Positions 1 to 64,000 of a DNA stretch of 64,000 bases are shown here, in pieces. Under the pieces are notes generated by a model, which made no database searches, was not told the origin of the DNA, and saw nothing but the letters and a program-made list of their open reading frames with translations. The translations under genes and the position numbers were made by a program. The stretch comes from an uncultured cyanobacterium (GTDB lineage: Bacteria > Cyanobacteriota > Cyanobacteriia > Cyanobacteriales > CAWCAG01). Within the stretch, counting starts at the first letter, position 1, and every line of letters starts with the position of its first letter. The stretch covers positions 416,001 through 480,000 of the forward strand of contig CAWDOD010000011.1 in the NCBI GenBank assembly GCA_963803805.1. The letters run 5' to 3'.

Positions 1-132
1 AATCAGTGAGTCAACAATAATATTCTCAAGTAGGAGCAAGCTATTAACTCCTTATTCCAAGGTATGATGGCAGGAGTTTTCTGCTTTTTTCCTTCTATTA
101 CCCCTACTTCACTTACCTTTTTTAGATAACTT

Positions 133-1731
133 GTGTCTGTCAAGAAAAAAACCTCTCGTTCCTTAGCTGGTATTGCCGGCATTGTCGCCGTTGCCACCTT
201 GATTAGTAAAGTTTTCGGTTTAATACGCGAACAAGCGATCGCAGCCGCATTTGGAGTTGGGCCAGTTGCTAATGCTTATGTTTATGCCTATGTGATTCCC
301 GGATTCTTACTGATTCTTTTGGGAGGAATTAATGGCCCTTTCCATAGTGCTTTGGTTAGTGTCCTGGCTAAGCGAGACAAATCAGAAGCTGCACCTTTAG
401 TAGAAGCAGTGACAACTTTGGTTAGTGCATTTCTTTTAGTTATTACCGTTGTGCTGATTGTCTTTGCTGGAACTTTTATTGATCTCCTGGCCCCCGGTTT
501 GGAAGCAGAAGTACGGGCGATCGCAGTTCAGCAGTTACAAATCATGGCCCCTCTGGCACTTTTAGCAGGGTTGATTGGTATTGGTTTTGGTACTCTCAAC
601 GCTGCTGATCAATATTGGCTACCTAGTGTCAGTCCGTTGTTTTCTAGCCTAGCGATTATGTTTGGCTTGGGGGTATTAGCCTTTCAATTAGGGGAGCAAA
701 TCTCCGCCCCTGAATATGCCACTTTTGGAGGCTTAATCCTAGCGGGAGGAACTTTAGCTGGGGCGATTTTACAATGGTTAGCGCAACTATTTGCTCAAAT
801 GCGTTCAGGTTTGGGAGGATTGCGACTACGTTTTGATCTGCGTATTCCGGGGTTAAAAGAGGTGATGAAGGTGATGTTGCCAGCAACCCTTTCTTCTGGG
901 ATGTTACACATCAACGTTTATACAGACTTCTTCTTCGCCTCCTACATTCCTAGTGCTGCGGCAGCCATGAAGTTTGGCAACCTCATTGTCTTAACTCCTT
1001 TAGGAATCATCTCCAACATGATTTTGGTTCCGATGTTACCTGTATTTTCGCGCCTGACTTCCCCAGAGCAATGGCCAGATTTAAAGATACGCATTCGTCA
1101 AGGTTTACTCCTCACAGCCCTAACAATGCTACCTTTAAGCGCCATTTTCATCTCTTTAGGTATTCCTATTGTTCGCATTGTTTATGAACGTTTTGCTTTT
1201 GATCAAGAAGCATCCTTAATTGTCGCCCCTGTCTTAATGACTTATGGGGCAGGAATGTTTTTCTATTTAGGAAGGGATGTTTTGGTGAGAGTATTTTATG
1301 CTTTGGGAGATGGGGAAACTCCTTTTCGGATTAGTATTTTTAACATTTTCCTCAACGGACTTTTAGACTTTCTGTTGGTTAAAGCCTTCGCTACCCCAGG
1401 TTTGATTATGTCTACTATCGGGGTTAATGTTGTTTCTATGATCCTGCTTTTATGGGCATTAAACCGCAAAATCAACGGCTTACCTTTTGCTGAATGGGGT
1501 TTAGCTTTATTCAATATAACCTTGTGTAGCGCCACAGCAGGTTTAGCAAGTTGGGGAACTAGTTGGGGTTTCCAAAAGATTTTTGGCAACGATAATTTAC
1601 TACTGTTAATCGGACAATTCCTTTCTGGGGCAACAGTAGCTTTATTGGTTTTTGCAGTTTTAGTTACTTTTTTGAAGTTGCCAGAAGTGGATATTTTAGT
1701 CAGGAGAATAAAGCAGAAAATAGGGAGATGA
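133..1731 (+). CDS. murJ: Lipid II flippase MurJ (MviN)
   Basis: 532-aa polytopic membrane protein; N-terminal ATLISKVFGLIREQAIAAAFGVG, GGINGPFHSALV and RVFYALGDGETPF are typical of cyanobacterial MurJ. Confidence 0.93.
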   Translation: MSVKKKTSRSLAGIAGIVAVATLISKVFGLIREQAIAAAFGVGPVANAYVYAYVIPGFLLILLGGINGPFHSALVSVLAKRDKSEAAPLVEAVTTLVSAFLLVITVVLIVFAGTFIDLLAPGLEAEVRAIAVQQLQIMAPLALLAGLIGIGFGTLNAADQYWLPSVSPLFSSLAIMFGLGVLAFQLGEQISAPEYATFGGLILAGGTLAGAILQWLAQLFAQMRSGLGGLRLRFDLRIPGLKEVMKVMLPATLSSGMLHINVYTDFFFASYIPSAAAAMKFGNLIVLTPLGIISNMILVPMLPVFSRLTSPEQWPDLKIRIRQGLLLTALTMLPLSAIFISLGIPIVRIVYERFAFDQEASLIVAPVLMTYGAGMFFYLGRDVLVRVFYALGDGETPFRISIFNIFLNGLLDFLLVKAFATPGLIMSTIGVNVVSMILLLWALNRKINGLPFAEWGLALFNITLCSATAGLASWGTSWGFQKIFGNDNLLLLIGQFLSGATVALLVFAVLVTFLKLPEVDILVRRIKQKIGR

Positions 1732-1754
1732 TTGGGGTGTAAGCCCGAAGAAAA

Positions 1755-2588
1755 TCATCGAGAAGTAACTAAATTAATTATCGTCACCTCTGGAGGACAG
1801 AATAAGCGTCCTGGGGCGTAGCTGCCTAAACCACGATTAACATAGAGTTGGTTGTTGCCTAATTTATGGAATCCTTGACTCCATTGCCAGTTTTTAAAAA
1901 CACGGGAACAGTTTTTAAAATAGGGTATATAATGCCTTATTACTGATGGTAAACTTTGTCCCCGTTCTGTTATGAAACGAGGAAAAGGGCCAATTCCAGG
2001 AATAACTATTTGCCCTCCGTGAGTATGTCCAGAAAGTTGTAAATCTACACGCCATTTTTGTAAAGCTTTTGCGGAATCTGGGTTGTGGGATAAAATCAGC
2101 CGTGGGGTTTGGGGATTTAATTGCTCCATTACCGGTTCTGGCTTAAATTCGGGCGACCAAAAATCAGCTAATCCCACTATTGGTAATTCTTGACCCAAAG
2201 GATAGGCAATTTCATTCCATAAAACTGTAACACCAATGCCAATTAAACTTTCTCTAATTAACTTTCTAGATAGGGGCCAATAGTTATCATGGTTACCTAA
2301 GCAAGCATATATTCCTAAACGACTTTGTAATTGTTTGAGATGCAATACTAAGTCGTGAATGGGAGTAGGATCATCAGTGACATAATCCCCTGTCAATAAG
2401 ATAAGATCGGGCTTTTCTGCGTTAGTTGTGGTGATAGCTTGGGTTAGTAACTTTTCTGAAAGCCGCCAACCATCATAGTGAAAATCTGATAGTTGAACTA
2501 ATTTTGTCCCTGATAATTGAGGAGGTAAATCGGCGATCGCCACACTTATTCTTTCTATACTTAAAGGTTCAGTTTTAATGAATTGCAC
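1755..2588 (-). CDS. Calcineurin-like metallophosphoesterase (YkuE/YaeI type)
   Basis: Motifs DFH, GDYV, GNHD, LSHNPD, SGHTHGGQ. Confidence 0.9.
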   Translation of the reverse strand: MQFIKTEPLSIERISVAIADLPPQLSGTKLVQLSDFHYDGWRLSEKLLTQAITTTNAEKPDLILLTGDYVTDDPTPIHDLVLHLKQLQSRLGIYACLGNHDNYWPLSRKLIRESLIGIGVTVLWNEIAYPLGQELPIVGLADFWSPEFKPEPVMEQLNPQTPRLILSHNPDSAKALQKWRVDLQLSGHTHGGQIVIPGIGPFPRFITERGQSLPSVIRHYIPYFKNCSRVFKNWQWSQGFHKLGNNQLYVNRGLGSYAPGRLFCPPEVTIINLVTSR

Positions 2589-2606
2589 AGGATAATTACC
2601 TTTTAT

Positions 2607-3998
2607 CTATTCACCTAGTTGTTTCGTAATCTCCCCACCTAAAACTTCCCAATCAACTTCTATTTGCTTTCCTGTCTTCAAATTCTTTAAACCGCATTTT
2701 TGCGCCGCCGCTTCCTCAGAACCAATAATTACACAAAAAGGTATACCTCGCTTATCCGCTTGTTGTAGCTGTTTACCAACCCCACGCTTCTCAAAACTAG
2801 TAACTACATTTAATCCTTCCTGGCGCAACTTTTGAGATACTTTCAGGTACAAAGGCATCAAATCTTCTTGCATATTAATAACCATTACTTGGGTAGGAGT
2901 AGCAGCTAAAGGTTCCATAATCTCAGCTTTAAGTAAACGACTCATTAAGCGAGTTAAACCAATAGAAATGCCTACTCCAGGCATCTTTTCACCCACAAAC
3001 ATTCCTACTAATTCTTCATACCTCCCCCCAGAACAAATACTGCCTAATTCTTCATTGCCAACTAAACTTGTTTCATAAACTGTACCTGTATAGTAGTTTA
3101 GTCCCCTGGCGATGGCTAAATCGAGGCAAAAGTACTTTTCTGCTACTCCCAAGTTACGGACGTTGGTAATTACTGTTTCTAATTCAGTAATACCTATTTT
3201 AAGTACCTCAGAATTATGGTTATTTTGAGCAATATTTCTTAGTTTAGCTAAAACTTCATCAACGCTACCTTTCACTTGAGTAAAAGCTAAAACCTGCTCT
3301 ACTTGTTCTTTATTTAAACCTTCTTCTTGTAGAGCTTTTTTTACTTTCGTTTGTCCAATCTTCTCTGCTGCGTCAATAATCCGAATACAAGCAACAATTT
3401 TTTCTTGGGCAACTTTAATTGCTTGAAAGAAACCAGTCAAAACTTTGCGATTATTGATCCGAATTAAAAAATCTCCAATATCAATAGCTGTAAAAATTTC
3501 AGCAATGATAGCAGGAATTTGAGCATCGTAAAGTAAACTTAGTTTGTTCCTCCCTACCACATCAATGTCGCACTGACGGAATTGACGATAGCGTCCATCT
3601 TTAGCCCTTTCCCCCCGAAATACCATATCCATTTGATAACGGGCAAAAGGAAAGTTTAATTCATTAAGGTGGCGAGCGATATAGGCAGCTAAAGGAACAG
3701 TTTGATCAAATTTCAAAGCCCGTTCTTCAGAACTAGAATTTCCGGCTTGTTCTTGCTCTGCTTGGCGTAAAGGAGGCAAAATAGGATTCAAACCATAGAT
3801 AATATTATCCCCTTGATTTCCTTTGGCTTGGAGTACTTCAAGGCGTTCCACAGCAGGGGTTTCAATGGGAGTAAAGCCATAGCGCTCAAAAACTTGGCGA
3901 ATGGTATCTAATAAATAAAGCTCTAGGCGCTTTTCCTCTGGAAGAAATTCCGGAAAACCGCTAGGACAAGAGTAATTGATTCTATCAGCCTTTGCCAT
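2607..3998 (-). CDS. hisS: Histidine--tRNA ligase
   Basis: Class II motif 2 FRGERAKDGRYRQFRQCDIDVVG, ARGLNYYTG, SGGRY and a C-terminal anticodon-binding domain. Confidence 0.95.
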   Translation of the reverse strand: MAKADRINYSCPSGFPEFLPEEKRLELYLLDTIRQVFERYGFTPIETPAVERLEVLQAKGNQGDNIIYGLNPILPPLRQAEQEQAGNSSSEERALKFDQTVPLAAYIARHLNELNFPFARYQMDMVFRGERAKDGRYRQFRQCDIDVVGRNKLSLLYDAQIPAIIAEIFTAIDIGDFLIRINNRKVLTGFFQAIKVAQEKIVACIRIIDAAEKIGQTKVKKALQEEGLNKEQVEQVLAFTQVKGSVDEVLAKLRNIAQNNHNSEVLKIGITELETVITNVRNLGVAEKYFCLDLAIARGLNYYTGTVYETSLVGNEELGSICSGGRYEELVGMFVGEKMPGVGISIGLTRLMSRLLKAEIMEPLAATPTQVMVINMQEDLMPLYLKVSQKLRQEGLNVVTSFEKRGVGKQLQQADKRGIPFCVIIGSEEAAAQKCGLKNLKTGKQIEVDWEVLGGEITKQLGE

Positions 3999-4110
3999 TT
4001 TTTTTGAGTAATCAGAAACTTGTGGGCATTAAAAAGTAATAAGTAAAGAATATACTACTACTAAAAAACTCGTTCCCTATTAAAAATTAGCCATTAGCTA
4101 TTAGCAAAGT

Positions 4111-5067
4111 CTATTTCTTCCTACCAAATAAGCCTCCAAATCTTCCTCCAGATTTATTATCTCCTGAAGTGGTTTTAGAACTATTTCCCGTTTGTTTGCC
4201 ACCAGTTTGTCCCCCGCTCATTTTATCTAATAGTTGCTTTCCTTTAATCGCATTAGGATCTTGAGGATTTACTTTTAAGGCTTTGTTAATATAAACTTTA
4301 GCCATTCCCATTTGCTTTTGTTGTAAGTAAATCAACCCCAATAAGCTATTACAAGGAGCATCATTAGGTTCTAGTTTTAAGCCATCCCGCAACTCTAAGA
4401 CAGCTTTGCTGAAATTCTTCTTGCTTATATATTCTTGAGCGCGGCGCACATAAGGCTCTGATCTTGAAGCTGGCGGTTTTCTTTCTGCTCCTTTGCCAGG
4501 AGGTTTGCCCCGTCCCACAGAAGGTTTCTTATCCCCTACTGTTGAACCTGTAGCTGTAGTTCCTCCTCCTGCTCTAACGCCTTTACCCTGCTTCTTCATC
4601 AAGTAAACCATGTTCAGTTCACTAATTTGAGCAATCTTATTGGAAATTTCTCCTAGAGTTTGGTATTGCTCTTTTGCTAGGGTTTGTAGCTGTTGCTTGT
4701 AAACACTATCTAAGGTGCTACTACCAGCTTTAGAAAGTTCTTTTGCTCCTTCGCTAGACAAAGATACTTTGCCTCCCTCTGTAGCTAGCCTTTGCCCCAT
4801 TTGAGAAAGAACTAATTGGTATTCTGCACGAGAATCGTCTTTAGATAATTTTTCGTAGGCCGGATTAACCAACTTTGATAACAATTCGTTAGCTTGCTTT
4901 TTCTCTGCTTCATTCTCAGCTTTGCAGCTATCAGGGTGCAAATTCCGAGCTACTCTTAGATATCTTTTACGTACTTGCTTAGCATCTGCGGTAAGAGGTA
5001 ATCCCAAAACAGCATGATAGTCGGTAAGATCGTATTTAAAAAGTCCTTGCTCAATTTTGAAAGACAT
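4111..5067 (-). CDS. J-domain protein with C-terminal TPR
   Basis: N-terminal J domain with HPD (RNLHPDS); TPR-like helices near the C-terminus. Confidence 0.85.
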   Translation of the reverse strand: MSFKIEQGLFKYDLTDYHAVLGLPLTADAKQVRKRYLRVARNLHPDSCKAENEAEKKQANELLSKLVNPAYEKLSKDDSRAEYQLVLSQMGQRLATEGGKVSLSSEGAKELSKAGSSTLDSVYKQQLQTLAKEQYQTLGEISNKIAQISELNMVYLMKKQGKGVRAGGGTTATGSTVGDKKPSVGRGKPPGKGAERKPPASRSEPYVRRAQEYISKKNFSKAVLELRDGLKLEPNDAPCNSLLGLIYLQQKQMGMAKVYINKALKVNPQDPNAIKGKQLLDKMSGGQTGGKQTGNSSKTTSGDNKSGGRFGGLFGRKK

Positions 5068-5343
5068 AAATTTCTACACTATCTCCTTGCTGAAATAATT
5101 TCTCAATTTTTGTGGTAGCTCAATGGCTAGCCTTGTAAGCTGTAGTAGCCTTCAAGAAAGTTTCTTAATATAAAATAATAGCTAATTTAATATGCTCCCT
5201 TGTATTTGGATACACCTTTTTCTTAGGATACCTATTTTAGTTAAGAAAATCCTCTCCTAGGCAGAATCTACATGAGTTCTTTATTAAGGCTTCACTCTTA
5301 ACTTTAAAAATGGAAATTCCCTCGTTAGTTTAACCAATAAATG

Positions 5344-6180
5344 CTAATTCTTGTGATTTTCCCAGTCCGAGAGAGGAGGCGTTTCCTGCAAAGCTTTGCT
5401 AAGTTGGTTATGGAGGATGCTATTGGTTGCTAAAATCCGACCGGAGTTCAGTTCTAAAGGGCTGCCATCGTAAGCCGTAACTTTCCCTCCTGCTTCTTGC
5501 ACTAAAACTATACCCGCAGCAACATCCCAAAGTTTGATACCTCTTTCCCAATAACCATCAAGACGACCACAAGCAACATCGCATAAATCAAGGGCAGCAG
5601 AGCCGCTACGCCTTACTCCTTGTGTTAAATGAGTTAAGTAGCAGAACTCCGCATAATTATTATCTGCTGTTTCTGTGCGATCATAAGCAAAACCACTTAC
5701 TAGTAAACTCTGTCTTAACTCAGAGACACTAGAGATTTGAATCGGGCGATAATTGCAACTAGCACCCAATCCTGTGGCAGCGCGAAAAAGTTCTTTACGA
5801 AAAGGATTATAAATAGCGCCAACTTGAGGCACTCCTTCAATTAGTAGCCCTACAGAAACACAAGAAATAGGATACTGGTGGGCATAATTAGTTGTGCCAT
5901 CTAAGGGATCTACTGCCCAAAGATACTTACTCTTTTTGGTATTAATCTCCCCCGACTCTTCCGTTAAAATGGGATTATCTGGGGTGCGATCGCGCAATAC
6001 TTTTAAAATAGCTACTTCTGCTGCTTTATCTGCTTCGGTAACTAAATCTCCGGAACGACCTTTTTCTTCAATGGATTTAAGGTTGCCCCAATAATCTTCT
6101 AGAATCGCCCCAGCAGCGTGTACTGCTTCTGTGGCAATATCGAGGAGAGTGGCTAATTCTTGGGTAGATGCTTGGGACAT
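5344..6180 (-). CDS. suhB: Inositol monophosphatase family protein
   Basis: DLVTEAD, WAVDPLDGTTNY, RRSGSAALDLC, WDVAAG. Confidence 0.88.
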   Translation of the reverse strand: MSQASTQELATLLDIATEAVHAAGAILEDYWGNLKSIEEKGRSGDLVTEADKAAEVAILKVLRDRTPDNPILTEESGEINTKKSKYLWAVDPLDGTTNYAHQYPISCVSVGLLIEGVPQVGAIYNPFRKELFRAATGLGASCNYRPIQISSVSELRQSLLVSGFAYDRTETADNNYAEFCYLTHLTQGVRRSGSAALDLCDVACGRLDGYWERGIKLWDVAAGIVLVQEAGGKVTAYDGSPLELNSGRILATNSILHNQLSKALQETPPLSDWENHKN

Positions 6181-6314
6181 AGTAAAAAATTATTAGTTAT
6201 TAATTAAAGGATTAGAGATGTTTTTGATATTAGGCGATCGCCGTCTTTTCTCAATCAATTTCGCCAGATTCTTCTGTACTGTAGTATATTTACTCATACT
6301 CTACCGCTCTCATT

Positions 6315-6953
6315 ATGATTCAAACTATTACCAAACCCCTAACCTTTGCAGAATTTTTAGTGTGGGATGATGGCTCAGGGCAGGATTTTGAACTAATTGC
6401 GGGGGTTGCTGTGCCGATTGCTGAACCGAATGCTAACCATGAAGATGTTGCGGACACTCTTTGTGCTTCTTTGTTAGCAAACTGCACAGAACATAACTTA
6501 CCTTATATTCCCAAGCGCTCCAAGCAAGTTAGATTAAATACCCAGCTAGGAGAAAGAGAAAGAAGTCGCAAACCTGATATTGTGATCTTTGCTGCGGAAG
6601 AATGGCAGAGAATGAAAACCAGTTCTATTCCTGCTGCTGCTTATGTTCCACCCCCAATGGTAGTAGAGGTTGTGAGTGGTAATTGGCGAGATGATTATTT
6701 GACAAAGTTAGCTGAGTATGAATCTTTAGGTATCCCAGAATATTGGATTGTTGACTATGCTGGGTTAGGGGCGATTCGTTATATTGGTTCCCCTAAACAA
6801 CCTACCTTAAGTATTTACCAGTTAGTTGAAGGTGAGTATCAACTTAAGCAGTTTAGAGGAGAAGAGCAAGTTGAATCAGGGCTGTTTCCTCAACTTAACC
6901 TTTCAGCAGAGCAAATCTTTGCCCCAGGGCTTTTAAACAACACAGATATTTAA
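6315..6953 (+). CDS. Uma2 family (DUF820) endonuclease-like protein
   Basis: RKPDIV, VVEVVS, DYLTKLAEYESLGIPEYWIVD. Confidence 0.9.
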   Translation: MIQTITKPLTFAEFLVWDDGSGQDFELIAGVAVPIAEPNANHEDVADTLCASLLANCTEHNLPYIPKRSKQVRLNTQLGERERSRKPDIVIFAAEEWQRMKTSSIPAAAYVPPPMVVEVVSGNWRDDYLTKLAEYESLGIPEYWIVDYAGLGAIRYIGSPKQPTLSIYQLVEGEYQLKQFRGEEQVESGLFPQLNLSAEQIFAPGLLNNTDI

Positions 6954-6959
6954 CTTTAA

Positions 6960-7538
6960 CTATCCCCAAATATTTGGTAAATCTAAAACAAAACCGGGTA
7001 AGATATCTTCTCCTGATAAACTAGTCGGATTATCTAAAACCTCTTTAGTTTCTCCTTGACGATAAATTTCAACTTGGCGAGTTTGAGGATTAATCAACCA
7101 ACCTAACTTCACCCCATTGCTCAGATACTCCTCCATCTTTTTCCGAGTACCAGTTAAAGTATCGCTAGGGGACATTAACTCTAAAACGAAATCTGGGGCA
7201 ATGGGAGGAAACTTCTCTTTTTCTTGAGCAGTTAAAGCTTCCCATCTTGACTTTTCAATCCAAGAAACATCAGGGGAACGGTTTGCACCATTGGGTAAAC
7301 GGAAACAAGTAGAAGAATCAAAACAAACTCCTAACTTGGTTTGACGATTCCAAAATACAAAGTCTCCAGCTATTTCTATATTACGCTTGCCAGTTTCTCC
7401 ACCTGTCGGGGGCGTAATAACAATCTCTCCGTTAACGTTGCGTTCAAACTTAATATCAGGATTGGCACGGCAGAGATTATAAAACTTTTCGTCATCAATT
7501 TGACTAATAGGAGCAAAATTGATCGTGTAAGCAGTCAT
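6960..7538 (-). CDS. Uma2 family (DUF820) endonuclease-like protein
   Basis: RSPDVSW, PDFVLELMSPSD, KMEEYLSNGVKLGWLINP; start placed at ATG 7538 (MTAYTINF) rather than the longer ORF-track start. Confidence 0.9.
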   Translation of the reverse strand: MTAYTINFAPISQIDDEKFYNLCRANPDIKFERNVNGEIVITPPTGGETGKRNIEIAGDFVFWNRQTKLGVCFDSSTCFRLPNGANRSPDVSWIEKSRWEALTAQEKEKFPPIAPDFVLELMSPSDTLTGTRKKMEEYLSNGVKLGWLINPQTRQVEIYRQGETKEVLDNPTSLSGEDILPGFVLDLPNIWG

Positions 7539-7635
7539 TGTATGTAAATAAAGAGTTTGTTTAAGTTTGATTTTACTGCTATTTCCTAATGCCCCCGTCA
7601 ATCTCAACAGATAAATTAAATGCTTGAGAGCTTGT

Positions 7636-7662
7636 TTAGGGCGCGTATGTCTGCGCCCCGAC
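7636..7662. repeat. REP-like hairpin
   Basis: AGGGCGCG-tatgtc-TGCGCCCC imperfect inverted repeat just downstream of the pilin-like gene. Confidence 0.45.
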
Positions 7663-7669
7663 AAAATCC

Positions 7670-8353
7670 CTAACCACCTCTAAGGGAAGTAGAACCTTCA
7701 GGGCATTCAACTTGACCATCTTCCCCTGGTGCTTTTGGCATAGCGGGGGGTTGATCAGAAGGCTCGTCAGTTTCACAAATTCCCGGTACAGGAGCGCTTT
7801 CTCCATTAACTTCAATAACAAAAATTGCTCCGGTGTAACTTTTTAAAGCCTCATCTTTCGCTTTAGCTGTTACCATCACGCTTTTATCATCTTGAGAATC
7901 GATCTTATACTGGAAATTATCTGTTTCCGATTCAATTTGTAAACCTAACTCCTCGAAGCTATTACCGAACTTATTATTCTGTAAATAATAAGCTTGTTGA
8001 GCCTGTAATAACGAAGCCACGATAGTTCTACCTTCGTTTTGTTTAGCTTGTTCTTCCAGGTTGATAACTTCTGTCCCTTCAGGCAAATCTGTCTCCTCAG
8101 AAACCTTTTCTAAAGGAATTTCATAAGCCAGAGATTCCCCTTCAGGTATTTGTCCTTCGGGGGGGATGACAAATACTTTTCCTTCTGGAGAGAGAATAAT
8201 TTTAATCTCTTCTTTGGTGGTTGGTTCTGTAAATGTCCAAGTACCCTGCCATTCTTTACCAGACTGACAGCCAGCAATGCTCAAAATACTCACTGCTAAA
8301 CCGAAAAAGATTGAGGTACGCGATAAAGATAAAGACCGCAAAAAATTAGACAA
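7670..8353 (-). CDS. Lipoprotein with type IV pilin-like G/H domain
   Basis: Lipobox-like SIAGC; C-terminal EGRTIVASLLQAQQAYYLQNNKF...LKSYTGAIF...ICETD matches the cyanobacterial pilin G/H domain. Confidence 0.75.
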   Translation of the reverse strand: MSNFLRSLSLSRTSIFFGLAVSILSIAGCQSGKEWQGTWTFTEPTTKEEIKIILSPEGKVFVIPPEGQIPEGESLAYEIPLEKVSEETDLPEGTEVINLEEQAKQNEGRTIVASLLQAQQAYYLQNNKFGNSFEELGLQIESETDNFQYKIDSQDDKSVMVTAKAKDEALKSYTGAIFVIEVNGESAPVPGICETDEPSDQPPAMPKAPGEDGQVECPEGSTSLRGG

Positions 8354-8361
8354 GGTTTTAT

Positions 8362-8655
8362 TTAAGTTTTAAGTTTACATCTAGAAGGATAATAGATTTG
8401 ACGCATTTTGCTGTGATTGAGTTGCGAGTAAACCTTTTTAGAAGCAATTAAGGGTTTGAGACATTGAAGGGCCATTGATATTGGTCTGTTCAAGATTTGG
8501 CAGATTTCTTGTAAGCTTATTCCTTGAGGATGAGATTGAATCAAAGCTTCAATTTTTTCTGTGGTTGTTGGGCCAGGAGTAGGGCTGATAATACGAATAA
8601 AGGTCAAGGTTTTCGGCTTAGAGTGATTGTTTGTGGAACTGTTGCTGCGTTGCAC
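8362..8655 (-). CDS. Small hypothetical protein, possible winged helix
   Basis: GISLQEICQILNRPISMALQCLKPL resembles an HTH; GTG start uncertain. Confidence 0.5.
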   Translation of the reverse strand: MQRSNSSTNNHSKPKTLTFIRIISPTPGPTTTEKIEALIQSHPQGISLQEICQILNRPISMALQCLKPLIASKKVYSQLNHSKMRQIYYPSRCKLKT

Positions 8656-8861
8656 CCTAATCTGTAGATTTAACTTTTATAATCCTTGATGAATTGCTTA
8701 ATATTTCTATAATATTCTTCTTGATTTTCCTCTGCTCAACCGGATTTTTTGACGAAGCTGTTAAGCAAAACCAATATTTCTAATAACTTTGATAACTAAA
8801 CGCTAGAGTAGAGTTTGCAGGGTGATATTTCCCTAGTTAATCAGTTGCTTCAGAACAGATC

Positions 8862-9500
8862 ATGACTAACGCTGCTTCTACCTTCACAGGTGATTTATGG
8901 GACTGGCATTTAACTTGTCCTCAACCTAACCAAGACACTGAAATACTCAAGCAGCTATGCTTTATTCCTGGACTCAAGGAAGTTCTCATGGTACGTCAGG
9001 TTCATGCCTTAGAACATGGAACTGTTTGGGTTCTCAGTGAAGATCAAAGCCATCTTCCCCCTCGAAAGTCTCACCCAGAAGATAATGAAGCCCTGGGAGG
9101 TCTTTCTACTGAAACAGGTTTTTATTTATACGGTCAAGTTAACCTCTCTAAGCTGAAAAGAGCCGTTAGCCTAGCTCTTAAGCGTTTAAAACAAGGAGAA
9201 TGGCACTTAGCTATCCATCCTCGCTGCGGTACAAATCTTTCTGTAGCTATGGCTTTAACCGCAAGTATGGTTCTAGGAACTCATCTCCTTTTACCACGAG
9301 GTCCCATAGAACAACTTCTTGGTTTTAGCGTTGCTACCACAACGGCAGCACAACTAGCTCCGGATTTAGGAAGTCTTGTGCAAAGATATATAACTACGGC
9401 TGTCCCCTTTAATTTAGAAGTAGTAGGAATAGCTCAAACTCAAGATAGTTGGGGACGTTCAGCACATTTTATCCGTGTCAAATGGCGAGACTTGCAATAA
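8862..9500 (+). CDS. Conserved hypothetical protein (DUF6391-like)
   Basis: RQVHALEHGT, GFYLYG, LAIHPRCGTN motifs. Confidence 0.7.
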   Translation: MTNAASTFTGDLWDWHLTCPQPNQDTEILKQLCFIPGLKEVLMVRQVHALEHGTVWVLSEDQSHLPPRKSHPEDNEALGGLSTETGFYLYGQVNLSKLKRAVSLALKRLKQGEWHLAIHPRCGTNLSVAMALTASMVLGTHLLLPRGPIEQLLGFSVATTTAAQLAPDLGSLVQRYITTAVPFNLEVVGIAQTQDSWGRSAHFIRVKWRDLQ

Positions 9501-9581
9501 AACTTAAAGCTCTATGTGTACAGCGAATCCCAATAAAATAGTACGCTTTGATCTAAAAGATATATAAAAAGGAGAACACTT

Positions 9582-9935
9582 GTGGTTCAACGTGGCTCTA
9601 AAGTAAGGATTCTTCGGGAAGAATCCTATTGGTATAGAGATGTAGGAACTGTTGCTTCTGTAGATAAGAGCGGTATCAGATATCCTGTCATCGTTCGTTT
9701 TGATAAAGTTAACTACACCGGAATAACCACCAATAACTTCGCTCCTGATGAGGTAGAAGAAATTGGCGCACCTAGCGGTAAATCTAAAGCGAAAGCTAAA
9801 CAAGCGACCCCAGCACCTCAGCGTACTACGGGTGAAGGACAAACTAAGTCCAAAGAAGGTGCAGCCGCAGAAACTGCTGGTGGCGGTAGCAAGACTGTAG
9901 AAGGTGATCCTAATCAAGGAACAGAACCTCGCTAG
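9582..9935 (+). CDS. psaE: Photosystem I subunit IV PsaE with C-terminal extension
   Basis: [52 protein letters not shown] upstream. Confidence 0.95.
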
Positions 9936-9938
9936 ATA

Positions 9939-10772
9939 GTGCCAGAATTACCGGAAGTTGAAACAGTCCGTAGAGGACTCAATCAACTCACTTTGCAACA
10001 AGAGATTAAGGGTGGGGAAGTGCTGTTGAAACGCAGCCTTGCCTACCCCGTTTCTGTACCTGAATTTTGGTTGGGATTAGAAGGGGTTGCGATCGCCAGT
10101 TGGCAGAGGCGGGGTAAATACTTACTTGCTCAACTTGACAATTCTGCTTGCCTTGGGGTTCATTTGCGTATGACAGGGCAGCTTTTGTGGGTCAAGCAAA
10201 CTGAACCCCTACAAAAACATACCCGCATCAGGATTTTTATTGGAGATGAAAAAGAGTTACGTTTTGTGGATATTCGTACCTTTGGCAAGATTTGGTTAGT
10301 ACCTCCCCAACAGGAAATAACTAAGGTGATTACCGGGTTGCAAAAATTAGGGCCTGAACCTTTTGAGCCTGAATTTTCTGGCCAGTATTTAGCACAAAAA
10401 TTACATAAAACCGGGCGCTCTATTAAAATTGCTCTTTTAGACCAAGAAATTGTCGCCGGAATTGGTAATATCTACGCTGACGAAGCCCTCTTTAAAAGCG
10501 GTATTCGCCCAGAAACCATCGCCAAGAATTTAAGTTTTGCTCAAGTTACTAGCTTACGTAAAGCTATTGTTGAAGTTTTGCAAACAGCTATTGACAATGG
10601 TGGTACAACCTTCAGCGACTTTCTTAATTTGTTGGGAGTGAGCGGTAACTATGGCGATCGCGCCTTAGTTTATGGCAGAAAAGGTGAGCCTTGTCGCCTT
10701 TGCGGTACAGCTATTGAACGCCAAAAGTTGGGAGGACGTTCCTCTCATTTTTGTCCTCGTTGCCAGAATTAA
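9939..10772 (+). CDS. mutM: Formamidopyrimidine-DNA glycosylase
   Basis: PELPEVE N-terminus, HLRMTG, GIGNIYADE, C-terminal zinc finger CRLC...CPRCQ. Confidence 0.96.
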   Translation: MPELPEVETVRRGLNQLTLQQEIKGGEVLLKRSLAYPVSVPEFWLGLEGVAIASWQRRGKYLLAQLDNSACLGVHLRMTGQLLWVKQTEPLQKHTRIRIFIGDEKELRFVDIRTFGKIWLVPPQQEITKVITGLQKLGPEPFEPEFSGQYLAQKLHKTGRSIKIALLDQEIVAGIGNIYADEALFKSGIRPETIAKNLSFAQVTSLRKAIVEVLQTAIDNGGTTFSDFLNLLGVSGNYGDRALVYGRKGEPCRLCGTAIERQKLGGRSSHFCPRCQN

Positions 10773-10911
10773 CCGTTTTTTCTTTAGTTGTGTCGGAAGT
10801 CAGTGCGATTAGCAACTAGTGATTAGCCAAAAGGCCACCCAAACTGTAAGCTATTGGGAGTATGACAAAATTTGTACAGTAAACGTAATTAAGTTCTTCT
10901 AGCTTAAGCTT

Positions 10912-11130
10912 ATGGCAGGCAAGATCAAAAAAGGCTCCTTAGTTCGTGCGGTGGAAGAAAAACTAGCTAATAGTCTCGAAGCGACAGCTAGCGATACCCG
11001 GTTTCCTCCTTACATATTTAAGAGTAAGGGAGAAGTTGTGGAAATAAATGAAGATTATGCTTTCGTGAAGTTTTACGTCCCAACCCCAAATATCTGGTTC
11101 CGCATTGACCAGTTGGAGCTAGCGGAGTAA
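10912..11130 (+). CDS. ndhO: NDH-1 subunit O
   Basis: [31 protein letters not shown]...[14 protein letters not shown]. Confidence 0.92.
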
Positions 11131-11145
11131 CTAATTATTACAATC

Positions 11146-12114
11146 ATGAATTCTTCCCCTAATTCTTTACCCAACCACAGCGCAGCCCTAGTCTCTATTA
11201 TTGGGGCTGGTAACGTTGGTAGTACCCTTGCCCAGAGAATTATCGAAAAAAACTTAGCAGATGTTGTCTTATTAGATATTGTTGAGGGCTTGCCCCAAGG
11301 TATTGCCCTCGATTTAATGTCATCTCAAGGGTTGGAATTACATGATTGCAGCATCATGGGTAGCAACGACTACAGCGACACCTCTGGTTCTGATATTGTT
11401 GTCATTACTGCTGGCTTTCCCCGTAGGCCGGGGATGGATCGCGATGATCTAATCAAAAGTAATGCCAAAATTGTCACTGAGGCAGCTAGACAAGCGATCG
11501 CCCATTCTCCTGATGCTTTAGTTATTGTAGTGACAAATCCCTTAGATGTCATGACCTATATGGCTTGGAAGGCAACGGATCTTCCCGTAAAAAGAATTAT
11601 GGGCATGGCTGGGGTTCTTGACTCTTCTCGTCTGCAAACCTTTATTGCCATGGAGTTAAAAGTTGCTGTTAGCAATGTTAGCGCTATGGTCTTGGGCAGC
11701 CATGGAGATTTAATGGTTCCTTTACCCAAATACTGTACCGTGAGTGGTATTCCTATCGCTGAAATGCTCGACGAAGCAACTATCGATAGATTAATAGAAA
11801 GGACTCGCCACGGGGGAGCGGAAGTCGTTAAGCTACTGAAAAAAGGAGGGGCTTACTTTGCTCCAGCTTCCTCTATTTGCTTAATGGTAGAATCCATCCT
11901 ACTAGATCAATCCCGGCTACTTCCAGCAGCAGTTTATTTACAAGGTGAATATGGCTTGAATGACATTTTCTTAGGGGTTCCTTGTCGTCTAGGAAGCCAG
12001 GGGGTAGAGGAAGTATTAGAGTTAAAGTTAACTATGGCAGAACGTTCAGCCCTGCAACTTTCTGCTGATGCAGTGAGGGAGAATATTCACAAAGCCAAGT
12101 CTTTTCTCTCTTAA
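11146..12114 (+). CDS. mdh: Malate dehydrogenase (LDH-like)
   Basis: GAGNVG, TAGFPRRPGMDRDDL, VTNPLD, GSHGD. Confidence 0.92.
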   Translation: MNSSPNSLPNHSAALVSIIGAGNVGSTLAQRIIEKNLADVVLLDIVEGLPQGIALDLMSSQGLELHDCSIMGSNDYSDTSGSDIVVITAGFPRRPGMDRDDLIKSNAKIVTEAARQAIAHSPDALVIVVTNPLDVMTYMAWKATDLPVKRIMGMAGVLDSSRLQTFIAMELKVAVSNVSAMVLGSHGDLMVPLPKYCTVSGIPIAEMLDEATIDRLIERTRHGGAEVVKLLKKGGAYFAPASSICLMVESILLDQSRLLPAAVYLQGEYGLNDIFLGVPCRLGSQGVEEVLELKLTMAERSALQLSADAVRENIHKAKSFLS

Positions 12115-12120
12115 AAAAAG

Positions 12121-12151
12121 TATAGAGACGTTCCGGCTGAACGTCTCTATA
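12121..12151. terminator. Perfect 13-bp hairpin between convergent mdh and psbY (REP-like/terminator)
   Basis: TATAGAGACGTTC-cggct-GAACGTCTCTATA, with an A-run before and a T-run after. Confidence 0.65.
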
Positions 12152-12175
12152 GATTTTTCCACTGTCAATTAGTTT

Positions 12176-12295
12176 TTAGCTTTGTTTATTTAAAAAACCT
12201 TGGGCTTGGCGCAGAGCGATAGCACCAACGTTATATAAAGCCCAACTTCCAGCCGCAATGACAGGGAGAAGAACAACTAAAATTCGCCAATCCAT
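12176..12295 (-). CDS. psbY: Photosystem II protein Y (not in ORF track)
   Basis: Manual translation [39 protein letters not shown]; purine-rich RBS (GAGG) upstream; divergent from psbQ. Confidence 0.92.
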
Positions 12296-12471
12296 TTTTT
12301 TCTTCCTCTCTTAATTTCTGTATTAAGTATTTTAAACGATTCTCATTTTTTCTGATCTGATTATATTGTCACCATAGTTGGGGATTTTTTTCAAGTAGGA
12401 ATTTGCTTGCACCCACAACCCATGGTATTTAGAATTTAGAGAGTTTTGCTTCAAAAATAATAAAGATACTT

Positions 12472-12915
12472 ATGATACGTATTCGAGCTATATTGCCCCT
12501 AATTCTGGCTTTATTTGCCACCTTTTTGGTTAGTTGTGGTTCCGGTGTTGCTCAAGCACCTCCAACCTATACACCAGAGAAAGTTGCTCAAATTGAAACT
12601 GCTTTAGTTCCTCTTAAACAAGCCCAGGAAAAATTACCAGAACTAGCTGAACTAATTGCAGATGAGGACTGGACTGATATCAGAAATTTCATTCATGGCC
12701 CCATGGGACTGCTGCGACGAAATATGAGCTATGTATCTCGCCAGCTTTTGGAAAAAGATCAAAAACCAGCTAATGAATTAGCCAAAGAAGTCTTTGCGGA
12801 TTTTGAAAAACTTGATTTGGCAGCTAAAGAGCAAAGCCTTGTTGCTACTTCAGCAAGCTTTTACAAAGTGGTTGAAGATTTTGATAACTTCCTTAAGTTT
12901 ATCCCTGGTAATTAG
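12472..12915 (+). CDS. psbQ: Photosystem II lipoprotein CyanoQ
   Basis: Lipobox LVSC, PPTYTPEK, DWTDIRNFIHGPMGLLRRNM. Confidence 0.92.
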   Translation: MIRIRAILPLILALFATFLVSCGSGVAQAPPTYTPEKVAQIETALVPLKQAQEKLPELAELIADEDWTDIRNFIHGPMGLLRRNMSYVSRQLLEKDQKPANELAKEVFADFEKLDLAAKEQSLVATSASFYKVVEDFDNFLKFIPGN

Positions 12916-12967
12916 CTAGGGTTATTGCCTTTATTTTAGATAAAGGGAAGTAGGGTAATGGGGAGAA

Positions 12968-14062
12968 ATGACCAGAGTTACAATTATTGGTGCTGGTGTC
13001 ATTGGTGCAGCGATCGCCTATGAGTTAAGTTCGGTGGAGGGGTTGGAAATAACTCTCCTAGAACGAGAAACTCCTGCCTCTGGTTCTACTGGGGCTGCTT
13101 TGGGAGTGTTAATGGGAGCTATTAGCCATAAAGTTAAAGGTAAGCCTTGGCGGTGGCGTAAAAAGAGCCTCCAGCGCTATGAGACTTTGATACCAGAGTT
13201 AGTAGCTTTGACAGGAAAACAAATACCTTTCAACCGCCGAGGTATTATCAAGTTACGCTTTGCTGGAGAAGCTGTTTCTCCTTGGGAAAAGTTAGTTGCT
13301 AAACGCCATAGTCAAAACTGGGCTTTAGAAATTTGGGATTTATCTCAATTACAAACTCAATGTCCTCAAATCCAAAACGAGAAGGTTATCGGTGCGGTTT
13401 ATTCCCCCCAAGATCGCCAGGTTAACCCCAGCCAGTTAACAGAAGCTTTGGTGGCAGCAGCAAGGTTAAAAGGAGTTCAATGCCAATTTGGGGTTGAGGT
13501 AGAAAATATCATTCCCCATAACTCCCAGAAACCTATTTCCTATCAACTTCATACCACCTCCGGCATCCTAGAAACTGAGTGGCTAATTATCGCCGCAGGG
13601 CTTGGTTCTACCCCTTTAACTGCTTCCCTTGCCCAAACTGTAGATATTCGTCCAGTTTTAGGACAGGCATTACAAGTTGAGTTAAAACAACCTTTAGGTA
13701 AGCCTGACTTTCAACCAGTAATCACCGGAGACGATACCCATATTGTCCCTTTAGGTGATAATCAATATTGGTTAGGAGCAACGGTAGAATTTCCTAACCA
13801 GGAAGTGGAATTAATAGCTCAAGAATTTTGTTTAGAAGAGTTAAAGAATAAAGCGATCGCACTTTGTCCTGCTTTAAGTGAAGCTAAAATCCTACATACC
13901 TGGTCAGGTAAACGTCCCCGTCCTGAAGGAAGACCAGCCCCTATTGTAGAAGAATTACCTAACAACCCTCAAGTACTCTTAGCGACAGCCCATTATCGCA
14001 ACGGTGTACTTCTGGCCCCTGCTACAGCTTTAGAGATTAAAAGTAAGCTTGCTAATGGCTAA
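12968..14062 (+). CDS. FAD-dependent oxidoreductase, DAO/glycine oxidase family
   Basis: GAGVIG Rossmann motif, GKRPRP, HYRNGVLLAP. Confidence 0.85.
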   Translation: MTRVTIIGAGVIGAAIAYELSSVEGLEITLLERETPASGSTGAALGVLMGAISHKVKGKPWRWRKKSLQRYETLIPELVALTGKQIPFNRRGIIKLRFAGEAVSPWEKLVAKRHSQNWALEIWDLSQLQTQCPQIQNEKVIGAVYSPQDRQVNPSQLTEALVAAARLKGVQCQFGVEVENIIPHNSQKPISYQLHTTSGILETEWLIIAAGLGSTPLTASLAQTVDIRPVLGQALQVELKQPLGKPDFQPVITGDDTHIVPLGDNQYWLGATVEFPNQEVELIAQEFCLEELKNKAIALCPALSEAKILHTWSGKRPRPEGRPAPIVEELPNNPQVLLATAHYRNGVLLAPATALEIKSKLANG

Positions 14063-14178
14063 TGGCTAATGGCTAATAGACCTGTCCATTAATTAAAATT
14101 TAGTCTAGATTTTGTAAGGGCTTCAGATTAATTTTTGGACAAGTCTAATGGCTAATGGCTAATGGCTAGTTGTTAGTT
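14050..14178. repeat. Heptamer tandem repeats (GCTAATG)n interrupted by a 71-bp inverted-repeat element
   Basis: GCTAATG copies on both sides of TAGACCTGTCCA...TGGACAAGTCTA (14077-14147). Confidence 0.7.
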
Positions 14179-14611
14179 GTTGTTGATAAACTGAGATGTG
14201 AACGCGGGCATTTTCGTGGGCAGAATTTTGCACCCAAAATTTTGTAACTGGAGTTTCTAAATCACGATTGATTTTTAGGGGTTTGCCTGCGGTGCAAGTA
14301 TAAGTTTTGAGGTTATCGCCACAGGGTAAAGCAATGTCTCCTGGTTCAATTTTAACGGTTATTGCTGTTGCCGGAGGATCTAGTTTAATAGTTTGCTTAG
14401 CTGTCTCTGGCAGGATTAAGAGATTATAGTTTTTCAGAGATTGTTTTTTTAATGAATTATCTTCACTATTAGGTAAGACAACTTCTTGAGCAAGAGATTC
14501 TTTTGCCGGGAGTATTTCTGAATCTGGAGGTAAGGTAGTTTCTGCTTGTACTGGTGTAGCTATAGTTAGTAGGAAGAAAATAATGCTGAGAATAATAATT
14601 TTCAATTTCAT
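14159..14611 (-). CDS. Secreted hypothetical protein
   Basis: Signal peptide ending VQA; 150 aa. Confidence 0.6.
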   Translation of the reverse strand: MKLKIIILSIIFFLLTIATPVQAETTLPPDSEILPAKESLAQEVVLPNSEDNSLKKQSLKNYNLLILPETAKQTIKLDPPATAITVKIEPGDIALPCGDNLKTYTCTAGKPLKINRDLETPVTKFWVQNSAHENARVHISVYQQQLTTSH

Positions 14612-14679
14612 CAGAGTTTTTGTGAATTTTTAATTGACTCTTAGAGAGAACCGAGAAAAGACTTATCCAAAAGCGATAA

Positions 14680-14739
14680 GCTAATGGCTAGTTGGTAGTT
14701 GGTAGTTGGTAGTTGCTAGTTGGTAGTTGCTAGTTGCTA
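14680..14739. repeat. Heptamer tandem repeat (G[G/C]TAGTT)n, STRR-like
   Basis: About 8 tandem 7-mers. Confidence 0.8.
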
Positions 14740-14809
14740 AAATCTTATACTTTGTGAGTATATTTTATTTGTTGGAGTTCTCTTACCAGAAGGCTTAGGC
14801 GAATAATTC

Positions 14810-15397
14810 TTAATTAACGCTGTTCCTTGCTTCCGATTGACGTGGTTGACTTAATTGTGGTTGTTCTTGTTGGAAACTGTAGCCTAGCCAGATGAAACCT
14901 CCACCGAAAACACCAATTACCCCAATTAAGATAACTGTGAGTAATTTTACTTGAGAGCGAAGTAAGTCTACTTCTTGGCTACCCCTTTGAATTTGGGATT
15001 GAGGAGGAGTTTCTTCAATACCTAGTTTTTTACGAGCAACTTCTTCAACAATTTTCTCTTCTTTTTGGTTAAAAGTAACTTGAGAATGGAGCCAGTCGGC
15101 AATTAATTTTGGGCAGTTTTTTTTAAACCAACGTATGGCGATTATTTTAAATAATGGCTTTGATATTTTCGCTATTGGTTTCATGGTTTTATTAGCCAGA
15201 CGCGAATGAAACTTTTGGTCAATGAGATTAATTGAACCTATATCATAAAGACAATCTAAGATTAGCTTAATATTAACTTCTTCTCTTTCAGTTAAATGTT
15301 GAAGGAGGACAAGAACTTGATACATAAGTTCTTTTTCTTTTTCAGCTTTTTCTGAAAGCGGCTCGATTTCAGCTAGATTTTCTGGGGTGGGGTTCAT
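14810..15397 (-). CDS. Conserved cyanobacterial hypothetical protein with C-terminal TM helix
   Basis: REEVNIKLILDCLYDIGSINLI...RWFKKNCPKLIADWL; hydrophobic segment near the C-terminus. Confidence 0.7.
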   Translation of the reverse strand: MNPTPENLAEIEPLSEKAEKEKELMYQVLVLLQHLTEREEVNIKLILDCLYDIGSINLIDQKFHSRLANKTMKPIAKISKPLFKIIAIRWFKKNCPKLIADWLHSQVTFNQKEEKIVEEVARKKLGIEETPPQSQIQRGSQEVDLLRSQVKLLTVILIGVIGVFGGGFIWLGYSFQQEQPQLSQPRQSEARNSVN

Positions 15398-15650
15398 CTT
15401 CGTCTTAACTCTTCTAACAGGCTAGGGAGGTAATAAGATCCTATATAAGTTTTGAAAAGATTGGGGACTTAAGGTGCATCAGGGTATCAAGTATTTATAT
15501 TCTTTGCTGGAATAAGAAAACGGAGATAATTTTTGGGATGTTGATATCCATTTTGAAGAAAGAAGTATTTTTGACTACACTTAAGCCAAAATTGATAATT
15601 CAATAATTGTATTTACCGCCAAGTACTCCATTGGACATAAATAAAATTAC

Positions 15651-15678
15651 TTGACAGATATGAAATTACTGCTAATAT
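15651..15678 (+). promoter_or_regulatory. Putative sigma70 promoter upstream of the repeat array
   Basis: TTGACA (15651-15656), 16-nt spacer, TAATAT (15673-15678) with extended -10 TG at 15670-15671. Confidence 0.55.
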
Positions 15679-15847
15679 ACCCTTTGTATCAGTAAAAGGC
15701 AGGGTGCAGTTTCTCTGGCATATTAATTAGACTCTGTTAAAGCAGGGTCTTTATTGTTTATTCACGTAAGTAGTCCTACCCTCGCTGAATCTGGCTGGTT
15801 AGATGATGCTTCTCTTTAGCTTCAACTTCATTCAAGAAAAACAATGC

Positions 15848-16057
15848 ACTATTCAGAAATCTCTCAGCCTCGTCTAGGAAACTTAGAGTACTACTCAGGA
15901 AACTCTTGGCCCCGCCCAAGAAACTTAGAGTACTACTCAGAAAACTCTCAGCCCCGCCCAGGAAACTTAGAGTACCATTCAGGAAACTCTCGGCCTCGTC
16001 CAGAAAAAATAGAGTACTATTCAGGAATCTTTCGGCCTCGCCCAGGGAACTTTATGT
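15848..16057 (+). repeat. Five tandem 42-bp repeats, each made of two 21-bp halves sharing a CAGGAAACT-like core
   Basis: Units start at 15848, 15890, 15932, 15974 and 16016; consensus ACTAYTCAGGAAACTCTCRGCCYCGYCCAGGAAACTTAGAGT; spanned by an open frame 15844-16059. Confidence 0.92.
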
Positions 16058-16121
16058 AACAAGTATTCTTTAGCTAAAGCATTAAGCTAAGATAAAAATA
16101 ACTATCTTATCTCTAAAGTTA

Positions 16122-16775
16122 ATGGCTATTGATCAAAGCTTAGGCAGTTTTTTTAATAAAGCTAGACTTGTTATTGATGGTTCCTTAAACCATAGTGAAA
16201 TTCAAAGTTATCTCAGTCAATACGGTTATACTCTTGAACGCCTCCAGGAAGGGAAAACCCTTTATGAAGCTGCCTTTGCTGCTAACGAAAAACAAAAGAA
16301 AGAATTTGGGGAACAAATTGAAGCTACAGCCGAGTTTAAAAAGACTTGGGAACAGTCCCAAAAGAACTATATGCGTTATGTAAAAATTGCCCGCATCGCC
16401 TTTAAAGATAAACCAGGAGTATTTACAGAATTAGCCCTTAATGGTAAACGAAAACGCAGTTTTTCGGGTTGGTTAATGCAGGCAAGCCAGTTTTATAGCA
16501 ATTTGCTAGGGAATCAGCAACGCCTCGATGCAATGGCTAAATATGGCATTACTTCAGAGATGTTAACCGCAGGGCAAACGGAATTAGACACAGTGCAAGC
16601 GGCTAACATCTCCCAACAAAAAGAAAAGGGCGATGCCCAAGCAGCAAGGGAAGTGAGGGATAAAGCTATTGATGAACTTGATGATTGGTTAAGTGATTTG
16701 ATTGCAATTAGCCGCATTGCCTTAGAAGAAAGCCCCCAGTTGATTGAGAGTTTGGGGATTGTGGAACCTTCTTAA
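16122..16775 (+). CDS. Hypothetical all-helical protein with two internal repeats
   Basis: 217 aa; YGYTLERLQEG...QKKEFGE...KIARIAF aligns with YGITSEMLTAG...QQKEKGD...AISRIAL. Confidence 0.8.
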   Translation: MAIDQSLGSFFNKARLVIDGSLNHSEIQSYLSQYGYTLERLQEGKTLYEAAFAANEKQKKEFGEQIEATAEFKKTWEQSQKNYMRYVKIARIAFKDKPGVFTELALNGKRKRSFSGWLMQASQFYSNLLGNQQRLDAMAKYGITSEMLTAGQTELDTVQAANISQQKEKGDAQAAREVRDKAIDELDDWLSDLIAISRIALEESPQLIESLGIVEPS

Positions 16776-16849
16776 TGATAATTTAAGCAGGGAAGGCATT
16801 TAGATTAGTTGTTGGAAGTGAGGGGGTGATGGGGAGAGGGTTTAATAAT

Positions 16850-16987
16850 TAAGCTAAGACGCATTTAAACTGGTATTGATCAAATCCACCTATTTTCCTC
16901 AACATCTTCACTATTACCTATTACCTATTCTCTTACAAACCAATTAAAAGCATAACAGCTTATATGGTTTAAATGTACATCAGCTTA
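16850..16987. mobile_element. Degenerate MITE-like element
   Basis: Left end TAAGCTAAGACGCATTTAAAC; two imperfect inverted right ends AATTAAAAGCATAACAGCTTA (16942-16962) and GTTTAAATGTACATCAGCTTA (16967-16987). Confidence 0.45.
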
Positions 16988-17000
16988 GCAATAACAACGA

Positions 17001-18074
17001 ATGAACAATAACCAATCCCCTAAGCAAGCCGACGACTCCTTTCGCAGCGTTCATACCAAAAACTTCAGCAACATTCTCCAACAATTAAACATCTCCCTGA
17101 TCGTCTCCACCTACCAAGCGGGCAAAGTCATTCTCTTGCGGGAGGATGAAGGAAAACTCAACACCCACTTTCGCCTCTTCCGCAAACCCATGGGTATGGC
17201 GGCTAACAACACTCGTTTAGCCATTGGTACAGCTTACCAGGTAGTGGAACTCTACAATATGCCTGCTGTGGCTCAAAAACTTGAACCTGTGGGTAAACAC
17301 GACGCTTGTTACATCCCCCGCAACGTCCATATCACCGGAGACATTGACATCCACGAAATGGCTTGGGGCAAAGAGGAACTTTGGGTTGTTAACACCCGCT
17401 TCTCTTGCCTTTGCACCATCAACACAGAATATAGCTTTATCCCCCGTTGGCGACCTCCTTTTATCACTGGTTTGGGTATGGAGGATCGTTGTCACCTTAA
17501 CGGTTTAGGCTTGGTAGATGAACGTCCTAAATACGTCACTGCTTTAGGGCAAACCAACAACCCCCAAGGTTGGCGGGAAAACAAAGCTAACGGAGGCATC
17601 TTAATGGATGTAGGAAGTAACAAAATTATTTGTCAAGGTCTTTCTATGCCCCATTCTCCCCGTTGGTATGATAATCAACTTTGGGTTTTAGAATCAGGCA
17701 ACGGTACTCTAGCAACGGTAGACTTGCAAACAGGTAAATGGACAACAGTCGCAACTTTACCAGGTTTCACTCGCGGTTTAGCCTTTTATGGCCCCCTAGC
17801 CTTCATCGGTTTGTCTCAAGTTAGGGAAACGGCGGTATTTAGCGGCATTCCCCTCACAGAGAAGCCTACAGAACGCAATTGCGGGGTTTGGGTGGTGAAT
17901 ATTCAAACCGGAGAAACGGTCGCTTTCTTGCGCTTTGAAGGGGCAGTACAGGAAATCTTTGCTGTGGGGGTAATGCAGAACATCCGCTTCCCGGAAATCC
18001 TCGAAGGAGATGAAGAACGTCTTTCTCATTCCTATGCTTTACCAGAAGAGGCTTTGCGGGATGTTGAAGTTTAG
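17001..18074 (+). CDS. TIGR03032 (DUF4915) family conserved protein
   Basis: STYQAGK, TGDIDIHEMAWG, VNTRFSCL, EDRCHLNGL, GLSMPHSPRW, PGFTRGL. Confidence 0.88.
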   Translation: MNNNQSPKQADDSFRSVHTKNFSNILQQLNISLIVSTYQAGKVILLREDEGKLNTHFRLFRKPMGMAANNTRLAIGTAYQVVELYNMPAVAQKLEPVGKHDACYIPRNVHITGDIDIHEMAWGKEELWVVNTRFSCLCTINTEYSFIPRWRPPFITGLGMEDRCHLNGLGLVDERPKYVTALGQTNNPQGWRENKANGGILMDVGSNKIICQGLSMPHSPRWYDNQLWVLESGNGTLATVDLQTGKWTTVATLPGFTRGLAFYGPLAFIGLSQVRETAVFSGIPLTEKPTERNCGVWVVNIQTGETVAFLRFEGAVQEIFAVGVMQNIRFPEILEGDEERLSHSYALPEEALRDVEV

Positions 18075-18284
18075 CTAATTGCTAATTGCTAATGGCTATT
18101 TGCTAATGACTAACTGTTTTCAATAAAGATATCTTCAAACAAAGACTGCTTGACTCTGAAGTTTATTTTTATTAACCGTTGATAAAGATTATCCAAATCT
18201 TCAATATTTATTTTACCCTCCTTACTTATTTCAAAAACGAGCTTAAATCCCAATGCGACCCTACTACTAGGTCTATCTGCGACG

Positions 18285-18432
18285 ATAGACTAACCTTGAA
18301 TTAACCAGCTAAAGATAAGCAACGAAGAGCGAAGCGGTTAGGAAGGGGTGTGGGGAAACACTTGTTTCCCCGCTGGGGGGTTTGGGGGGCTAGTCCCCCA
18401 ATAAAACTAATTCTACCAACAGATTGACTATA
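18285..18432. mobile_element. Putative MITE with GC-rich internal hairpins
   Basis: Imperfect ends ATAGACTAACCT / AGATTGACTATA; internal GGGGAAAC-actt-GTTTCCCC and TTGGGGG-gctagt-CCCCCAA hairpins in an AT-rich intergenic region. Confidence 0.45.
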
Positions 18433-18635
18433 AGAAGGATTGGCGAGAAATGAGGGATACGAAAGTAGTTTATCTGTTTAGCTAGAGGCTTGGACACGAA
18501 AATGATTGGAATCAATTAGTGCTTGAAGCACCGATTAAAAAGAGAAAGTTCTCTTTTTGTTCTAGCTTATTGAAAAGCTGAACTTAGTCAAGCGATCGCC
18601 TGAGTAAGTTCTTTTGTCATCAGCTAATCTTCCTT

Positions 18636-19733
18636 TTAAAAAGAAACTATTAAATAACCATCTTGAAACTTTGCACCTTTAACAGGACGGCCACTTAATT
18701 GAGGTGGTAGCTTGAGGTTGCGTCGTTGATCTCCTGCTTCAATGGTAATTTCTGGCCCATATTGGGTTAGTTTCACCTGCTTTTTCGCTAATCCCGGTAG
18801 AAACAAACGTACTTCACGAGTTGTTGTGTTGATTTCTACAGGTTTGGGAACTTGAGGAACTGTCCTTAAATTAGGTAAAGCGTCAATTAAGTTTTGCCAA
18901 TCATTTCCTTGGCGTTTTGGTAAAGGAGTTACCGTTAAAGGAGCAAACTCTGTGGCGATCTCATCTTTGGTTTCCCCTTGATTAAGCAAAGTTCCCCCCA
19001 CCGTTAAACCCACTTGTTGAGCGCTGCCCCAAAGATATTTCGCTGTGGCGATCGCAATGGGGTCATCATTGGTAACTAAATAAGCGACTACTCGGTTAGG
19101 ATCTGCTAAAGCGGCTTTGCCATCTTCTAACATATCACTAGCTTCATTAGTGGGTTCTTTAGCGAAATTATCTGCTGTCCAGCTTACATTGAGTATGGCA
19201 CTGCTTACCGGTTGAATAAAAGGACTAATCGCTTTTCCCACATCAGAATCAATAAATACCTGACGGAAGCGGCGAATATACCAGCTTAAACTTTCCGGAA
19301 TGCCCAACATCTTCAAGGTTGTCAAGTTCCCAGGGCCATCATAAATAATCACATCATATTCACCACCAGCATTGTATTCCCGAATCGCATTTAAAGCCAG
19401 GGCGCTATCCATCCCAGGTAAAACACTTAATTCTTGACCATAAACATTTTTTAAGGTCGGCGATCGCAAGTATTTCGCTTCCAACTTCTTAACTTCATCC
19501 CAACTGCGCTCTAACAGGGTTGTAGATTGTAATTGGACAACCTTGAGGTTTGGGGCTATTTCTTGGGGTTCAGAGGTTGTAGGAAGCCCCAGGAGGAGAC
19601 TAAAACCAGGGGTAGGGTCTTGTCCTGCCAACAGAACACGAGAACCTTGTGCAGAAAGCTGTTTAGCTGCGGCGATCGCTACTGTCGTGCAACCACTACC
19701 GCCTTTCCCTAAAAAAGTGAGTATTTGTGCCAT
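18636..19733 (-). CDS. ArsA/Get3-family ATPase with C-terminal HSP20-like domain
   Basis: TFLGKGGSGCTT P-loop variant, LPGMDSALAL, C-terminal VKLTQYGPEITIEAGDQRRN; start set at MAQILTF. Confidence 0.85.
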   Translation of the reverse strand: MAQILTFLGKGGSGCTTVAIAAAKQLSAQGSRVLLAGQDPTPGFSLLLGLPTTSEPQEIAPNLKVVQLQSTTLLERSWDEVKKLEAKYLRSPTLKNVYGQELSVLPGMDSALALNAIREYNAGGEYDVIIYDGPGNLTTLKMLGIPESLSWYIRRFRQVFIDSDVGKAISPFIQPVSSAILNVSWTADNFAKEPTNEASDMLEDGKAALADPNRVVAYLVTNDDPIAIATAKYLWGSAQQVGLTVGGTLLNQGETKDEIATEFAPLTVTPLPKRQGNDWQNLIDALPNLRTVPQVPKPVEINTTTREVRLFLPGLAKKQVKLTQYGPEITIEAGDQRRNLKLPPQLSGRPVKGAKFQDGYLIVSF

Positions 19734-19929
19734 GTCATTGTAGTTTGAAAAAATATAATTTTCAGGGCGCAAACCTTGCGCCCAAAGTGAGAAAGAAGTT
19801 TGTCTTTTCTAATAGCTAGTAGTCTATCAAAACTAAATTTGAGGATAGCTTAACTATCAAATATACTACCCCTAACCTCTGACCTCTGACCCGTCAATTT
19901 TCAATTGACAGACCACCAGTTACCAGATC

Positions 19930-20127
19930 CTATGATCCTACTTCTCTAAGTTCATCTTCAAAAAACCAAGTAGCGGAGTTATCTTCAAACTTCACCACTG
20001 CACCAACACCACTACCGTCAGTCATTTTGAAGTCCTTAATAACACCAACTTTACCCAGTTTTCCCAAGATGCCAGGTGCGACGCGATCTCTAAGACGGCA
20101 GACTTGTACTTTTTGCCCGATTTCCAT
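19930..20127 (-). CDS. petP: Cytochrome b6f-associated PetP (DUF2862)
   Basis: MEIGQKVQVCRLRDRV...KMTDGSGVGAVVKFEDNSATWFFEDEL. Confidence 0.85.
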   Translation of the reverse strand: MEIGQKVQVCRLRDRVAPGILGKLGKVGVIKDFKMTDGSGVGAVVKFEDNSATWFFEDELREVGS

Positions 20128-20371
20128 TGCTAGTTTGTAGTTTAGTAAACAATTTTAAAGTTTACGGCAAAACATAGTCACTCAGGTAATTTGTTTTCGA
20201 GAGTATAAAATCCCAACATGATTTTAAGTAAAAAGATTGAGTTATAGGTGTAGTAGGCTACATTATTTTTAGCATAAAGGAGTGACAATAAAGGGTGGTT
20301 CCCCAAAAAAGGGGAAATGTCAATTAGTATTGTAAACGGCGACCTTTTGGATTGGTAGATGTTGGTGAGTT

Positions 20372-22066
20372 ATGAAACCTCGAATCATTGTCTCTGGCTT
20401 AGGTCGTACTGGTTATAAAATTTTCTGTTTATTGCGGCAACAGGGAGCAAATGTTGTAGCCATTAGTGACCGTTCTTTTCCTAGCGAACGTGGCGACGAC
20501 GTTATTATTGGCGATTTACGTGCAGCTTCTACCCTAATCACAGCGGGTATTCGGCAAGCTAACACCCTCGTTCTTTGTAGTGATGATGATGGGCTTAACT
20601 TAGCCATTTTAACTCAAGCAAGGGTAATTAATCCTCACATTCGCATTGTAAATCGTATCTTCAATGAAACCCTAGGAGAACGCTTAGACAAAATTTTACC
20701 CCATCACTTTTCCATGAGCGTTTCTGAATGGGCAGCTCCTATTTTTGCCTTTGCTGCTTTTGGCAGTCAAGCCATTGGGCAATTACAATTATTTAACAAA
20801 ACTTGGCCTATTTACGAAGAAATCATTGATGCTAACCATCCTTGGCTAGGAATGCCTTTAAGCCAGCTTTGGACTAGCTTGGAGAGGATGTTAATCTATT
20901 ACTTACCAGCTAGGGGTGAGAAAGACTTGGTTTCTGCGGTGGTAGATGGGGATAAGTTGGAGTTAGGGGATCATTTAGTTGTTGGCACTAAACCGAAAGT
21001 TAGTCGGAATCGTCGCCCCAAACCTTTAGCATTCTTCAAAGCTTTTAGTAACTTTGCTGAGTTTAGTCGTCATGGTCGTCCTATCGCCATCGTCATGATC
21101 GCTTTATTGGTAATGATTTTACTAGCTACTGTCACCTATGTCTGCGTTAACTTCAACACTTCCATAGTAGATGCCCTCTACTTCTCTGTAGGCATGATAA
21201 CCGGGGCAGGAGGGCAAGAACAAGTAGCGGAACAAGCACCCGATAGCATCAAGCTGTTTACAGCGATCATGATGATTGTCGGGGCAGGAGTAATTGGTAT
21301 TTGTTATGCCCTAATTAATGATTTCGTTTTAGGTAGTCGCCTCAAACAGTTTTGGGATGCAGCCAGGATTCCCCATCGCAACCACTATATCGTTTGCGGT
21401 TTAGGGGAAATTGGCATGAAAATTGTCCATCAACTCCTCAAACAAGGAGAAGAAGTGGTGGTAATTGAAAAAGATCATAACAATCGCTTTCTCCACACAA
21501 CCCGTTCTTTGGGAGTCCCTGTAATCATTGAAGACTCTCGCATTGCCAATACCCTCAAAGCCGCCAATATTGCCCAAGCTGCGGCAATTCTAGCCGTAAC
21601 TAGTGATGATATGGCTAATGTCGAAATTGCCCTTTGTGCCAAAGCAATCACTTCTCGCTTAACTGTAGTCGCCCGTAACCGAGAACCTCAGTTTGCTGAA
21701 TCTGTACAACAAGTATTTGGTTTTGACAATGTACTTTGTCCAACAGAGTTAGCGACACCTTCCTTTGTCGCAGCAGCTTTGGGTGGTCAAGTTTTAGGCC
21801 ATGGTATGACAGATGATCTCCTCTGGATAGCCCTAGGCACTCTGATTACTCCAGCTCATCCTTTTTGTAACAAAACCGTTCAGGATGCAGCAATGGATGC
21901 AGACTTTGTTCCTTTGTATTTAGATAGCAACAGCCAAACAATCCACGGCTGGAAACTCCTAGAAATTGTTCTTCAACCAGGAGATATTCTCTATTTAACC
22001 ATGCCTGCTACTGGGTTAGAGTTATTGTGGCGTGTTGATGATTCATTGCCTGTATTAAGTTATTAA
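20372..22066 (+). CDS. Potassium channel protein with TrkA-N/RCK domains
   Basis: Two Rossmann GLG motifs (GLGRTG, GLGEIG) flanking a two-TM pore region (DALYFSVGMITGAGG). Confidence 0.85.
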   Translation: MKPRIIVSGLGRTGYKIFCLLRQQGANVVAISDRSFPSERGDDVIIGDLRAASTLITAGIRQANTLVLCSDDDGLNLAILTQARVINPHIRIVNRIFNETLGERLDKILPHHFSMSVSEWAAPIFAFAAFGSQAIGQLQLFNKTWPIYEEIIDANHPWLGMPLSQLWTSLERMLIYYLPARGEKDLVSAVVDGDKLELGDHLVVGTKPKVSRNRRPKPLAFFKAFSNFAEFSRHGRPIAIVMIALLVMILLATVTYVCVNFNTSIVDALYFSVGMITGAGGQEQVAEQAPDSIKLFTAIMMIVGAGVIGICYALINDFVLGSRLKQFWDAARIPHRNHYIVCGLGEIGMKIVHQLLKQGEEVVVIEKDHNNRFLHTTRSLGVPVIIEDSRIANTLKAANIAQAAAILAVTSDDMANVEIALCAKAITSRLTVVARNREPQFAESVQQVFGFDNVLCPTELATPSFVAAALGGQVLGHGMTDDLLWIALGTLITPAHPFCNKTVQDAAMDADFVPLYLDSNSQTIHGWKLLEIVLQPGDILYLTMPATGLELLWRVDDSLPVLSY

Positions 22067-22067
22067 T

Positions 22068-22240
22068 TTGCTAATTGCTAATTGCTAATGGCTAGTTGCT
22101 AGTTGCTAATTGCTAATAGTGATATAAAATTCGGTTATTGACAACTAATATGAAATACTAAAAAAAGCTCACGTCCCCCTACTCCCTATTCCCTACTCCC
22201 TGCCCTTACCAATAACCTCTACTACTAACCGGATCTGATA
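22068..22240. repeat. (GCTAATT/GCTAGTT)n heptamers followed by a MITE-like element (22122-22240)
   Basis: About 7 heptamers, then TATAAAATTCGGTTA...TAACCGGATCTGATA imperfect terminal inverted repeats. Confidence 0.55.
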
Positions 22241-22252
22241 ACTGATAACTGT

Positions 22253-23092
22253 TTACTGTTCACTGTTTACTGATAACTGATAAATCTCCCGACGAGACAA
22301 AGAAGTCAACTCAGCAAGGTGGCGACTAGCTTGGGATCTTGTCATTCCTTGTTTTAATAGTTGTTGTAGTTCAAGTTTGAGTTCCGTTTCAGAAAGATTA
22401 AGGGTTGCAGTAGTTTCTGCACCAGCTACTACTAAAGTATATTCTCCCTTGGGTTGCCGTTGATTAGTATAAAGAGCGATCGCCTCTGTGATTGTACCTC
22501 GCCAAAATTCTTCGTGAAGTTTGGTTAATTCCCTAGCTACAACAATAGGACGACTTTTACCTAGAGTAATTTCTAGATCTTTTAGAGTTTGTAGTAAGTG
22601 ATGGGGGGCTTCGTAGAAAATCAGGGTGCGAGTTTCTTGTTTAATACTGTTTAATTGTTCTTGGCGAGGCTTGTTTTTGTAGGGTAAGAACCCCATAAAA
22701 ATGAAGCGTTCCCCAGACAATCCAGAAGCAGCTAGGGCAGTTATAACTGCTGTTACACCAGGGATTGGTACAACAGGAATTTCTGCTTCTATACAAGCTT
22801 TAACCAATTCGTAACCAGGATCAGAAATACTTGGCATTCCTGCATCCGTTACTAGGGCGATCGCCTCTCCTCTTTGTAAACGCTTTAGCAATTCTCGGTG
22901 GCGTTGTTGCTGGTTATATTTATGGTAACTAAGTTGGGGTGTGGTAATTTGGAAGTGTTGCAATAGCTTACCTGTATGGCGAGTATCTTCAGCAGCAATC
23001 AAATCTACACTTTGAAGGATGCGTACAGCCCGAAAGGTCATATCTTCTAAGTTACCAATAGGAGTACCGACGAGATAAAGAGTTTTAGACAT
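22253..23092 (-). CDS. rsmI: 16S rRNA (cytidine1402-2'-O)-methyltransferase
   Basis: LYLVGTPIGNLEDMTFRA, AAEDTRHT, DAGMPSISDPG, ARELTKLHEEF. Confidence 0.95.
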   Translation of the reverse strand: MSKTLYLVGTPIGNLEDMTFRAVRILQSVDLIAAEDTRHTGKLLQHFQITTPQLSYHKYNQQQRHRELLKRLQRGEAIALVTDAGMPSISDPGYELVKACIEAEIPVVPIPGVTAVITALAASGLSGERFIFMGFLPYKNKPRQEQLNSIKQETRTLIFYEAPHHLLQTLKDLEITLGKSRPIVVARELTKLHEEFWRGTITEAIALYTNQRQPKGEYTLVVAGAETTATLNLSETELKLELQQLLKQGMTRSQASRHLAELTSLSRREIYQLSVNSEQ

Positions 23093-23138
23093 TGAACATT
23101 TATCATTTAACATCTAGCAGGATCTTGTGTTCCTCCTG

Positions 23139-24155
23139 TTACCCACTTTTAGTGGATTTAGAGGAGAGAAAGGGCATAATATCAGGGCCAGAAGGTATTA
23201 TTCCTCCGGGGTTAAGGGGAAAAAGATTACCGTAATAATCTCGTTTCACGCTGTCGAGATCACAAGTATCAGCAACCCCTGGTAACTGATAAATGTCTCG
23301 CAAATAAGGGCCAAGGTTTGCATAGTCTTGAATTCTGCGGCGGTTGCATTTGAATAGTCCGTAATACACTACATCAAAACGGAACAGAGTAGTAAATAAA
23401 CGCACATCCGCTAAAGTCAATTGTTTACCGCAGAGATAACGACTAGTTGCTAAAGCAGTATCAATTTCATCTAAAGTAGTGAAAAGTTCCTCACAAGCTT
23501 GGTTATACGCTTCCTGGGTTTGGGCAAAGCCGCAGCGATAGACACCGTTGTTAACAGCATGGTAAATTTTTTCATTCCACCATGCAATTTTTTCCTGCAA
23601 TGTCTCCGGATATAGATTGAGGTTAGGATTTGTTCCATAGTCATTAAATTGAGAGTTCAACATGATAATAATTTCTGCACTCTCATTATTCACAATCGTC
23701 TTGGTTTGGGTATCCCATAACACCGGAACAGTGCAACGCCCCTGATAACCTGGCTTAGCTAAATTGTATAATTGAGGGATAGTTTGACAACCTTCTTCTT
23801 CTTGATCAAATACCCAAATTCCCGCTTCAGCAGCAGGAGAGACAATGGACACAGGCACAACCTCTTCTAATCCCTTGAGAGTTCTTGTTACCAAGGTACG
23901 ATGCGCCCAAGGGCAACCTAGCCCTGCATAAAGGCGATAGCGTCCTTTCTGGGCAGGATAAGTTTCTGTGCCAACAGAGTTGCGAAACTGACTTTCTGGA
24001 CGAATGTAAGCCCCGGATTTGTTACGGGGGGCTAGTTGCGACATCATAATTTGCCACATGGTTGTCCAAGCGAATTTTCCCAGTTTGATAATAAATTTAC
24101 CGGGAAGAGATTTGCTTGACTTTTTTTGTTGTTTAAAAGAGTTGGGCTGAGGCAT
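23139..24155 (-). CDS. Glutathionyl-hydroquinone reductase (YqjG/ECM4-like GST)
   Basis: CPWAHR, TVPVLWD, IVNNESAEI, VNNGVYRCGFA. Confidence 0.9.
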   Translation of the reverse strand: MPQPNSFKQQKKSSKSLPGKFIIKLGKFAWTTMWQIMMSQLAPRNKSGAYIRPESQFRNSVGTETYPAQKGRYRLYAGLGCPWAHRTLVTRTLKGLEEVVPVSIVSPAAEAGIWVFDQEEEGCQTIPQLYNLAKPGYQGRCTVPVLWDTQTKTIVNNESAEIIIMLNSQFNDYGTNPNLNLYPETLQEKIAWWNEKIYHAVNNGVYRCGFAQTQEAYNQACEELFTTLDEIDTALATSRYLCGKQLTLADVRLFTTLFRFDVVYYGLFKCNRRRIQDYANLGPYLRDIYQLPGVADTCDLDSVKRDYYGNLFPLNPGGIIPSGPDIMPFLSSKSTKSG

Positions 24156-24248
24156 TTATCATTTATCATTAAATATTTATCATTCCCTATCCTTGATTTT
24201 CCCAAAAAGGCTGCTTTGGGCATGAAGTAATTAAAGCAGTTCTTAAAT

Positions 24249-24632
24249 TTGTTTATGAAATTACTTAACCAAAAATCTAATCATCTCTCTGTCAAAGTTC
24301 TTGCTAGTATTTACGGCGCTATACTACTAACAATTTTAATTTTAGCTTATACTGGCAATCTACCTACTTGGTTAAGTCGCATACCTTATTACGATACCAT
24401 AGGGCATTTTGTTCTTTATGGAATTGCCACCTATTTAGGTCATCTAGTCTTCAAACACCGCAAACTCAAATTATTGGGTTATATTTTGCCTTTATGGCCA
24501 GTTTTATTTGGCTTTTTTACTATCGTAGAAGAGTTTATCCAAGGATTTTCTCCTAACCGTAGTTTGACTGTTTTGGATTTAGTGGCTAGCTTAATTGGTA
24601 TTTCCTTTGGTTATTGGTTAGCAAAAAAATAA
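24249..24632 (+). CDS. VanZ-like membrane protein
   Basis: YDTIGHFVLYG, EEFIQGFSPNRS, DLVASLIG. Confidence 0.7.
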   Translation: MFMKLLNQKSNHLSVKVLASIYGAILLTILILAYTGNLPTWLSRIPYYDTIGHFVLYGIATYLGHLVFKHRKLKLLGYILPLWPVLFGFFTIVEEFIQGFSPNRSLTVLDLVASLIGISFGYWLAKK

Positions 24633-24654
24633 CATTGCCAATCTTACCTATCGG

Positions 24655-25194
24655 CTATTTAACACACTTCGTCCCCTTCCTAGTCTCCCACTCTCCCTTG
24701 ATGTTAAACAAAACTAGGCATTGTCTTCCTGTACCTGCTTGGAGGGTAATACGCCCCAATTGTCCCCAGGAACCTCCATAACCAGCATTAGTATCAGCCC
24801 AACTAACTCGGTAAATTTTACCATCGTTGCCAGCGACACCACTCACGGTACGCAAAGTAGAGTTTTCTTCATCAATACTTACCCCTCGTGGTAAGTATTG
24901 CCAAGAAGTCACCGAGTCACAGTATTTGCCTTGTACTTGGGCATAAACTACCTGATTCGAGGCTGATTCTGCCATGCAGATAGTTGAGGGAATGTTGCCA
25001 CTATCCGTGGCATCAAGACGGGTTTCTTTCCAGAATTGAGACAACTCAAATATAGCAGCCCGAAGCTTAAATTTAGAGACAATTTGAAATATAGAAGGAA
25101 GAGCAATAGCAACAATAATTCCGATAATAATCATGACAATCATTACCTCGATTAGGGTAAACCCCCCTTGCTTGTCTGGTGGCTGCAATCTCAT
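24655..25194 (-). CDS. Prepilin-type (type IV minor pilin/FimT-like) protein
   Basis: GFTLIEVMIVMIIIGII class III signal peptide. Confidence 0.85.
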   Translation of the reverse strand: MRLQPPDKQGGFTLIEVMIVMIIIGIIVAIALPSIFQIVSKFKLRAAIFELSQFWKETRLDATDSGNIPSTICMAESASNQVVYAQVQGKYCDSVTSWQYLPRGVSIDEENSTLRTVSGVAGNDGKIYRVSWADTNAGYGGSWGQLGRITLQAGTGRQCLVLFNIKGEWETRKGTKCVK

Positions 25195-25393
25195 CTAAGT
25201 AGAAATTTACTAGCTTGGCAATTAAAATTGCGATCGCTCCTACTATTTTGCATTGCTAGTTTATACCTGAAAGTTGCTAATTTTCTTCCATTAGAGTAAC
25301 AAACACAAGTATCTTTAGCAATAGTAAACCAGTATTACTAGTAATAAGACAAGACAACAGATTTATAACAAATTTGCCAGTTATGGGTAAAAA

Positions 25394-26380
25394 TTATCCC
25401 AAACCTAACTCCCGTTTCAATAAATTAATTGATTTAAAACCTATGTAATTCTCGCTACAAATCAACTCAGGATGACGGATTAAATCTTCTCTAGCATCTA
25501 AAATCGCCTTTTTAACTGAGTCGTAACTGGCGCGATCGCTAATAATAGTTTGTGCAGAACGTACTAAAGCATTAAGCTTATAACCATCAGTAACTTGAGC
25601 GCTCATAATCAAAATTTCGTCTCCCCTCAAACTATAAACCAAAATTTCGGCAATTTTGAGGATACCCGCACTCAGACTAACCAAACCCACACAACTACCC
25701 TTGGACAAAGTTTTAATGATATCCATTTCTTTGCCATAATCATAAATGTCCACAGGAATAACACGTACAGATTTAGGGGCCGCAATTTCCTCTGCTTCCC
25801 CAATAAAATAACGGCTAGTAACTACTGTGCCAGAGTGGGTTTGTTCTAATACCTTCTCTAATTCTTCCATAGGAACGAGTTGTACAGGAATGCCTAAAGA
25901 CTTTTCTAATTCATGTACCATTAATTCCCCCGCCCCTAAATCTCTTGAAGGTACGGTAACTAATACCCTAGCACTACAGCGCAAGCGCCAGTCAATTTCT
26001 GACAAAAATAAATCCCTGGCTTGAGTGAGGCTACAACCTTTAGCTAGCAATTCATCTAAACTTCTCTGGACTAACTTATAGGCTTCTTGGGGGTATTTAT
26101 CTAGCATAGGAGAACTTAACTGAGTTCCCCCTTCATGTCCTTGCGCCCTAACATAAATACCTGAACCTGCTTGAGACTCTACTAAGCCAGTTTCTTCTAA
26201 TTGGCGATACACCTTGCTGATAGTATTGCGGTGTAGCCCAGTAATCATCGCTAGCTGTCGGGTACTTGGTAGCCGATGTCCAGGGGGAAACTGCCGAGAG
26301 GCGATCGCAAACTGAATTTGGTCAAACAGTTGTTTGGAAGATGGTATTTCGCTGTCTGGCTGAATATTGAATTGAACCAT
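25394..26380 (-). CDS. plmA: GntR-family regulator PlmA
   Basis: VQFNIQPDSEIPSSKQLFDQIQFAIASRQFPPGHRLPSTRQLAMITGLHRNTISKVY; start set at MVQF. Confidence 0.85.
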   Translation of the reverse strand: MVQFNIQPDSEIPSSKQLFDQIQFAIASRQFPPGHRLPSTRQLAMITGLHRNTISKVYRQLEETGLVESQAGSGIYVRAQGHEGGTQLSSPMLDKYPQEAYKLVQRSLDELLAKGCSLTQARDLFLSEIDWRLRCSARVLVTVPSRDLGAGELMVHELEKSLGIPVQLVPMEELEKVLEQTHSGTVVTSRYFIGEAEEIAAPKSVRVIPVDIYDYGKEMDIIKTLSKGSCVGLVSLSAGILKIAEILVYSLRGDEILIMSAQVTDGYKLNALVRSAQTIISDRASYDSVKKAILDAREDLIRHPELICSENYIGFKSINLLKRELGLG

Positions 26381-26675
26381 TCTGCCAGTATTAACTGAGG
26401 ACTCTAAAACCATGATTGTAAGAGATTCTGCCCATAAATTAAGTGCCAGTCTTAAGTCTAGTGTAGGCTGATTAAACTAAGTTGAGTTGCGTTTGTAGGA
26501 AAAATTAAGCTAGTAGTTCAGTTAATAGGGAATAGGAAAATAGTCAACAGTCAATAGTTAATACAGCTTATAACTAGAGACAGAGTATTAAATACAACCA
26601 TAACTCTTCTTAGGAATGATGATTTGAACAACTAAGAAACCGCACAATGAGAATCTAGTGTTATCAAGAGAATCA

Positions 26676-27344
26676 ATGCTTAAAGCCGTCATTTTTGATG
26701 TCGATGGAACCTTAGTAGACTCTGTTAAATTTCATGCCCAAGCTTGGGTGAAAGCTTTCCAGGAATATGGTTATAAATTTCCCTATGAAGAAATACGCAA
26801 GCAAATAGGTAAAGGGGGGGACTATATCATTCAAGATTTTATCTCTCAAGAAGAATTTGAACAATTAGGTGAGAAAATTTCCCAGTACCGCAAAGAATAT
26901 TACCAAGATAGTTTGTTGCCGAAAGTAGAACCTTTTTCTCAAGTTAAAGAACTTTTTGCACGACTAAGAGAAGATGGTCTTCAGGTGGTACTTGCTTCTT
27001 CTGGTAGAAAAGAATCAATTGCCCATTATCAAAAGTTGTTAAATATTGAAGACCTGATAGATAATTATACCTGTGGCGATGACGTAGAAAAATCTAAACC
27101 TAATCCCGATATCTTCACCACTGCCATGGAAAAACTGGAAAATATCAAACCAGAAGAAGCGATCGTGATCGGAGATAGTCCCTACGATGCCCAAGCAGCG
27201 CTAAAAGTGCCTCTTCGCACCGTAGGAGTTCTTTGTGGTGGTTTTTCAGAAGAGGTGTTGAGGGAAGCAGGTTGTATCGCTATTTATGAAGATCCAGCCG
27301 ATATTCTAGCCCATTACGAACAATCTCCTTTGTATCCTGCTTAA
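26676..27344 (+). CDS. HAD-superfamily hydrolase
   Basis: FDVDGTL, KPNPDIF, IGDSPYD. Confidence 0.9.
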   Translation: MLKAVIFDVDGTLVDSVKFHAQAWVKAFQEYGYKFPYEEIRKQIGKGGDYIIQDFISQEEFEQLGEKISQYRKEYYQDSLLPKVEPFSQVKELFARLREDGLQVVLASSGRKESIAHYQKLLNIEDLIDNYTCGDDVEKSKPNPDIFTTAMEKLENIKPEEAIVIGDSPYDAQAALKVPLRTVGVLCGGFSEEVLREAGCIAIYEDPADILAHYEQSPLYPA

Positions 27345-27397
27345 TAAATGTTTAATGATAAATAGATAAATGTTTCATGTTATGAACAGGAGTTAAT

Positions 27398-28342
27398 GTG
27401 GAAGTGGGAGCAACGAAAAAAACGATTTTTGTGGCAATGGGTGGTAATTTAACCATCGCTGTGGTCAAGTTTATTACCGCTAGTATTAGTGGTAGTTCTG
27501 CAATGTTATCGGAAGGGATTCATTCTTTAGTAGATACAGGGAATGAATTATTTTTGTTGTTGGGAGTACGCAAGGCTCAAAAACCTGCCGATGCCAGTCA
27601 TCCTTTCGGTTACAGCCAAGAACTCTACTTTTGGACTCTTGTTGTTGCTTTCGGTATTTTTGCAGTAGGGGGCGGTACATCTATTTATGAAGGTATCAAC
27701 CACATTCTCAATCCCCATCCGGTAGAAGATCCTAAGTGGAATTATTTTGTGCTGGGCTTTGCTGCTATTGTTGAAGGCTATGCCTGGAGTGTGGCTTTCC
27801 GGGAATTTCGCACCCAAATGAAGGGGAAAAATATTTGGCAAGCTATTCGTAGAAGTAAAGATCCAACTGTACTAACTATTTTATTTGAAGATTCAGCCGC
27901 TTTATTAGGTTTATTAATTGCCTTTTTTGGCATTTTCTTGGGACATTTATTAAATAACCCTTACTTAGATGGGGTAGCTTCAATTATTATTGGTTTACTT
28001 CTTGGTATAGTTGCTATTGTTTTAGGTTACGAAAGTAAAGGGTTATTGATTGGTGAGGGGGCAGATCCAGAAAAGGTTACTAGTATTCGCCTGCTGGCTA
28101 GCACCGATCCAGCTATTGCTCAAGTTGTGCGCTTACTTACTCTACATTTTGGTCCAGAAGACATTTTACTCAACCTAGACCTTGAATTTAAAAGCAATTT
28201 ATCTAGTACAGAAGTAGCAGAAGCAATTGAGCGTTTAGAAGCAAAAATCACGACTCAATACCCAGAAATCAAGCATATTTTTATTGAAACCAAGTGTTTA
28301 GGAAGCCGACTATTGGTGAAGGAAGCAGATGTAAATACCTAA
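27398..28342 (+). CDS. Cation diffusion facilitator transporter
   Basis: SAMLSEGIHSLVD, HPFGY, EDSAA. Confidence 0.9.
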   Translation: MEVGATKKTIFVAMGGNLTIAVVKFITASISGSSAMLSEGIHSLVDTGNELFLLLGVRKAQKPADASHPFGYSQELYFWTLVVAFGIFAVGGGTSIYEGINHILNPHPVEDPKWNYFVLGFAAIVEGYAWSVAFREFRTQMKGKNIWQAIRRSKDPTVLTILFEDSAALLGLLIAFFGIFLGHLLNNPYLDGVASIIIGLLLGIVAIVLGYESKGLLIGEGADPEKVTSIRLLASTDPAIAQVVRLLTLHFGPEDILLNLDLEFKSNLSSTEVAEAIERLEAKITTQYPEIKHIFIETKCLGSRLLVKEADVNT

Positions 28343-28367
28343 GTCCTGATCAACTAAGAACTAGCCA

Positions 28368-28928
28368 TTAACCATCAAGATTTTCTTGTTCCCTAATTAA
28401 GGCTACTTGAACTTGATTTTCTCCCAGTGCAGTCAAATTTACTTTGATTCCTGGACCAAAAAACTTAGCAATTTTCTCCTGTTTCTCTTGCCAGGTTTCC
28501 ATGGTTATAAATGGGGAGTCAAAATCCATTACTAATGTATAAGCCCCGTCAACTTCTTTTTCCTGTAAACTCGTTAAAATAGGTCTTTCATCATCAGTAG
28601 GGCTTAAACCTAACCTTTCTAAAGATTCGTCAAGATGTGCTTCTTGCCCATAACGGTAGCGAGTGACATCTTTGCGGACTTGGTTTTGAGTAGAGGTTGC
28701 TTGTTGTTCCCGCAACTCGACAATCTCCGGTGGAGTTGGTTCCCTATAGGGGACAGGTTTCAATTCAGCCGCTTTGAGGGCAAGTCCTCCTAATAAAATG
28801 GGAACACCATAGAAAAAACCTGCTAAATTTAAAGTAGCATTGCCTACAGCATAGGCGTAAAATCCTACTAGGGTTAAAATTCCACCTACAGCTAAACCCA
28901 AAGTACCTAAAGAAGTGCGACCAAACAT
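28368..28928 (-). CDS. DUF2854 family thylakoid membrane protein
   Basis: GFFYGVPILLGGLALKAAELKP, DVTRYRYGQEAHLD, FFGPG. Confidence 0.8.
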   Translation of the reverse strand: MFGRTSLGTLGLAVGGILTLVGFYAYAVGNATLNLAGFFYGVPILLGGLALKAAELKPVPYREPTPPEIVELREQQATSTQNQVRKDVTRYRYGQEAHLDESLERLGLSPTDDERPILTSLQEKEVDGAYTLVMDFDSPFITMETWQEKQEKIAKFFGPGIKVNLTALGENQVQVALIREQENLDG

Positions 28929-29102
28929 AATTAAATAAACTATCCTTAAAAAAATTGTTACTTCAGTGAGAATAATCAATCTGAAGTAACAACTTATAGT
29001 ATATACATCCCCTGACTCAAAAAAATTGCTGGTAACAAAATGCTTTTAGTGAGTTAAGATTGCAAATTAGAAAACTTCTTTAAACAATCTAGGTAAAAAC
29101 TC

Positions 29103-29288
29103 ATGGATAAAGCTACCATCCAAGCCAAAATTCTCCAAATAAAAAGTCGCCGCGAGTTTTTGATAAAACTAATGGAACAACCAGATTTAGGAACCTTGAG
29201 GATTGATGTTGATCAGGCTTTAGAAGAATTAGATGAGTTGATTGAAGAGTTCTATACAGTCTTTCCTGAAGAAAACTCTGTAAATTAA
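29103..29288 (+). CDS. Small conserved hypothetical protein
   Basis: 61 aa; PDLGTLRIDVDQALEELDELIEEF; AGG RBS. Confidence 0.65.
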   Translation: MDKATIQAKILQIKSRREFLIKLMEQPDLGTLRIDVDQALEELDELIEEFYTVFPEENSVN

Positions 29289-29332
29289 AAAACACTTTAA
29301 TCAACAGTATTTTTCTTGACTAATTCAGTTAT

Positions 29333-29740
29333 TTATGCAGGCTTTTTACCATGACCTTTTTGACCTAGCTGTTTAACTATTTCAATTAGGGTTTCAGTAT
29401 TAGCATCCTTGCGGCAAAAAGCATCAATACAACTGTGTTTGTTAGCCTTTCCTAGGTGCTGTTCTTCACAGGAAGAATAAGCAACAATCTGGGTAGATGG
29501 TTTAATCTTTTTGATTTGTACCGAAGCACTGAAACCATCCATAATGGGCATTTGTAGATCTAGAACAACTACATCAGGAAAATGAGCTTTGACTAAGGCA
29601 ATAGCTTCTTCTCCATTGCTGGCAAGACCAACCAACTGAAGATTTTTCTGTCTTGCTAGAGCTAGCTTAAGAGAAAAACGAGTCAGTTCATGGTCATCAA
29701 CAACAAGAATACGTAAGTCTGGCTGCTGATATGACAACAT
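29333..29740 (-). CDS. Single-domain response regulator
   Basis: VVDDH, LDLQMPIMDG, conserved K in FCRK. Confidence 0.9.
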   Translation of the reverse strand: MLSYQQPDLRILVVDDHELTRFSLKLALARQKNLQLVGLASNGEEAIALVKAHFPDVVVLDLQMPIMDGFSASVQIKKIKPSTQIVAYSSCEEQHLGKANKHSCIDAFCRKDANTETLIEIVKQLGQKGHGKKPA

Positions 29741-29945
29741 AATCAGGGAATACTTGAGACAACATGATTAATTAACATCTGTAGTGTAATACCACTTAAG
29801 TAATATTCTCCTCTACCCTTCGATTGAATATTAATAACTAGGTAGACATGAAGCGTAAAATAAGTGAAAAATATTTTTTTGTTTTTTAACAGAAAATAAA
29901 CCAATCACATAGTTAGGGTAACGATAGAATACCAGGGGTTAAGTA

Positions 29946-31391
29946 ATGGCAATAGAAACACCAAGTTGGGTAAAAAATGCTGTTTTTTACCAGATTTTTC
30001 CTGATCGCTTTGCTAAAAGCAAAGAACCAAAATATAAAATTAAATACAATATTAAATTTGAACTTTGGGACAATACCCCAACACTCCAAGGCTATAAAGG
30101 AGGAGAATTGTGGGGCATAATCGAAAAGCTTGATTACATCAAAGATTTAGGCATTGATGCCATTTATTTTACCCCTATTTTCCAATCTACTAGTAACCAT
30201 CGCTACCATACCCATGACTACTTCCAAGTCGATCCCCTCTTAGGTGGCAACGAAGCCTTTTTAAGCTTGTTAGAAGAGGCTCATCTTCGTGGCATTAAGG
30301 TGGTTCTTGATGGGGTATTTAACCATGCTAGCCGAGGATTTTTCTACTTCAGCGATATCTTAGAAAATGGTCCCCATTCCCCTTGGGTAGACTGGTTCAA
30401 AATTGAAGGCTGGCCCCTATCAGCTTACGATGGTAGTAAACCTGCTAACTATAGAGGTTGGGCTAACAATCGCGCTCTCCCAGAATTTAACCACGATAAC
30501 CCCGATGTGCGCGAATATATCATGCAAATTGCTGAACATTGGTTAAAAATGGGGATAGATGGTTGGCGTTTGGATGTTCCCTTTGAAATTCAAACTCCGG
30601 GTTTTTGGCAGGAATTCCGCGATCGCACCAAAGCAATTAACCCAGAAGCTTACATTGTGGGGGAAGTTTGGGGAGATTCTCGTCAGTGGTTAGACGGTAC
30701 GCAATTTGATGGAGTAATGAATTACCTGTTCACAGGGCCTACCATTGCTTTTACTGCTGGAGAAAGGGTGATTTTAGACTATGTGAAAAATCAAGATTAT
30801 GATCCCTATCCTGCCCTTGATGCAGTAGATTATGGGGAGAAAATGGAAGCTTTATTGGCACTCTACCCTTGGGAAATCCAACTAACCCAACTAAACCTCC
30901 TTGCTAGCCATGACACCGCCAGACTATTATCAATTGCTAGGGGCGATCGCAACAGTGTTAAGTTAGCAACCCTATTACTTTTAACCTTCCCTGGCGCACC
31001 TAGCATTTACTATGGTGATGAAGTTGGTTTAGCTGGGGCAGTAGATCCTGATTCCCGTCGCAGTTTTCCCCAAGAAGAAAACTGGGACAAAGAAATGCTT
31101 GATTGCCACAAACAACTCATCGCCTTACGCCACCAGTATCTGGCCTTGCGGACAGGGAAATACCAAGTAGTTTATGCCACAGGGTTAATTTACGCATTTA
31201 AGCGTAGTTTAGGAGCAGAAGAGTTAGTAATTGCGGTCAATGCCGATACCAACTCTGCCACCATTACCATCAAAAAAACCAACCTACAACCCAACACCAG
31301 CAAATTACTTTATGGCACTGGGGATTTAAGTTGGGACGATGGCTATATCAACTTAACGTTGCTACCCAGGAGTGGATGTATTCTTGGTTAA
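29946..31391 (+). CDS. GH13 neopullulanase/cyclomaltodextrinase-type alpha-amylase
   Basis: FYQIFPDRF, DGVFNH, GWRLDV, GEVW, SHD. Confidence 0.92.
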   Translation: MAIETPSWVKNAVFYQIFPDRFAKSKEPKYKIKYNIKFELWDNTPTLQGYKGGELWGIIEKLDYIKDLGIDAIYFTPIFQSTSNHRYHTHDYFQVDPLLGGNEAFLSLLEEAHLRGIKVVLDGVFNHASRGFFYFSDILENGPHSPWVDWFKIEGWPLSAYDGSKPANYRGWANNRALPEFNHDNPDVREYIMQIAEHWLKMGIDGWRLDVPFEIQTPGFWQEFRDRTKAINPEAYIVGEVWGDSRQWLDGTQFDGVMNYLFTGPTIAFTAGERVILDYVKNQDYDPYPALDAVDYGEKMEALLALYPWEIQLTQLNLLASHDTARLLSIARGDRNSVKLATLLLLTFPGAPSIYYGDEVGLAGAVDPDSRRSFPQEENWDKEMLDCHKQLIALRHQYLALRTGKYQVVYATGLIYAFKRSLGAEELVIAVNADTNSATITIKKTNLQPNTSKLLYGTGDLSWDDGYINLTLLPRSGCILG

Positions 31392-31438
31392 AGCGAAAAG
31401 GTAATTATCTATTACCTATTACCCATTACCTGTATGCT

Positions 31439-33676
31439 ATGAAATTTCCCTTTGGCTCTAGTTCCCAAGTTCAAACTACCATGCCTCCAGCCAATAGTTC
31501 TGGCTTAGGAACCTTTGGAGGAGTTTACACCCCTTCTATCCTAACCATCTTAGGGGTAATCATGTACCTACGCTTTGGTTGGGTAGTAGGAAATGTTGGT
31601 TTGATTGGAACTTTAATCATTGTCACCCTCTCTACAGGAATCACCTTTCTCACCTCCTTATCCATCTGTGCGATCGCCACTGATAGGGTAGTAAGAGTAG
31701 GGGGGGCCTACTATATGATTAGTCGTTCTTTGGGAATCGAAACTGGTGGGGCTGTAGGGATTCCCTTGTATTTTGCTCAAGTACTCTCTGTTGCCCTCTA
31801 CACTATTGGTTTTGCCGAGAGTGTCAATCAAACCTTTCCTTTTCTCAATCAGCTTTATGTCGCTTTAGTTGTAACCATTGCCGTGGCTATTCTCGCTATC
31901 ACCTCAGCTAGCGTCGCCATTCGCGCCCAATATGTCATTATGGCGGCCATCGCCCTTTCTTTGATTTCCTTCGCCTTTGGTAAGCCCTTAGAAGCAACTG
32001 AGGTAGAAATGTGGGGAGTCCGCGAAGCAGTAGCAGAACCTTTTTGGACAGTTTTCGCTGTCTTTTTTCCTGCTGTAACCGGTATTATGGCTGGGGTTAA
32101 TATGTCAGGGGACTTGAAAGATCCCATCAAAGCTATCCCCAAGGGAACATTAGCCGCAGTAGCCACAGGCTATGTCATTTACATGGTCTTACCGATTATT
32201 TTGGCTATGCGTGCTGATGCCCGTACTTTAGTAGAAGAACCCCTAATTATGCAACAAATCGCTTTGTGGGGACCAGCTATTCTTTTGGGGGTTTGGGGGG
32301 CAACTCTTTCTAGTGCTTTAGGTAGCATACTGGGGGCCCCTCGTGTGTTGCAAGCCCTAGCTAGAGATGGAGTTTTGCCCAAGTGGATGGGATTTTTAGG
32401 TCAAGGTAGTGGCCCTGATGATGAACCTCGCATCGGTACAGCAGTTAGTTTGGGGGTGGCGATCGCGGCGGTATGTATCAACAAGCTAGACTTAATCGCC
32501 CCGGTGTTGACGATGTTTTTTCTCACCACCTACTTTGTCTTAAACATCTCAGCCGGAATTGAAGGTTTTCTCCAAAGTCCTTCTTTCCGTCCTTCATTTC
32601 GCGTCCACTGGTCTTTATCCTTATTAGGGGCAGTGGGCTGTTTAGTAGTGATGTTTTTAATCAACCCTATCGCTACTGTCGCTGCTGGTATTGTCGTCCT
32701 CGCCATCTATCTTTGGCTACAACAGAGGGAATTACGAACGGCATGGGGAGATGTCCGTCGAGGTATTTGGATGGCTTTGTTACGTAAAGGTATCTTTGAA
32801 ATTGGCAATACAGAAGACCCCAAAAACTGGCGACCTCACCTGCTTGTTCTTTCTGGTATACCCACCAAACGCTGGCCTCTCATCGAACTAGCTGATGCCA
32901 TTACCCATAACCGGGGTTTAATCACCGTATCTAGTATTTTACCTAGTAATAGTAGAAATGTTGCCCAACAAAGCGACAGTGAAGCGAAGATTCGGGATTA
33001 CTTAGAAAAGCGGGGAGTACAAGCATTGGTACGCTTAGTCACGGCCCCCGACCTTTTTGTTGGTGTAGAAAAGCTAGTAGAAACCTATGGTTTGGGGCAT
33101 TTGGTTCCTAACACAATTTTGCTGGGGGATAGCGAGTCTCCCAACCATAGGAAAAGCTATTGCAACACCATCGCCAAAGTACATCGTGCCAGACGTAATG
33201 TAATTATCCTGCGAGAGGCTAAAAATCGCCCTCCTGAAGCACCTTGTTTTGGCCGTCGCCGCCGCATAGATGTTTGGTGGGGAGGTAGTGTTCAATCTAA
33301 CGGTGGTTTGATGTTATTGCTTGCCTATTTGTTGCGTACTAACATCGATTGGCGGGATGCTACGGTTTATCTTAAGTTAGTTGTAGCAGATGAAAATGCG
33401 GCCCAAGCAGCGAAGCAAAATCTTGATACCATGGTAGCAAAGCTGAGAATTGGCGCTAATTCGCAAATTTTGGTTGCCCAAGGACGTTCTTTTGAAAGCA
33501 TTCTCCATGAATCTTCCCAATCAGCAGACTTGATTTTTCTCGGTGTTGCAGAACCTGATGAAAATTTTAGCCATTATTATGAAACCTTGCAAAGCAAAAC
33601 CGATGATTTACCAACAACTGTTTTTGTGCTTGCTGCACCGGATTTTGCTTTTGAAGAAGTTTTGAGTGATAGTTAA
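31439..33676 (+). CDS. Cation-chloride cotransporter (SLC12-like) amino acid permease family protein
   Basis: GTFGGVYTPSILTILGVIMYLR, GGAYYMISRSLG, FFPAVTGIMAG, KNWRP; start set at MKFPFG. Confidence 0.88.
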   Translation: MKFPFGSSSQVQTTMPPANSSGLGTFGGVYTPSILTILGVIMYLRFGWVVGNVGLIGTLIIVTLSTGITFLTSLSICAIATDRVVRVGGAYYMISRSLGIETGGAVGIPLYFAQVLSVALYTIGFAESVNQTFPFLNQLYVALVVTIAVAILAITSASVAIRAQYVIMAAIALSLISFAFGKPLEATEVEMWGVREAVAEPFWTVFAVFFPAVTGIMAGVNMSGDLKDPIKAIPKGTLAAVATGYVIYMVLPIILAMRADARTLVEEPLIMQQIALWGPAILLGVWGATLSSALGSILGAPRVLQALARDGVLPKWMGFLGQGSGPDDEPRIGTAVSLGVAIAAVCINKLDLIAPVLTMFFLTTYFVLNISAGIEGFLQSPSFRPSFRVHWSLSLLGAVGCLVVMFLINPIATVAAGIVVLAIYLWLQQRELRTAWGDVRRGIWMALLRKGIFEIGNTEDPKNWRPHLLVLSGIPTKRWPLIELADAITHNRGLITVSSILPSNSRNVAQQSDSEAKIRDYLEKRGVQALVRLVTAPDLFVGVEKLVETYGLGHLVPNTILLGDSESPNHRKSYCNTIAKVHRARRNVIILREAKNRPPEAPCFGRRRRIDVWWGGSVQSNGGLMLLLAYLLRTNIDWRDATVYLKLVVADENAAQAAKQNLDTMVAKLRIGANSQILVAQGRSFESILHESSQSADLIFLGVAEPDENFSHYYETLQSKTDDLPTTVFVLAAPDFAFEEVLSDS

Positions 33677-33732
33677 AATTGCGCTTTGGCTAATGGCTAA
33701 TTGCTAATAGTTAGTTGTTCTAAAAATGATCA

Positions 33733-34632
33733 ATGTTTAATGATATTAGTCTTGTTATTTTAGTTGCTTTTAGTTTAAATATTAGTACTTGTCGTCTTGT
33801 CAGGGCAGAACCAATCGTCACACAAGATGGTAGTCGCTGTGAAGGAGAATTTGAACCCAATTCAATTACTGGCAAAGGAGTCTGTGAATATGAAAATGGT
33901 GATCGCTATGAAGGTAATTTAGTTGAGGGGAAGCAAGATGGACAAGGGATTTATGTTTTTGCCAACGGGGATAAATATAGAGGAGAATTTGTGATAGGAG
34001 AAATTTCTGGTCAGGGGGTGCAAGAATATGAAAATGGTCAGCGTTATGAAGGAGAGTTCCAAGCTGGTTTACCCCATGGACAAGGAGTTTATATTCTTCC
34101 CAATGGTGGCGGTTATCAAGGGGAATTTGTAGCAGGGAAACCGACAGGTAAAGGAATTTATATCTATAAAAATGGCGATCGCTGTTTTGGGGAAAACCTG
34201 CCTCAACTTAACGGGGTGGGGCAGTGTGATTATAGCAATGGAGATAAGTATCAAGGCCCTTTAATTGAGGGTAAACCTCATGGTGAAGGGGTCTATATTT
34301 TTAAAAACGGAGATAGGTATGAAGGGGAGTTTCAAGGAGGGAAGTTTAGCGGTTTGGGAATTTATACCTTTAGCCGTGGCGATCGCTATGAAGGGAATTT
34401 TAGCAATGCTCAATTTAACGGTGAAGGTACTTTTATTTCCCAAAATGGTGACCGCTGTACAGGACAATTTCAGGATGGTAATCTTCAAGGGCAAACGGTT
34501 TGTCAATATGCTAGTGGAGATAAATATGAAGGAGAATTTCGAGATGGCAAAAGAAGTGGTGTAGGAGTTTATACTTTCGTAGATGGCAAGACTTTAGAGG
34601 GGACTTGGCAAGATGGGCAGTTACAAAATTGA
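33733..34632 (+). CDS. Secreted MORN-repeat protein
   Basis: About 11 repeats of YEGxFxxGxxxGxGxYxxxNGD; signal peptide. Confidence 0.9.
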   Translation: MFNDISLVILVAFSLNISTCRLVRAEPIVTQDGSRCEGEFEPNSITGKGVCEYENGDRYEGNLVEGKQDGQGIYVFANGDKYRGEFVIGEISGQGVQEYENGQRYEGEFQAGLPHGQGVYILPNGGGYQGEFVAGKPTGKGIYIYKNGDRCFGENLPQLNGVGQCDYSNGDKYQGPLIEGKPHGEGVYIFKNGDRYEGEFQGGKFSGLGIYTFSRGDRYEGNFSNAQFNGEGTFISQNGDRCTGQFQDGNLQGQTVCQYASGDKYEGEFRDGKRSGVGVYTFVDGKTLEGTWQDGQLQN

Positions 34633-34753
34633 TACCCAATCAGACTTCTACAGAGTCTCTAAGATTTAGGTTTGAGGGAATAGAGAATAGTCAACAGAGT
34701 TTAATGGCTTTTTTCTCAGTGTTATAGAGGCATTTTGTTAACCGGATTTGGTA
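34633..34753. mobile_element. Degenerate MITE-like element, apparently the same family as 22122-22240
   Basis: TACCCAATCAG... / TAACCGGATTTGGTA ends. Confidence 0.4.
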
Positions 34754-34815
34754 CAGTCATCATATTTTTCTGAAGCTAAGGAGAAGTTTCGTAACACTCC
34801 TCCGGTTGCTATTAT

Positions 34816-35154
34816 TTAGGTATTTTCGTCAATATAAAAAGGATTAGCGACGGTAATCAAGTTCCACTGTTGCTCTATATTTTGAACCAGAATATACCAA
34901 TTTGCTTTACTTGTATCAAATAAATTGCACCAAAAAGGCACAGTATAAAGGTTGTTGTCCCAGTTTTCTCCTAATGCTTCTATGATATATTGATCAACTA
35001 AAGAAGCATCAAAAGTATCGGTTAACAGTAAACTAAATTTTGCTAAGCAAGCTAGAGATACATTAGACAACTTCTTAGCAATTCTAACTCCAACAAGACT
35101 TTTTAAAAATGCAGAGATAGAAAGGGGATTAGTTAAAAGTGTTGTATTCATCAT
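34816..35154 (-). CDS. Hypothetical protein
   Basis: 112-aa ORF, no recognisable motif. Confidence 0.4.
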   Translation of the reverse strand: MMNTTLLTNPLSISAFLKSLVGVRIAKKLSNVSLACLAKFSLLLTDTFDASLVDQYIIEALGENWDNNLYTVPFWCNLFDTSKANWYILVQNIEQQWNLITVANPFYIDENT

Positions 35155-35421
35155 AGATTGTGAGTTACGGCTAGGGAGTATAAGCAGGTGGGATTAGGCT
35201 TAACTTTGTTGAATACCGCAGTATGCCTTTTCTCATTCTACTAGATATAATCACTTATTTTTATAAGTTTACCAATATATTATCTCAATCCAATCCTTGT
35301 GATCGCGTATATTTTTAAAAGCAGTTTGTTCAATTTACGTATTACTTTTTCAAGGGAATAGAGAACTAGGTTCTCTCCCTCGTCAATTAAAATCGACTTA
35401 ACTCCTTACAAATCTTGCATT

Positions 35422-36471
35422 TTAAGGAACCGACAATGTATAAACTTCCTGACAGAGATTAACATCATTAGCTACTTTTTCTTGACCTGTAGCTATGACA
35501 GCGCGAATATTAAATTCACAAACTTGAGAATTACCTTCAACAAAAGCCGAACGGCTATATGTACCAATGTAGCGATTGCCTAGAGGTTGGCTTAACCAGT
35601 TATCTCCCCAATTGCCTTCACTCGCAGGAGTAAGATAAACCTCCGTGATATCAGAACCACTTTGATTACTAATTTTGAAAACTACATCCGATACTTCAGC
35701 ATTAGGGCCTTCTAAGTAGCCTTGGGCATAATTAATTACACAAATAGTCCGAAAAGTCAAGTGAGGGCCGCAAGCAACCCCAGCAACATTAAATTCTGGT
35801 TTAAAAATACTAATTCTGTGGCCGCGATCAGGAACGCCATCGTCGATAATTAACTGCATAACTACCTGCTGTGCTGTTGTGGGGCCATAGGCGATATTCT
35901 CACCACTAAAGGAAGGAAAGCCGTAACGCTTCATTCTCGTTTGAGGATCACTACCGTCAGAGCCATCGTGTCCCGTCTTCCCGGTTTCACCCTGATCTCG
36001 AACATGATCTGCTGCCGATTTTGCTAAACCTAAAGAGGGTTGCAGTGGCCCCACAGGAGGTTGCTGACGTAGGTATTCAATGGCTTCTACCACAGCAGCT
36101 TTACCTTCTTGGGTAATTAAGTCTACCCCAGAACTAACACCGTTTTTTACGATGGTTTCGTTAGCAAAATCATCTAACCAAGCCTCCATTAAAGGAATAT
36201 AACTTTGGGGATTTTGCCTAACTTTATTATGTTCTTCTAAAATAGCTTGTTCGGCAATAGACCAATTGTTTGCCATAGCAGAGGTATTAGCATTCTCTCC
36301 TTGGGTGGCGTTAGGGTTAGAGGGATCATTTCCTAATACCTCCCTTGGTGAAGAGTTAATAGGGGGTAGTTCAGGAAATTCAGTTAAAGTGCAGCTTGAG
36401 GTTAAAGAAGCTAAACCGAGACTGATAGTAATTACAGTAAGAAAAGAAAAATGTCGATGATGTTGGGACAT
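35422..36471 (-). CDS. CAP (SCP/PR-1) domain lipoprotein
   Basis: Lipobox TSSC; HNKVR, GHDGSDGS, GENIAYG, DDGVPDRGHR. Confidence 0.88.
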   Translation of the reverse strand: MSQHHRHFSFLTVITISLGLASLTSSCTLTEFPELPPINSSPREVLGNDPSNPNATQGENANTSAMANNWSIAEQAILEEHNKVRQNPQSYIPLMEAWLDDFANETIVKNGVSSGVDLITQEGKAAVVEAIEYLRQQPPVGPLQPSLGLAKSAADHVRDQGETGKTGHDGSDGSDPQTRMKRYGFPSFSGENIAYGPTTAQQVVMQLIIDDGVPDRGHRISIFKPEFNVAGVACGPHLTFRTICVINYAQGYLEGPNAEVSDVVFKISNQSGSDITEVYLTPASEGNWGDNWLSQPLGNRYIGTYSRSAFVEGNSQVCEFNIRAVIATGQEKVANDVNLCQEVYTLSVP

Positions 36472-36584
36472 AAGTTCTGAATCTAGATATTTGTCATAAA
36501 AGGAAGTCTTAGTTTTTTACTACCTATTTTTTTATCTACTTTCCGGCGTTATTGAATCTGGAGTTTGTTTATTAAAAACAATCA

Positions 36585-36654
36585 TATAGCAACAGCCAAA
36601 GCTATTAGGACATATTTAAAGGCTCAAACCTCTTAAGTTTTGACTGGCACTATA
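36585..36654. mobile_element. 70-bp MITE-like element overlapping the PLD gene stop codon
   Basis: TATAGCAACAGCCAAA...TTTGACTGGCACTATA imperfect inverted ends. Confidence 0.45.
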
Positions 36655-37945
36655 ACTGCCATTGAAAGAAACCAACCAAGTTACCAATAATGCGGTTGCG
36701 TATAAAAGAACGCTTGCGCCACTCTTCTAAGGTTACACGCCTACTTTTTGTAAAAGCTTTCTCAAAAACTTGCTCAACATTTTTAACCAATTTTGGGTCA
36801 CTAGTAGAAATATCAAGTTCTTCATTATGATAAAAGCTACGAGGATCAAAGTTAGCACTACCTGTATTCACCCAATAGTCATCTATAAGCATTATTTTGG
36901 CATGAATCATACTTGGTTGGTATTCATATACATCTATACCAGCTTTGAGAAGTTCGCCAAATAGTTCATAGGAAGCATAGTAGACATACTTTTTGTCGCA
37001 ACGGGAACTAGTGGTTAGTATGCGTACATCTAAACCTGATTTTTTAGCTGCCTTGAGGAGTTCAATGGAATTAGTATCAGGTAAAAAATAAGGGCTAGCT
37101 AACCAAATCCGTTGGCGGCCGCAAATGATACTATTTTGTTTGAGGGCTTTGATGGGGGAAGAACGATAGGTGGGATTATCTCCTAAGCTGATCAAGATGG
37201 TTATGTTATCAGCAGGATAGGGTTTAAGCACTTGAGCGTCAAGATCCGCCGTACCACCACTATAAGTCCAGTGACTCATAAATATCCCTTCTAAAACCGC
37301 AACTATTTCCCCTTCTAAACGCATTTCTACATCTAACCAAGGTTCAGTATCATCAAATTTCTCCATGCCATCCCAATAGTCGGAAATGCCAGCCCCACCA
37401 ATTAAAGCGTATTTGCCATCAATAAGTAATAGTTTGCGGTGAGTTCTTCCTGCGTAGTTAGCAGGGGCTTTGGGGTCAAATTTATTGAAAAAGACTATTT
37501 GCACTCCCGCTTTACGCAAACGCTGCCAATAACGCTTTGGTAAGGTGTGGGTTCCATAATTATCGACAATTAACTGTACCTCAACTCCTGCGGTTGCACG
37601 TTCTGCGATCGCTGCGGCAAAATCATTGGCACGTCGCCCCGGAGTCATGAAAAAGGTTTCAAAATGGATGGTATGTTGAGCGCTTTGAATCGCTTCTAAG
37701 CGGGCGTTTTGAATCTGATCTGGTTCAGCCCAGAAATCGGTGGTGATACCAGAAGTAGTTAAGCAGTTGGAGATGCTAGCTAAGGTGAGAGTAAAGCGAG
37801 GTTCCCCTGGGTGAGGAGCATTTCTTACTCTATATTTAACCGGATCACGGAAAGCTCCTCTAATATAGAGACTTACTATGATAATGAAGACCAATGCTAA
37901 GATAGTCCAGAGTAACCACTCTAAAATTGAAATAAATATTGACAT
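36650..37945 (-). CDS. Phospholipase D / cardiolipin synthase family protein
   Basis: Two HKD motifs (HRKLLLID, HAKIMLID); N-terminal TM helix. Confidence 0.9.
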   Translation of the reverse strand: MSIFISILEWLLWTILALVFIIIVSLYIRGAFRDPVKYRVRNAPHPGEPRFTLTLASISNCLTTSGITTDFWAEPDQIQNARLEAIQSAQHTIHFETFFMTPGRRANDFAAAIAERATAGVEVQLIVDNYGTHTLPKRYWQRLRKAGVQIVFFNKFDPKAPANYAGRTHRKLLLIDGKYALIGGAGISDYWDGMEKFDDTEPWLDVEMRLEGEIVAVLEGIFMSHWTYSGGTADLDAQVLKPYPADNITILISLGDNPTYRSSPIKALKQNSIICGRQRIWLASPYFLPDTNSIELLKAAKKSGLDVRILTTSSRCDKKYVYYASYELFGELLKAGIDVYEYQPSMIHAKIMLIDDYWVNTGSANFDPRSFYHNEELDISTSDPKLVKNVEQVFEKAFTKSRRVTLEEWRKRSFIRNRIIGNLVGFFQWQL

Positions 37946-37980
37946 TATACTTGCTAATGGTTGGTGACTAATTGCTACTT

Positions 37981-38796
37981 TTAAGAGTTTTGTAGTTGAG
38001 CAATTTGTAAAATAGAGAGAAATGATAGCTTGATACTGTTGCCAAAGTTGTTTTTTAGTACATCTTTTATACTAGTAAACAAACTATTTTGCTGCTTTGG
38101 CTCTAGGGCAATGTATGGTGACAAGGTGCTTAAAAGGGCGAGATAATTATCAAGACTATAGGTTGTTTCTGTAACTAAATGTTTTGATTTTAAATTATGA
38201 AAATAACCTGATTCAGTGACATTCTTGGCAATACCACTAATATTTTTGAGATGGGTTTCTTGATCTTCATATTTAGCTAAAGAAGGGGCTAGATTTTGAT
38301 AAATATTATGGAGTAATTGGTAATATATTTCATAACTTGGTTGTGGTGGTGTATTCCAAAGTAAAATCAAAAACCCAGATTCTTTTAATGCCGCAGCCGA
38401 TTTTTGACAGACAATTTCTGGTGAAACCCAATGAAAAGAAGTTGCAGCAAGTACTGCATCAAATTTTCGGGATTGTAGGGGCCATTCTTCAAAAGTAGTA
38501 TTAATAATCTCTACTTGAGGATACTGAAGACAGTTTCGTTCGGCTAGCTGACAAGCTTTGGGACTTGGTTCGACAGAAACTAGAGAGTAACCTAGTTTAG
38601 CAAAAATTTTCGTCGCCGTTCCGGGACCACAACCTATTTCTAATATTTTGGCCTGATCAGGAAGTGAAGCTAATTCTACAGCACGATTAACCAATTGAGA
38701 AGGATAGGCAGGTCTAGTTTTGTCGTAGGCTTGGGCTACTCCGCTATACCATGCCCTCCTCTCATCCGGAGTACAGTCTCTATACCAATTTGTCAT
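37981..38796 (-). CDS. Class I SAM-dependent methyltransferase
   Basis: YDKTRPAYP, LEIGCGPG, ATSFHWV. Confidence 0.88.
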   Translation of the reverse strand: MTNWYRDCTPDERRAWYSGVAQAYDKTRPAYPSQLVNRAVELASLPDQAKILEIGCGPGTATKIFAKLGYSLVSVEPSPKACQLAERNCLQYPQVEIINTTFEEWPLQSRKFDAVLAATSFHWVSPEIVCQKSAAALKESGFLILLWNTPPQPSYEIYYQLLHNIYQNLAPSLAKYEDQETHLKNISGIAKNVTESGYFHNLKSKHLVTETTYSLDNYLALLSTLSPYIALEPKQQNSLFTSIKDVLKNNFGNSIKLSFLSILQIAQLQNS

Positions 38797-38944
38797 TTAT
38801 CAATTTATCAATTAGTTAGTTATCAATGTACGGCTTTGTCGTTGCCGTTAGGCATCAATTATCAGTTATTAATGTTTGCCAACCAATCTTTTCGCCATAA
38901 CTGATAGAATTTAGTTGCCACACTTAACTTTAAGGAGGTTTGCA

Positions 38945-39334
38945 ATGGGGGCGAGTGAGGAATTTCAGAAACAACTGAAAGCAGGAAATATCGCCGAAGC
39001 ATTAGCCATTGCTGCTAATGAAGCTACTGAGTTAGAAATTATTACCTGGGTATCTTCTGGGCAAAATCATCAAACCCCTCTCACTTCTCCTCAACCCGAA
39101 AATTGCCTCCATACCCGTATCAATCTCCTTGATGCTGCCATTGAAAATGAAATAGGTAAGCAGTTTTTAGCCAAGGGGCATTACAGCGAATTAGAAGAAT
39201 TTCATCTCCAGCAGGTGAAAGAAGGAAGACAAATTGTGCAACAAAACTTAGAAAGCCTACAGCAAATTTATCTTGCCCTAGCGATCGCAACTTCTGAAAC
39301 TTCTCAATCAGAAAGTTTACCTCTTCTGGAGTGA
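38945..39334 (+). CDS. Hypothetical protein, member 1 of a four-gene paralog cluster
   Basis: AGGAGG RBS before ATG 38945; homologous to the N-terminus of the next gene. Confidence 0.8.
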   Translation: MGASEEFQKQLKAGNIAEALAIAANEATELEIITWVSSGQNHQTPLTSPQPENCLHTRINLLDAAIENEIGKQFLAKGHYSELEEFHLQQVKEGRQIVQQNLESLQQIYLALAIATSETSQSESLPLLE

Positions 39335-39496
39335 TGAGAAGATTGGGGGAAGTAATAAGTAATAAGTAATAACTTTTGAATATACTATTCCCCTTAGTCT
39401 ACGGTAGCGCTACGCAAACCCCTTTTCCCTTACCTCCTAAGATAAGCTAACTTAAGGGAAGATAGATAAAGTTTCCCATGCTTGGAAGATGATGAT

Positions 39497-41251
39497 ATGA
39501 CCTCAAGGGATGATTTAAGAGAGGCGATTAAGGCAGGCAAGTTAGCTGATGCCCTAGTGATGGCAATGAGTAATGCGGTAGAGTTGAACATCACTACCTG
39601 GATTACTTCAGAAGATAATAACTCAGAGTTAGCTAAGCAAAAAAAGCCAGAAAGAAGTCTGCGTAGTCAAATCAACTTAGTTGAGGGCAAAATCAAAAAT
39701 GAAGTAGGGGAACAATTTGTTGATAGCAATACCCATAAAGAATTGAAGCGGTTTCACCTCGAACAGGTATTGCAAGGCAATAAAACAATTAGAGATAATA
39801 TTGTAAGTTTACAAAAACTATTTCAGCTATTACAGGCAATCCAAAAACATCAAGGGGATAAAGCACTTTCTCAAGAAGCTTTACTAGATTTATTTAGTTC
39901 CACAGTTTCTAGTGAAGCAGAAATAAATCTAGTTTCTCCTGGGGCTACAACCCTAGAAGTAGAATCAGAAGAACCAGAGGTAGATGACGACTGGGATGAT
40001 TCTGTGTTGGATATTTTTGAATCTCTTCCTAATCAAGAAGCTTCAGATGATATTCCCTTTAGCCCTAATTCGGAAACGGAGTTAGTGATAGAAGCTTCGG
40101 GAAGCGATTTGTTGATGCCAACTCCAGAAATGCCAACTACTGATTTAGAAATAGAAGATTGGGAAGAAGCAAAGGTAGAATTTCAGTCTGTTGAGTCAGA
40201 GTGGGAAGATGAAACTACCGAAGAGAGTGTTTTGAGTTTAGATGATTTAGATGTTACCCCAGAAGAGGAAGAAGATTGGGGGGATTTATTAGAAGAAGAA
40301 GAATCTACATCAGCACAAAGATTAGTTGGGTTAGAGGAAGAAGTTGAAGTTGAGTTAGAACCAGAATTTGTTGTTAAACAAGAGAGGGATGCAATATCTC
40401 CTCAAGTTATTCAAGAGGTTATTGAGGAAGAGGAAGAGGAAGACTGGGGAGATTATTTAGTAACAGAAACTTCTGATAATCTAGAAAGTGTTGCTGAAGC
40501 GAGAGAGGATAATTCTTCTGAAATAGAAACCATTGAAGCAGAATCTGCGACAGTTATTCAAGAGGTTATTGAGGAAGAGGAAGAGGAAGACTGGGGAGAT
40601 TATTTAGTAGCAGAAACTCCTGATAATCTAGAAATTGTTGCTGAAGTACGAGAAGATAATTCTTCTGAAATAGAAACCATTGAAGCAGAATCTGCGACAG
40701 TTATTCAAGAAGCTATTGAGGGAGAGGAAGAAGAAGATTGGGGAGATTATTTAGTCGTAGAAACTCCTGGTGATTCAGAAATTGTTACTCAAGTACAAGA
40801 AGATAATTCTTCTGAAGAAGAAGATTTCTTTGTCACAGAAGCAAAAGCAAATGTTTTTGAATCTGAGTCCCTAACAGAAGATGATGATGAAGATTGGGGA
40901 GATTGGTTAGAAGAAGAAACTGATTCAATACCAGAGGAATTTGTAGAAATAACTCCTTCTGGTGTAACAACTTACCAAGCCCCCATTGTTCCTAACCTTG
41001 ACTCCTTAGACTTAGAAGATGATGATGATTGGGAAAAAGAGGAACAAACTATTGATACCTTTGCTGTTTCCTATGATGAGGCTACTTTGTTAGATTCAGA
41101 TTTTGAGGAAGATTGGGATGAGTTTTCTATTGAAGAATTAGAACCTTACTCTAACCTAAATATTGAGGAATCAAAAGAGCAACAAATGCCTTCGGAAACT
41201 GTTAAGGGCGACTTAAATCAAGATAAGGAAGATAAAACTAATGACAAATGA
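39497..41251 (+). CDS. Hypothetical protein, member 2; shared N-terminal domain plus a very acidic DWGD-repeat tail
   Basis: First ~120 aa align with 38945-39334; the rest is E/D-rich with repeated (E/D)nDWGD motifs. Confidence 0.8.
   Translation: MTSRDDLREAIKAGKLADALVMAMSNAVELNITTWITSEDNNSELAKQKKPERSLRSQINLVEGKIKNEVGEQFVDSNTHKELKRFHLEQVLQGNKTIRDNIVSLQKLFQLLQAIQKHQGDKALSQEALLDLFSSTVSSEAEINLVSPGATTLEVESEEPEVDDDWDDSVLDIFESLPNQEASDDIPFSPNSETELVIEASGSDLLMPTPEMPTTDLEIEDWEEAKVEFQSVESEWEDETTEESVLSLDDLDVTPEEEEDWGDLLEEEESTSAQRLVGLEEEVEVELEPEFVVKQERDAISPQVIQEVIEEEEEEDWGDYLVTETSDNLESVAEAREDNSSEIETIEAESATVIQEVIEEEEEEDWGDYLVAETPDNLEIVAEVREDNSSEIETIEAESATVIQEAIEGEEEEDWGDYLVVETPGDSEIVTQVQEDNSSEEEDFFVTEAKANVFESESLTEDDDEDWGDWLEEETDSIPEEFVEITPSGVTTYQAPIVPNLDSLDLEDDDDWEKEEQTIDTFAVSYDEATLLDSDFEEDWDEFSIEELEPYSNLNIEESKEQQMPSETVKGDLNQDKEDKTNDK
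40406..40820 (+). repeat. 147-bp (49-aa) coding tandem repeat, about 2.8 copies
   Basis: GTTATTCAAGA at 40406, 40553 and 40700. Confidence 0.9.
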
Positions 41252-42101
41252 ACTTAAAAGGAATACTAATGAAGGAGATATTTCCCATTTTAGTTTACAA
41301 AAAAGTCTCAATAATTTTGTGGCTTCTATGGGTAATGTCCTCACGGATATTACGGCATTAGAAGTAAATACCATGGTAGTTGACCACATTAGTGGTGACA
41401 AGTTTATGCCTTGGAAAACTTATCAAGATATCTATGCCATTGATCGGGCTTATTTAAAACAACACGAGGTTCATCAATCTTTGTGGGAACCTTATATGGA
41501 ACTACGCAAAGAACTCGAACTTAACTATATGTCTCTTCTTGGTGATCCAGATTCTAGCTTATACAGTCCCCAAAAAGTATCTTCTATGAAAGGGGAATCT
41601 GAGGCGATTAGCGATCCGAATGGGACAATGGAAGAGATGGTTACAGGATTGCCAAATCCTTTCGATCAAGATAGTCCCAAAGAACAAGGAGATATCCGTA
41701 GTTTGTTTGCCGATAGTCGTTTCTTGCGCTGTTTGCGTAAAATGGGAGAATTGAAAACTGCTTTAGATAATCGCAACCGTTCCTTAATTGAAGAAACAGC
41801 AGAACATGAAAGTTATGTAGCTTCGGAAGTCATTGAAAATACGGTTAAAACTGATATTATCTATGCTCAAACAGTAATTCAGCTTGATGGTGATATTATT
41901 AACCGTTTTTCCGATAAAATATTCGATCATCCCCATCGAGATTTAATTCTACAAATCCACAAAATTAGTGTCGAAAATGGTGAAAAAGAATGGCGGGGTT
42001 TATTGGGATTTGTTATTGATATAGTCCAAGCTGGTTTAGAAAAAGGTATTGGTACTGGGCTAAATTTTATAGGACGTAGCAATAATTCTGACAAAAATTG
42101 A
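41241..42101 (+). CDS. Hypothetical protein, member 3
   Basis: Overlaps the upstream stop codon; ITALEVNTMVV and YAQTVIQLDGDIINRF...IHKISVENG. Confidence 0.8.
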   Translation: MTNELKRNTNEGDISHFSLQKSLNNFVASMGNVLTDITALEVNTMVVDHISGDKFMPWKTYQDIYAIDRAYLKQHEVHQSLWEPYMELRKELELNYMSLLGDPDSSLYSPQKVSSMKGESEAISDPNGTMEEMVTGLPNPFDQDSPKEQGDIRSLFADSRFLRCLRKMGELKTALDNRNRSLIEETAEHESYVASEVIENTVKTDIIYAQTVIQLDGDIINRFSDKIFDHPHRDLILQIHKISVENGEKEWRGLLGFVIDIVQAGLEKGIGTGLNFIGRSNNSDKN

Positions 42102-42247
42102 TAATTGTAGTGGGATACCGCACCGGCGTAATGAAGTCGAAACAAAACACCACCAAAGTTACGCATCCGCAAGGGGACAAGGGGAAGGGAATGCGCACAG
42201 ATTGATAATTAAAAAGGTAACAAGGATAGAGAATTTTTAGTTGAGAT

Positions 42248-43027
42248 GTGAACAATAATCGTCTTCAAAAAGAAACAGAGAAAATAGATTCTCAAAAGAG
42301 CGTAGGCAAAGCCCACCGGAGATATCGCCATTTGTTAAAAACTTTAAATTTGGATGATTATATTCAAGTAATTAAAGAACGAGATCAGCACAAGCAGGAA
42401 GTTATTTACGGTTTTAATCTTAACTTGAATTCAGAAGTAATTTCTTTATTTAAAGAAGTCCAAACAGATAAAATTACTGTTAAACTTAGCAAAAAATTAC
42501 TCAATGATTTTCGCTACTATGCTCTTTTTGGTCAAGGAAATAGCTTTGATACAGGAATGACTTTTTGTACTTATTACCAGCAGGATGACTTTTCTCAACC
42601 AGTAATAAGAAGTTTTATTTCTCTTGATGGAGATATTGTTCAACAAATTGGCAATGATTGCTTAACTTCGCCACAACTTACCTTAGATATTATTCGCACT
42701 CACTATTGGTTAATCAACTGTTTAATTGCTGAATTACGCCTAGATATGACCAATAAGTTAAATGGGATTTCTTGGTTACTATCTTTATTAACTGTAGGAG
42801 GATTTAGTGCTACTAATTTAGAACAAATTCAAAACTTAGACCCAATTACCTATTTTGTACCAATTATTATGTCTTGGTTTTTTAAACAAGGTTTTCAAAG
42901 ATTACTATGGTTAATTGTACCTCGTTTAGGACGTTGGTTTGTACGGCAAATGTTATTTGGTATTTTCTCAAAGACGCAAAAAATGAGAGAAATGGCTTTG
43001 AAGGTTTTGGGGACAATTGGAGTTTGA
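42248..43027 (+). CDS. Hypothetical membrane protein, member 4
   Basis: IRSFISLDGDIVQQIG...THYWL followed by hydrophobic C-terminal segments. Confidence 0.72.
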   Translation: MNNNRLQKETEKIDSQKSVGKAHRRYRHLLKTLNLDDYIQVIKERDQHKQEVIYGFNLNLNSEVISLFKEVQTDKITVKLSKKLLNDFRYYALFGQGNSFDTGMTFCTYYQQDDFSQPVIRSFISLDGDIVQQIGNDCLTSPQLTLDIIRTHYWLINCLIAELRLDMTNKLNGISWLLSLLTVGGFSATNLEQIQNLDPITYFVPIIMSWFFKQGFQRLLWLIVPRLGRWFVRQMLFGIFSKTQKMREMALKVLGTIGV

Positions 43028-43099
43028 CGAGAGGATAAGAAGAAAGGTATTTTTTTTAAAACTAGGATTAACCTATTACTTATTACCTATTACTTACAA

Positions 43100-44089
43100 G
43101 TGTTAATTACTAAGCAACCAGTTTTTCAAAGATTTTGGTATCCAGTAATACCGCGATCGCACTTATTAAAACAGCCCCAGGAATTTGAATTGTTGGGACA
43201 AAAAATTGTTTTGTGGTTAGATAATTCCGGTCAAGCAGTAGCAGCAAAGAACCGTTGTTGTCATCGTTCAGCACAACTATCTCAGGGTAAAGTAATAGAT
43301 GGTAATCTTGTTTGCCCTTACCATGGTTGGAGGTTTAATAGTGAGGGAAATTGCGTTAAAGTACCCCAGTTAGAAGATAGTAGCCAGATACCTAAAACTT
43401 ATCAAATCAAAACCTATAGTTGTCAAGAACGTTATGGTTATATTTGGGTTTGTTTAGGAGAACCTCTTAATAAAATTCCTGAAATAGTTGAAGCTGAAGA
43501 TCCTAACTTTCGCCTCATTCCAGAATTTTATGAAACCTGGAATTGTGCGGGATTAAGGGTAATGGAAAATGAGCTTGATTTGGCTCATCCTACCTTCGTT
43601 CATACCACTACTTTTGGTAGTGAAGCTCATCCCATTCCCGATGCAATAGAAGCGAGAGAAACAGAATATGGCATTCATAGTTGGGCAACTTTAAGGGTGG
43701 TTAATCCGGAACAACAGCAACAAAACCTAAAAATAAGTGCGGGCATAGTTACCCGAACTTTAGATATGAAATGGTATTTACCTTTTACTGCCAAAATACG
43801 CATTAATTATCCCAATGGTTTGGTTCATATTATTGTTAATACTGCCACTCCTATTAACGATTGTAGTTCTAAAATCGTTCAATTTTGTTTGCGAAACGAT
43901 ACCGAAGCCGAAACTAAAGCCAAAGATGTAATTGCTTTTGATCGGGCAGTAACTTTAGAAGATAAAGCAATATTAGAAACCACAGATTATGATGTTCCTT
44001 TGGATCTAAAAATAGAACAGCATATGATGACTGATAAGCCAGGTATTTTGATGCGAAAAAAGTTAAGCCAGTTGATCAGTGAGCAATAA
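43100..44089 (+). CDS. Rieske non-heme iron oxygenase alpha subunit (VanA-like)
   Basis: CCHR...CPYHGW Rieske motif; ENELDLAHPTFVH iron site. Confidence 0.9.
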   Translation: MLITKQPVFQRFWYPVIPRSHLLKQPQEFELLGQKIVLWLDNSGQAVAAKNRCCHRSAQLSQGKVIDGNLVCPYHGWRFNSEGNCVKVPQLEDSSQIPKTYQIKTYSCQERYGYIWVCLGEPLNKIPEIVEAEDPNFRLIPEFYETWNCAGLRVMENELDLAHPTFVHTTTFGSEAHPIPDAIEARETEYGIHSWATLRVVNPEQQQQNLKISAGIVTRTLDMKWYLPFTAKIRINYPNGLVHIIVNTATPINDCSSKIVQFCLRNDTEAETKAKDVIAFDRAVTLEDKAILETTDYDVPLDLKIEQHMMTDKPGILMRKKLSQLISEQ

Positions 44090-44321
44090 TCATTATTTGG
44101 CTTGCCGTTTTTGTAGACTAATAGGAAATAAGCCCTAAAACCCTCTCCCCATCAAACCTAATAAGTAAATTAAATGCCTGACAGCTTACCCCTTACCTAG
44201 CCTTTTTAGAAGTAAATATGAGAAGTAAATGAAATAAATATGACTACAATATGACAATAATCAAATAAAAAATTCTGTTAAACTAAAGTTGTTTAAATAC
44301 TTTTTTAGTAAATATAATTAA

Positions 44322-44888
44322 TTGATGGAATTAGTAAATATTTCTCTAATCGGTGTTGGTTTAGCGGCTGATGCTTGTGCTGTTTCTTTAAGTAGCGGTT
44401 TGGTTATTAGACATATTAAAATCAATAAAGCCCTGAAAATTGCCTTGGCATTTGGCATCTTTCAAGGAATAATGCCTTTAATTGGCTGGCTAACTGGATT
44501 GGCTTTTCGTGAATTTATTATCTATGTAGATCATTGGATTGCTTTTATTTTACTAACTGTTATTGGTGGCAGAATGATCTATCAAGCTTGTCAAGAAGAA
44601 ACGGAAACTAAATTTAATCCCTTAGATAACTACACTTTATTAGGACTAGCGATCGCAACTAGTATAGACGCTTTAGCCGTTGGCTTAAGTTTGTCGGTTT
44701 TAAAAATTTCCATTCTTTCAGCAGCAGCGATTATTGGTATTATCACTTTTGGTTTATCATTAATCAGTGTTTATCTGGGACATAAATGGGGAAATCTCTG
44801 TAAGTTGAAATTAGAATTGATCGGCGGAGTTATTTTGATTTTTATTGGTAGTAAAATTTTGATGACTCATTTGTTCAATAATGGCTAA
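44322..44888 (+). CDS. mntP: Manganese efflux pump MntP family
   Basis: GLAADACAVS, FQGIMPLIG, DHWIAF, ATSIDALAVG. Confidence 0.88.
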   Translation: MMELVNISLIGVGLAADACAVSLSSGLVIRHIKINKALKIALAFGIFQGIMPLIGWLTGLAFREFIIYVDHWIAFILLTVIGGRMIYQACQEETETKFNPLDNYTLLGLAIATSIDALAVGLSLSVLKISILSAAAIIGIITFGLSLISVYLGHKWGNLCKLKLELIGGVILIFIGSKILMTHLFNNG

Positions 44889-44983
44889 TTGTTCATCAAA
44901 AGTAGGAAAGAGTTACCGTTTTTTTCAACTAAGAGAACTCCCATAAATCAACAAATAAAATATCCTCACCAAGTATAAAATTT

Positions 44984-45027
44984 TAGCAACTAGCCATTAG
45001 CAACTAGCAACTAGCCATTAGCAACTG
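44984..45027. repeat. Heptamer repeats (TAGCAAC/TAGCCAT)n
   Basis: About 6 tandem 7-mers; reverse complement of the GCTAATG/GCTAGTT family. Confidence 0.75.
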
Positions 45028-45086
45028 CTAATATACAAAATATAGAAGGTTCGTCTGCGTAGAAATAACTATAATCTTTTAAGCTT

Positions 45087-48000
45087 ATGCCAGTAATTAC
45101 GGTTCGGGAAGAAGGGCAGACGGAGACAGGATTTAGGGCTAGTTTACATTTTGATGGGGTGGGGAATTTTCCTTTAACTATCACCGAACCCTTTACATCG
45201 AAGCAGGAAGGGGAGTTGGAGTGGTATTTTGAGAGGTGGTTGAATCGCCCTCACCTGAATCAAGTTAAGGCAGAAAGGGCGGCGGGGAGTGTGAGAGATT
45301 ATGGGGAGGATTTGTTTAAGCAGGTATTTAAAAGTGATTTTGATGCTTATGGTGAGTATAAGCAGTTGCGGGGGAATTTATCAGAAGTAGAAATAGTGAT
45401 TGAAAGTCGTACTCCGGAGTTTCAGGCTTTGCATTGGGAGGCGATGTTAGATCCGGATTTGCCTCGCCCTTTGGCTGTGGATGCGGTGATGGTAAGGAAG
45501 ACGGTTAAAAGGGTGGCGGTAGAAGGAGAGGTTGATGTTTCTCCGGTGATTAATTTGTTGGTGGTGACTGCCCGCCCGAATGAAGATGATGATATTGCTT
45601 ATCGGGCAACTTCTCGCCCTTTAATCGCTGCAATTGAGAATAGTCAAGTGCCTGTGAATGTGGATTTGTTGCGCCCTGGTACTTATGAAGCTTTGGTTAG
45701 GCATTTGGAGGAAAAGCAGGCGGGTTTTTATCATATTATCCATTTTGATGGACATGGTAGTTTGGCGAGTTATGAACAGTTAAAAAGTATTGTTGAGAGT
45801 CCTTCTAAGCTGCTTAAGCGCTACGGTAGAGAAGATTTAGAAGCTTATGAAGGGGTGAAAGCTTTTCTCTATTTTGAAGGAGAAAAGAAAGGGAATGCAG
45901 ATCCGGTGGAAGCGCAAGAGTTTACTGATTTGTTGACGGGAAAGAGGATTCCGGTTTGCATTTTGGATGCTTGTCAGTCGGGGAAGCAGATTAGGGAAAT
46001 GGGGAAATGGGGAGATGGGGGGAAAGAGGAAGCGGAGATTAATGGAGGCAGAGAATCTTCCCAAGACAATTCTAGAGATTCCTCCGAGGCGGAAACTAGC
46101 CTGGGTAGTCGTTTGATGGCGGCGGGGATGCAGATGGTTATTGCTATGAGTTATTCTGTCACTGTTTCGGCTGCTGGGTTGTTGATGGCAGAAATGTATC
46201 GTCATCTTTGTGACAAAAAGTCTTTCCGGGAAGCCATTAGGTTGGGGCGGTTGGAGTTGTTTAACAACAAGGAGAGAAAGGCTGGTTGGAATCAAACTAT
46301 TAAATTAGAAGATTGGTTATTACCAGTGGTTTATTCCCATCGCCCTGTTGAATTGGGTTTGCGGGAATTTACCCCCCAGGAAGAAGAGGATTTTTATAAT
46401 TCCCAAGGGGATGAATATCGCTTTCCGCAACCGGAATATGGTTTTCTGGGGAGGGAGTTGGAGATATTGAAGATTGAAAAGGCTTTGTTGCGCCACAATA
46501 TCCTTTTGTTGCAAGGTATGGGAGGGACAGGCAAAACTACCCTGTTGAATTATTTGCGGGAATGGTGGCAAGTTACCAACTTTGCGGAGAAGATATTTTA
46601 TTTTGGTTATGATGAGAAGCCTTGGAGTTTAGAACAAATTGTTCACAACTTGGGTAAGGGAATTTATGACAGGTTTAAGCAAGCAAGCTTCCAAGCCATG
46701 AATCCCAAGGCACAGGCACAGAAGTTAATTAAGGAGTTGAAAAGTAACAATTATATTCTCATCCTCGATAACCTAGAATCTGTGACGGGGCAACAGTTGG
46801 CAATTCAAAATACCCTGACGAAGGAACAACAGGAAGAGTTACGCAACTTCCTTAGCCAGTTAAAGGGCGGTAAAACTAAAATAATTTTCGGTTCCCGCAG
46901 TGGGGAAGAGTGGCTGCAAAAGCAAACCTTTCAAAGCAACAGCTATCAACTCCCCGGCTTAGATCCCCAATCCCGTTCAACTTTGGCAGAGAGAATCTTG
47001 CAACGTCAGGTAGGGGATGAGGAAAAGATTACTAATTATCGCCAAAGTGAAGATTTTAACCGCTTGATGACATTGTTGGGGGGTTATCCTTTAGCCATGG
47101 AAGTTGTCTTAGCTAACCTGAAGCAACAAACTCCCACGGAAGTTTTGGCAGGGATGGAAGCCGGGGAAATTGCTTTGGATAGCGGGAGTGAGGAGAAGAC
47201 GGCGAGTATTGTTAAATGTGTGGAATATTCCCACAGTAACTTATCTCCGCAAGCACAAAGGTTATTGTTGTGTTTAGCACCTTTTCGGAAATTTATTGAT
47301 AGCCGGGATATTCCTAATTATGCCAAGCAGTTGCAGAAGTTAGCACCTTTTCAAAGTTACGACTTTACTAACTTTGCTGGGGCGATTGAGGAGGCGATTA
47401 GTTGGGGTTTGCTTTCGCCCATGGGAGATGATTCTCCTTTGCTGACGATACAGCCGGTATTTCCCTATTTTTTGAAGACGAAATTAAAAGAATTGGAGGA
47501 GGAGACTGGGGCAGCATTGGAGGAGGGGTTTAAAAATCATTACGTTGCTTTGGCGAATTATTATAATCATTTGATGGAGTCTAAGGAGGCGGAAAAGAGG
47601 AAGTTAGGCATCTTTTTCTGTGGCTTGGAATATGAGAATCTTTATAGTGCTTTGCAGGTTTGTTTGCGGAAGCAGGAAACTGTGGATATTTTCTTTTGCT
47701 TGGATCAGTACTTAGAGTTGATTAATGATATTCCTAGTGGGTTGAAGTTAGCAGAGTTTGTGGTTGAGGTGCAGGTTGCTTATCCGGAAGAAATTAGAAG
47801 GGGTGAGATAGGTTGGGAAATAGTTATGGCACAGGATAGATTGGCTTACTGTTACTTGGAAATGCAACGTTACCAAGAAGCTAAGGAAGCTTATGGGAAA
47901 GTAGCAGAGTTGTCTCAAGAATTAACAGGAATAGAAGAGAAGGAAAAGCAAAAGTATTTAGCTACTACCCGGCATAACTTGGGATATGTAGCCCAGGAGT

Positions 48001-48776
48001 TACGGGAGTTTGCCCAGGCACAGCAGTACTATCAACAAGCTTTGGATATCAAAATTGCCTATGGGGATACCCACTCCCAAGCTAGTACCCTGCATCAGTT
48101 GGGAAGAGTGGCACAGGAGTCACGGGAGTTTGCCCAGGCACAGCAGTATTATCAACAAGCTTTGGATATCTATGTTGAATATGGGGATACCTACTCCCAA
48201 GCTGGAACCCTGCATGACTTGGGATATGTAGCCCAGGAGTCACGGGAGTTTGCCCAGGCACAGCAGTACTATCAACAAGCTTTGGATATCAAAATTGCCT
48301 ATGGCGATACCCACTCTCAAGCTAGTACCCTGCATCACTTGGGATATGTAGCCCAGGAGTCACGGGAGTTTGCCCAGGCACAGCAGTACTATCAACAAGC
48401 TTTGGATATCAAAATTGCCTATGGCGATACCCACTCTCAAGCTAAAACCCTGCATCACTTGGGAATGGTGGCACAGGAGTTACGGGAGTTTGCCCAGGCA
48501 CAGCAGTACTTTCAACAAGCTTTTGATATCTATGTTGAATATGGCGATCGCTACTCCCAAGGTGGAATCCTTGGACAATTAGGCTTGTTAGCAGAGGCTC
48601 AGGAGGATTATGAGCAAGCAAGGAGTTATTTGCAGCAAGCTTTAGAGATTTATGTAGAGTTTCAGGATGAATATTATATTGAGGTGGTGCAACGGAATTT
48701 GGAGAGGCTGGGGAATCGGGAAAAGGAAGTGAAAAGATTGCTGTTGAGATTAAAAGCTTTTTACGAGAATCTTTAG
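45087..48776 (+). CDS. CHAT protease domain + P-loop NTPase (STAND-like) + TPR protein
   Basis: CHAT dyad HFDGHG and LDACQSG; Walker A GMGGTGKT, Walker B ILILDNLE, GYPLA; C-terminal 40-aa TPRs. Confidence 0.88.
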   Translation: MPVITVREEGQTETGFRASLHFDGVGNFPLTITEPFTSKQEGELEWYFERWLNRPHLNQVKAERAAGSVRDYGEDLFKQVFKSDFDAYGEYKQLRGNLSEVEIVIESRTPEFQALHWEAMLDPDLPRPLAVDAVMVRKTVKRVAVEGEVDVSPVINLLVVTARPNEDDDIAYRATSRPLIAAIENSQVPVNVDLLRPGTYEALVRHLEEKQAGFYHIIHFDGHGSLASYEQLKSIVESPSKLLKRYGREDLEAYEGVKAFLYFEGEKKGNADPVEAQEFTDLLTGKRIPVCILDACQSGKQIREMGKWGDGGKEEAEINGGRESSQDNSRDSSEAETSLGSRLMAAGMQMVIAMSYSVTVSAAGLLMAEMYRHLCDKKSFREAIRLGRLELFNNKERKAGWNQTIKLEDWLLPVVYSHRPVELGLREFTPQEEEDFYNSQGDEYRFPQPEYGFLGRELEILKIEKALLRHNILLLQGMGGTGKTTLLNYLREWWQVTNFAEKIFYFGYDEKPWSLEQIVHNLGKGIYDRFKQASFQAMNPKAQAQKLIKELKSNNYILILDNLESVTGQQLAIQNTLTKEQQEELRNFLSQLKGGKTKIIFGSRSGEEWLQKQTFQSNSYQLPGLDPQSRSTLAERILQRQVGDEEKITNYRQSEDFNRLMTLLGGYPLAMEVVLANLKQQTPTEVLAGMEAGEIALDSGSEEKTASIVKCVEYSHSNLSPQAQRLLLCLAPFRKFIDSRDIPNYAKQLQKLAPFQSYDFTNFAGAIEEAISWGLLSPMGDDSPLLTIQPVFPYFLKTKLKELEEETGAALEEGFKNHYVALANYYNHLMESKEAEKRKLGIFFCGLEYENLYSALQVCLRKQETVDIFFCLDQYLELINDIPSGLKLAEFVVEVQVAYPEEIRRGEIGWEIVMAQDRLAYCYLEMQRYQEAKEAYGKVAELSQELTGIEEKEKQKYLATTRHNLGYVAQELREFAQAQQYYQQALDIKIAYGDTHSQASTLHQLGRVAQESREFAQAQQYYQQALDIYVEYGDTYSQAGTLHDLGYVAQESREFAQAQQYYQQALDIKIAYGDTHSQASTLHHLGYVAQESREFAQAQQYYQQALDIKIAYGDTHSQAKTLHHLGMVAQELREFAQAQQYFQQAFDIYVEYGDRYSQGGILGQLGLLAEAQEDYEQARSYLQQALEIYVEFQDEYYIEVVQRNLERLGNREKEVKRLLLRLKAFYENL
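47961..48560 (+). repeat. Five near-identical 120-bp (40-aa TPR) coding repeats
   Basis: CGGGAGTTTGCCCAGGCACAGCAGTA recurs at an exact 120-nt period. Confidence 0.92.
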
Positions 48777-48988
48777 CAACGGAACTACACTTAGTATCTG
48801 GTCAAATTTCTAATTATCGTCTAGCCTTAGCTGATGCTGGAATTGAGAGAAAACTTTATCTAGCTGTTGTCAGTCAAGCTTATCAAAAGATAATTGGTAA
48901 GCGGTTTGCACAAAGAATTATTGAATATAATCAGATTAATATAATTGTTGTTGACTCTATCAGAGAGGAGGTAGTGCAGTGGCTTTAG
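48722..48988 (+). pseudogene. xisH: 5'-truncated xisH remnant
   Basis: Frame without a start reads KGSEKIAVEIKSFLRESLATELHLVSGQISNYRLAL...RKLYLAV...EEVVQWL*; lies directly upstream of and overlaps xisI. Confidence 0.85.
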
Positions 48989-49305
48989 ATTACGCAAAGT
49001 TGGTTGAAGATATTATAGAAAAACGTCACCGGAAAAGCTCTCCCGGTCAAGTTAGAGTAGAAAAAGTTATCGATAGAGAGAATCAACATTATCTTTTAAT
49101 CCAAGTAGGCTGGAAAAACAATAAATGTCACTATGGTTGTCTTTTGCACCTAGATATAATCGACGGCAAAATCTACATTCAGCAAAACAATACCGAAGAT
49201 TTTATTGCTCAGAACTTAGTGGAATTAGGAGTGCCAAAAAGTGATATTGTTCTGGGTATTCACGCTCCTTTTGAAAGACAGTTTACCGAGTATGCTATCA
49301 GTTGA
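48979..49305 (+). CDS. xisI: XisI family protein
   Basis: DRENQHYLLIQVGW, GCLLHLDIIDGKIYIQQNNTE, ELGVPKSDIVLG. Confidence 0.92.
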   Translation: MALDYAKLVEDIIEKRHRKSSPGQVRVEKVIDRENQHYLLIQVGWKNNKCHYGCLLHLDIIDGKIYIQQNNTEDFIAQNLVELGVPKSDIVLGIHAPFERQFTEYAIS

Positions 49306-49370
49306 GCAATGAGGTAGTTATTAGCTGTTAGCTATTAGCATCGGTTTTAGTTTTTTCCTTTTGGTAAAAA

Positions 49371-49660
49371 TGCGATCATGGTGGGGAGATTTGGAGCTGA
49401 TGGAGTGCGATCGCGGTGGGGAAGTTGGAGTTGTTGAGGTGCGATTTGATTCTCCAACCGCCAAGGATTAAAATCCCTGGCTAACAGCCCAAGTCATCTT
49501 AAAGATGACTACCAAGTACGGGGATTTTTTCTAAGTGCGATCGTATTGGAGAAGTTGGAGTTGTTGAAGTGCGATCGCACTATCTTAACCATTAGCTATT
49601 AGCCATTAGCTATTAGCAATCGGTTTTAGTTTTTTCTATTTCGTGATAAAGCGATCGCAC
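49371..49660. repeat. Cluster of HIP1-containing dispersed repeats plus a REP-like double hairpin
   Basis: Units like GAAGTTGGAGTTGTTGAGGTGCGATCGC; GCCAAGGATT-aa-AATCCCTGGC and AGTCATCTT-a-AAGATGACT hairpins at about 49457-49510. Confidence 0.7.
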
Positions 49661-49710
49661 TTTTGCTAGTTTTGTATAATCAAATCATCAGCTTCGTCAA
49701 CACAACAAAA

Positions 49711-50028
49711 ATGACTTTTATAAGCACTGACTACAAATACATTCAAATTAATGAAAACAAAGTTCCTATCATTGCTGGAACCACCATGAAAGTAGTCGAA
49801 TTAATCACTTCAGTTAAAGCTTATAATTGGACTCCCGAACAACTCCACCAGAATTATCCATACCTTTCTATGAGTAAGATTTACTCTGCTTTGGCTTACT
49901 ACTGGGATCATCAAAAAGAACTTGATACAGATATGGAAAGACGTTATCAGTTTGCTGAGAAAATGCGGCGAGAAGCAACCCATACTTCTTTAGCTGAAAA
50001 ACTAAAAGCTAGAGGGTTTGTCAAGTGA
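49711..50028 (+). CDS. DUF433 family putative antitoxin
   Basis: PIIAGTTMKVVEL, WTPEQLHQNYPYLSMSKIYSALAYYWDH; GTGA overlap with the next gene. Confidence 0.88.
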   Translation: MTFISTDYKYIQINENKVPIIAGTTMKVVELITSVKAYNWTPEQLHQNYPYLSMSKIYSALAYYWDHQKELDTDMERRYQFAEKMRREATHTSLAEKLKARGFVK

Positions 50029-50373
50029 CTATAGCTCTTTATATGGATGAGCAAGTCCCCAAAGCCATTACTGTTAGTTTACGACAAAGAGATGTTGATG
50101 TTCTCTCTATTCAAGAGGATAGTCGCAGTGGCTACCCTGACCCCATTTTACTTGACCGGGCAACGGAATTAGAAAGAGTTATGTTTTCGCAAGATGACTC
50201 TTTCTTAGCTGAAGCACATCGCCGTCAAACAGAAGGAGTAGATTTTGCTGGTGTTATCTATGCTCATCAAAAAAAATATTTCTCTTGGAGATTGTATCCG
50301 CGATTTGGAAATAGTTGCTAAGGTTTTGGAACCAGAGGATTGCGCTAATCTTGTGCATTATCTCCCTCTATAA
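50025..50373 (+). pseudogene. DUF5615 PIN-like toxin, frameshifted at an A8 run (50269-50276)
   Basis: LYMDEQVP...SQDDSFL...FAGVIYAHQ; removing one A restores KNISLGDCIRDLEIVAKVLEPEDCANLVHYLPL*. Confidence 0.82.
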
Positions 50374-50396
50374 ACAGTATTTTGTAGCGATTATCT

Positions 50397-50452
50397 CAGA
50401 AGTTGGAGTTGATGAGGTGCGATCGCAGTGGAGAGGTTGGAGTTGTTGATCG
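50397..50452. repeat. Further copies of the HIP1-containing repeat
   Basis: GAAGTTGGAGTTGATGAGGTGCGATCGCAGTGGAGAGGTTGGAGTTGTTGATCG. Confidence 0.7.
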
Positions 50453-50732
50453 TCGATATAATTTCGCCCCCCGGCCCCAATCTGGGAAAGAAAATAACTT
50501 AAAGTTTCAGCAACGCGCGATCGCTTGGATAAGGTAAGGAAATTTAGTTATCAACTTGGCATAAAAAATGAGTTTGCATGAGCCAACTTGACAATTTTTG
50601 CGTAAATACTCTTAATTTATTTTCTTGATGAAGTTGCTTTTTTGCTATTTACTTTGTGAGGAAAATAATTTTAACATAACAACGAGGCAACTAAAAGCAA
50701 GAATCTATACAAAAGAATAAAGGAAAGTACTG

Positions 50733-51632
50733 ATGAAAACTCTATTCCCAAGCATCACCATTGCCACCATCACTGGCACTATCGTCAGTCTAGGGGCAAT
50801 AGCTAATCCTGCTGAAGCTGCTAGCTTCAACTTTTCTTATACCCTCAATAGCGGAGATATCATCAGTGGGATGCTAGAAGGGGAAGTTCAAGATGATAAT
50901 GATACGGTCATCGTTTCAGAAATTAGTATGCCCAGCTTAAACGATGAACTTGGCCCCGAATTGCCTTTTATTGAATCTATAGCTGAAATTGTTTCAGGAC
51001 TTGATTTGGCCACCTTACTTAGGTTACTCAGCTCAGACTCACCTTCTTTCGGATCTTTAGTTGACCTTACAGCAGGGCCTTCTGGAACTCCAAAAGTTAG
51101 CTTCAGTGGCTCAGTTATGGATATTATCACCTGCTCTCTTCCAGAATGTGATGATGGCTTTGCGTTTGAAAGTAAGGGTTTGTTTATTGGTGGTGCGCCT
51201 TTTTTCAGTAGCAGTCCATCTTATGGTAATAGCCCTGCTGAACTCTATGATCCAACCAATTGGCAGCTTACAGCTAAAACCCCAACACCTGAACCAACCC
51301 CAACACCAACTCCAACACCAACTCCAACCCCTGAACCAACCCCAACACCAACTCCAACCCCTGAACCAACCCCTGAACCAACTCCAACCCCTACACCAAC
51401 TCCAACCCCAACCCCAACTCCAACTCCAACCCCTGAACCAACACCAACTCCAACTCCAACCCCTGAACCAACCCCAACCCCTGAACCAACCCCAACACCT
51501 GAATCAACACCAACTCCAACTCCAACCCCAACATCAGAACCGACTTCTATACCAGAACCAACTTCTATATTAGGTCTTCTCGCTATGGGTGCTTTGGGGG
51601 TTGCTTCCAAATTAAAGGGCCGCAAAAAGTAG
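50733..51632 (+). CDS. PEP-CTERM surface protein with long Pro/Thr linker
   Basis: Signal peptide ending AEA; (PT/PE)n tract of about 88 aa; [27 protein letters not shown]. Confidence 0.9.
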
Positions 51633-51638
51633 CTCTAT

Positions 51639-51700
51639 GTAGGAGAAGGGTTTAGCTAAATCTATGCTATTATCTGGAATCTAGATAAACCCGCCCCTAC
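51639..51700. repeat. GTAG-type REP-like element
   Basis: GTAGGAGAAGGGTTT...AAACCCGCCCCTAC imperfect inverted ends. Confidence 0.5.
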
Positions 51701-51838
51701 AATAAATTTCTAATTGACGGCTATTTCCTAAAACCCAAAACTCTCGCTCTTGTATCTTAAGAAAGAACAGCAACATAACATCTTGCTATACTAAATCCCA
51801 TAACCACTACAGATATTGCTGGGAAATAACTTTAGCCA

Positions 51839-54502
51839 ATGCAGCCCACCGACGATAGCAAATTTACCGATCAAGCTTGGGAAGGGATTGTTAAATCTCA
51901 AGAAATTGCCCGACGCTTTCAGAATCAGCAGCTAGAGGTGGAACATTTGATGTTAAGCCTGCTGAAGGAAGAAGGGTTGGCGCAACGAGTTTTGAAGAAA
52001 GCGAATATTGATATAGCCAGATTGAACCAACAATTAGAAGCGTTTACCGGCAGACAAGCGAAGTTGGCCAAGGTCGATCAGCTTTATTTAGGTAAGGCAT
52101 TAGATGTTCTTTTAGATAAAGCCGAAGCTTCTAGGGTTAGTTGGCAAGATAAGTTTATTTCTGTTGAACATTTACTGATTGGTTTCGCTGAAGATGAACG
52201 CATTGGGCGTACATTACTCCGCAAGTTTAATTTAGATCCCCAGGATTTGGAATCGGTAATTAAGGAAGTGCGGGGTTCTCAGAAAGTTACAGAACCAGAT
52301 CAAGAAGAGAAATACGAAGCCTTAGAAAAGTTTGGCCGGGATTTAACAGAACAAGCTAAATTAGGTAAACTTGACCCCGTAATTGGGCGGGATGAAGAAA
52401 TTCGCCGAGTAGTTCAGGTTTTGTCCCGACGTTCTAAAAATAACCCCGTTTTAATTGGGGAACCAGGGGTTGGTAAAACTGCGATCGCCGAAGGACTAGC
52501 CCAAAGAATTATTAATGGTGATGTGCCAGAATCATTAAAAAATCGCCAACTAATTACCCTAGATATGGGTAGCCTCATTGCCGGGGCAAAATACCGGGGG
52601 GAATTTGAAGCCCGGTTGCGTACAGTCCTGCGGGAAGTAACTAATTCTGAAGGTCAAATTGTCCTATTTATCGACGAACTCCACACCGTTGTTGGTACAG
52701 GTTCTAGTCAAGGTTCCATGGATGCGGGGAACCTACTTAAACCCATGTTAGCCAGGGGAGAATTAAGGTGTATTGGGGCTACCACCTTAGATGAGTATCG
52801 CAAGCATATTGAAAAAGATCCCGCCTTAGAAAGACGTTTCCAACAGGTCTTAGTTAAACAACCTACCGTTGAAGATACCATCTCCATCTTAAGAGGATTA
52901 AAAGAACGCTACGAAGTCCACCACGGGGTGAAAATAACCGATTCTTCCCTCGTTGCAGCCGCTACCCTTTCCCACCGTTATATTAGCGATCGCTTTCTCC
53001 CCGACAAAGCTATTGATTTAGTAGATGAAGCAGCAGCGAAGTTAAAAATGGAGATTACCTCCAAACCCGTAGAATTGGAAGTCATCGACCGTCGCATCAT
53101 GCAATTACAAATGGAAAAACTTTCTTTAGAAGGGGAAAAAGAACCAGGGGCAACCTCCCCCGGTTATAGTTCTGCTAAAGATCGGTTAGAGAAAATTGAA
53201 CAAGAAATTAATGGCTTACAGGGTAAGCAAGAAAAACTTTCTTCTCAATGGCAATCAGAGAAGCAAATGTTAGAAGAGATTAAGAACCTCAAAGAAGAAG
53301 AAGAAAAGCTTCGTTTGCAGGTAGAACAAGCAGAAAGGGCCTATGACCTTAATAAGGCTGCCCAATTAAAATACGGGCGTTTAGAAGGAATACAGAGGGT
53401 TTTAGAAGAGAAAGAAAGTAAGCTTTTAGATATTCAATCTAAGGGTACAGCCTTGTTACGGGAAGAGGTAACAGAAGGGGATATTGCCGAAATTGTCGCC
53501 CGTTGGACAGGTATTCCCGTTAACCGTCTTTTAGAATCAGAAAGGCAAAAATTATTACAATTAGAAGGTCATTTACATCAAAGAGTAATTGGGCAACAAG
53601 AAGCTGTATCTGCTGTCGCAGCAGCTATACGCCGCGCCAGGGCAGGAATGAAAGACCCCTCTCGTCCCATTGGTTCCTTCCTTTTCATGGGGCCTACAGG
53701 GGTAGGAAAAACGGAATTAGCCAGAACCTTAGCCCAGTTCCTTTTTGATAGCGACGAAGCCCTAGTACGCATCGATATGTCGGAGTATATGGAGAAACAC
53801 GCCGTCTCTCGGTTAGTAGGTGCGCCTCCGGGGTATGTTGGTTATGAAGAAGGAGGACAATTAACCGAAGCGATTCGTCGTCGTCCCTACTCAGTATTGC
53901 TATTGGATGAAGTGGAAAAGGCCCATGCTGATGTCTTTAACATTTTGTTGCAAGTCCTTGACGACGGGCGGGTAACAGATTCCCAAGGTAGAACCGTTGA
54001 TTTTCGCAACACCATTATCGTCATGACTAGTAATATTGGTAGCGAACATATCCTTAACGTTACAGGTAAAAAATCTGATTATGAACAGATTCACAAAAAA
54101 GTGACTGAAGCCTTGCGAGGACACTTCCGTCCGGAATTTCTTAATCGAGTAGACGATCTAATTATCTTCCATCCCCTCAACAAAAAAGAGTTACGACAAA
54201 TTGTTACTATTCAACTCAAACGTATCGAGAAACTTTTAGCTGACCAAAAGTTAACCTTAGAACTTTCTGATGCCGCACAAGATTATATTGTTAATGTTGG
54301 CTATGACCCTGTTTATGGGGCCCGTCCTTTAAAAAGGGCAATTCAAAAAGAATTAGAAAATCCTATTGCCACAAAAATATTGGAAAACACCTTCGTAGAA
54401 GGGGATACGGTGATTATCGACTGTGCCGACAATAGCTTAACATTTGGCAAGCAAGAGGAGGAGTCTGTTAAGGTGGTGAAACCAGAAGTGGTTCCTGGTT
54501 AG
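51839..54502 (+). CDS. clpB: ATP-dependent chaperone ClpB
   Basis: Two AAA+ modules ([16 protein letters not shown]) and a coiled-coil M domain. Confidence 0.96.
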
Positions 54503-54534
54503 GATATCACCATCTACCAAACAAATTAACAATT

Positions 54535-55479
54535 ATGTCCGTTGATTTTACTGTAGCAATTCCTACCTACAACGGGGCAACTCGTCTACCCAAAGTATTA
54601 GAAAAACTCACCTTACAAACTGGTACAGAACAACTGAATTGGGAAATTCTGGTTGTTGATAATAACAGCAGCGATGCCACTGCTGAAGTAGTCAAAGAGT
54701 ATCAGGCTAGTTGGGACAATTCTATGTCTCTAAGGTACTGTTTTGAGTCGCAACAAGGAGCTGCTTTTGCACGGCAATTAGCAATTAGAAAAGCCAAAGG
54801 AGAACTAATTGCTTTTCTTGATGACGATAATTGGCCTGATCCTAACTGGGTTAGATCTGCCTATACGTTTGCCCAACATCATCCCCAAGCAGGGGCGATA
54901 GGTGGACAAATACATGGGGACTTAGAAGTTGAACCTCCCGCTAATTTTGAGAGAATTAGAGCCTTTTTAGCCATCCGAGAACATGGCCCAGAACCCCATT
55001 TATTTGACCCTGATAATCTCCGCCTTCCCCCTGGTGCTTCTTTACTGGTACGTAAAACAGCTTGGTTAGAAAGCGTTCCTCCTCGTCCAACTTTAACAGG
55101 TAAATTACCTGGGGTGATGGTACAAGGAGATGATTATGAACCCTTACTATATATGCACAAAGCTGGTTGGGAAATTTGGTACAACCCAGCTATGCACACT
55201 TACCATCAAATTCCCCATTGGCGTTTAGAAAGAGAATATTTACTTAATATATCTCGTGGTTGCGGCTTGGCAACCTGTCAACTAAAAATGATTAATACTA
55301 AATCTTGGCAGAAGCCTTGGGTTATTGCTAAAACTTTTTTAGGTAATTCCCGTCGCTTTGTAGCACATTATCTCAAATATAGAAAGCAACTAAAACAGGA
55401 TTTAGTTACAGCTTGCGAGTTAGAATTTTTTCGAGCTAGTTTAATGAGTAGTTTTTATCTCTTGAGACTTAAATCTTAA
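54535..55479 (+). CDS. hpsE: GT2 glycosyltransferase, HpsE-like
   Basis: DFTVAIPTYNGATRLP, VVDNNSSD, QGAAFARQ, FLDDDN, GWEIWYNPAM. Confidence 0.75.
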   Translation: MSVDFTVAIPTYNGATRLPKVLEKLTLQTGTEQLNWEILVVDNNSSDATAEVVKEYQASWDNSMSLRYCFESQQGAAFARQLAIRKAKGELIAFLDDDNWPDPNWVRSAYTFAQHHPQAGAIGGQIHGDLEVEPPANFERIRAFLAIREHGPEPHLFDPDNLRLPPGASLLVRKTAWLESVPPRPTLTGKLPGVMVQGDDYEPLLYMHKAGWEIWYNPAMHTYHQIPHWRLEREYLLNISRGCGLATCQLKMINTKSWQKPWVIAKTFLGNSRRFVAHYLKYRKQLKQDLVTACELEFFRASLMSSFYLLRLKS

Positions 55480-55553
55480 GCTAGACATACTCTCTAAGAA
55501 AATATGGGAATAATATTGGTATCTAGATTTAGTAGAGAATTTTTTTAAGTCAT

Positions 55554-56540
55554 ATGCCACTGATATCGGTAGTTATACCCGTTTACAACGGAGAAAAAAC
55601 TATTAAATTAACCATCGAATCAGTTTTAAAGCAAACTTGCTCTGATTGGGAATTAATCGTAGTTAATGATGGTTCTACGGATTCCACTCTTGATTTAGTT
55701 CAAGCTATTCAAGATGAACGTATTAAAATTTTTACCTATCCTAATTCTGGCCCTAATCCAACCCGCAATCGTGGTTTTTCCCATGCTTGTGGCCAATATA
55801 TTTCTTTTTTAGATGCAGATGATTTGTGGAGTCCAGATAAACTAGAAAAACAACTACAAGCAATAGAAAGTTCTTCTTCAGCAAAAGTTGCTTATAGCTG
55901 GACAAATTGGGTCAATGAAAAAGGGGAATTAATACGTAGGGGTAGTTATAAAACAGCTAATGGCGACGTATTTGCCAAACTATTATTAATTGATTTTATT
56001 GAAAGTGGTTCTAATCCTTTAATATCCAAACAAGCTTTTGCTGAAGTTGGTGGTTTTGATGAAACTCTTCCTGCTGCACAAGATTGGGATATGTGGTTAA
56101 GATTAGCAGCTAAAAATCATTTTGTTTGTGTCGAATTTCCACAGATTTTTTATCGGGTTTCTCCTGGTTCTTGGTCTTCTAATGTAGAAAGAATGGAAGC
56201 AGCTAGTTTAAGAGTAATTGAACGTTCTCTTGCTGAAGCCCCTAAATCGGTACAAAGGTTAAGAAGAGATATTTTTGCTAATCGTTATAAAGGATTGGTT
56301 CATAGAACTTTACAAGGTGAATCCCAAAGAAGCAAAGGTTTAATAGCATCAAAATTTCTTTGGCAAACTCTTAAGTACGATCCATCTTTTTTAAGAGCTA
56401 GAGTATTAGCTAAAGTTTTAGGCAGGATTATGATCATGACTCTTTTGCCTCCCCGACAAGCCCAGGCACTATTGAATAAGGCAGGTAAGTTATCCAATAT
56501 TGATGCTTTGATGGGTTATTTATGTTTAGAACCTTATTGA
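55554..56540 (+). CDS. GT2 glycosyltransferase
   Basis: ISVVIPVYN, VNDGSTD, FLDADDLW, ESGSNPLI. Confidence 0.9.
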   Translation: MPLISVVIPVYNGEKTIKLTIESVLKQTCSDWELIVVNDGSTDSTLDLVQAIQDERIKIFTYPNSGPNPTRNRGFSHACGQYISFLDADDLWSPDKLEKQLQAIESSSSAKVAYSWTNWVNEKGELIRRGSYKTANGDVFAKLLLIDFIESGSNPLISKQAFAEVGGFDETLPAAQDWDMWLRLAAKNHFVCVEFPQIFYRVSPGSWSSNVERMEAASLRVIERSLAEAPKSVQRLRRDIFANRYKGLVHRTLQGESQRSKGLIASKFLWQTLKYDPSFLRARVLAKVLGRIMIMTLLPPRQAQALLNKAGKLSNIDALMGYLCLEPY

Positions 56541-56544
56541 TTGT

Positions 56545-57486
56545 ATGCCTACTATATCTGTAATTGTTCCAGCTTATAATGCTGAAAAGACAATTCAATC
56601 AACTATTAATTCTGTTTTGCAACAAACTTGGGCTGATTTTGAAATACTAGTTATTAATGACGGTTCTACTGATTTCACTTTAGAGAAAGTAGCTGCAATT
56701 GCCGATCAGAGAATCAAAGTATTTTCTCAGGAAAACAGTGGTGTTAGTGCAAGTCGCAATCGAGGTATGTCTCTTGCTCAAGGTGAATATGTTGCTTTTT
56801 TAGATGCAGACGATCTTTGGCAAGAAAATAAACTAAAAGAACAATTAGAAGCCTTACAAAATAATCCCCAAGCAGGAGTAGCTTATAGTTGGACAGATTA
56901 TATCGATGAATCCGGTAATTTTTTACATCCTGGAGAGCATAAAACCTTAAATGGCCATGTTTATCAGGATATTTTATTACATAATTTTTTAGAAAATGGT
57001 TCTAATCCTTTAATAAAAAAAGCAGCTTTGCAGGAAGTTGGTGATTTTGATGAATCTTTAGCCTATGGTGAAGATTGGGAATTATGGACTCGTCTCGCTA
57101 CTAAATACGATTTTGTTGCTCTACCTCGCACTCACATTTTATATCGCATGGGGAGTAATTCTGCTTCTAGCAATCTCATAAAAATGGAAAGGCAAGGACT
57201 AGAAGTTATTGAAAAAATGTTTTGTGATGCTCCTAGTTCTTTTGGGTATCTTAAAAGACAAAGCGTTAGTAACTTTTATCAATATTTACTTTTTAGAGTT
57301 TTAGAAGGAGAAGTTTCTAGAGTAAAAGGTATACAGGCAGCTAAATTTTTATTTAAAGCTTGGCAATCTGATTTTTGGTTGATCAAGCGACGAAGTAGGC
57401 TGATTGGGATTATTTTCCTAAAAATATTAGCAGTTGTTTTGATACCGAAGCAACAAAATGAGCTAAAAAAGTTATTTAGAAGCTGA
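56545..57486 (+). CDS. GT2 glycosyltransferase (paralog of the upstream gene)
   Basis: ISVIVPAYN, INDGSTD, FLDADDLW, ENGSNPLI. Confidence 0.9.
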   Translation: MPTISVIVPAYNAEKTIQSTINSVLQQTWADFEILVINDGSTDFTLEKVAAIADQRIKVFSQENSGVSASRNRGMSLAQGEYVAFLDADDLWQENKLKEQLEALQNNPQAGVAYSWTDYIDESGNFLHPGEHKTLNGHVYQDILLHNFLENGSNPLIKKAALQEVGDFDESLAYGEDWELWTRLATKYDFVALPRTHILYRMGSNSASSNLIKMERQGLEVIEKMFCDAPSSFGYLKRQSVSNFYQYLLFRVLEGEVSRVKGIQAAKFLFKAWQSDFWLIKRRSRLIGIIFLKILAVVLIPKQQNELKKLFRS

Positions 57487-57517
57487 ATTTTAAGTGTAGA
57501 TAATTTTGAGGTGGTTA

Positions 57518-58138
57518 ATGACTACAACACAAGAATATTTAAGCAAAAATAGACTAATTAGCTATTATAATCAAGCTAGAATTATTCGCTCCCTCGGTCG
57601 TCAAGTTAAAGACATCCTGGAGATTGGTACATATAATTCCTTATTTTCAGAACTACTAGCTAGATACGGCTATAACGTCACTACAGCAGATTTTGATGCT
57701 GCTTTAGAACCAGATATGATTCTCGACCTGACTAGCGATTTTCAGATTCCTCAGCAGACTTTTGATGCCATAGTTATCTTTCAGGTTCTAGAACATATTC
57801 CTTATGATAAGTTTGAGATGGCTTTAGAGAAAATTGCTCAATCTACTAAGCAATTTGTAGTTATTTCCTTACCTTATAATACTGAATACTTTTCTTTCCA
57901 GTTCCACTTTTCCTTTAATAAAAGACCTCGCAGTTTACTTTTGCAAATTCCTAAATTCTGGAGTCAACAGCCAGTAACTCCCGATGAACATTGCTGGGAA
58001 ATTGGTCTTAAAGGATATCCTAAAAAACGCATTAGCAATTCGATTAAAAATGCTGGTTTGAATATTATTAGAGAATATCAAGATGCTCTACATCCATATC
58101 ATTACTTTTTCGTTTTGGAGAGTAAGGTAAATAAATAG
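57518..58138 (+). CDS. Class I SAM-dependent methyltransferase
   Basis: ILEIG, FDAIVIFQVLEHIP; GAGG RBS before ATG 57518. Confidence 0.78.
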   Translation: MTTTQEYLSKNRLISYYNQARIIRSLGRQVKDILEIGTYNSLFSELLARYGYNVTTADFDAALEPDMILDLTSDFQIPQQTFDAIVIFQVLEHIPYDKFEMALEKIAQSTKQFVVISLPYNTEYFSFQFHFSFNKRPRSLLLQIPKFWSQQPVTPDEHCWEIGLKGYPKKRISNSIKNAGLNIIREYQDALHPYHYFFVLESKVNK

Positions 58139-58351
58139 GTAGTCATGTAGAGGTAATTATTTTAAAATAAACAGAGTAAATAGGGACACAACATTGTCTC
58201 CCTATAAAAGTATCTTGGTTTTGGTAAATGAGGAATGTTTTCCTTGGTAGTTACTCTTGATTCAAAATCTAAACCAAATTTGTAGACGCAACTATAACCT
58301 GAGAAATAATAAAGAGATTTTGATTATATGCACAACAACCATATCTAACTA

Positions 58352-58903
58352 TTAACTATTGATATCTTCAAAAATAGCTCCTAGTTGCAACAATTTTTGC
58401 TTCATTGGTTCGGAAATACCATGATTCATTTTGAACCTGGCGTTTCTGAATTGAGCTGCTGTGAGGGTAACTTCAAACAAGTTGGCCCCTCGCAAATCTG
58501 CTCCCATAAAATCAGCACCAATTAAATTAGCTCTACTAAGGTTTGCACCAATAAGGTTTGCTTCTCGTAAATGAGCGCCTAGTAAATTAGCTTCGGTGAG
58601 ATTGGCTGCTTTGAGATCTGCTCTTTTAAGACGAGCGCCTTTAAGGATAGCTAAACACAATTTGGTTCCTGTTAAATCAGCTTCTCTCAAATCTGCACCA
58701 ATAAGGTTTGCTTCAGTGAGGTTAGCTCCGGCAAAATTAGCACCTTTTAGGTTTGCTTCTCTTAAGTCAGCTTTAGTTAAATTAGCTCCGATGAAGTTAA
58801 GGTTTTGCTTAGAATCGAGCTTTTTTGCTTTATTCCATGCTTTCACTCCTGGCCTCGCTAAAGCGATTATTTGGCTCATAATCGGTCTCGGTGGTACATT
58901 CAT
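58352..58903 (-). CDS. Pentapeptide repeat protein
   Basis: About 20 A(N/D)Lxx repeats. Confidence 0.9.
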   Translation of the reverse strand: MNVPPRPIMSQIIALARPGVKAWNKAKKLDSKQNLNFIGANLTKADLREANLKGANFAGANLTEANLIGADLREADLTGTKLCLAILKGARLKRADLKAANLTEANLLGAHLREANLIGANLSRANLIGADFMGADLRGANLFEVTLTAAQFRNARFKMNHGISEPMKQKLLQLGAIFEDINS

Positions 58904-59656
58904 AGCTCGATAAGCTATGCTCCTATTGTCTTCATCAAGGATTTGTTATTACATCCGTGATTTTGATTAATTTTGAAACTTTTTTTGAGACTGTTATACT
59001 AGCATTTATCAAACCTTTTGATTGATATATAAAGTCGCATTTGTATCGATTAAATTGAAGTTGCAACCTTGAGGTTGTTTATTGAGCCTAAGAGTTGTTA
59101 ATTTGTTTAGTTTTCATGATCTTGTCAATTGATTGCCCTGACTGAGTTAATTGCCTTTGTAGTGGTTTGCTCAGGTAAGAGATTTTGTGGTCTAAGATTT
59201 AATCATTAATTGCAATCAGTTATATTACTGTCTTGCTATAGCTCATGTTAGCTAAACTAAGTAAATATACTATCAGTATTCACTTATCTTAGTTGAATTT
59301 TTAAAATTTCTTCCTCATCACTTATAATCAAAGGTTTAAAAATAACCATTTGTTATCTATGCCGTCTACTCCTTACTCTTAAAGCTCAGAGTTTTGTACT
59401 TTAAAAAATATTAAATACCATATATTTTCCTTAAGAAAAACCAATAATTATTAACAATAAACTAGTATTATTAATACTTTTAAATTAGTATTGCCACATC
59501 TAAGCTAATTAGACTTTTTAGTAAGAGGCTCTGCTAAAGTAATAAGACTACTAAGAAATAGCATACTTTAGACCCCTATATATTTTATCAACAACTTTTC
59601 TTTTGTTGGTTTTTTAAGATAGTTGCTATTTTCTAAAACAAAGTGAGGCAATTTCC

Positions 59657-59809
59657 ATGAAAGTTTATCAGTTATTAGATAGAGTCGGCCAATTCCTCTC
59701 AGAAGCAATAGCAAGAATATTTTCTCCTAGTGATGATTATTATCCAGTGATTGGAGTACAACCATTTTCTGGGGAACCTTTCCACGGTACAGGAGACACG
59801 GATTGGTAA
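59657..59809 (+). CDS. Small (50-aa) conserved cyanobacterial protein (not in ORF track)
   Basis: MKVYQLLDRVGQFLSEAIARIFSPSDDYYPVIGVQPFSGEPFHGTGDTDW*; GAGG RBS upstream; the EAxARIFSPxDDxYPxxGVQPFxG motif is recognisable from cyanobacterial small proteins. Confidence 0.75.
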   Translation: MKVYQLLDRVGQFLSEAIARIFSPSDDYYPVIGVQPFSGEPFHGTGDTDW

Positions 59810-59884
59810 GGGAAAAATTAATAGGTAATAGGTAATAGGTAAGGAATACAATGTTATCTTTACCCTTTACCCTTTACCTTTTTT

Positions 59885-61135
59885 TTAAGTCGTATACTCT
59901 GCGTTAATCTTCACGTAGTCGTAGCTTAAATCGCAACCCCAGGCTACTCCTTCACCAGAACCATTACCTAAAGAGACAGAAATTAAAACTGTATCTTCTT
60001 GTAAATATTGTCCTTTGGCTGCTTGTTGTAAATAATTGCTTGCAGCTTGTCTATCAAAGGGTAAAGGCTGTCCGTATTCCATCAACAAAATACTTCCTAG
60101 TTGTATTTTGAGATTTTCTTGTTTAAAAGTGACTCCCGCCCTACCCGCAGCAGCAGCAATTCTCCCCCAATTGGGATCACGACCAAAAACTGCTGATTTA
60201 ACTAAGGATGAACCCACAATGGTTCTGGCAACTTGACGGGCAGCAGCATCATCCTCTGTCCCAGAAACTCGCACCTCAATTAAACAAGTTGCCCCTTCAC
60301 CATCCCGCGCGATCGCCTTAGCTAAATGTTGGCAAACTGCTGTTAACATTGCTTCTAATTTCTGGGCATCTGCCCCCATTTCCGTAATTGCCGCAGTGCG
60401 AGACTGGCCATTAGCTAGGGCAATGAGGGTATCATTGGTGCTAGTATCCCCATCTACTGTGATTTGATTAAAGCTTTTGTCTGCTGCCCTGGCTAACATT
60501 TCCTGCCACAGAGAAGTAGAAACCGTGGCATCACAGGTGACAAAAGCTAGCATGGTTGCCATGTTAGGGTGAATCATCCCCGAACCTTTAGAAATACCTC
60601 CTATCCTCACCGGGCGATCGCCGATGGTGGTTTCTAAAGCAATAGACTTAGTAACTAAATCTGTGGTGACAATAGCTTTAGCTGCGGCTTCCCCACCTTC
60701 AGGAGAAGTAGCTGCCACTAACTTCGGAATGCCTAAGCGAAAAGCATCCATCGCCATACGCTGTCCAATTACTCCTGTAGAAGCAAGGAGAATAGCGTCA
60801 GGGGAGATTTGCAACTCCTTTGCTAAAAGTTCCGCCGTTTCCACCGCATCCTGCCAACCTTGTTCTCCTGTAGCCGCATTGGCTTGTCCTGCATTACATA
60901 AAATCGCCTTCGCACTAGCTTTTTTTTGCAAACGTCGGCGACAATAATCTACACAGGCAGCCCTCACTTCTGTGGTGGTGAAAACCCCGGCGGCGATCGC
61001 CTCAGTTTCTGAGACTATCAAAGCCAAGTCTTCTGCCCCCGATGGTTTAAGCCCTGCTGCGATTCCTGCTGCTTGGTAACCTCTAGGGGCTGTAACACCC
61101 CCACTAATTTGCTGCCACCCCAAATCATTTGTCAT
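59885..61135 (-). CDS. argJ: Bifunctional ornithine acetyltransferase/N-acetylglutamate synthase
   Basis: GQANAATG, ASTGVIG, KGSGMIHPNMATML, DGDTSTND, GCDLSYDYVKINAEYTT. Confidence 0.97.
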   Translation of the reverse strand: MTNDLGWQQISGGVTAPRGYQAAGIAAGLKPSGAEDLALIVSETEAIAAGVFTTTEVRAACVDYCRRRLQKKASAKAILCNAGQANAATGEQGWQDAVETAELLAKELQISPDAILLASTGVIGQRMAMDAFRLGIPKLVAATSPEGGEAAAKAIVTTDLVTKSIALETTIGDRPVRIGGISKGSGMIHPNMATMLAFVTCDATVSTSLWQEMLARAADKSFNQITVDGDTSTNDTLIALANGQSRTAAITEMGADAQKLEAMLTAVCQHLAKAIARDGEGATCLIEVRVSGTEDDAAARQVARTIVGSSLVKSAVFGRDPNWGRIAAAAGRAGVTFKQENLKIQLGSILLMEYGQPLPFDRQAASNYLQQAAKGQYLQEDTVLISVSLGNGSGEGVAWGCDLSYDYVKINAEYTT

Positions 61136-61206
61136 TGATCATTCATCAGTTATTATTTATTCAATTATTATCAACTATCAACTATCAATTATCAATTTTA
61201 CCTAAG

Positions 61207-62361
61207 TTAATATAAAGTAGTTCTTTGGCGATAAGGGCGATTTAAGGAGCTAATCGCTTCTTGCAACTGATTAACCTCCATACAGGTTCCCCCTTTTGCG
61301 CCGGCCATAGTTGTGATATGCTCTTCCATTAAAGTCCCACCAATATCATTGCAACCCCATTGCAAAGCTTCTGTTGCCCCTTGCAAGCCTAATTTCACCC
61401 AACTTGGTTGGTGGTTAGGTATGCAGTTGCCTAAGAAAATGCGAGCTACGGCTGTTAAATGTAGAGTATCTTTAAGGAGAGGTTGATCTCTGCCGACACG
61501 ACGGCGTAAAGATTTGGGGGCTTCTTGCCCTACAAAAGGCAGGATGATAAACTCGCTGATACGAGCGGGATAACCTTGTTTGATACTGTTTTGTTGTAGC
61601 GATCGCAGTTTACTTAAATGGGTGATTTGCTGCTTTTGGGTTTCAATATGTCCTGAAAGCATTGTACTGGTAGTAGGCATTCCTAAACGGTGTGCCGTAC
61701 TAACAATTTCTAACCAAGTAGCAGTATTGATTTTTTCAGGACAAAGAATGTTTCGTACCCCGTCATCTAATACTTCTGCCGCAGTTCCTGGCATGGAACC
61801 AACTCCCGCTTTTTGCAAAGCAGTGATCACTTCTGCGTAACTCAAACGATCTTCCCTCGCAATGAATTGTACTTCTTGGGGAGAAAAGCTATGGAGGTGT
61901 AGTTGGGGAAAGTTGTTTTTAATGGTTTCTACTAATTGTAAATAGTAGGGTAAGGATGCACCGTCGAGTTTTGCTGTTGGGTTCAATCCCCCTTGCATAC
62001 ATATCTCTGTTGCACCCCTCTCTACCGCCTCAGCAGTTTTAGCAAGAATTTGCTCTTTCTCTAACCAAAATGCTCCTACTTCTCCTTCATCCCTACGAAA
62101 GGCACAGAAGCTACAATGCTGTTCACAGATATTGGTGAAGTTGATGTTGCGATTGATGATATAAGTGACTATTTCTCCAGCTTGCTGCTGCCGTAGAGTA
62201 TTTGCTGTAAAACGAATTTTCTCCCAGGTTGCTGGCTGTTGTTGTTGCAGCAAACATAATGCTGCTTCAGGAGATATATCCTCACCTTCTAAAGCTTGGG
62301 TGAGGATAGTTTCAACTGAGGGTGCGAGGCTAGTATTTGAAAAGGATTTGAGGTGACTCAT
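61207..62361 (-). CDS. cofH: FO synthase subunit CofH (radical SAM)
   Basis: [19 protein letters not shown] (CxxxCxxC), [29 protein letters not shown]. Confidence 0.88.
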
Positions 62362-62571
62362 AGTATCTTAGCTTTAATGAATTGTTGTTATTTTTTTGAT
62401 AATTATTACACTAAAAGAAATGAATATCCTGGTATATGTATTGGTTTAGCACTCTGGCAAAAATAGTCGAAACTCACAGAGGAAAAATTTGGCTAGACTC
62501 TAAATTAGGCAAAGGAAGTTCTTTCTGTTTTTCTTTACCATTAATAACTAACCAGCAATAACCAAACTTAT

Positions 62572-64000
62572 ATGCTTCTTCTTGATTTTTATGTACCTCA
62601 CGGACACTGTTACCTTTGGCAAACTGATTTAGTTAGCTTACATATTATCTCCGACACTTTAATTGCGATCGCTTATTATTCTATTCCCCTACTTTTAATC
62701 TATTTTATTCGCCAAAGAAAAGATACTCCTTTCAAAGGGGTACTTCTTTTATTTATTACCTTTATTTTGGCCTGTGGTACTACTCATTTAATGGCAGTTT
62801 GGACAATTTGGCATCCTGACTATTGGTTGTCTGGTTTAATTAAAGCCTTTACTGCTCTAGTTTCTTGTTACACAGCCATTGTTTTAATCAAACTGATTCC
62901 CCAAGCTTTAGCTTTACCAAGTCAGGCTGAACTAGAACAAGAAATTCGTAACAAGGAAGAAGCAGAAGTAAAATTAAAAGAAAGTCAATACTTTATCCAG
63001 CAAATTACTGATACCACACCGACTATTCTCTACATTTACGACCTAGAAGAAAAGCGTAATATTTATAGTAATCGTGCCATCGGTGATATTTTAGGTTATT
63101 CTTCCCAAACAATTAAAGATATGGGGGCAGAATTATTAATTAAAGTTGTTCATCCAGATGATCTACCTAAAATGGGTCAGCATCACCAAAACTTAACCAA
63201 TGCCAAAAAAAACGACACCTTAGAAATTGAGCATCGGGCAATTCATAGCAGTGGAGAATGGCGGTGGCTTTATAGTCGAGATACAGCTTTTGCTTTTAAT
63301 AGTGATGGTAAAGTTAAACAGATTTTGGGAAGTTGTATAGATATAACCGAACGCAAACAAGCAGAAATTAAATTAAAAGCATACCGAGAGCATTTAGAAG
63401 AATTAGTTTCTACCCGTACTACTGAACTTCAAGGAGAAATTATCGAGCGCAGGCAAGCAGAAGAAAACCTGAGACAAAGTAATAGAGAACTAGCTCGTTC
63501 TAACGAAGAATTAGAGCAGTTTGCCTATATAGCTTCCCACGATTTACAAGAACCTTTGAGGGCGGTTACTAGCTATGCTCAACTACTAGAAAAAAGATAT
63601 GTCGATCAACTAGATGAAAAAGCCCAAAAATACATCATCAACATTGTTGATGGTGGAACCAGGATGCAACAGTTAATCAACGATTTGCTCAACTACTCAA
63701 GGGTAGGGACAAAAGGAGCAGAATTTCAACCCGTTGCCACTGAAAAGATAGTTAAGCGAGTTTTAGCTAACCTAAAAATTGCTATCGTCAAAAGTAAAGC
63801 TAAGATAACCTACGACCCCTTACCAACAATTACCGGAGATCAAAGTCAACTAATCCAACTATTCCAAAACCTGATTAGTAACGCCATTAAATTCCATGGT
63901 GATGCTCCTCCCCAAATCCACATTTGGGCAACCAAAGAGTCTCAAGCTTGGCATTTTTGTATCCGCGATCGCGGTATAGGTATTGAAGCAGAATATGCAG
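62572..64000 (+). CDS. Sensor histidine kinase with ETR1-like ethylene-binding membrane domain and PAS domain (runs off the window; not in ORF track)
   Basis: Manual translation: PHGHCYLW...SDTLIAIAYYSIP...FILACGTTHL...KAFTALVS; PAS (VHPDD); HisKA EQFAYIASHDLQEPLR; N-box LFQNLISNAIKF. Confidence 0.9.
   Translation, partial: MLLLDFYVPHGHCYLWQTDLVSLHIISDTLIAIAYYSIPLLLIYFIRQRKDTPFKGVLLLFITFILACGTTHLMAVWTIWHPDYWLSGLIKAFTALVSCYTAIVLIKLIPQALALPSQAELEQEIRNKEEAEVKLKESQYFIQQITDTTPTILYIYDLEEKRNIYSNRAIGDILGYSSQTIKDMGAELLIKVVHPDDLPKMGQHHQNLTNAKKNDTLEIEHRAIHSSGEWRWLYSRDTAFAFNSDGKVKQILGSCIDITERKQAEIKLKAYREHLEELVSTRTTELQGEIIERRQAEENLRQSNRELARSNEELEQFAYIASHDLQEPLRAVTSYAQLLEKRYVDQLDEKAQKYIINIVDGGTRMQQLINDLLNYSRVGTKGAEFQPVATEKIVKRVLANLKIAIVKSKAKITYDPLPTITGDQSQLIQLFQNLISNAIKFHGDAPPQIHIWATKESQAWHFCIRDRGIGIEAEYA

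Follow-up and report, generated by a model that had tools for sequence, protein, structure and literature searches.

A phased 21-nt repeat array upstream of a two-domain PQLLE-family gene in a cyanobacterium and its counterparts across bacterial phyla

Results

Architecture of the locus

The window, by which we mean the whole 64-kb stretch of DNA analyzed here, contains a tandem repeat array followed on the same strand by a single gene for a 217-aa protein. The features of the locus, all on the forward strand, are:

15651–15678, +, sigma-70-like promoter match (TTGACA, 16-nt spacer, TAATAT, TG before the -10; 10/12 matches)
15729–15760, +, terminator-like hairpin (9-bp stem, 4-nt loop, then a T-rich run)
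15844–16059, +, mechanical 71-aa open reading frame over the array, from the ORF listing and judged non-genic
15848–16052, +, tandem array of 4.9 x 42 nt, made up of ten 21-nt half-units, two types in alternation
16053–16121, +, spacer from the array to the start codon, 69 nt, with two short A/T-rich inverted repeats
16122–16445, +, PQLLE-family gene, N-terminal repeat domain (residues 1–108; NF052641 match, hhalign boundary)
16446–16775, +, PQLLE-family gene, C-terminal repeat domain (residues 109–217) and stop codon (hhalign of the halves)

The gene at 16122–16775 is present as first described. Its product matches the NCBIfam profile NF052641, “PQLLE family protein”, with an E-value of 6.2e-74 and 248.2 bits against a cutoff of 80, and residues 6–213 align to profile positions 4–211 of 211, which makes it a full-length member. 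In correction of the preliminary description, the protein does belong to a named family. NF052641 is, however, uncharacterized, and its name carries no function. The protein is an internal duplication of a domain of about 105 aa: in hhalign the N-terminal half matches the C-terminal half with a probability of 99.3% and an E-value of 1.1e-20 over 104 columns, bearing out the two tandem repeats proposed earlier. The C-terminal domain ends in a PQLIE motif.

As had been stated, the protein has no ToxN, Cas or other known domain according to Pfam, NCBIfam, PADLOC and PHROGs, the latter two giving no match to the PQLLE protein. A Pfam search at E≤1 with all 72 family members returned nothing consistent and no Abi_2, and no HTH, winged-helix or RHH match was found in any of the Pfam searches, those with the 72 members included. 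In the PDB sequence profile search the best E-values were at least 0.045; an alignment to 3iuo_A, a RecQ fragment (93 columns, E 0.35), is a lead only. The ESM Atlas search gave the protein’s own family and a weak lead to DUF6261 (0.87–0.88), and kinship with DUF6261 was rejected, as hhalign against the DUF6261 neighbor in one locus (L057) gave a probability of 0.5%. The family comprises 3,576 clusters at 50% identity (E≤1e-3), and where the sources name its members they are almost always called “hypothetical protein”. Across 72 sequences it is acidic, with a median pI of 5.18 and a net charge of -5, and it has a conserved basic patch formed by R85, K88, R91, K95, R110 and K111. Fused or longer forms of 416–2000 aa were not found, which is weak evidence.

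According to Tandem Repeats Finder (TRF), the array at 15848–16052 has a period of 42 nt, 4.9 copies, 81% matches and a score of 249, close to the five 42-bp repeats previously placed at 15848–16057. TRF also reports a 21-nt sub-period (15876–15988) and an 84-nt super-period, and the self-identity of the array is 0.82 at a lag of 42 nt compared to 0.48 at a lag of 21 nt. Both half-unit types contain the common core CAGGAAACT. The half-unit core YCAGRAAACTYW, with at most one mismatch, starts at 15853, 15874, 15895, 15916, 15937, 15958, 15979, 16021 and 16042; these nine copies keep an exact 21-nt register, and the slot at 16000 is degenerate. In the whole 64-kb window YCAGRAAACTYW has 15 matches, 9 of them inside the array, against 8.5 ± 2.9 by chance, with 15 or more in 2 of 100 shuffles. 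The positions singled out in the unit core are AAAT / CAGGAAAC. A possible eleventh half-unit, degenerate and spotted by eye only, lies at 15827–15847. The units are contiguous and have no spacers between them, unlike the identical repeats and unique spacers of a CRISPR array. Genuine CRISPR arrays (36-nt repeat, 65–66-nt period) occur elsewhere in some of the homologous loci, and their sequence is unrelated to that of the PQLLE arrays. The folding energy of the window array shows no excess RNA structure relative to shuffles (z +0.33).

Upstream of the array, the near-consensus promoter of the preliminary description is present in sequence, but it does not stand out statistically: a scan of 15300–17100 found 2 promoter-like sites against 4.6 ± 2.1 in shuffles. 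The match is therefore good without being distinctive, and the tie of the site at 15651–15678 to the module is uncertain. The terminator-like hairpin at 15729–15760 sits between this site and the array and could be either the end of a transcript of about 75 nt or an attenuator. The leader, earlier described as structured, folds no better than shuffles over 15685–15847 (z -0.11); its only such element is this one 9-bp hairpin with its T-run. Downstream of the array, on the same strand as the gene, the 69-nt spacer contains both short inverted repeats noted before, TTTAGCTAAA (16069–16078) and AAGATA...TATCTT (16089–16108). Its folding is unremarkable (z -0.37), and no terminator-like site was called in it.

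Linkage of array and gene across phyla

The preliminary description had proposed looking for 21/42-bp arrays beside homologs of the protein, and they do recur. We examined the best 80 of 212 relatives found on genomic contigs. With lax TRF settings, a 20–22- or 41–43-nt periodic array lies just upstream in 71 of the 79 upstream regions of this set, which come from Cyanobacteria, Bacteroidota, Calditrichota, Acidobacteriota and others. Strict settings give an array of about 21n nt within 600 nt upstream in 49 of the 69 loci whose upstream sequence extends to 400 nt or more. A check by self-identity agrees, since the value at the 21/42-nt lag is above that of every control window from the same locus in 68 of 71 loci. 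Eight of the 79 regions have no TRF array, and at least one of them (L026) is also aperiodic though its gene is intact. The arrays consist of 3–14 contiguous units, and the period is kept at 20–22 / 41–43 nt while the unit sequences diverge.

The pairing is close. In the rest of the approximately 8-kb loci, among those scanned, the only other period-21 array is an orphan in L010, and the other TRF matches within the filter are 102–106-, 64–66- and 40-bp repeats. Outside the arrays, 506,383 nt contain 11 unit-like sites, three of which form a decayed second copy in L010; in this remnant, array and gene decay together. No neighboring or partner gene is conserved across 81 loci, which makes the array–gene pair the unit of inheritance. 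Array and gene probably form a self-contained module, inherited both vertically and horizontally. Paralogs within one genome bear different units (L021/L022/L029; L024/L025/L027), and the frequent breaking of contigs inside arrays (L004, L024, L025, L027) suggests variation in array length. PQLLE loci lie on chromosomal contigs of up to several Mb; in a tblastn search the protein matched none of 72,556 plasmids and 50,697 phages, which argues against a replicon or partition site.

Could the array encode a peptide that partners the PQLLE protein, with 14-aa or 7-aa repeats? The ATG at 15844 and the stop at 16057–16059 frame the window array exactly, 46 of the 71 arrays have an open sense frame, and some database proteins (P0041, P0114) read through the array. 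However, stops occur in all sense frames in 25 of the 71 arrays, 52 of the 71 are equally open antisense, and no reading frame survives periods of 20, 41 and 62 nt. Of the 24 inter-repeat differences in the window, 17 are non-synonymous, and the differences are spread over the codon positions as 5/10/9, with no third-position bias. Moreover, the implied peptides share nothing between loci, whereas the nucleotide core is shared. A conserved frame under purifying selection, as for a RiPP-like precursor, was rejected on account of the stops, the frame-breaking periods and the non-synonymous differences. The repeat-peptide option of the preliminary description is effectively refuted, and we give it almost no credence.

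Sequence, polarity and structure of the units

The units are directional. Scored with a leave-one-out family profile, 53 of 57 arrays match better in the sense than in the antisense orientation, and the unit core reads approximately GRAAAAT-S-RTT...C-CAY in most non-cyanobacterial loci and CAGGAAACT in the window. A covariance model of the unit built on sequence alone, with 21 positions and about 14 bits, was too weak, giving 1 chance-level match in 258,801 nt, and a windowed matrix test was used instead. A matrix built from non-cyanobacterial units only put the array in first place in 6 of 27 cyanobacterial loci; in the window, 3 of 318 control windows beat the array. The motif is not common to all cyanobacterial subgroups. 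Of 71 arrays, 63 are rich in A+C on the sense strand, the mean composition being A.33, C.28, G.19 and T.20. The arrays of cyanobacteria have about twice as much C as G, even where the columns are variable, and in these loci the A/C-rich composition runs on up to the ATG.

Folding energy and covariation give no support for a structured repeat RNA in the arrays. For either strand, alifold of the units yields about 0 kcal/mol in most arrays, the best excess pairing in a column-pair scan of 445 units is 0.07, and a candidate 4-bp stem is 56.4% paired compared to 54.8% in shuffles, with 83 of 500 shuffles as high. One small hairpin per unit, suggested by eye from GGAA...TTCC and GGGG...CCCC covariation in L063 and L066, was rejected on the alifold, column-pair and pair-count results. 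Folding of the spacers across loci has a mean z of -0.23 and falls below -2 in 3 of 57. Rfam gave nothing at gathering score in the window region, where two matches at E≤1 are chance-level, or in 14 further loci searched. A correspondence of one protein domain to each 21-nt half-unit was also rejected: similarity of the N- and C-terminal halves is not correlated with A/B heterogeneity (rho 0.02, 60 loci).

The gap between array and ATG is only 0–40 nt in several loci, and terminator-like sites lie between them in 2 of 68 loci compared to 13 of 154 control segments. A Bacteroidota-type TAnnTTTG box precedes the array by 12–20 nt in L053 and L079. Scans for Bacteroidota -7/-33 and sigma-70 promoters found no consistent position across loci, and comparable promoter matches in the other cyanobacterial loci are likewise not at a consistent position. 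The upstream ORF shares the strand of array and gene in 40 of 57 loci, with its stop at most 120 nt from the array in 19.

Two readings other than a repeat RNA have to be weighed against these data. The first is a DNA operator or iteron-like array, in which the protein, a pseudo-dimer, would bind duplex repeats spaced by two helical turns and polymerize on one face of the DNA, adjacent to its own promoter or covering it. The outcome would be cooperative autoregulation without replication. Iterons are spaced at about 22 bp, and the period of 20–22 bp (and 41–43) kept across phyla would suit such a site, as would the best-conserved core, AAT-S-ATT, which is pseudo-palindromic with C/G alternating at its center in several arrays. 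The post-array spacer is highly conserved in cyanobacterial subgroups, which is promoter-like behavior; the terminator-like hairpin upstream of the window array argues against read-in transcription, and the units are locally confined to the arrays, which is what a pure autoregulator would lead one to expect. On duplex DNA, however, the strand-asymmetric composition, including that of the variable columns, has no obvious reason, and the protein is acidic, without any match to HTH, winged-helix or RHH domains. The lack of any plasmid or phage match speaks against a replicon or partition site, the 0–40-nt gaps in several loci are too short to hold a promoter between array and gene, and periods of 20 and 41 would lose helical phase over ten units. 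We regard control at the DNA level as the main rival of the RNA reading, doubtful but serious.

The second reading is a cis element independent of the PQLLE protein, be it an A/C-rich leader boosting Shine-Dalgarno-independent translation, a phase-variable repeat-number switch or a platform for a host or phage factor. Bacteroidota and their relatives and Cyanobacteria use few Shine-Dalgarno sites, and the family is concentrated in precisely these groups; the array is unstructured (z +0.33 in the window), its composition reaches the ATG in cyanobacterial loci, and the contig breaks would fit a switch of variable length. A generic enhancer, on the other hand, would neither preserve a 21-nt period together with a core that is family-specific and of fixed polarity across phyla nor be confined to one gene family. 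The different units of paralogs in the same genome argue against a shared host factor, and the joint decay of array and gene in the L010 remnant also counts against independence from the protein. We consider such an element unlikely.

Genomic neighborhood

A Pfam neighbor of toxin–antitoxin (TA), restriction, NLR-like, CRISPR or mobile type lies within 2 kb in 48 of 77 non-duplicate loci, a hand count that has no background control and in which 10 of the 48 rest mainly on Uma2 nucleases. These nucleases are abundant in cyanobacteria. In five loci, from related Bacteroidales genomes, the gene order is cas9–array–PQLLE–cas1, and no tracrRNA-like anti-repeat was found in the arrays of CRISPR-linked loci. 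No replication genes were found among the neighbors of PQLLE loci. The window’s own neighbors are housekeeping genes, not defense genes. The frequent setting in TA and defense islands suggests a role in conflict or addiction, and the recurrence of the pairing across phyla, often among such genes, makes it look like an undescribed repeat-plus-protein module.

Discussion

We tentatively favor the reading that the array is the PQLLE protein’s own nucleic-acid partner, probably an unstructured repeat leader RNA, and put its probability somewhat short of even. The 21-nt units, often alternating as A and B to give 42 nt, would be the cognate partner of the two-domain protein. Transcription of the array in the direction of the gene would yield an A/C-rich repeat leader that lacks structure. 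Several copies of the protein would recognize this leader by sequence, at the conserved core of the units, and binding would hold the PQLLE protein in check, shut off its own translation, or both. Binding of array by protein, action of the array as RNA and any toxic or defensive activity are proposed here by analogy to type III TA systems and AbiF.

For RNA over DNA we counted the A+C bias of the sense strand, with C above G also at variable columns, and the rarity of terminators between array and ATG, as well as the 0–40-nt gaps, the TAnnTTTG boxes and the same-strand upstream ORFs. Several observations were counted against the RNA-partner reading. An acidic family (median pI 5.18) is unusual for a protein that covers a long nucleic acid, and a terminator-like hairpin stands between the only good promoter match and the array. 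The rho of 0.02, the arrayless loci, the housekeeping neighbors, the absence of the motif from some cyanobacterial subgroups, the inconsistent promoter positions and the lack of a background control for the defense enrichment also weigh against it. The 21-bp period, equal to two turns of B-DNA, and the pseudo-palindromic core fit a DNA operator as well.

A bolder extension, which we think possible but rather improbable, is that the module represents a new class of RNA-repeat/protein conflict module, in which a helical effector not recognized before would be held inactive through multi-copy binding to the unstructured repeat RNA of its own locus. Such a module would have spread horizontally through Bacteroidota and related phyla, Cyanobacteria and others, and would have been recruited repeatedly into immune loci, including the site between cas9 and cas1 of type II CRISPR-Cas, where it might be an accessory or addiction component.

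Our literature searches found no paper describing the pairing of a PQLLE protein with a repeat array, and there is no such Rfam family, so the earlier proposal of an undescribed pairing has held up; the phased 21-nt array appears not to have been described before as the companion of PQLLE genes. If the array is the protein’s RNA partner, the few known protein/repeat-RNA systems, type III TA and AbiF, would be joined by one with a new fold and a new repeat architecture, in phyla where such systems are hardly known. An array acting on DNA would be a parallel to iteron control, but on the chromosome and without replication. The recurrent placement in defense islands and type II CRISPR-Cas loci makes a role in phage defense or locus maintenance testable by simple genetics.

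Comparison with known systems

In iteron systems (P1 incC/repA, F ori2/repE, R6K, RK2), the gene of the binding protein is directly flanked by its binding sites, some three to twelve direct repeats of about 20 bp, which results in autoregulation. The PQLLE repeats resemble them in length (about 20–22 nt, as against the 17–22 bp of iterons), in two-helical-turn phasing and in their position next to a gene. In contrast to iterons, the PQLLE module is chromosomal and absent from the plasmids and phages searched, its protein is acidic and has no Rep-like domain, its arrays are strand-asymmetric in composition, and no replication genes lie nearby.

Repeated short sites are also bound by TRAP on the trp leader and by T4 gp32 on its own unstructured leader, where the acidic gp32 binds its own mRNA cooperatively. 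Repeated sites in an unstructured 5' leader and, for gp32, an acidic protein are common to both arrangements. There is no sequence kinship, however, and the PQLLE units are much longer (21 nt) and family-specific, occurring in defense islands rather than beside metabolic or replication genes.

The closest likeness in layout had been seen in type III TA loci (ToxIN, CptIN, TenpIN). Shared with these are a direct-repeat array immediately 5' of a single same-strand protein gene, a similar array size (42 nt x 4.9 in the window, 36 nt x 5.5 in ToxI), a self-contained two-part unit, paralogs with their own repeats, and neighborhoods rich in defense and TA genes. The repeat RNAs of type III systems neutralize their proteins, a precedent for the PQLLE reading. 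A short palindromic terminator between repeats and toxin gene is a criterion of the type in PMC3401426. Of the layout proposed in the preliminary description, the upstream repeats stand, but the terminator is missing in 66 of 68 loci and the spacers have no excess structure; measured by this criterion, 2 of 68 PQLLE loci have a candidate terminator, and the window has only weak A/T inverted repeats. Furthermore, searches at the sequence level (Pfam, NCBIfam, PADLOC, PHROGs and PDB sequences) gave no similarity of the PQLLE protein to ToxN/AbiQ-type, CptN or TenpN endoribonucleases. The PQLLE unit is built from two 21-nt half-units, and no PQLLE module lies on the plasmids or phages searched.

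According to 10.1101/2025.04.15.648962, AbiF is neutralized by an adjacent ncRNA with two repeated motifs, in cis and in trans and by direct binding. The likeness lies in a protein beside a repeat-motif element in a defense context, neutralization being AbiF’s own feature. The differences are that neither the window protein nor the 72 family members have an Abi_2 (AbiD/F) domain, that no abiF or other Rfam motif is present, and that PQLLE arrays consist of 3–14 contiguous unstructured units compared to two structured motifs in AbiF. In its layout the PQLLE module resembles type III TA systems and AbiF, but it is a member of neither.

Organization of the locus

The elements that the preliminary description had listed for this locus (a promoter match, repeats, a spacer with inverted repeats and a 217-aa ORF) are all present according to the sequence and Tandem Repeats Finder (TRF), and lie on one strand together with a terminator-like hairpin:

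15651-15678, + strand: sigma-70-like match, TTGACA-16-TAATAT with TG (consensus scan)
15729-15760, + strand: terminator-like 9-bp hairpin and T-run, between promoter match and array
15848-16052, + strand: tandem array, 4.9 x 42 nt, 81% matches, score 249 (TRF)
69 nt between array and ORF, + strand: A/T-rich spacer with two short inverted repeats
16122-16775, + strand: PQLLE-family ORF, 217 aa

TRF also called a 21-nt sub-period and an 84-nt super-period in the array. A core common to the half-units, YCAGRAAACTYW, recurs nine times from 15853 to 16042, always in exact 21-nt register, and self-identity is 0.82 at a lag of 42 nt compared to 0.48 at a lag of 21 nt; therefore, the array consists of ten 21-nt half-units of two alternating kinds. 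The whole window holds 15 matches to YCAGRAAACTYW (8.5 +/- 2.9 expected), the six outside the array being at chance level.

Because the region around 15651-15678 contains fewer promoter-like matches than its shuffles, the promoter match is not statistically distinctive. The hairpin and T-run follow this near-consensus match by about 50 nt and are without a match in Rfam; the stretch 15651-15760 could be a small RNA of about 75 nt or an attenuator upstream of the array. The 163-nt leader before the array had been described as structured, a claim that does not hold, as it folds no better than its shuffles (z -0.11).

The preliminary description had placed the locus between unrelated genes. Both neighbours are ordinary: an unknown membrane protein upstream on the opposite strand and, downstream (17001-18074), a full-length TIGR03032/DUF4915 protein of unknown function, which lies beside the module in 0 of 80 other loci. 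Short tandem heptanucleotide repeats (STRR-like) are typical of filamentous cyanobacteria. The window carries intergenic ones of the GCTAATG, TAGTTGG, CTATTAC and GCTAATT types (14051-14077, 14145-14168, 14689-14736, 16911-16929 and 18074-18113), unrelated to the 21-nt array.

The PQLLE protein family

The window protein has no Pfam match and belongs to NF052641, "PQLLE family protein" (NCBIfam; E 6e-74, 248 bits vs. a cutoff of 80). This database name derives from a C-terminal motif and has no functional meaning; a literature search on it found nothing relevant, and the family is without a described function. PDB sequences, PADLOC and PHROGs gave no significant match to the protein, and the names given at source are "hypothetical protein" nearly throughout. 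The suggested duplication is borne out: the N- and C-terminal halves are homologous (hhalign probability 99.3%, E 1e-20, 104 columns, 24% identity), and tblastn likewise returns self-matches between them. The family has a median pI of 5.18 and is thus acidic, but its first half contains a conserved basic patch. Its representatives number 3,576 at E<=1e-3 and 1,253 at E<=1e-30. Of the best 150 members, nearly all are about 215 aa long, the few longer forms being read-through of an upstream 21-nt repeat; a search for fused forms of 416-2000 aa gave none, as weak evidence against them.

In the ESM Atlas, a cluster with DUF6261 in 32% of its members was listed twice among the named clusters close to PQLLE proteins (0.87-0.88). 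A DUF6261 protein gene also lies divergent from the PQLLE array in the related locus L057 (2830-3519, - strand); hhalign detected no significant similarity between PQLLE and this protein (probability 0.5%).

Linkage of array and gene across taxa

For comparison we used the best 80 of 212 relatives among genome contigs (L001-L080). These 80 belong to Cyanobacteria, Bacteroidota (Cyclobacteriaceae, Bacteroidales and others), Calditrichota, Acidobacteriota, Cloacimonadota, KSB1 and more, and some genomes have two or three copies. Under strict TRF settings, 49 of the 69 loci with at least 400 nt of upstream sequence have an array of ~21n nt in the 600 nt before the gene; laxer settings gave 71 of 79 upstream regions, window included, so that the recurrence which the preliminary description had proposed to look for is indeed seen. 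In 68 of 71 loci, self-identity at 21/42-nt lags in the upstream 600 nt was higher than in any control window from that locus. The 71 arrays span 2.6-13.7 half-units (median 8.6); in 22 of them the 42-nt alternation clearly outweighs the 21-nt period. Between array and start codon lie 0-517 nt (median 81 nt). The loci have no neighbouring gene family in common, the most frequent being Uma2 nucleases (15/81 loci), and sites matching an array's own units are essentially absent from the flanks (11 in 506 kb, three of them in one orphan array in L010). Array and gene together are therefore the conserved unit.

Directly behind the orphan array (L010, 6336-6530) comes a short ORF remnant whose end is the PQL...LG motif known from the C-terminus of the family; this is a decayed second copy whose gene is mostly deleted. 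In L040 (2349-2390), one A-B double unit and the ~45 nt preceding the main array are duplicated behind a paralogous Fib_succ_major gene, apparently carried along by tandem gene duplication. Four contigs (L004, L024, L025, L027) start at position 1 inside a 21-nt array, and many database homologues lie on short contigs (1-3 kb). Assemblies seem to break at the arrays, a hint of length variation or of collapse between paralogues.

We hypothesize that the array is probably the protein's own partner, because the two are linked, the units have a fixed polarity and are paralogue-specific, and array and gene decay jointly. Given such ties to the gene, it seems distinctly improbable that the array is a cis element independent of the protein.

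Unit sequence, coding and structure

The units consist of a conserved core and variable linkers, and in twelve non-cyanobacterial loci from several phyla they align as roughly GGAAAAAT-S-RTT...C-GCA-Y. The sense orientation fits a leave-one-out family profile better than antisense in 53 of 57 arrays. With a matrix built from non-cyanobacterial units only, the array tops all control windows in 6 of 27 cyanobacterial loci and the window array ranks in the top 1% (3 of 318 control windows score higher); in other cyanobacterial subgroups the units have diverged past recognition by this matrix.

A repeat-peptide partner had been among the readings offered at the outset. Translation of the units was rejected and a repeat peptide is practically excluded: in 25 of 71 arrays every sense frame contains stops, the antisense strand is open just as frequently as the sense one, periods of 20, 41 or 62 nt occur in some arrays, and 17 of 24 inter-repeat differences in the window are non-synonymous, without codon-position bias. 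Structured RNA was detected neither by consensus folding of the units nor in an all-column-pair scan of 445 distinct units, and a single stem suspected by eye received no support from a formal pair count. Folding of the whole window array gave z-scores of +0.33 and -0.34 for the two strands, and nothing matched Rfam at or above any family's gathering score.

RNA or DNA?

Does the array act as RNA or as DNA? In 63 of 71 arrays the sense strand is rich in A+C, and in cyanobacterial arrays C is twice as frequent as G, also at columns that differ between the units of one array, which points to a strand-specific constraint beyond the conserved motif alone. Terminators between array and gene are rarer (2/68 loci) than in control segments (13/154), and the spacers there have no excess structure. 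The array-to-ATG gap is 0-40 nt in several loci, a Bacteroidota -7 box directly precedes the array in two related loci, and in 19 loci an upstream gene on the same strand ends no more than 120 nt before the array. All of these features support the RNA side, and we tentatively favour a partnership at the RNA level, in which an unstructured repeat leader would be bound at many sites by the two-domain PQLLE protein; binding would control translation of the protein and/or hold it inactive.

The main rival, an iteron-like DNA operator, is less likely. It would account for a period of two helical turns that is kept while sequences drift, and it is also consistent with the pseudo-palindromic, best-conserved core (AAT-S-ATT), the strong conservation of the post-array spacer in cyanobacterial subgroups and the terminator-like hairpin upstream of the window array. 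In consensus promoter scans of the loci, the matches fell at no consistent position. The family has no match in 72,556 plasmids and 50,697 phage records, which excludes a replicon or partition site and is still compatible with a chromosomal operator. The conserved spacers (L010, L019, L022, L032, L015, L018, L021, L011, L003) share two elements, (T)YGGGCA(A/C)CCT some 45-60 nt upstream of the ATG and ATCYACC directly adjoining it on that side. These could belong to a promoter or a 5'-UTR element; both are missing from the window, L001 and L002.

Genomic setting

A Pfam scan of 77 non-duplicate loci covered 296 ORFs that lie no further than 2 kb from the module. Many neighbours are toxin-antitoxin genes (PIN, HepT/MNT, BrnT, ParE, MazF, Phd, HigB, RES, HipA); others encode restriction enzymes or nucleases (HsdS/HsdR, Eco57I, GmrSD, DUF559, Uma2), STAND/NLR-like NTPases with CHAT, caspase or TIR domains and HEAT, TPR or WD40 repeats, Thoeris ThsA/ThsB, KAP NTPases, TnpB and a reverse transcriptase. 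We term these conflict genes against the background outlined for NTPase conflict systems (PMC7159879). By hand count, 48 of 77 loci have at least one, and an estimated 38 or so without roughly ten mainly Uma2-based loci, both being raw figures.

Many cyanobacterial loci (L003, L008, L009, L015, L021, L022, L029, L030, L031; upstream 1-3.7 kb) have a same-strand gene just upstream that encodes a large STAND/NLR-like or repeat protein (NACHT-HEAT, CHAT-NACHT-TPR, WD40, TPR), which explains the 102-144-bp coding repeats called there by TRF. In L072, L075, L077 and L080 (about 1-8600 each), the order is cas9, 21-nt array, PQLLE, transposase-like protein, cas1, cas2 and CRISPR array (36-nt repeat, 65-66-nt period); L055 has the same order with a fragmented cas9. 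The cas9 of the CRISPR-linked loci scores above the NCBIfam cutoff (TIGR01865), while the ~215-aa protein after PQLLE resembles REP-associated tyrosine transposases below the cutoff. As all five are related Bacteroidales or Cytophagales genomes, this placement within type II CRISPR-Cas loci may be one evolutionary event. Other repeats occur near the module in two further loci: upstream in L061 (2935-3622), where a palindromic repeat of 36 nt recurs about every 132 nt, and 1.5 kb downstream in L062 (6172-6869), where the array is CRISPR-like with a 36-nt repeat and a period of 66 nt.

Comparison with known systems

The likeness to type III toxin-antitoxin loci noted earlier stands for the layout, judged by the criteria given in PMC3401426, and the layout also resembles that of the AbiF/ncRNA pair as outlined in 10.1101/2025.04.15.648962. 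The module is a member of neither family, because their proteins are unrelated to PQLLE, the terminator between repeats and gene that defines type III loci in those criteria is missing, and the known RNA motifs have no match in it. Literature searches and Rfam yielded no description of the family's repeat array. We rate the module as a protein with a probable cis-encoded tandem-repeat nucleic-acid partner, and beside these two known systems there is a real chance that it represents a new class of conflict module.

Follow-up and report, generated by a model that had tools for sequence, protein, structure and literature searches.

Four adjacent cyanobacterial genes share an undescribed module and may encode a membrane-anchored assembly with a tryptophan-acidic tail

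Four adjacent genes, g1–g4, in the genome of an uncultured cyanobacterium are ancient paralogs built on one undescribed ~100-aa module and form one operon, as indicated by their single strand, the overlap between g2 and g3 and a conserved gene order. We tentatively propose that their products assemble into a hetero-oligomer that is anchored in the membrane and holds out a polyanionic tail for multivalent docking. The novelty claimed here is that of an undescribed family and its operon.

Results

Gene layout

We analyzed a window of 64,000 nucleotides, the whole stretch of DNA under study, in which a preliminary description had noted four co-oriented genes that appear to share one domain. The + strand ORFs g1–g4 were confirmed at 38945–43027, and all of the motif strings quoted in that description were recovered in their translations. 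The features are collected in Table 1. An alternative start for g1 at TTG 38915 would give 139 aa, and the last 11 nt of g2 are also the first of g3. A promoter and terminator scan returned no terminator-like site on the + strand within g1–g4; its counts were no higher than the shuffled expectation, so that the scan is uninformative.

Table 1. Features of the four-gene locus, in window coordinates.
Feature	Position	Strand	Description
g1	38945..39334	+	stand-alone module copy, 129 aa from ATG 38945, the ortholog start site
g2	39482/39497-41251	+	589 aa; ORF opens at TTG 39482
g2 N-terminal module, g1 paralog	39497..39871	+	ATG 39497 is the ortholog start
g2 polyacidic tail	39872..41251	+	464 aa; disordered-looking by composition
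147-bp tandem repeat in g2 tail	40405..40816	+	2.8 copies, 92% matches
g3	41241-42101	+	286 aa; module split by ~160-aa helical insertion
g4	42248-43027	+	259 aa; N-terminal extension, module motif, hydrophobic hairpin, basic tail
g4 strand-turn-strand-helix motif	42596-42727	+	residues ~117-160; profile match
g4 predicted two-segment membrane hairpin	42764..42883	+	residues ~173-212; hydropathy

A module common to g1–g4

We compared the proteins both pairwise and as family profiles (A1 for the g1/g2 module, A2 and the deeper A4 for g3, A3 and the deeper A5 for g4). For g1 and g2 the shared domain is firm, as BLASTP aligned 109 aa of g1 and the N-terminal module of g2 at 37% identity (E 4e-27). 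BLASTP joined g3 to g4 through an LDGDI stretch alone (E 0.022) and found no pairwise match of g1 or g2 to g3 or g4, but the family profiles connected all three groups: hhalign matched g1/g2 to g3 at E 8.9e-4 (3.2e-4 with deeper alignments), g1/g2 to g4 at E 2.3e-3 (3.0e-4) and g3 to g4 at E 3.2e-5 (7e-5). The three family comparisons agree on one common register, which is that of the motif aligned by the earlier reader. Observed scores for A1–A2, A1–A3 and A2–A3 (28.8, 25.9 and 40.7) exceeded both a reversed-target control (21.5, 15.8 and 16.8) and the column-shuffle maxima (20.1, 19.3 and 19.1), with 0/60 shuffles reaching the observed score in each comparison. When 75 core segments from all three families were aligned by MAFFT alone, G13 and H36 reached at least 90%. 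A combined core profile retrieved exactly g1–g4 from the 5.3-Mb genome and nothing further up to E 1.

The module opens with a helix and strand 1, followed by a variable loop, strand 2, a DG turn, strand 3 and a long final helix. The Gly of the turn is near-invariant, as is a His close to the start of that final helix. Between A1 and A2 the alignment also takes in the N-terminal helix and strand; the upstream strand that had been pointed out in g1–g3 (ELEIITWV / ELNITTWI / ALEVNTMV) gave E 0.0094 for A1 against A2 in hhalign and forms a beta strand in the AlphaFold2 (AF2) models of g1 and g3. Trimmed N-terminal parts gave no hhalign match for g4, whose module match spans 38–43 columns with hhalign probabilities of 12–72% (93% when trimmed), so that membership of g4 is a prediction from profile evidence. 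The stretch SGLTFCTYY of g4, picked out by eye, is a possible counterpart of ELxITTWV. In a tree of the modules, the long-tailed forms group apart from the short ones (3 label changes, where shuffling gives a mean of ~12), which indicates that g1-type and g2-type modules have both been retained since before these families diverged.

Fold and structural neighbors

The AF2 models of g1 (pLDDT 81; H5-12 H16-27 E29-35 E54-60 E65-70 H81-122) and g3 (pLDDT 74.5; H14-36 E39-46, then the inserted H57-188, E207-214 E219-223 H233-269) have their elements in the same order, the ~160-aa insertion of g3 being helical and lying between strands 1 and 2. With its profile match, shared AF2 topology and shared top structural neighbors, g3 has a good claim to the common domain. 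Searched with VIA-align against 48,161 chains, both models found YbaB/EbfC as their best structural neighbor. For g1 the chains were 1pug (Z 5.2), 3f42 (4.5–4.8), 1ybx (4.2), 1j8b (4.2) and 5yrx (4.1), the top match (rmsd 5.2, 81 aligned) lying below the caution line of Z 8; for g3 they were 3f42 (Z 6.3), 1ybx (5.7), 1pug (5.4) and 5yrx (4.9), with the top match (rmsd 5.8, 80 aligned) likewise below that line and the alignments running across the insertion. Foldseek gave the YbaB chains E 0.65 or worse, a weak resemblance, and returned no PDB match at E ≤0.001 for either model. Helical bundles, BAR-like and others, matched the g3 insertion at Z ~5 and were set aside as unspecific.

YbaB/EbfC (PF02575; 1pug, 1j8b, 3f42, 1ybx, 5yrx) may have in common with the module a helix, a three-stranded antiparallel sheet and a long helix, and the g1 and g3 models cover 68–92 of the 71–94 residues of these targets. 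The sequences are distinct. The Pfam scan with PF02575 matched none of g1–g4 and found one canonical ybaB genome-wide, on contig C3; canonical ybaB is separate in 40/41 related genomes, whereas the modules are four decorated paralogs in one operon. Profiles A1, A2 and A3, whole and trimmed, gave no consistent register in hhalign against 30 cyanobacterial YbaB sequences, and the best match (E 0.0086, 20 columns) laid the C-terminal helix of g1 on the N-terminal helix of YbaB. The modules are also acidic and not basic, with a median net charge of -5.5 (g1/g2 module, n=36) or -6 (g3 family, n=68).

In COMMD paralogs a helical N-domain precedes a small sheet-plus-helix unit, and the proteins form hetero-oligomers. 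In the eukaryotic rings and bacterial COMMD-like proteins (8p0w, 8f2r, 8esd, 9q6c) they come as paralog sets, as here. The Foldseek rows to COMMD are non-significant (g3 E 0.3–1.5, g1 E 4.1; TM 0.10–0.15) and no COMMD chain is among the VIA-align matches listed for g1 or g3; we take the likeness as a lead only.

The acidic tail of g2 and the hairpin of g4

The long acidic tail attributed to g2 holds 165 D/E among its 464 residues (36%), 14 K/R and 11 W, and all 11 tryptophans sit within acidic runs of the EEEDWGDYL type, each 147-bp repeat unit encoding one EEEEEDWGDYL motif. Such E-E-D-W-G-D-hydrophobic motifs are repeated along the tail and conserved among orthologs, whose tails range from 41 to ~1950 aa and, across 130 orthologs, contain 16% E, 12% D and <3% K+R. 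At least one [DE][DE]W[GDEN][DEN] occurs in 96/130 ortholog tails against 10.25/130 after shuffling, a ~ninefold excess, and DWG[DE] followed by two hydrophobic residues occurs in 60/130 against 0 in shuffled tails. Around the tryptophan, D stands at -1 in 53%, G/D/E at +1 in 70% and F/L/W at +3, and a single tail has up to 19 repeats. Tryptophans flanked by acidic residues in disordered docking segments are described for kinesin-1 light-chain TPR ligands in PMC6214655 and PMC5450233, and PMC9087282 places a tryptophan-acidic docking motif in the C-terminal tail of Streptococcus mutans WalK, in the WalK-WalR pair; compared with these motifs, the g2 tail is cyanobacterial, of the form E-E-D-W-G-D-hydrophobic and repeated up to 19 times.

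Two hydrophobic segments (KD17 at least 1.5) are found in 67/76 g4-family sequences. Mean K+R falls from 2.25 before the hairpin to 0.39 within its 7-aa loop and rises to 3.27 behind it, and the positive-inside rule predicts a two-helix membrane hairpin with N-in/C-in topology. The membrane-anchored member proposed in the preliminary description is accordingly borne out as a family-level prediction, the segments of this genome's own g4 being weakly hydrophobic (KD17 1.33 and 1.05). All four forms it had distinguished recur: stand-alone (g1), with acidic tail (g2), with insertion (g3) and, at family level, with membrane hairpin (g4).

Conservation and neighbors

The cluster is conserved well beyond this genome, so that the lack of conservation named in the preliminary description as counting against its claim was not seen. 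Family members are co-stranded in 80/80 named cyanobacterial loci, the order 1-2-3-4 on one strand occurs in 57 of these and in ~19/41 related genomes, and the phyletic patterns are near-identical (25, 24 and 21 of 41 relatives). Three-gene sets without the long-tailed g2 and single g1-like genes also occur (patterns 134, 234 and singletons), which shows that the four-part set is not obligatory. The module family counts 729 clusters at 50% identity for the g1/g2 module and 219 relatives among the species-representative genomes scanned, and is confined to cyanobacteria, mostly to one order. Directly upstream and co-oriented in 45/80 loci is maf (median gap 160 bp; PF02545, E 1e-56 at an example locus), which in this genome lies on another contig. 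A gene for PsbP, a photosystem II protein, is a conserved upstream neighbor in 29/80 loci, and 21/80 have a gene for a TPR protein upstream, divergent in 20 of these; the latter may be a suggestive link to tail docking.

Searches of databases and literature

Against Pfam-A and NCBIfam, g1–g4 gave best E-values of 0.023–0.2 with scores far below the cut-offs, precomputed Pfam assignments were empty for all 549 g3-family and 117 g4-family relatives, and PADLOC, searched for known anti-phage defence systems, assigned 0 families to g1–g4 at E 0.01. Residues 5–27 of g1 resemble Pfam Clathrin_H_link below threshold (E 0.023), and the only ESM Atlas matches of g1 were low-recognition ones to clathrin/VPS/TPR-like helical fragments (score at most 0.90, recognition 1811); we read both as a generic helix pair and no sign of kinship. 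For g3, ESM Atlas offered no usable match. The sole PDB sequence match of the A1 profile, a phage tail-tube connector, was discarded at E 0.15. Full-text literature searches found no description of the family or operon, mention in a supplementary table being still possible.

Discussion

Several features of the locus can be joined in a tentative model of a membrane-anchored hetero-oligomer. YbaB is a tight homodimer, which makes pairing of the modules plausible here, and the four modules may pair in a similar manner, giving a hetero-oligomer at the cytoplasmic side of a membrane. The two-helix hairpin of g4 would anchor the complex, g3 would supply its conserved helical insertion domain, and g2 would project a long polyanionic tail, probably disordered, whose [DE][DE]-D-W-[GDE]-[DE]-hydrophobic repeats could serve as multivalent docking sites for a putative basic or TPR-like client; alternatively the tail may act as an electrostatic brush. 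Lacking a tail, g1 could dilute or cap g2. The weak likeness to the YbaB fold favors such pairing of subunits and offers no evidence for the shells, filaments or pores that paralog arrays had called to mind. A more far-reaching version, in which the tryptophan-acidic arm of a cyanobacterial machine recruits a TPR-type or basic client to the thylakoid or envelope as a counterpart of eukaryotic cargo-adaptor logic, strikes us as doubtful.

Whether the four genes are true paralogs could be questioned, since the hhalign probabilities are low to moderate (12–72%) and pairwise BLAST is empty between g1/g2 and g3/g4, as would be seen if g1 and g2 were the sole paralogs and g3 and g4 had come to resemble them in one short motif by chance or convergence. 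This is very unlikely given that one register recurs in three family comparisons that beat all shuffles and the reversed control, that A1 and A2 also match in their N-terminal helix and strand, that g1 and g3 have the same AF2 topology, that both models retrieve the same top structural family from all of the chains searched and that the genes are always adjacent. The same structural family suggests another reading, in which the proteins are nucleoid-associated, of a divergent YbaB type, and serve as DNA mimics or as tethers between DNA and the membrane, but PF02575 picks out a separate ybaB, the profile matches lack a consistent register and the acidic modules appear unsuited to DNA binding, making it highly improbable. 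Paralogs with a common module might also act singly or in pairs and form no stable four-part complex, for example with g1 as a tail-less competitor that regulates g2 and with g3 and g4 as a separate membrane pair. Both the closer relationship within g1/g2 and within g3/g4 than across and the occurrence of single g1-like genes and sets lacking g2 are in line with this; the fixed order, tight g2-g3-g4 spacing and overlap and near-identical phyletic pattern argue instead for stoichiometric co-production, and we consider separate action unlikely.

The process served is a further point on which readings differ. In other bacteria maf adjoins shape and division genes, and its co-oriented position upstream of so many of the loci would fit a complex for cell division or envelope morphogenesis; adjacency is weak evidence, however, with maf on another contig in this genome and PsbP upstream in other loci pointing elsewhere, and we regard this role as rather improbable. 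It is improbable, too, that the g2 tail is a membrane-held sink for cations (Ca2+, Mg2+, metals) or a mineral nucleator with incidental tryptophan motifs. The composition across the 130 orthologs would suit such a sink, and the wide range of tail lengths is expected if bulk charge outweighs exact sequence, but the position-specific and ~ninefold enriched tryptophan motif is fitted better by docking than by bulk charge.

The module family is large and strictly syntenic, and has no Pfam or NCBIfam model or informative name in any source. That four paralogs have been kept adjacent since before many cyanobacterial families diverged points to a non-redundant, probably stoichiometric assembly. The g2 tail is unusual in carrying repeats of a conserved short linear motif, tryptophan-acidic in character, along 41 to ~1950 residues; to our knowledge, multivalent disordered scaffolds of this kind have rarely been described in bacteria. 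The hosts concerned, among them Moorena, Symploca, Coleofasciculus and Spirulina, are mat-forming, natural-product-rich and ecologically important, and should the complex be located at thylakoid or cytoplasmic membranes, its genes lying next to psbP and maf in many genomes, it could matter for how these cyanobacteria organise their membranes or for division.

A conserved cluster of four genes

The four co-oriented genes named in the preliminary description are present as four plus-strand ORFs, here g1 to g4, and their coordinates are collected in the table below with those of other features in the window. None of the four has a match in Pfam-A, NCBIfam or PADLOC (best E 0.02–0.2, far short of the cut-offs), and their relatives are annotated as hypothetical in all sources, Cri9333_1913 and Cri9333_1914 from Crinalium epipsammum PCC 9333 among them. 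A Pfam scan places a divergent SAM-methyltransferase on the upstream flank and a Rieske/VanA_C oxygenase on the downstream flank, both unrelated to the cluster. The repeats of the 1229-aa ORF look like TPR repeats. Two HxK(x)4D-like stretches can be picked out by eye in the 431-aa ORF (…THRKLLLIDG… and …IHAKIMLIDD…), and its sequence suggests an enzyme of the phospholipase D/cardiolipin-synthase type.

Coordinates of g1–g4 and of other features in the window
Feature	Position	Strand	Remarks
g1	38945–39334	+	129 aa; ORF opens at TTG 38915, ortholog starts at ATG
g1 N-terminal helix pair	38957–39025		residues 5–27
g2	39482/39497–41251	+	589 aa
Tandem repeat in g2 tail	40405–40816		147-bp unit, 2.8 copies, 92% matches
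g3	41241–42101	+	286 aa; 11-nt overlap with the end of g2
g4	42248–43027	+	259 aa
431-aa ORF	36650–37945	-	hydrophobic N-terminal segment
1229-aa ORF	45087–48776	+	long near-identical C-terminal repeats (REFAQAQQYYQQALDI... units)

The 41 related genomes compared span 38 families of one order; g1 occurs in 25 of them, g3 in 24 and g4 in 21, and in those that carry them the three genes are adjacent with their order kept. A species-representative collection yielded 219 relatives in all, and every named relative is a cyanobacterium; the genera include Moorena, Symploca, Caldora, Coleofasciculus, Allocoleopsis, Spirulina, Lusitaniella, Crinalium, Limnothrix, Roseofilum, Phormidium lacuna, Prochloron, Aphanothece, Cyanosarcina and Waterburya. 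Synteny in this collection speaks against the possibility, raised in the preliminary description, that the cluster is unconserved: the complete order g1-g2-g3-g4 is found on one strand at 57 of 80 named loci, and the remaining 23 are contig-end truncations or variants (g3-g4 at seven, g2-g3-g4 at six, g1-g2-g3 at four, g1-g3-g4 at three, g3 alone at two and g2-g3 at one). The complete order is also carried by the cultured strain Phormidium lacuna HE10JO, which is naturally transformable. The four genes make up a strictly ordered and probably co-translated operon.

Sampling the phylum evenly, we found g3 in 36 of 401 genomes, namely the window's own, 33 more of its order and two from another order of the class; its profile had no match in the rest of the sample (for example 0/29 genomes in family f44, 0/25 in f32 and 0/20 in f9). 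A combined core profile matched 42 of the 401 genomes, with three to four matches in each genome that carries the cluster; its matches in the window's own genome were exactly g1–g4, with no fifth up to E 1.

One module, probably in four decorated forms

The cluster carries a single module of ~100 aa in four decorated forms, the g4 form being a probable one, and the stand-alone, acidic-tailed, inserted and membrane-anchored versions proposed in the preliminary description correspond to the features of g1, g2, g3 and the g4 family. BLASTP matches g1 to the N-terminal 115 residues of g2 (109 aa aligned, 37% identical, E 4e-27), and judged by sequence g1 and the N-terminal part of g2 are plain paralogs. 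A maximum-likelihood tree of 36 modules sets short (g1-type) largely apart from long (g2-type) forms, needing 3 label changes where shuffled labels average ~12 (0/500 shuffles as low), and a single short-form clade is not rejected (p-AU 0.51); the g1/g2 duplication is therefore old, with both copies retained.

Pairwise BLASTP aligned g3 and g4 only over an LDGDI stretch (E 0.022) and found no match between g1 or g2 and g3 or g4, so we aligned each family from the members of 20 syntenic clusters in related genomes: A1 for the g1/g2 module (36 sequences), A2 for g3 (21) and A3 for g4 (18), the last two also deepened with further family matches to give A4 (68) and A5 (76). The three family profiles align in a single register, which is that of the motif recognized by eye in the preliminary description.

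Profile–profile comparisons among the three families, with control scores
Comparison	Alignments	E	Observed score	Reversed target	Maximum of 60 column shuffles
g1/g2 module vs g3	A1 vs A2	8.9e-4	28.8	21.5	20.1
g1/g2 module vs g4	A1 vs A3	2.3e-3	25.9	15.8	19.3
g3 vs g4	A2 vs A3	3.2e-5	40.7	16.8	19.1
g1/g2 module vs g3, deeper	A1 vs A4	3.2e-4			
g1/g2 module vs g4, deeper	A1 vs A5	3.0e-4			
g3 vs g4, deeper	A4 vs A5	7e-5			
g3 vs g4, trimmed to motif region	A2C vs A3C	2.9e-7 (probability 93%)			

The N-terminal helix and strand of A1 (…EALxLAxSEAxELxITTWV) and A2 (…SLxxVLxDITALEVNTMVV) are also aligned (E 0.0094). MAFFT alone, run on 75 core segments from the three families, gives the same register, in which the Gly of the DG turn and a single His are each conserved at 90% or above and a Thr at 70% or above. 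Because hhalign probabilities in the untrimmed comparisons are modest (12–72%), we grade the membership of g4 as probable, short of proven. One genome from a different order offers an independent sign of a motif common to g3 and g4: there the g3-family profile by itself also matches the next gene downstream, in its motif region (G330:C30:5101-5235, E 3.4e-4), and the combined core profile upholds this match (E 1.6e-10).

Predicted structures

The AF2 model of g1 (36-sequence alignment; mean pLDDT 81.0, pTM 0.61) contains H5-12, H16-27, E29-35, E54-60, E65-70 and H81-122, and that of g3 (68 sequences; pLDDT 74.5, pTM 0.63) contains H14-36, E39-46, a block of helices over 57-188, E207-214, E219-223, H225-229 and H233-269. 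The order of elements is identical, and the ~160-residue insertion of g3 falls exactly within the loop between strands 1 and 2, the region of variable length in A1. Searched independently against 48,161 PDB representatives, both models have YbaB/EbfC as their top structural family, with Z values that fall under the search tool's caution line: 1pug 5.2 (rmsd 5.2, 81 aligned), 3f42 4.5, 1ybx 4.2 and 5yrx 4.1 for g1 (top four rows of a repeat search: 1pug 5.2, 3f42 4.8, 1j8b 4.2 and 5yrx 4.1), and 3f42 6.3, 1ybx 5.7, 1pug 5.4 and 5yrx 4.9 for g3. The g3 alignment spans residues ~15 to ~270 and thus bridges the insertion. Foldseek returned nothing significant for either model. To the limited extent that such models allow, they point to a common core fold of g1 and g3 that is YbaB-like in topology.

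Membership of the YbaB family itself was rejected. The PF02575 profile misses g1–g4; it matches one canonical ybaB on another contig, a gene also present in 40 of 41 relatives. Compared by hhalign with 30 cyanobacterial YbaB sequences, the modules gave no match in a consistent register, and they are acidic. For the N-terminal helix pair of g1, helical repeats of the clathrin type come up as sub-threshold matches (Pfam Clathrin_H_link E 0.023; Atlas clusters score at most 0.90), which are probably a generic helix-turn-helix resemblance.

The acidic tail of g2 and the hairpin of g4

The polyanionic tail of g2 carries a conserved tryptophan-acidic motif repeated along its length. In the window it has 464 residues, with 165 D/E, 14 K/R and 11 W, every W inside an acidic run such as EEEEEDWGDYL. 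The tandem repeat duplicates a 49-aa unit with one such motif, supplying three EEEEEDWGDYL-type units, and suggests that motif number is in recent, ongoing change. The A1 profile retrieved 729 clusters, and from the proteins of 250 aa or longer in the best 150 of these we compared 130 ortholog tails, which are composed of 16% E, 12% D, 10% P, 10% S and less than 3% K+R. The logo of their 1097 tryptophan sites reads [ED][ED][DE]-E-D-W-[G/D/E]-[D/E]-[L/F/W]-[V/E]. At least one [DE][DE]W[GDEN][DEN] occurs in 96/130 tails versus 10.25 shuffled tails, and DWG[DE] followed by two hydrophobics in 60/130 versus 0. In the first 20 clusters listed, the shortest tail has 41 aa and the longest about 1950 aa, and the module begins within the first five residues in 144/150 proteins (best 150 of 729 clusters). 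By functional analogy, the tail comes closest to the W-acidic tail of WalK and to the W-acidic ligands that kinesin light-chain TPR domains bind in eukaryotes.

A conserved basic-polyproline C-terminus of the type KRVPPPPPPPSRFPNQNN closes many g2 orthologs at loci L059–L113 (e.g. L076:4806-6968, L082:2231-3901); four or more consecutive prolines lie in the last 40 aa of 37/130 tails and at 22/67 named loci. This C-terminus, absent from the window g2 (39482-41251), may be a second docking motif.

The last protein, g4, has a predicted membrane hairpin. Two hydrophobic segments are found in 67 of 76 family sequences (median spacing 7 residues), with mean K+R of 2.25 before the hairpin, 0.39 between the segments and 3.27 after it; the predicted topology is N-in/C-in, followed by a basic tail, with the soluble part cytoplasmic. 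The window copy is weakly hydrophobic (KD17 1.33 and 1.05).

Alternative readings and a proposed assembly

The likeness of the motif could be due to chance, a reading to be set beside the column shuffles, of which 0/60 reached the observed score in each of the three family comparisons. A second alternative is that g1–g4 act separately or in pairs. Reduced forms do occur: family f7 (G065, G077, G092, G128 and others) has a short g1-like protein with g3 and g4, without the long acidic-tailed member, and three genomes of family f35 (G036, G254, G318) have a single 114-119-aa g1-like gene alone. The YbaB-like topology raises the prospect of YbaB-like DNA biology; the modules are set apart from the YbaB family as acidic. 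The system might also be a cation sink, the g2 tail being polyanionic.

A role in division or the envelope could be proposed via maf, which lies immediately upstream and co-oriented at 45/80 loci (median gap 160 bp), with a PsbP gene upstream of it at 29/80; other cyanobacteria commonly have psbP-maf-g1-g2-g3-g4 in one orientation (L057–L136). In the window's genome maf lies on contig C8 (G000:C8:92047-92592), so that its linkage to the cluster is broken here. A TPR protein gene lies upstream at 21/80 loci, divergent in 20 of these 21, and the 80 loci have no conserved downstream neighbour.

No curated model covers g1–g4, and a search of the main texts of articles returned no description of the family; we consider both the family and the operon undescribed, with g4 a probable member by profile comparison. 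The assembly that we propose is tentative, and we put it at somewhat less than an even chance as a whole. The modules would pair, following the YbaB-like topology, into a hetero-oligomer, with the conserved Thr, Gly and His perhaps part of the pairing or ligand site. This hetero-oligomer would be tethered by g4, and g2 would offer a multivalent docking arm to which g1 would be the tail-less alternative.
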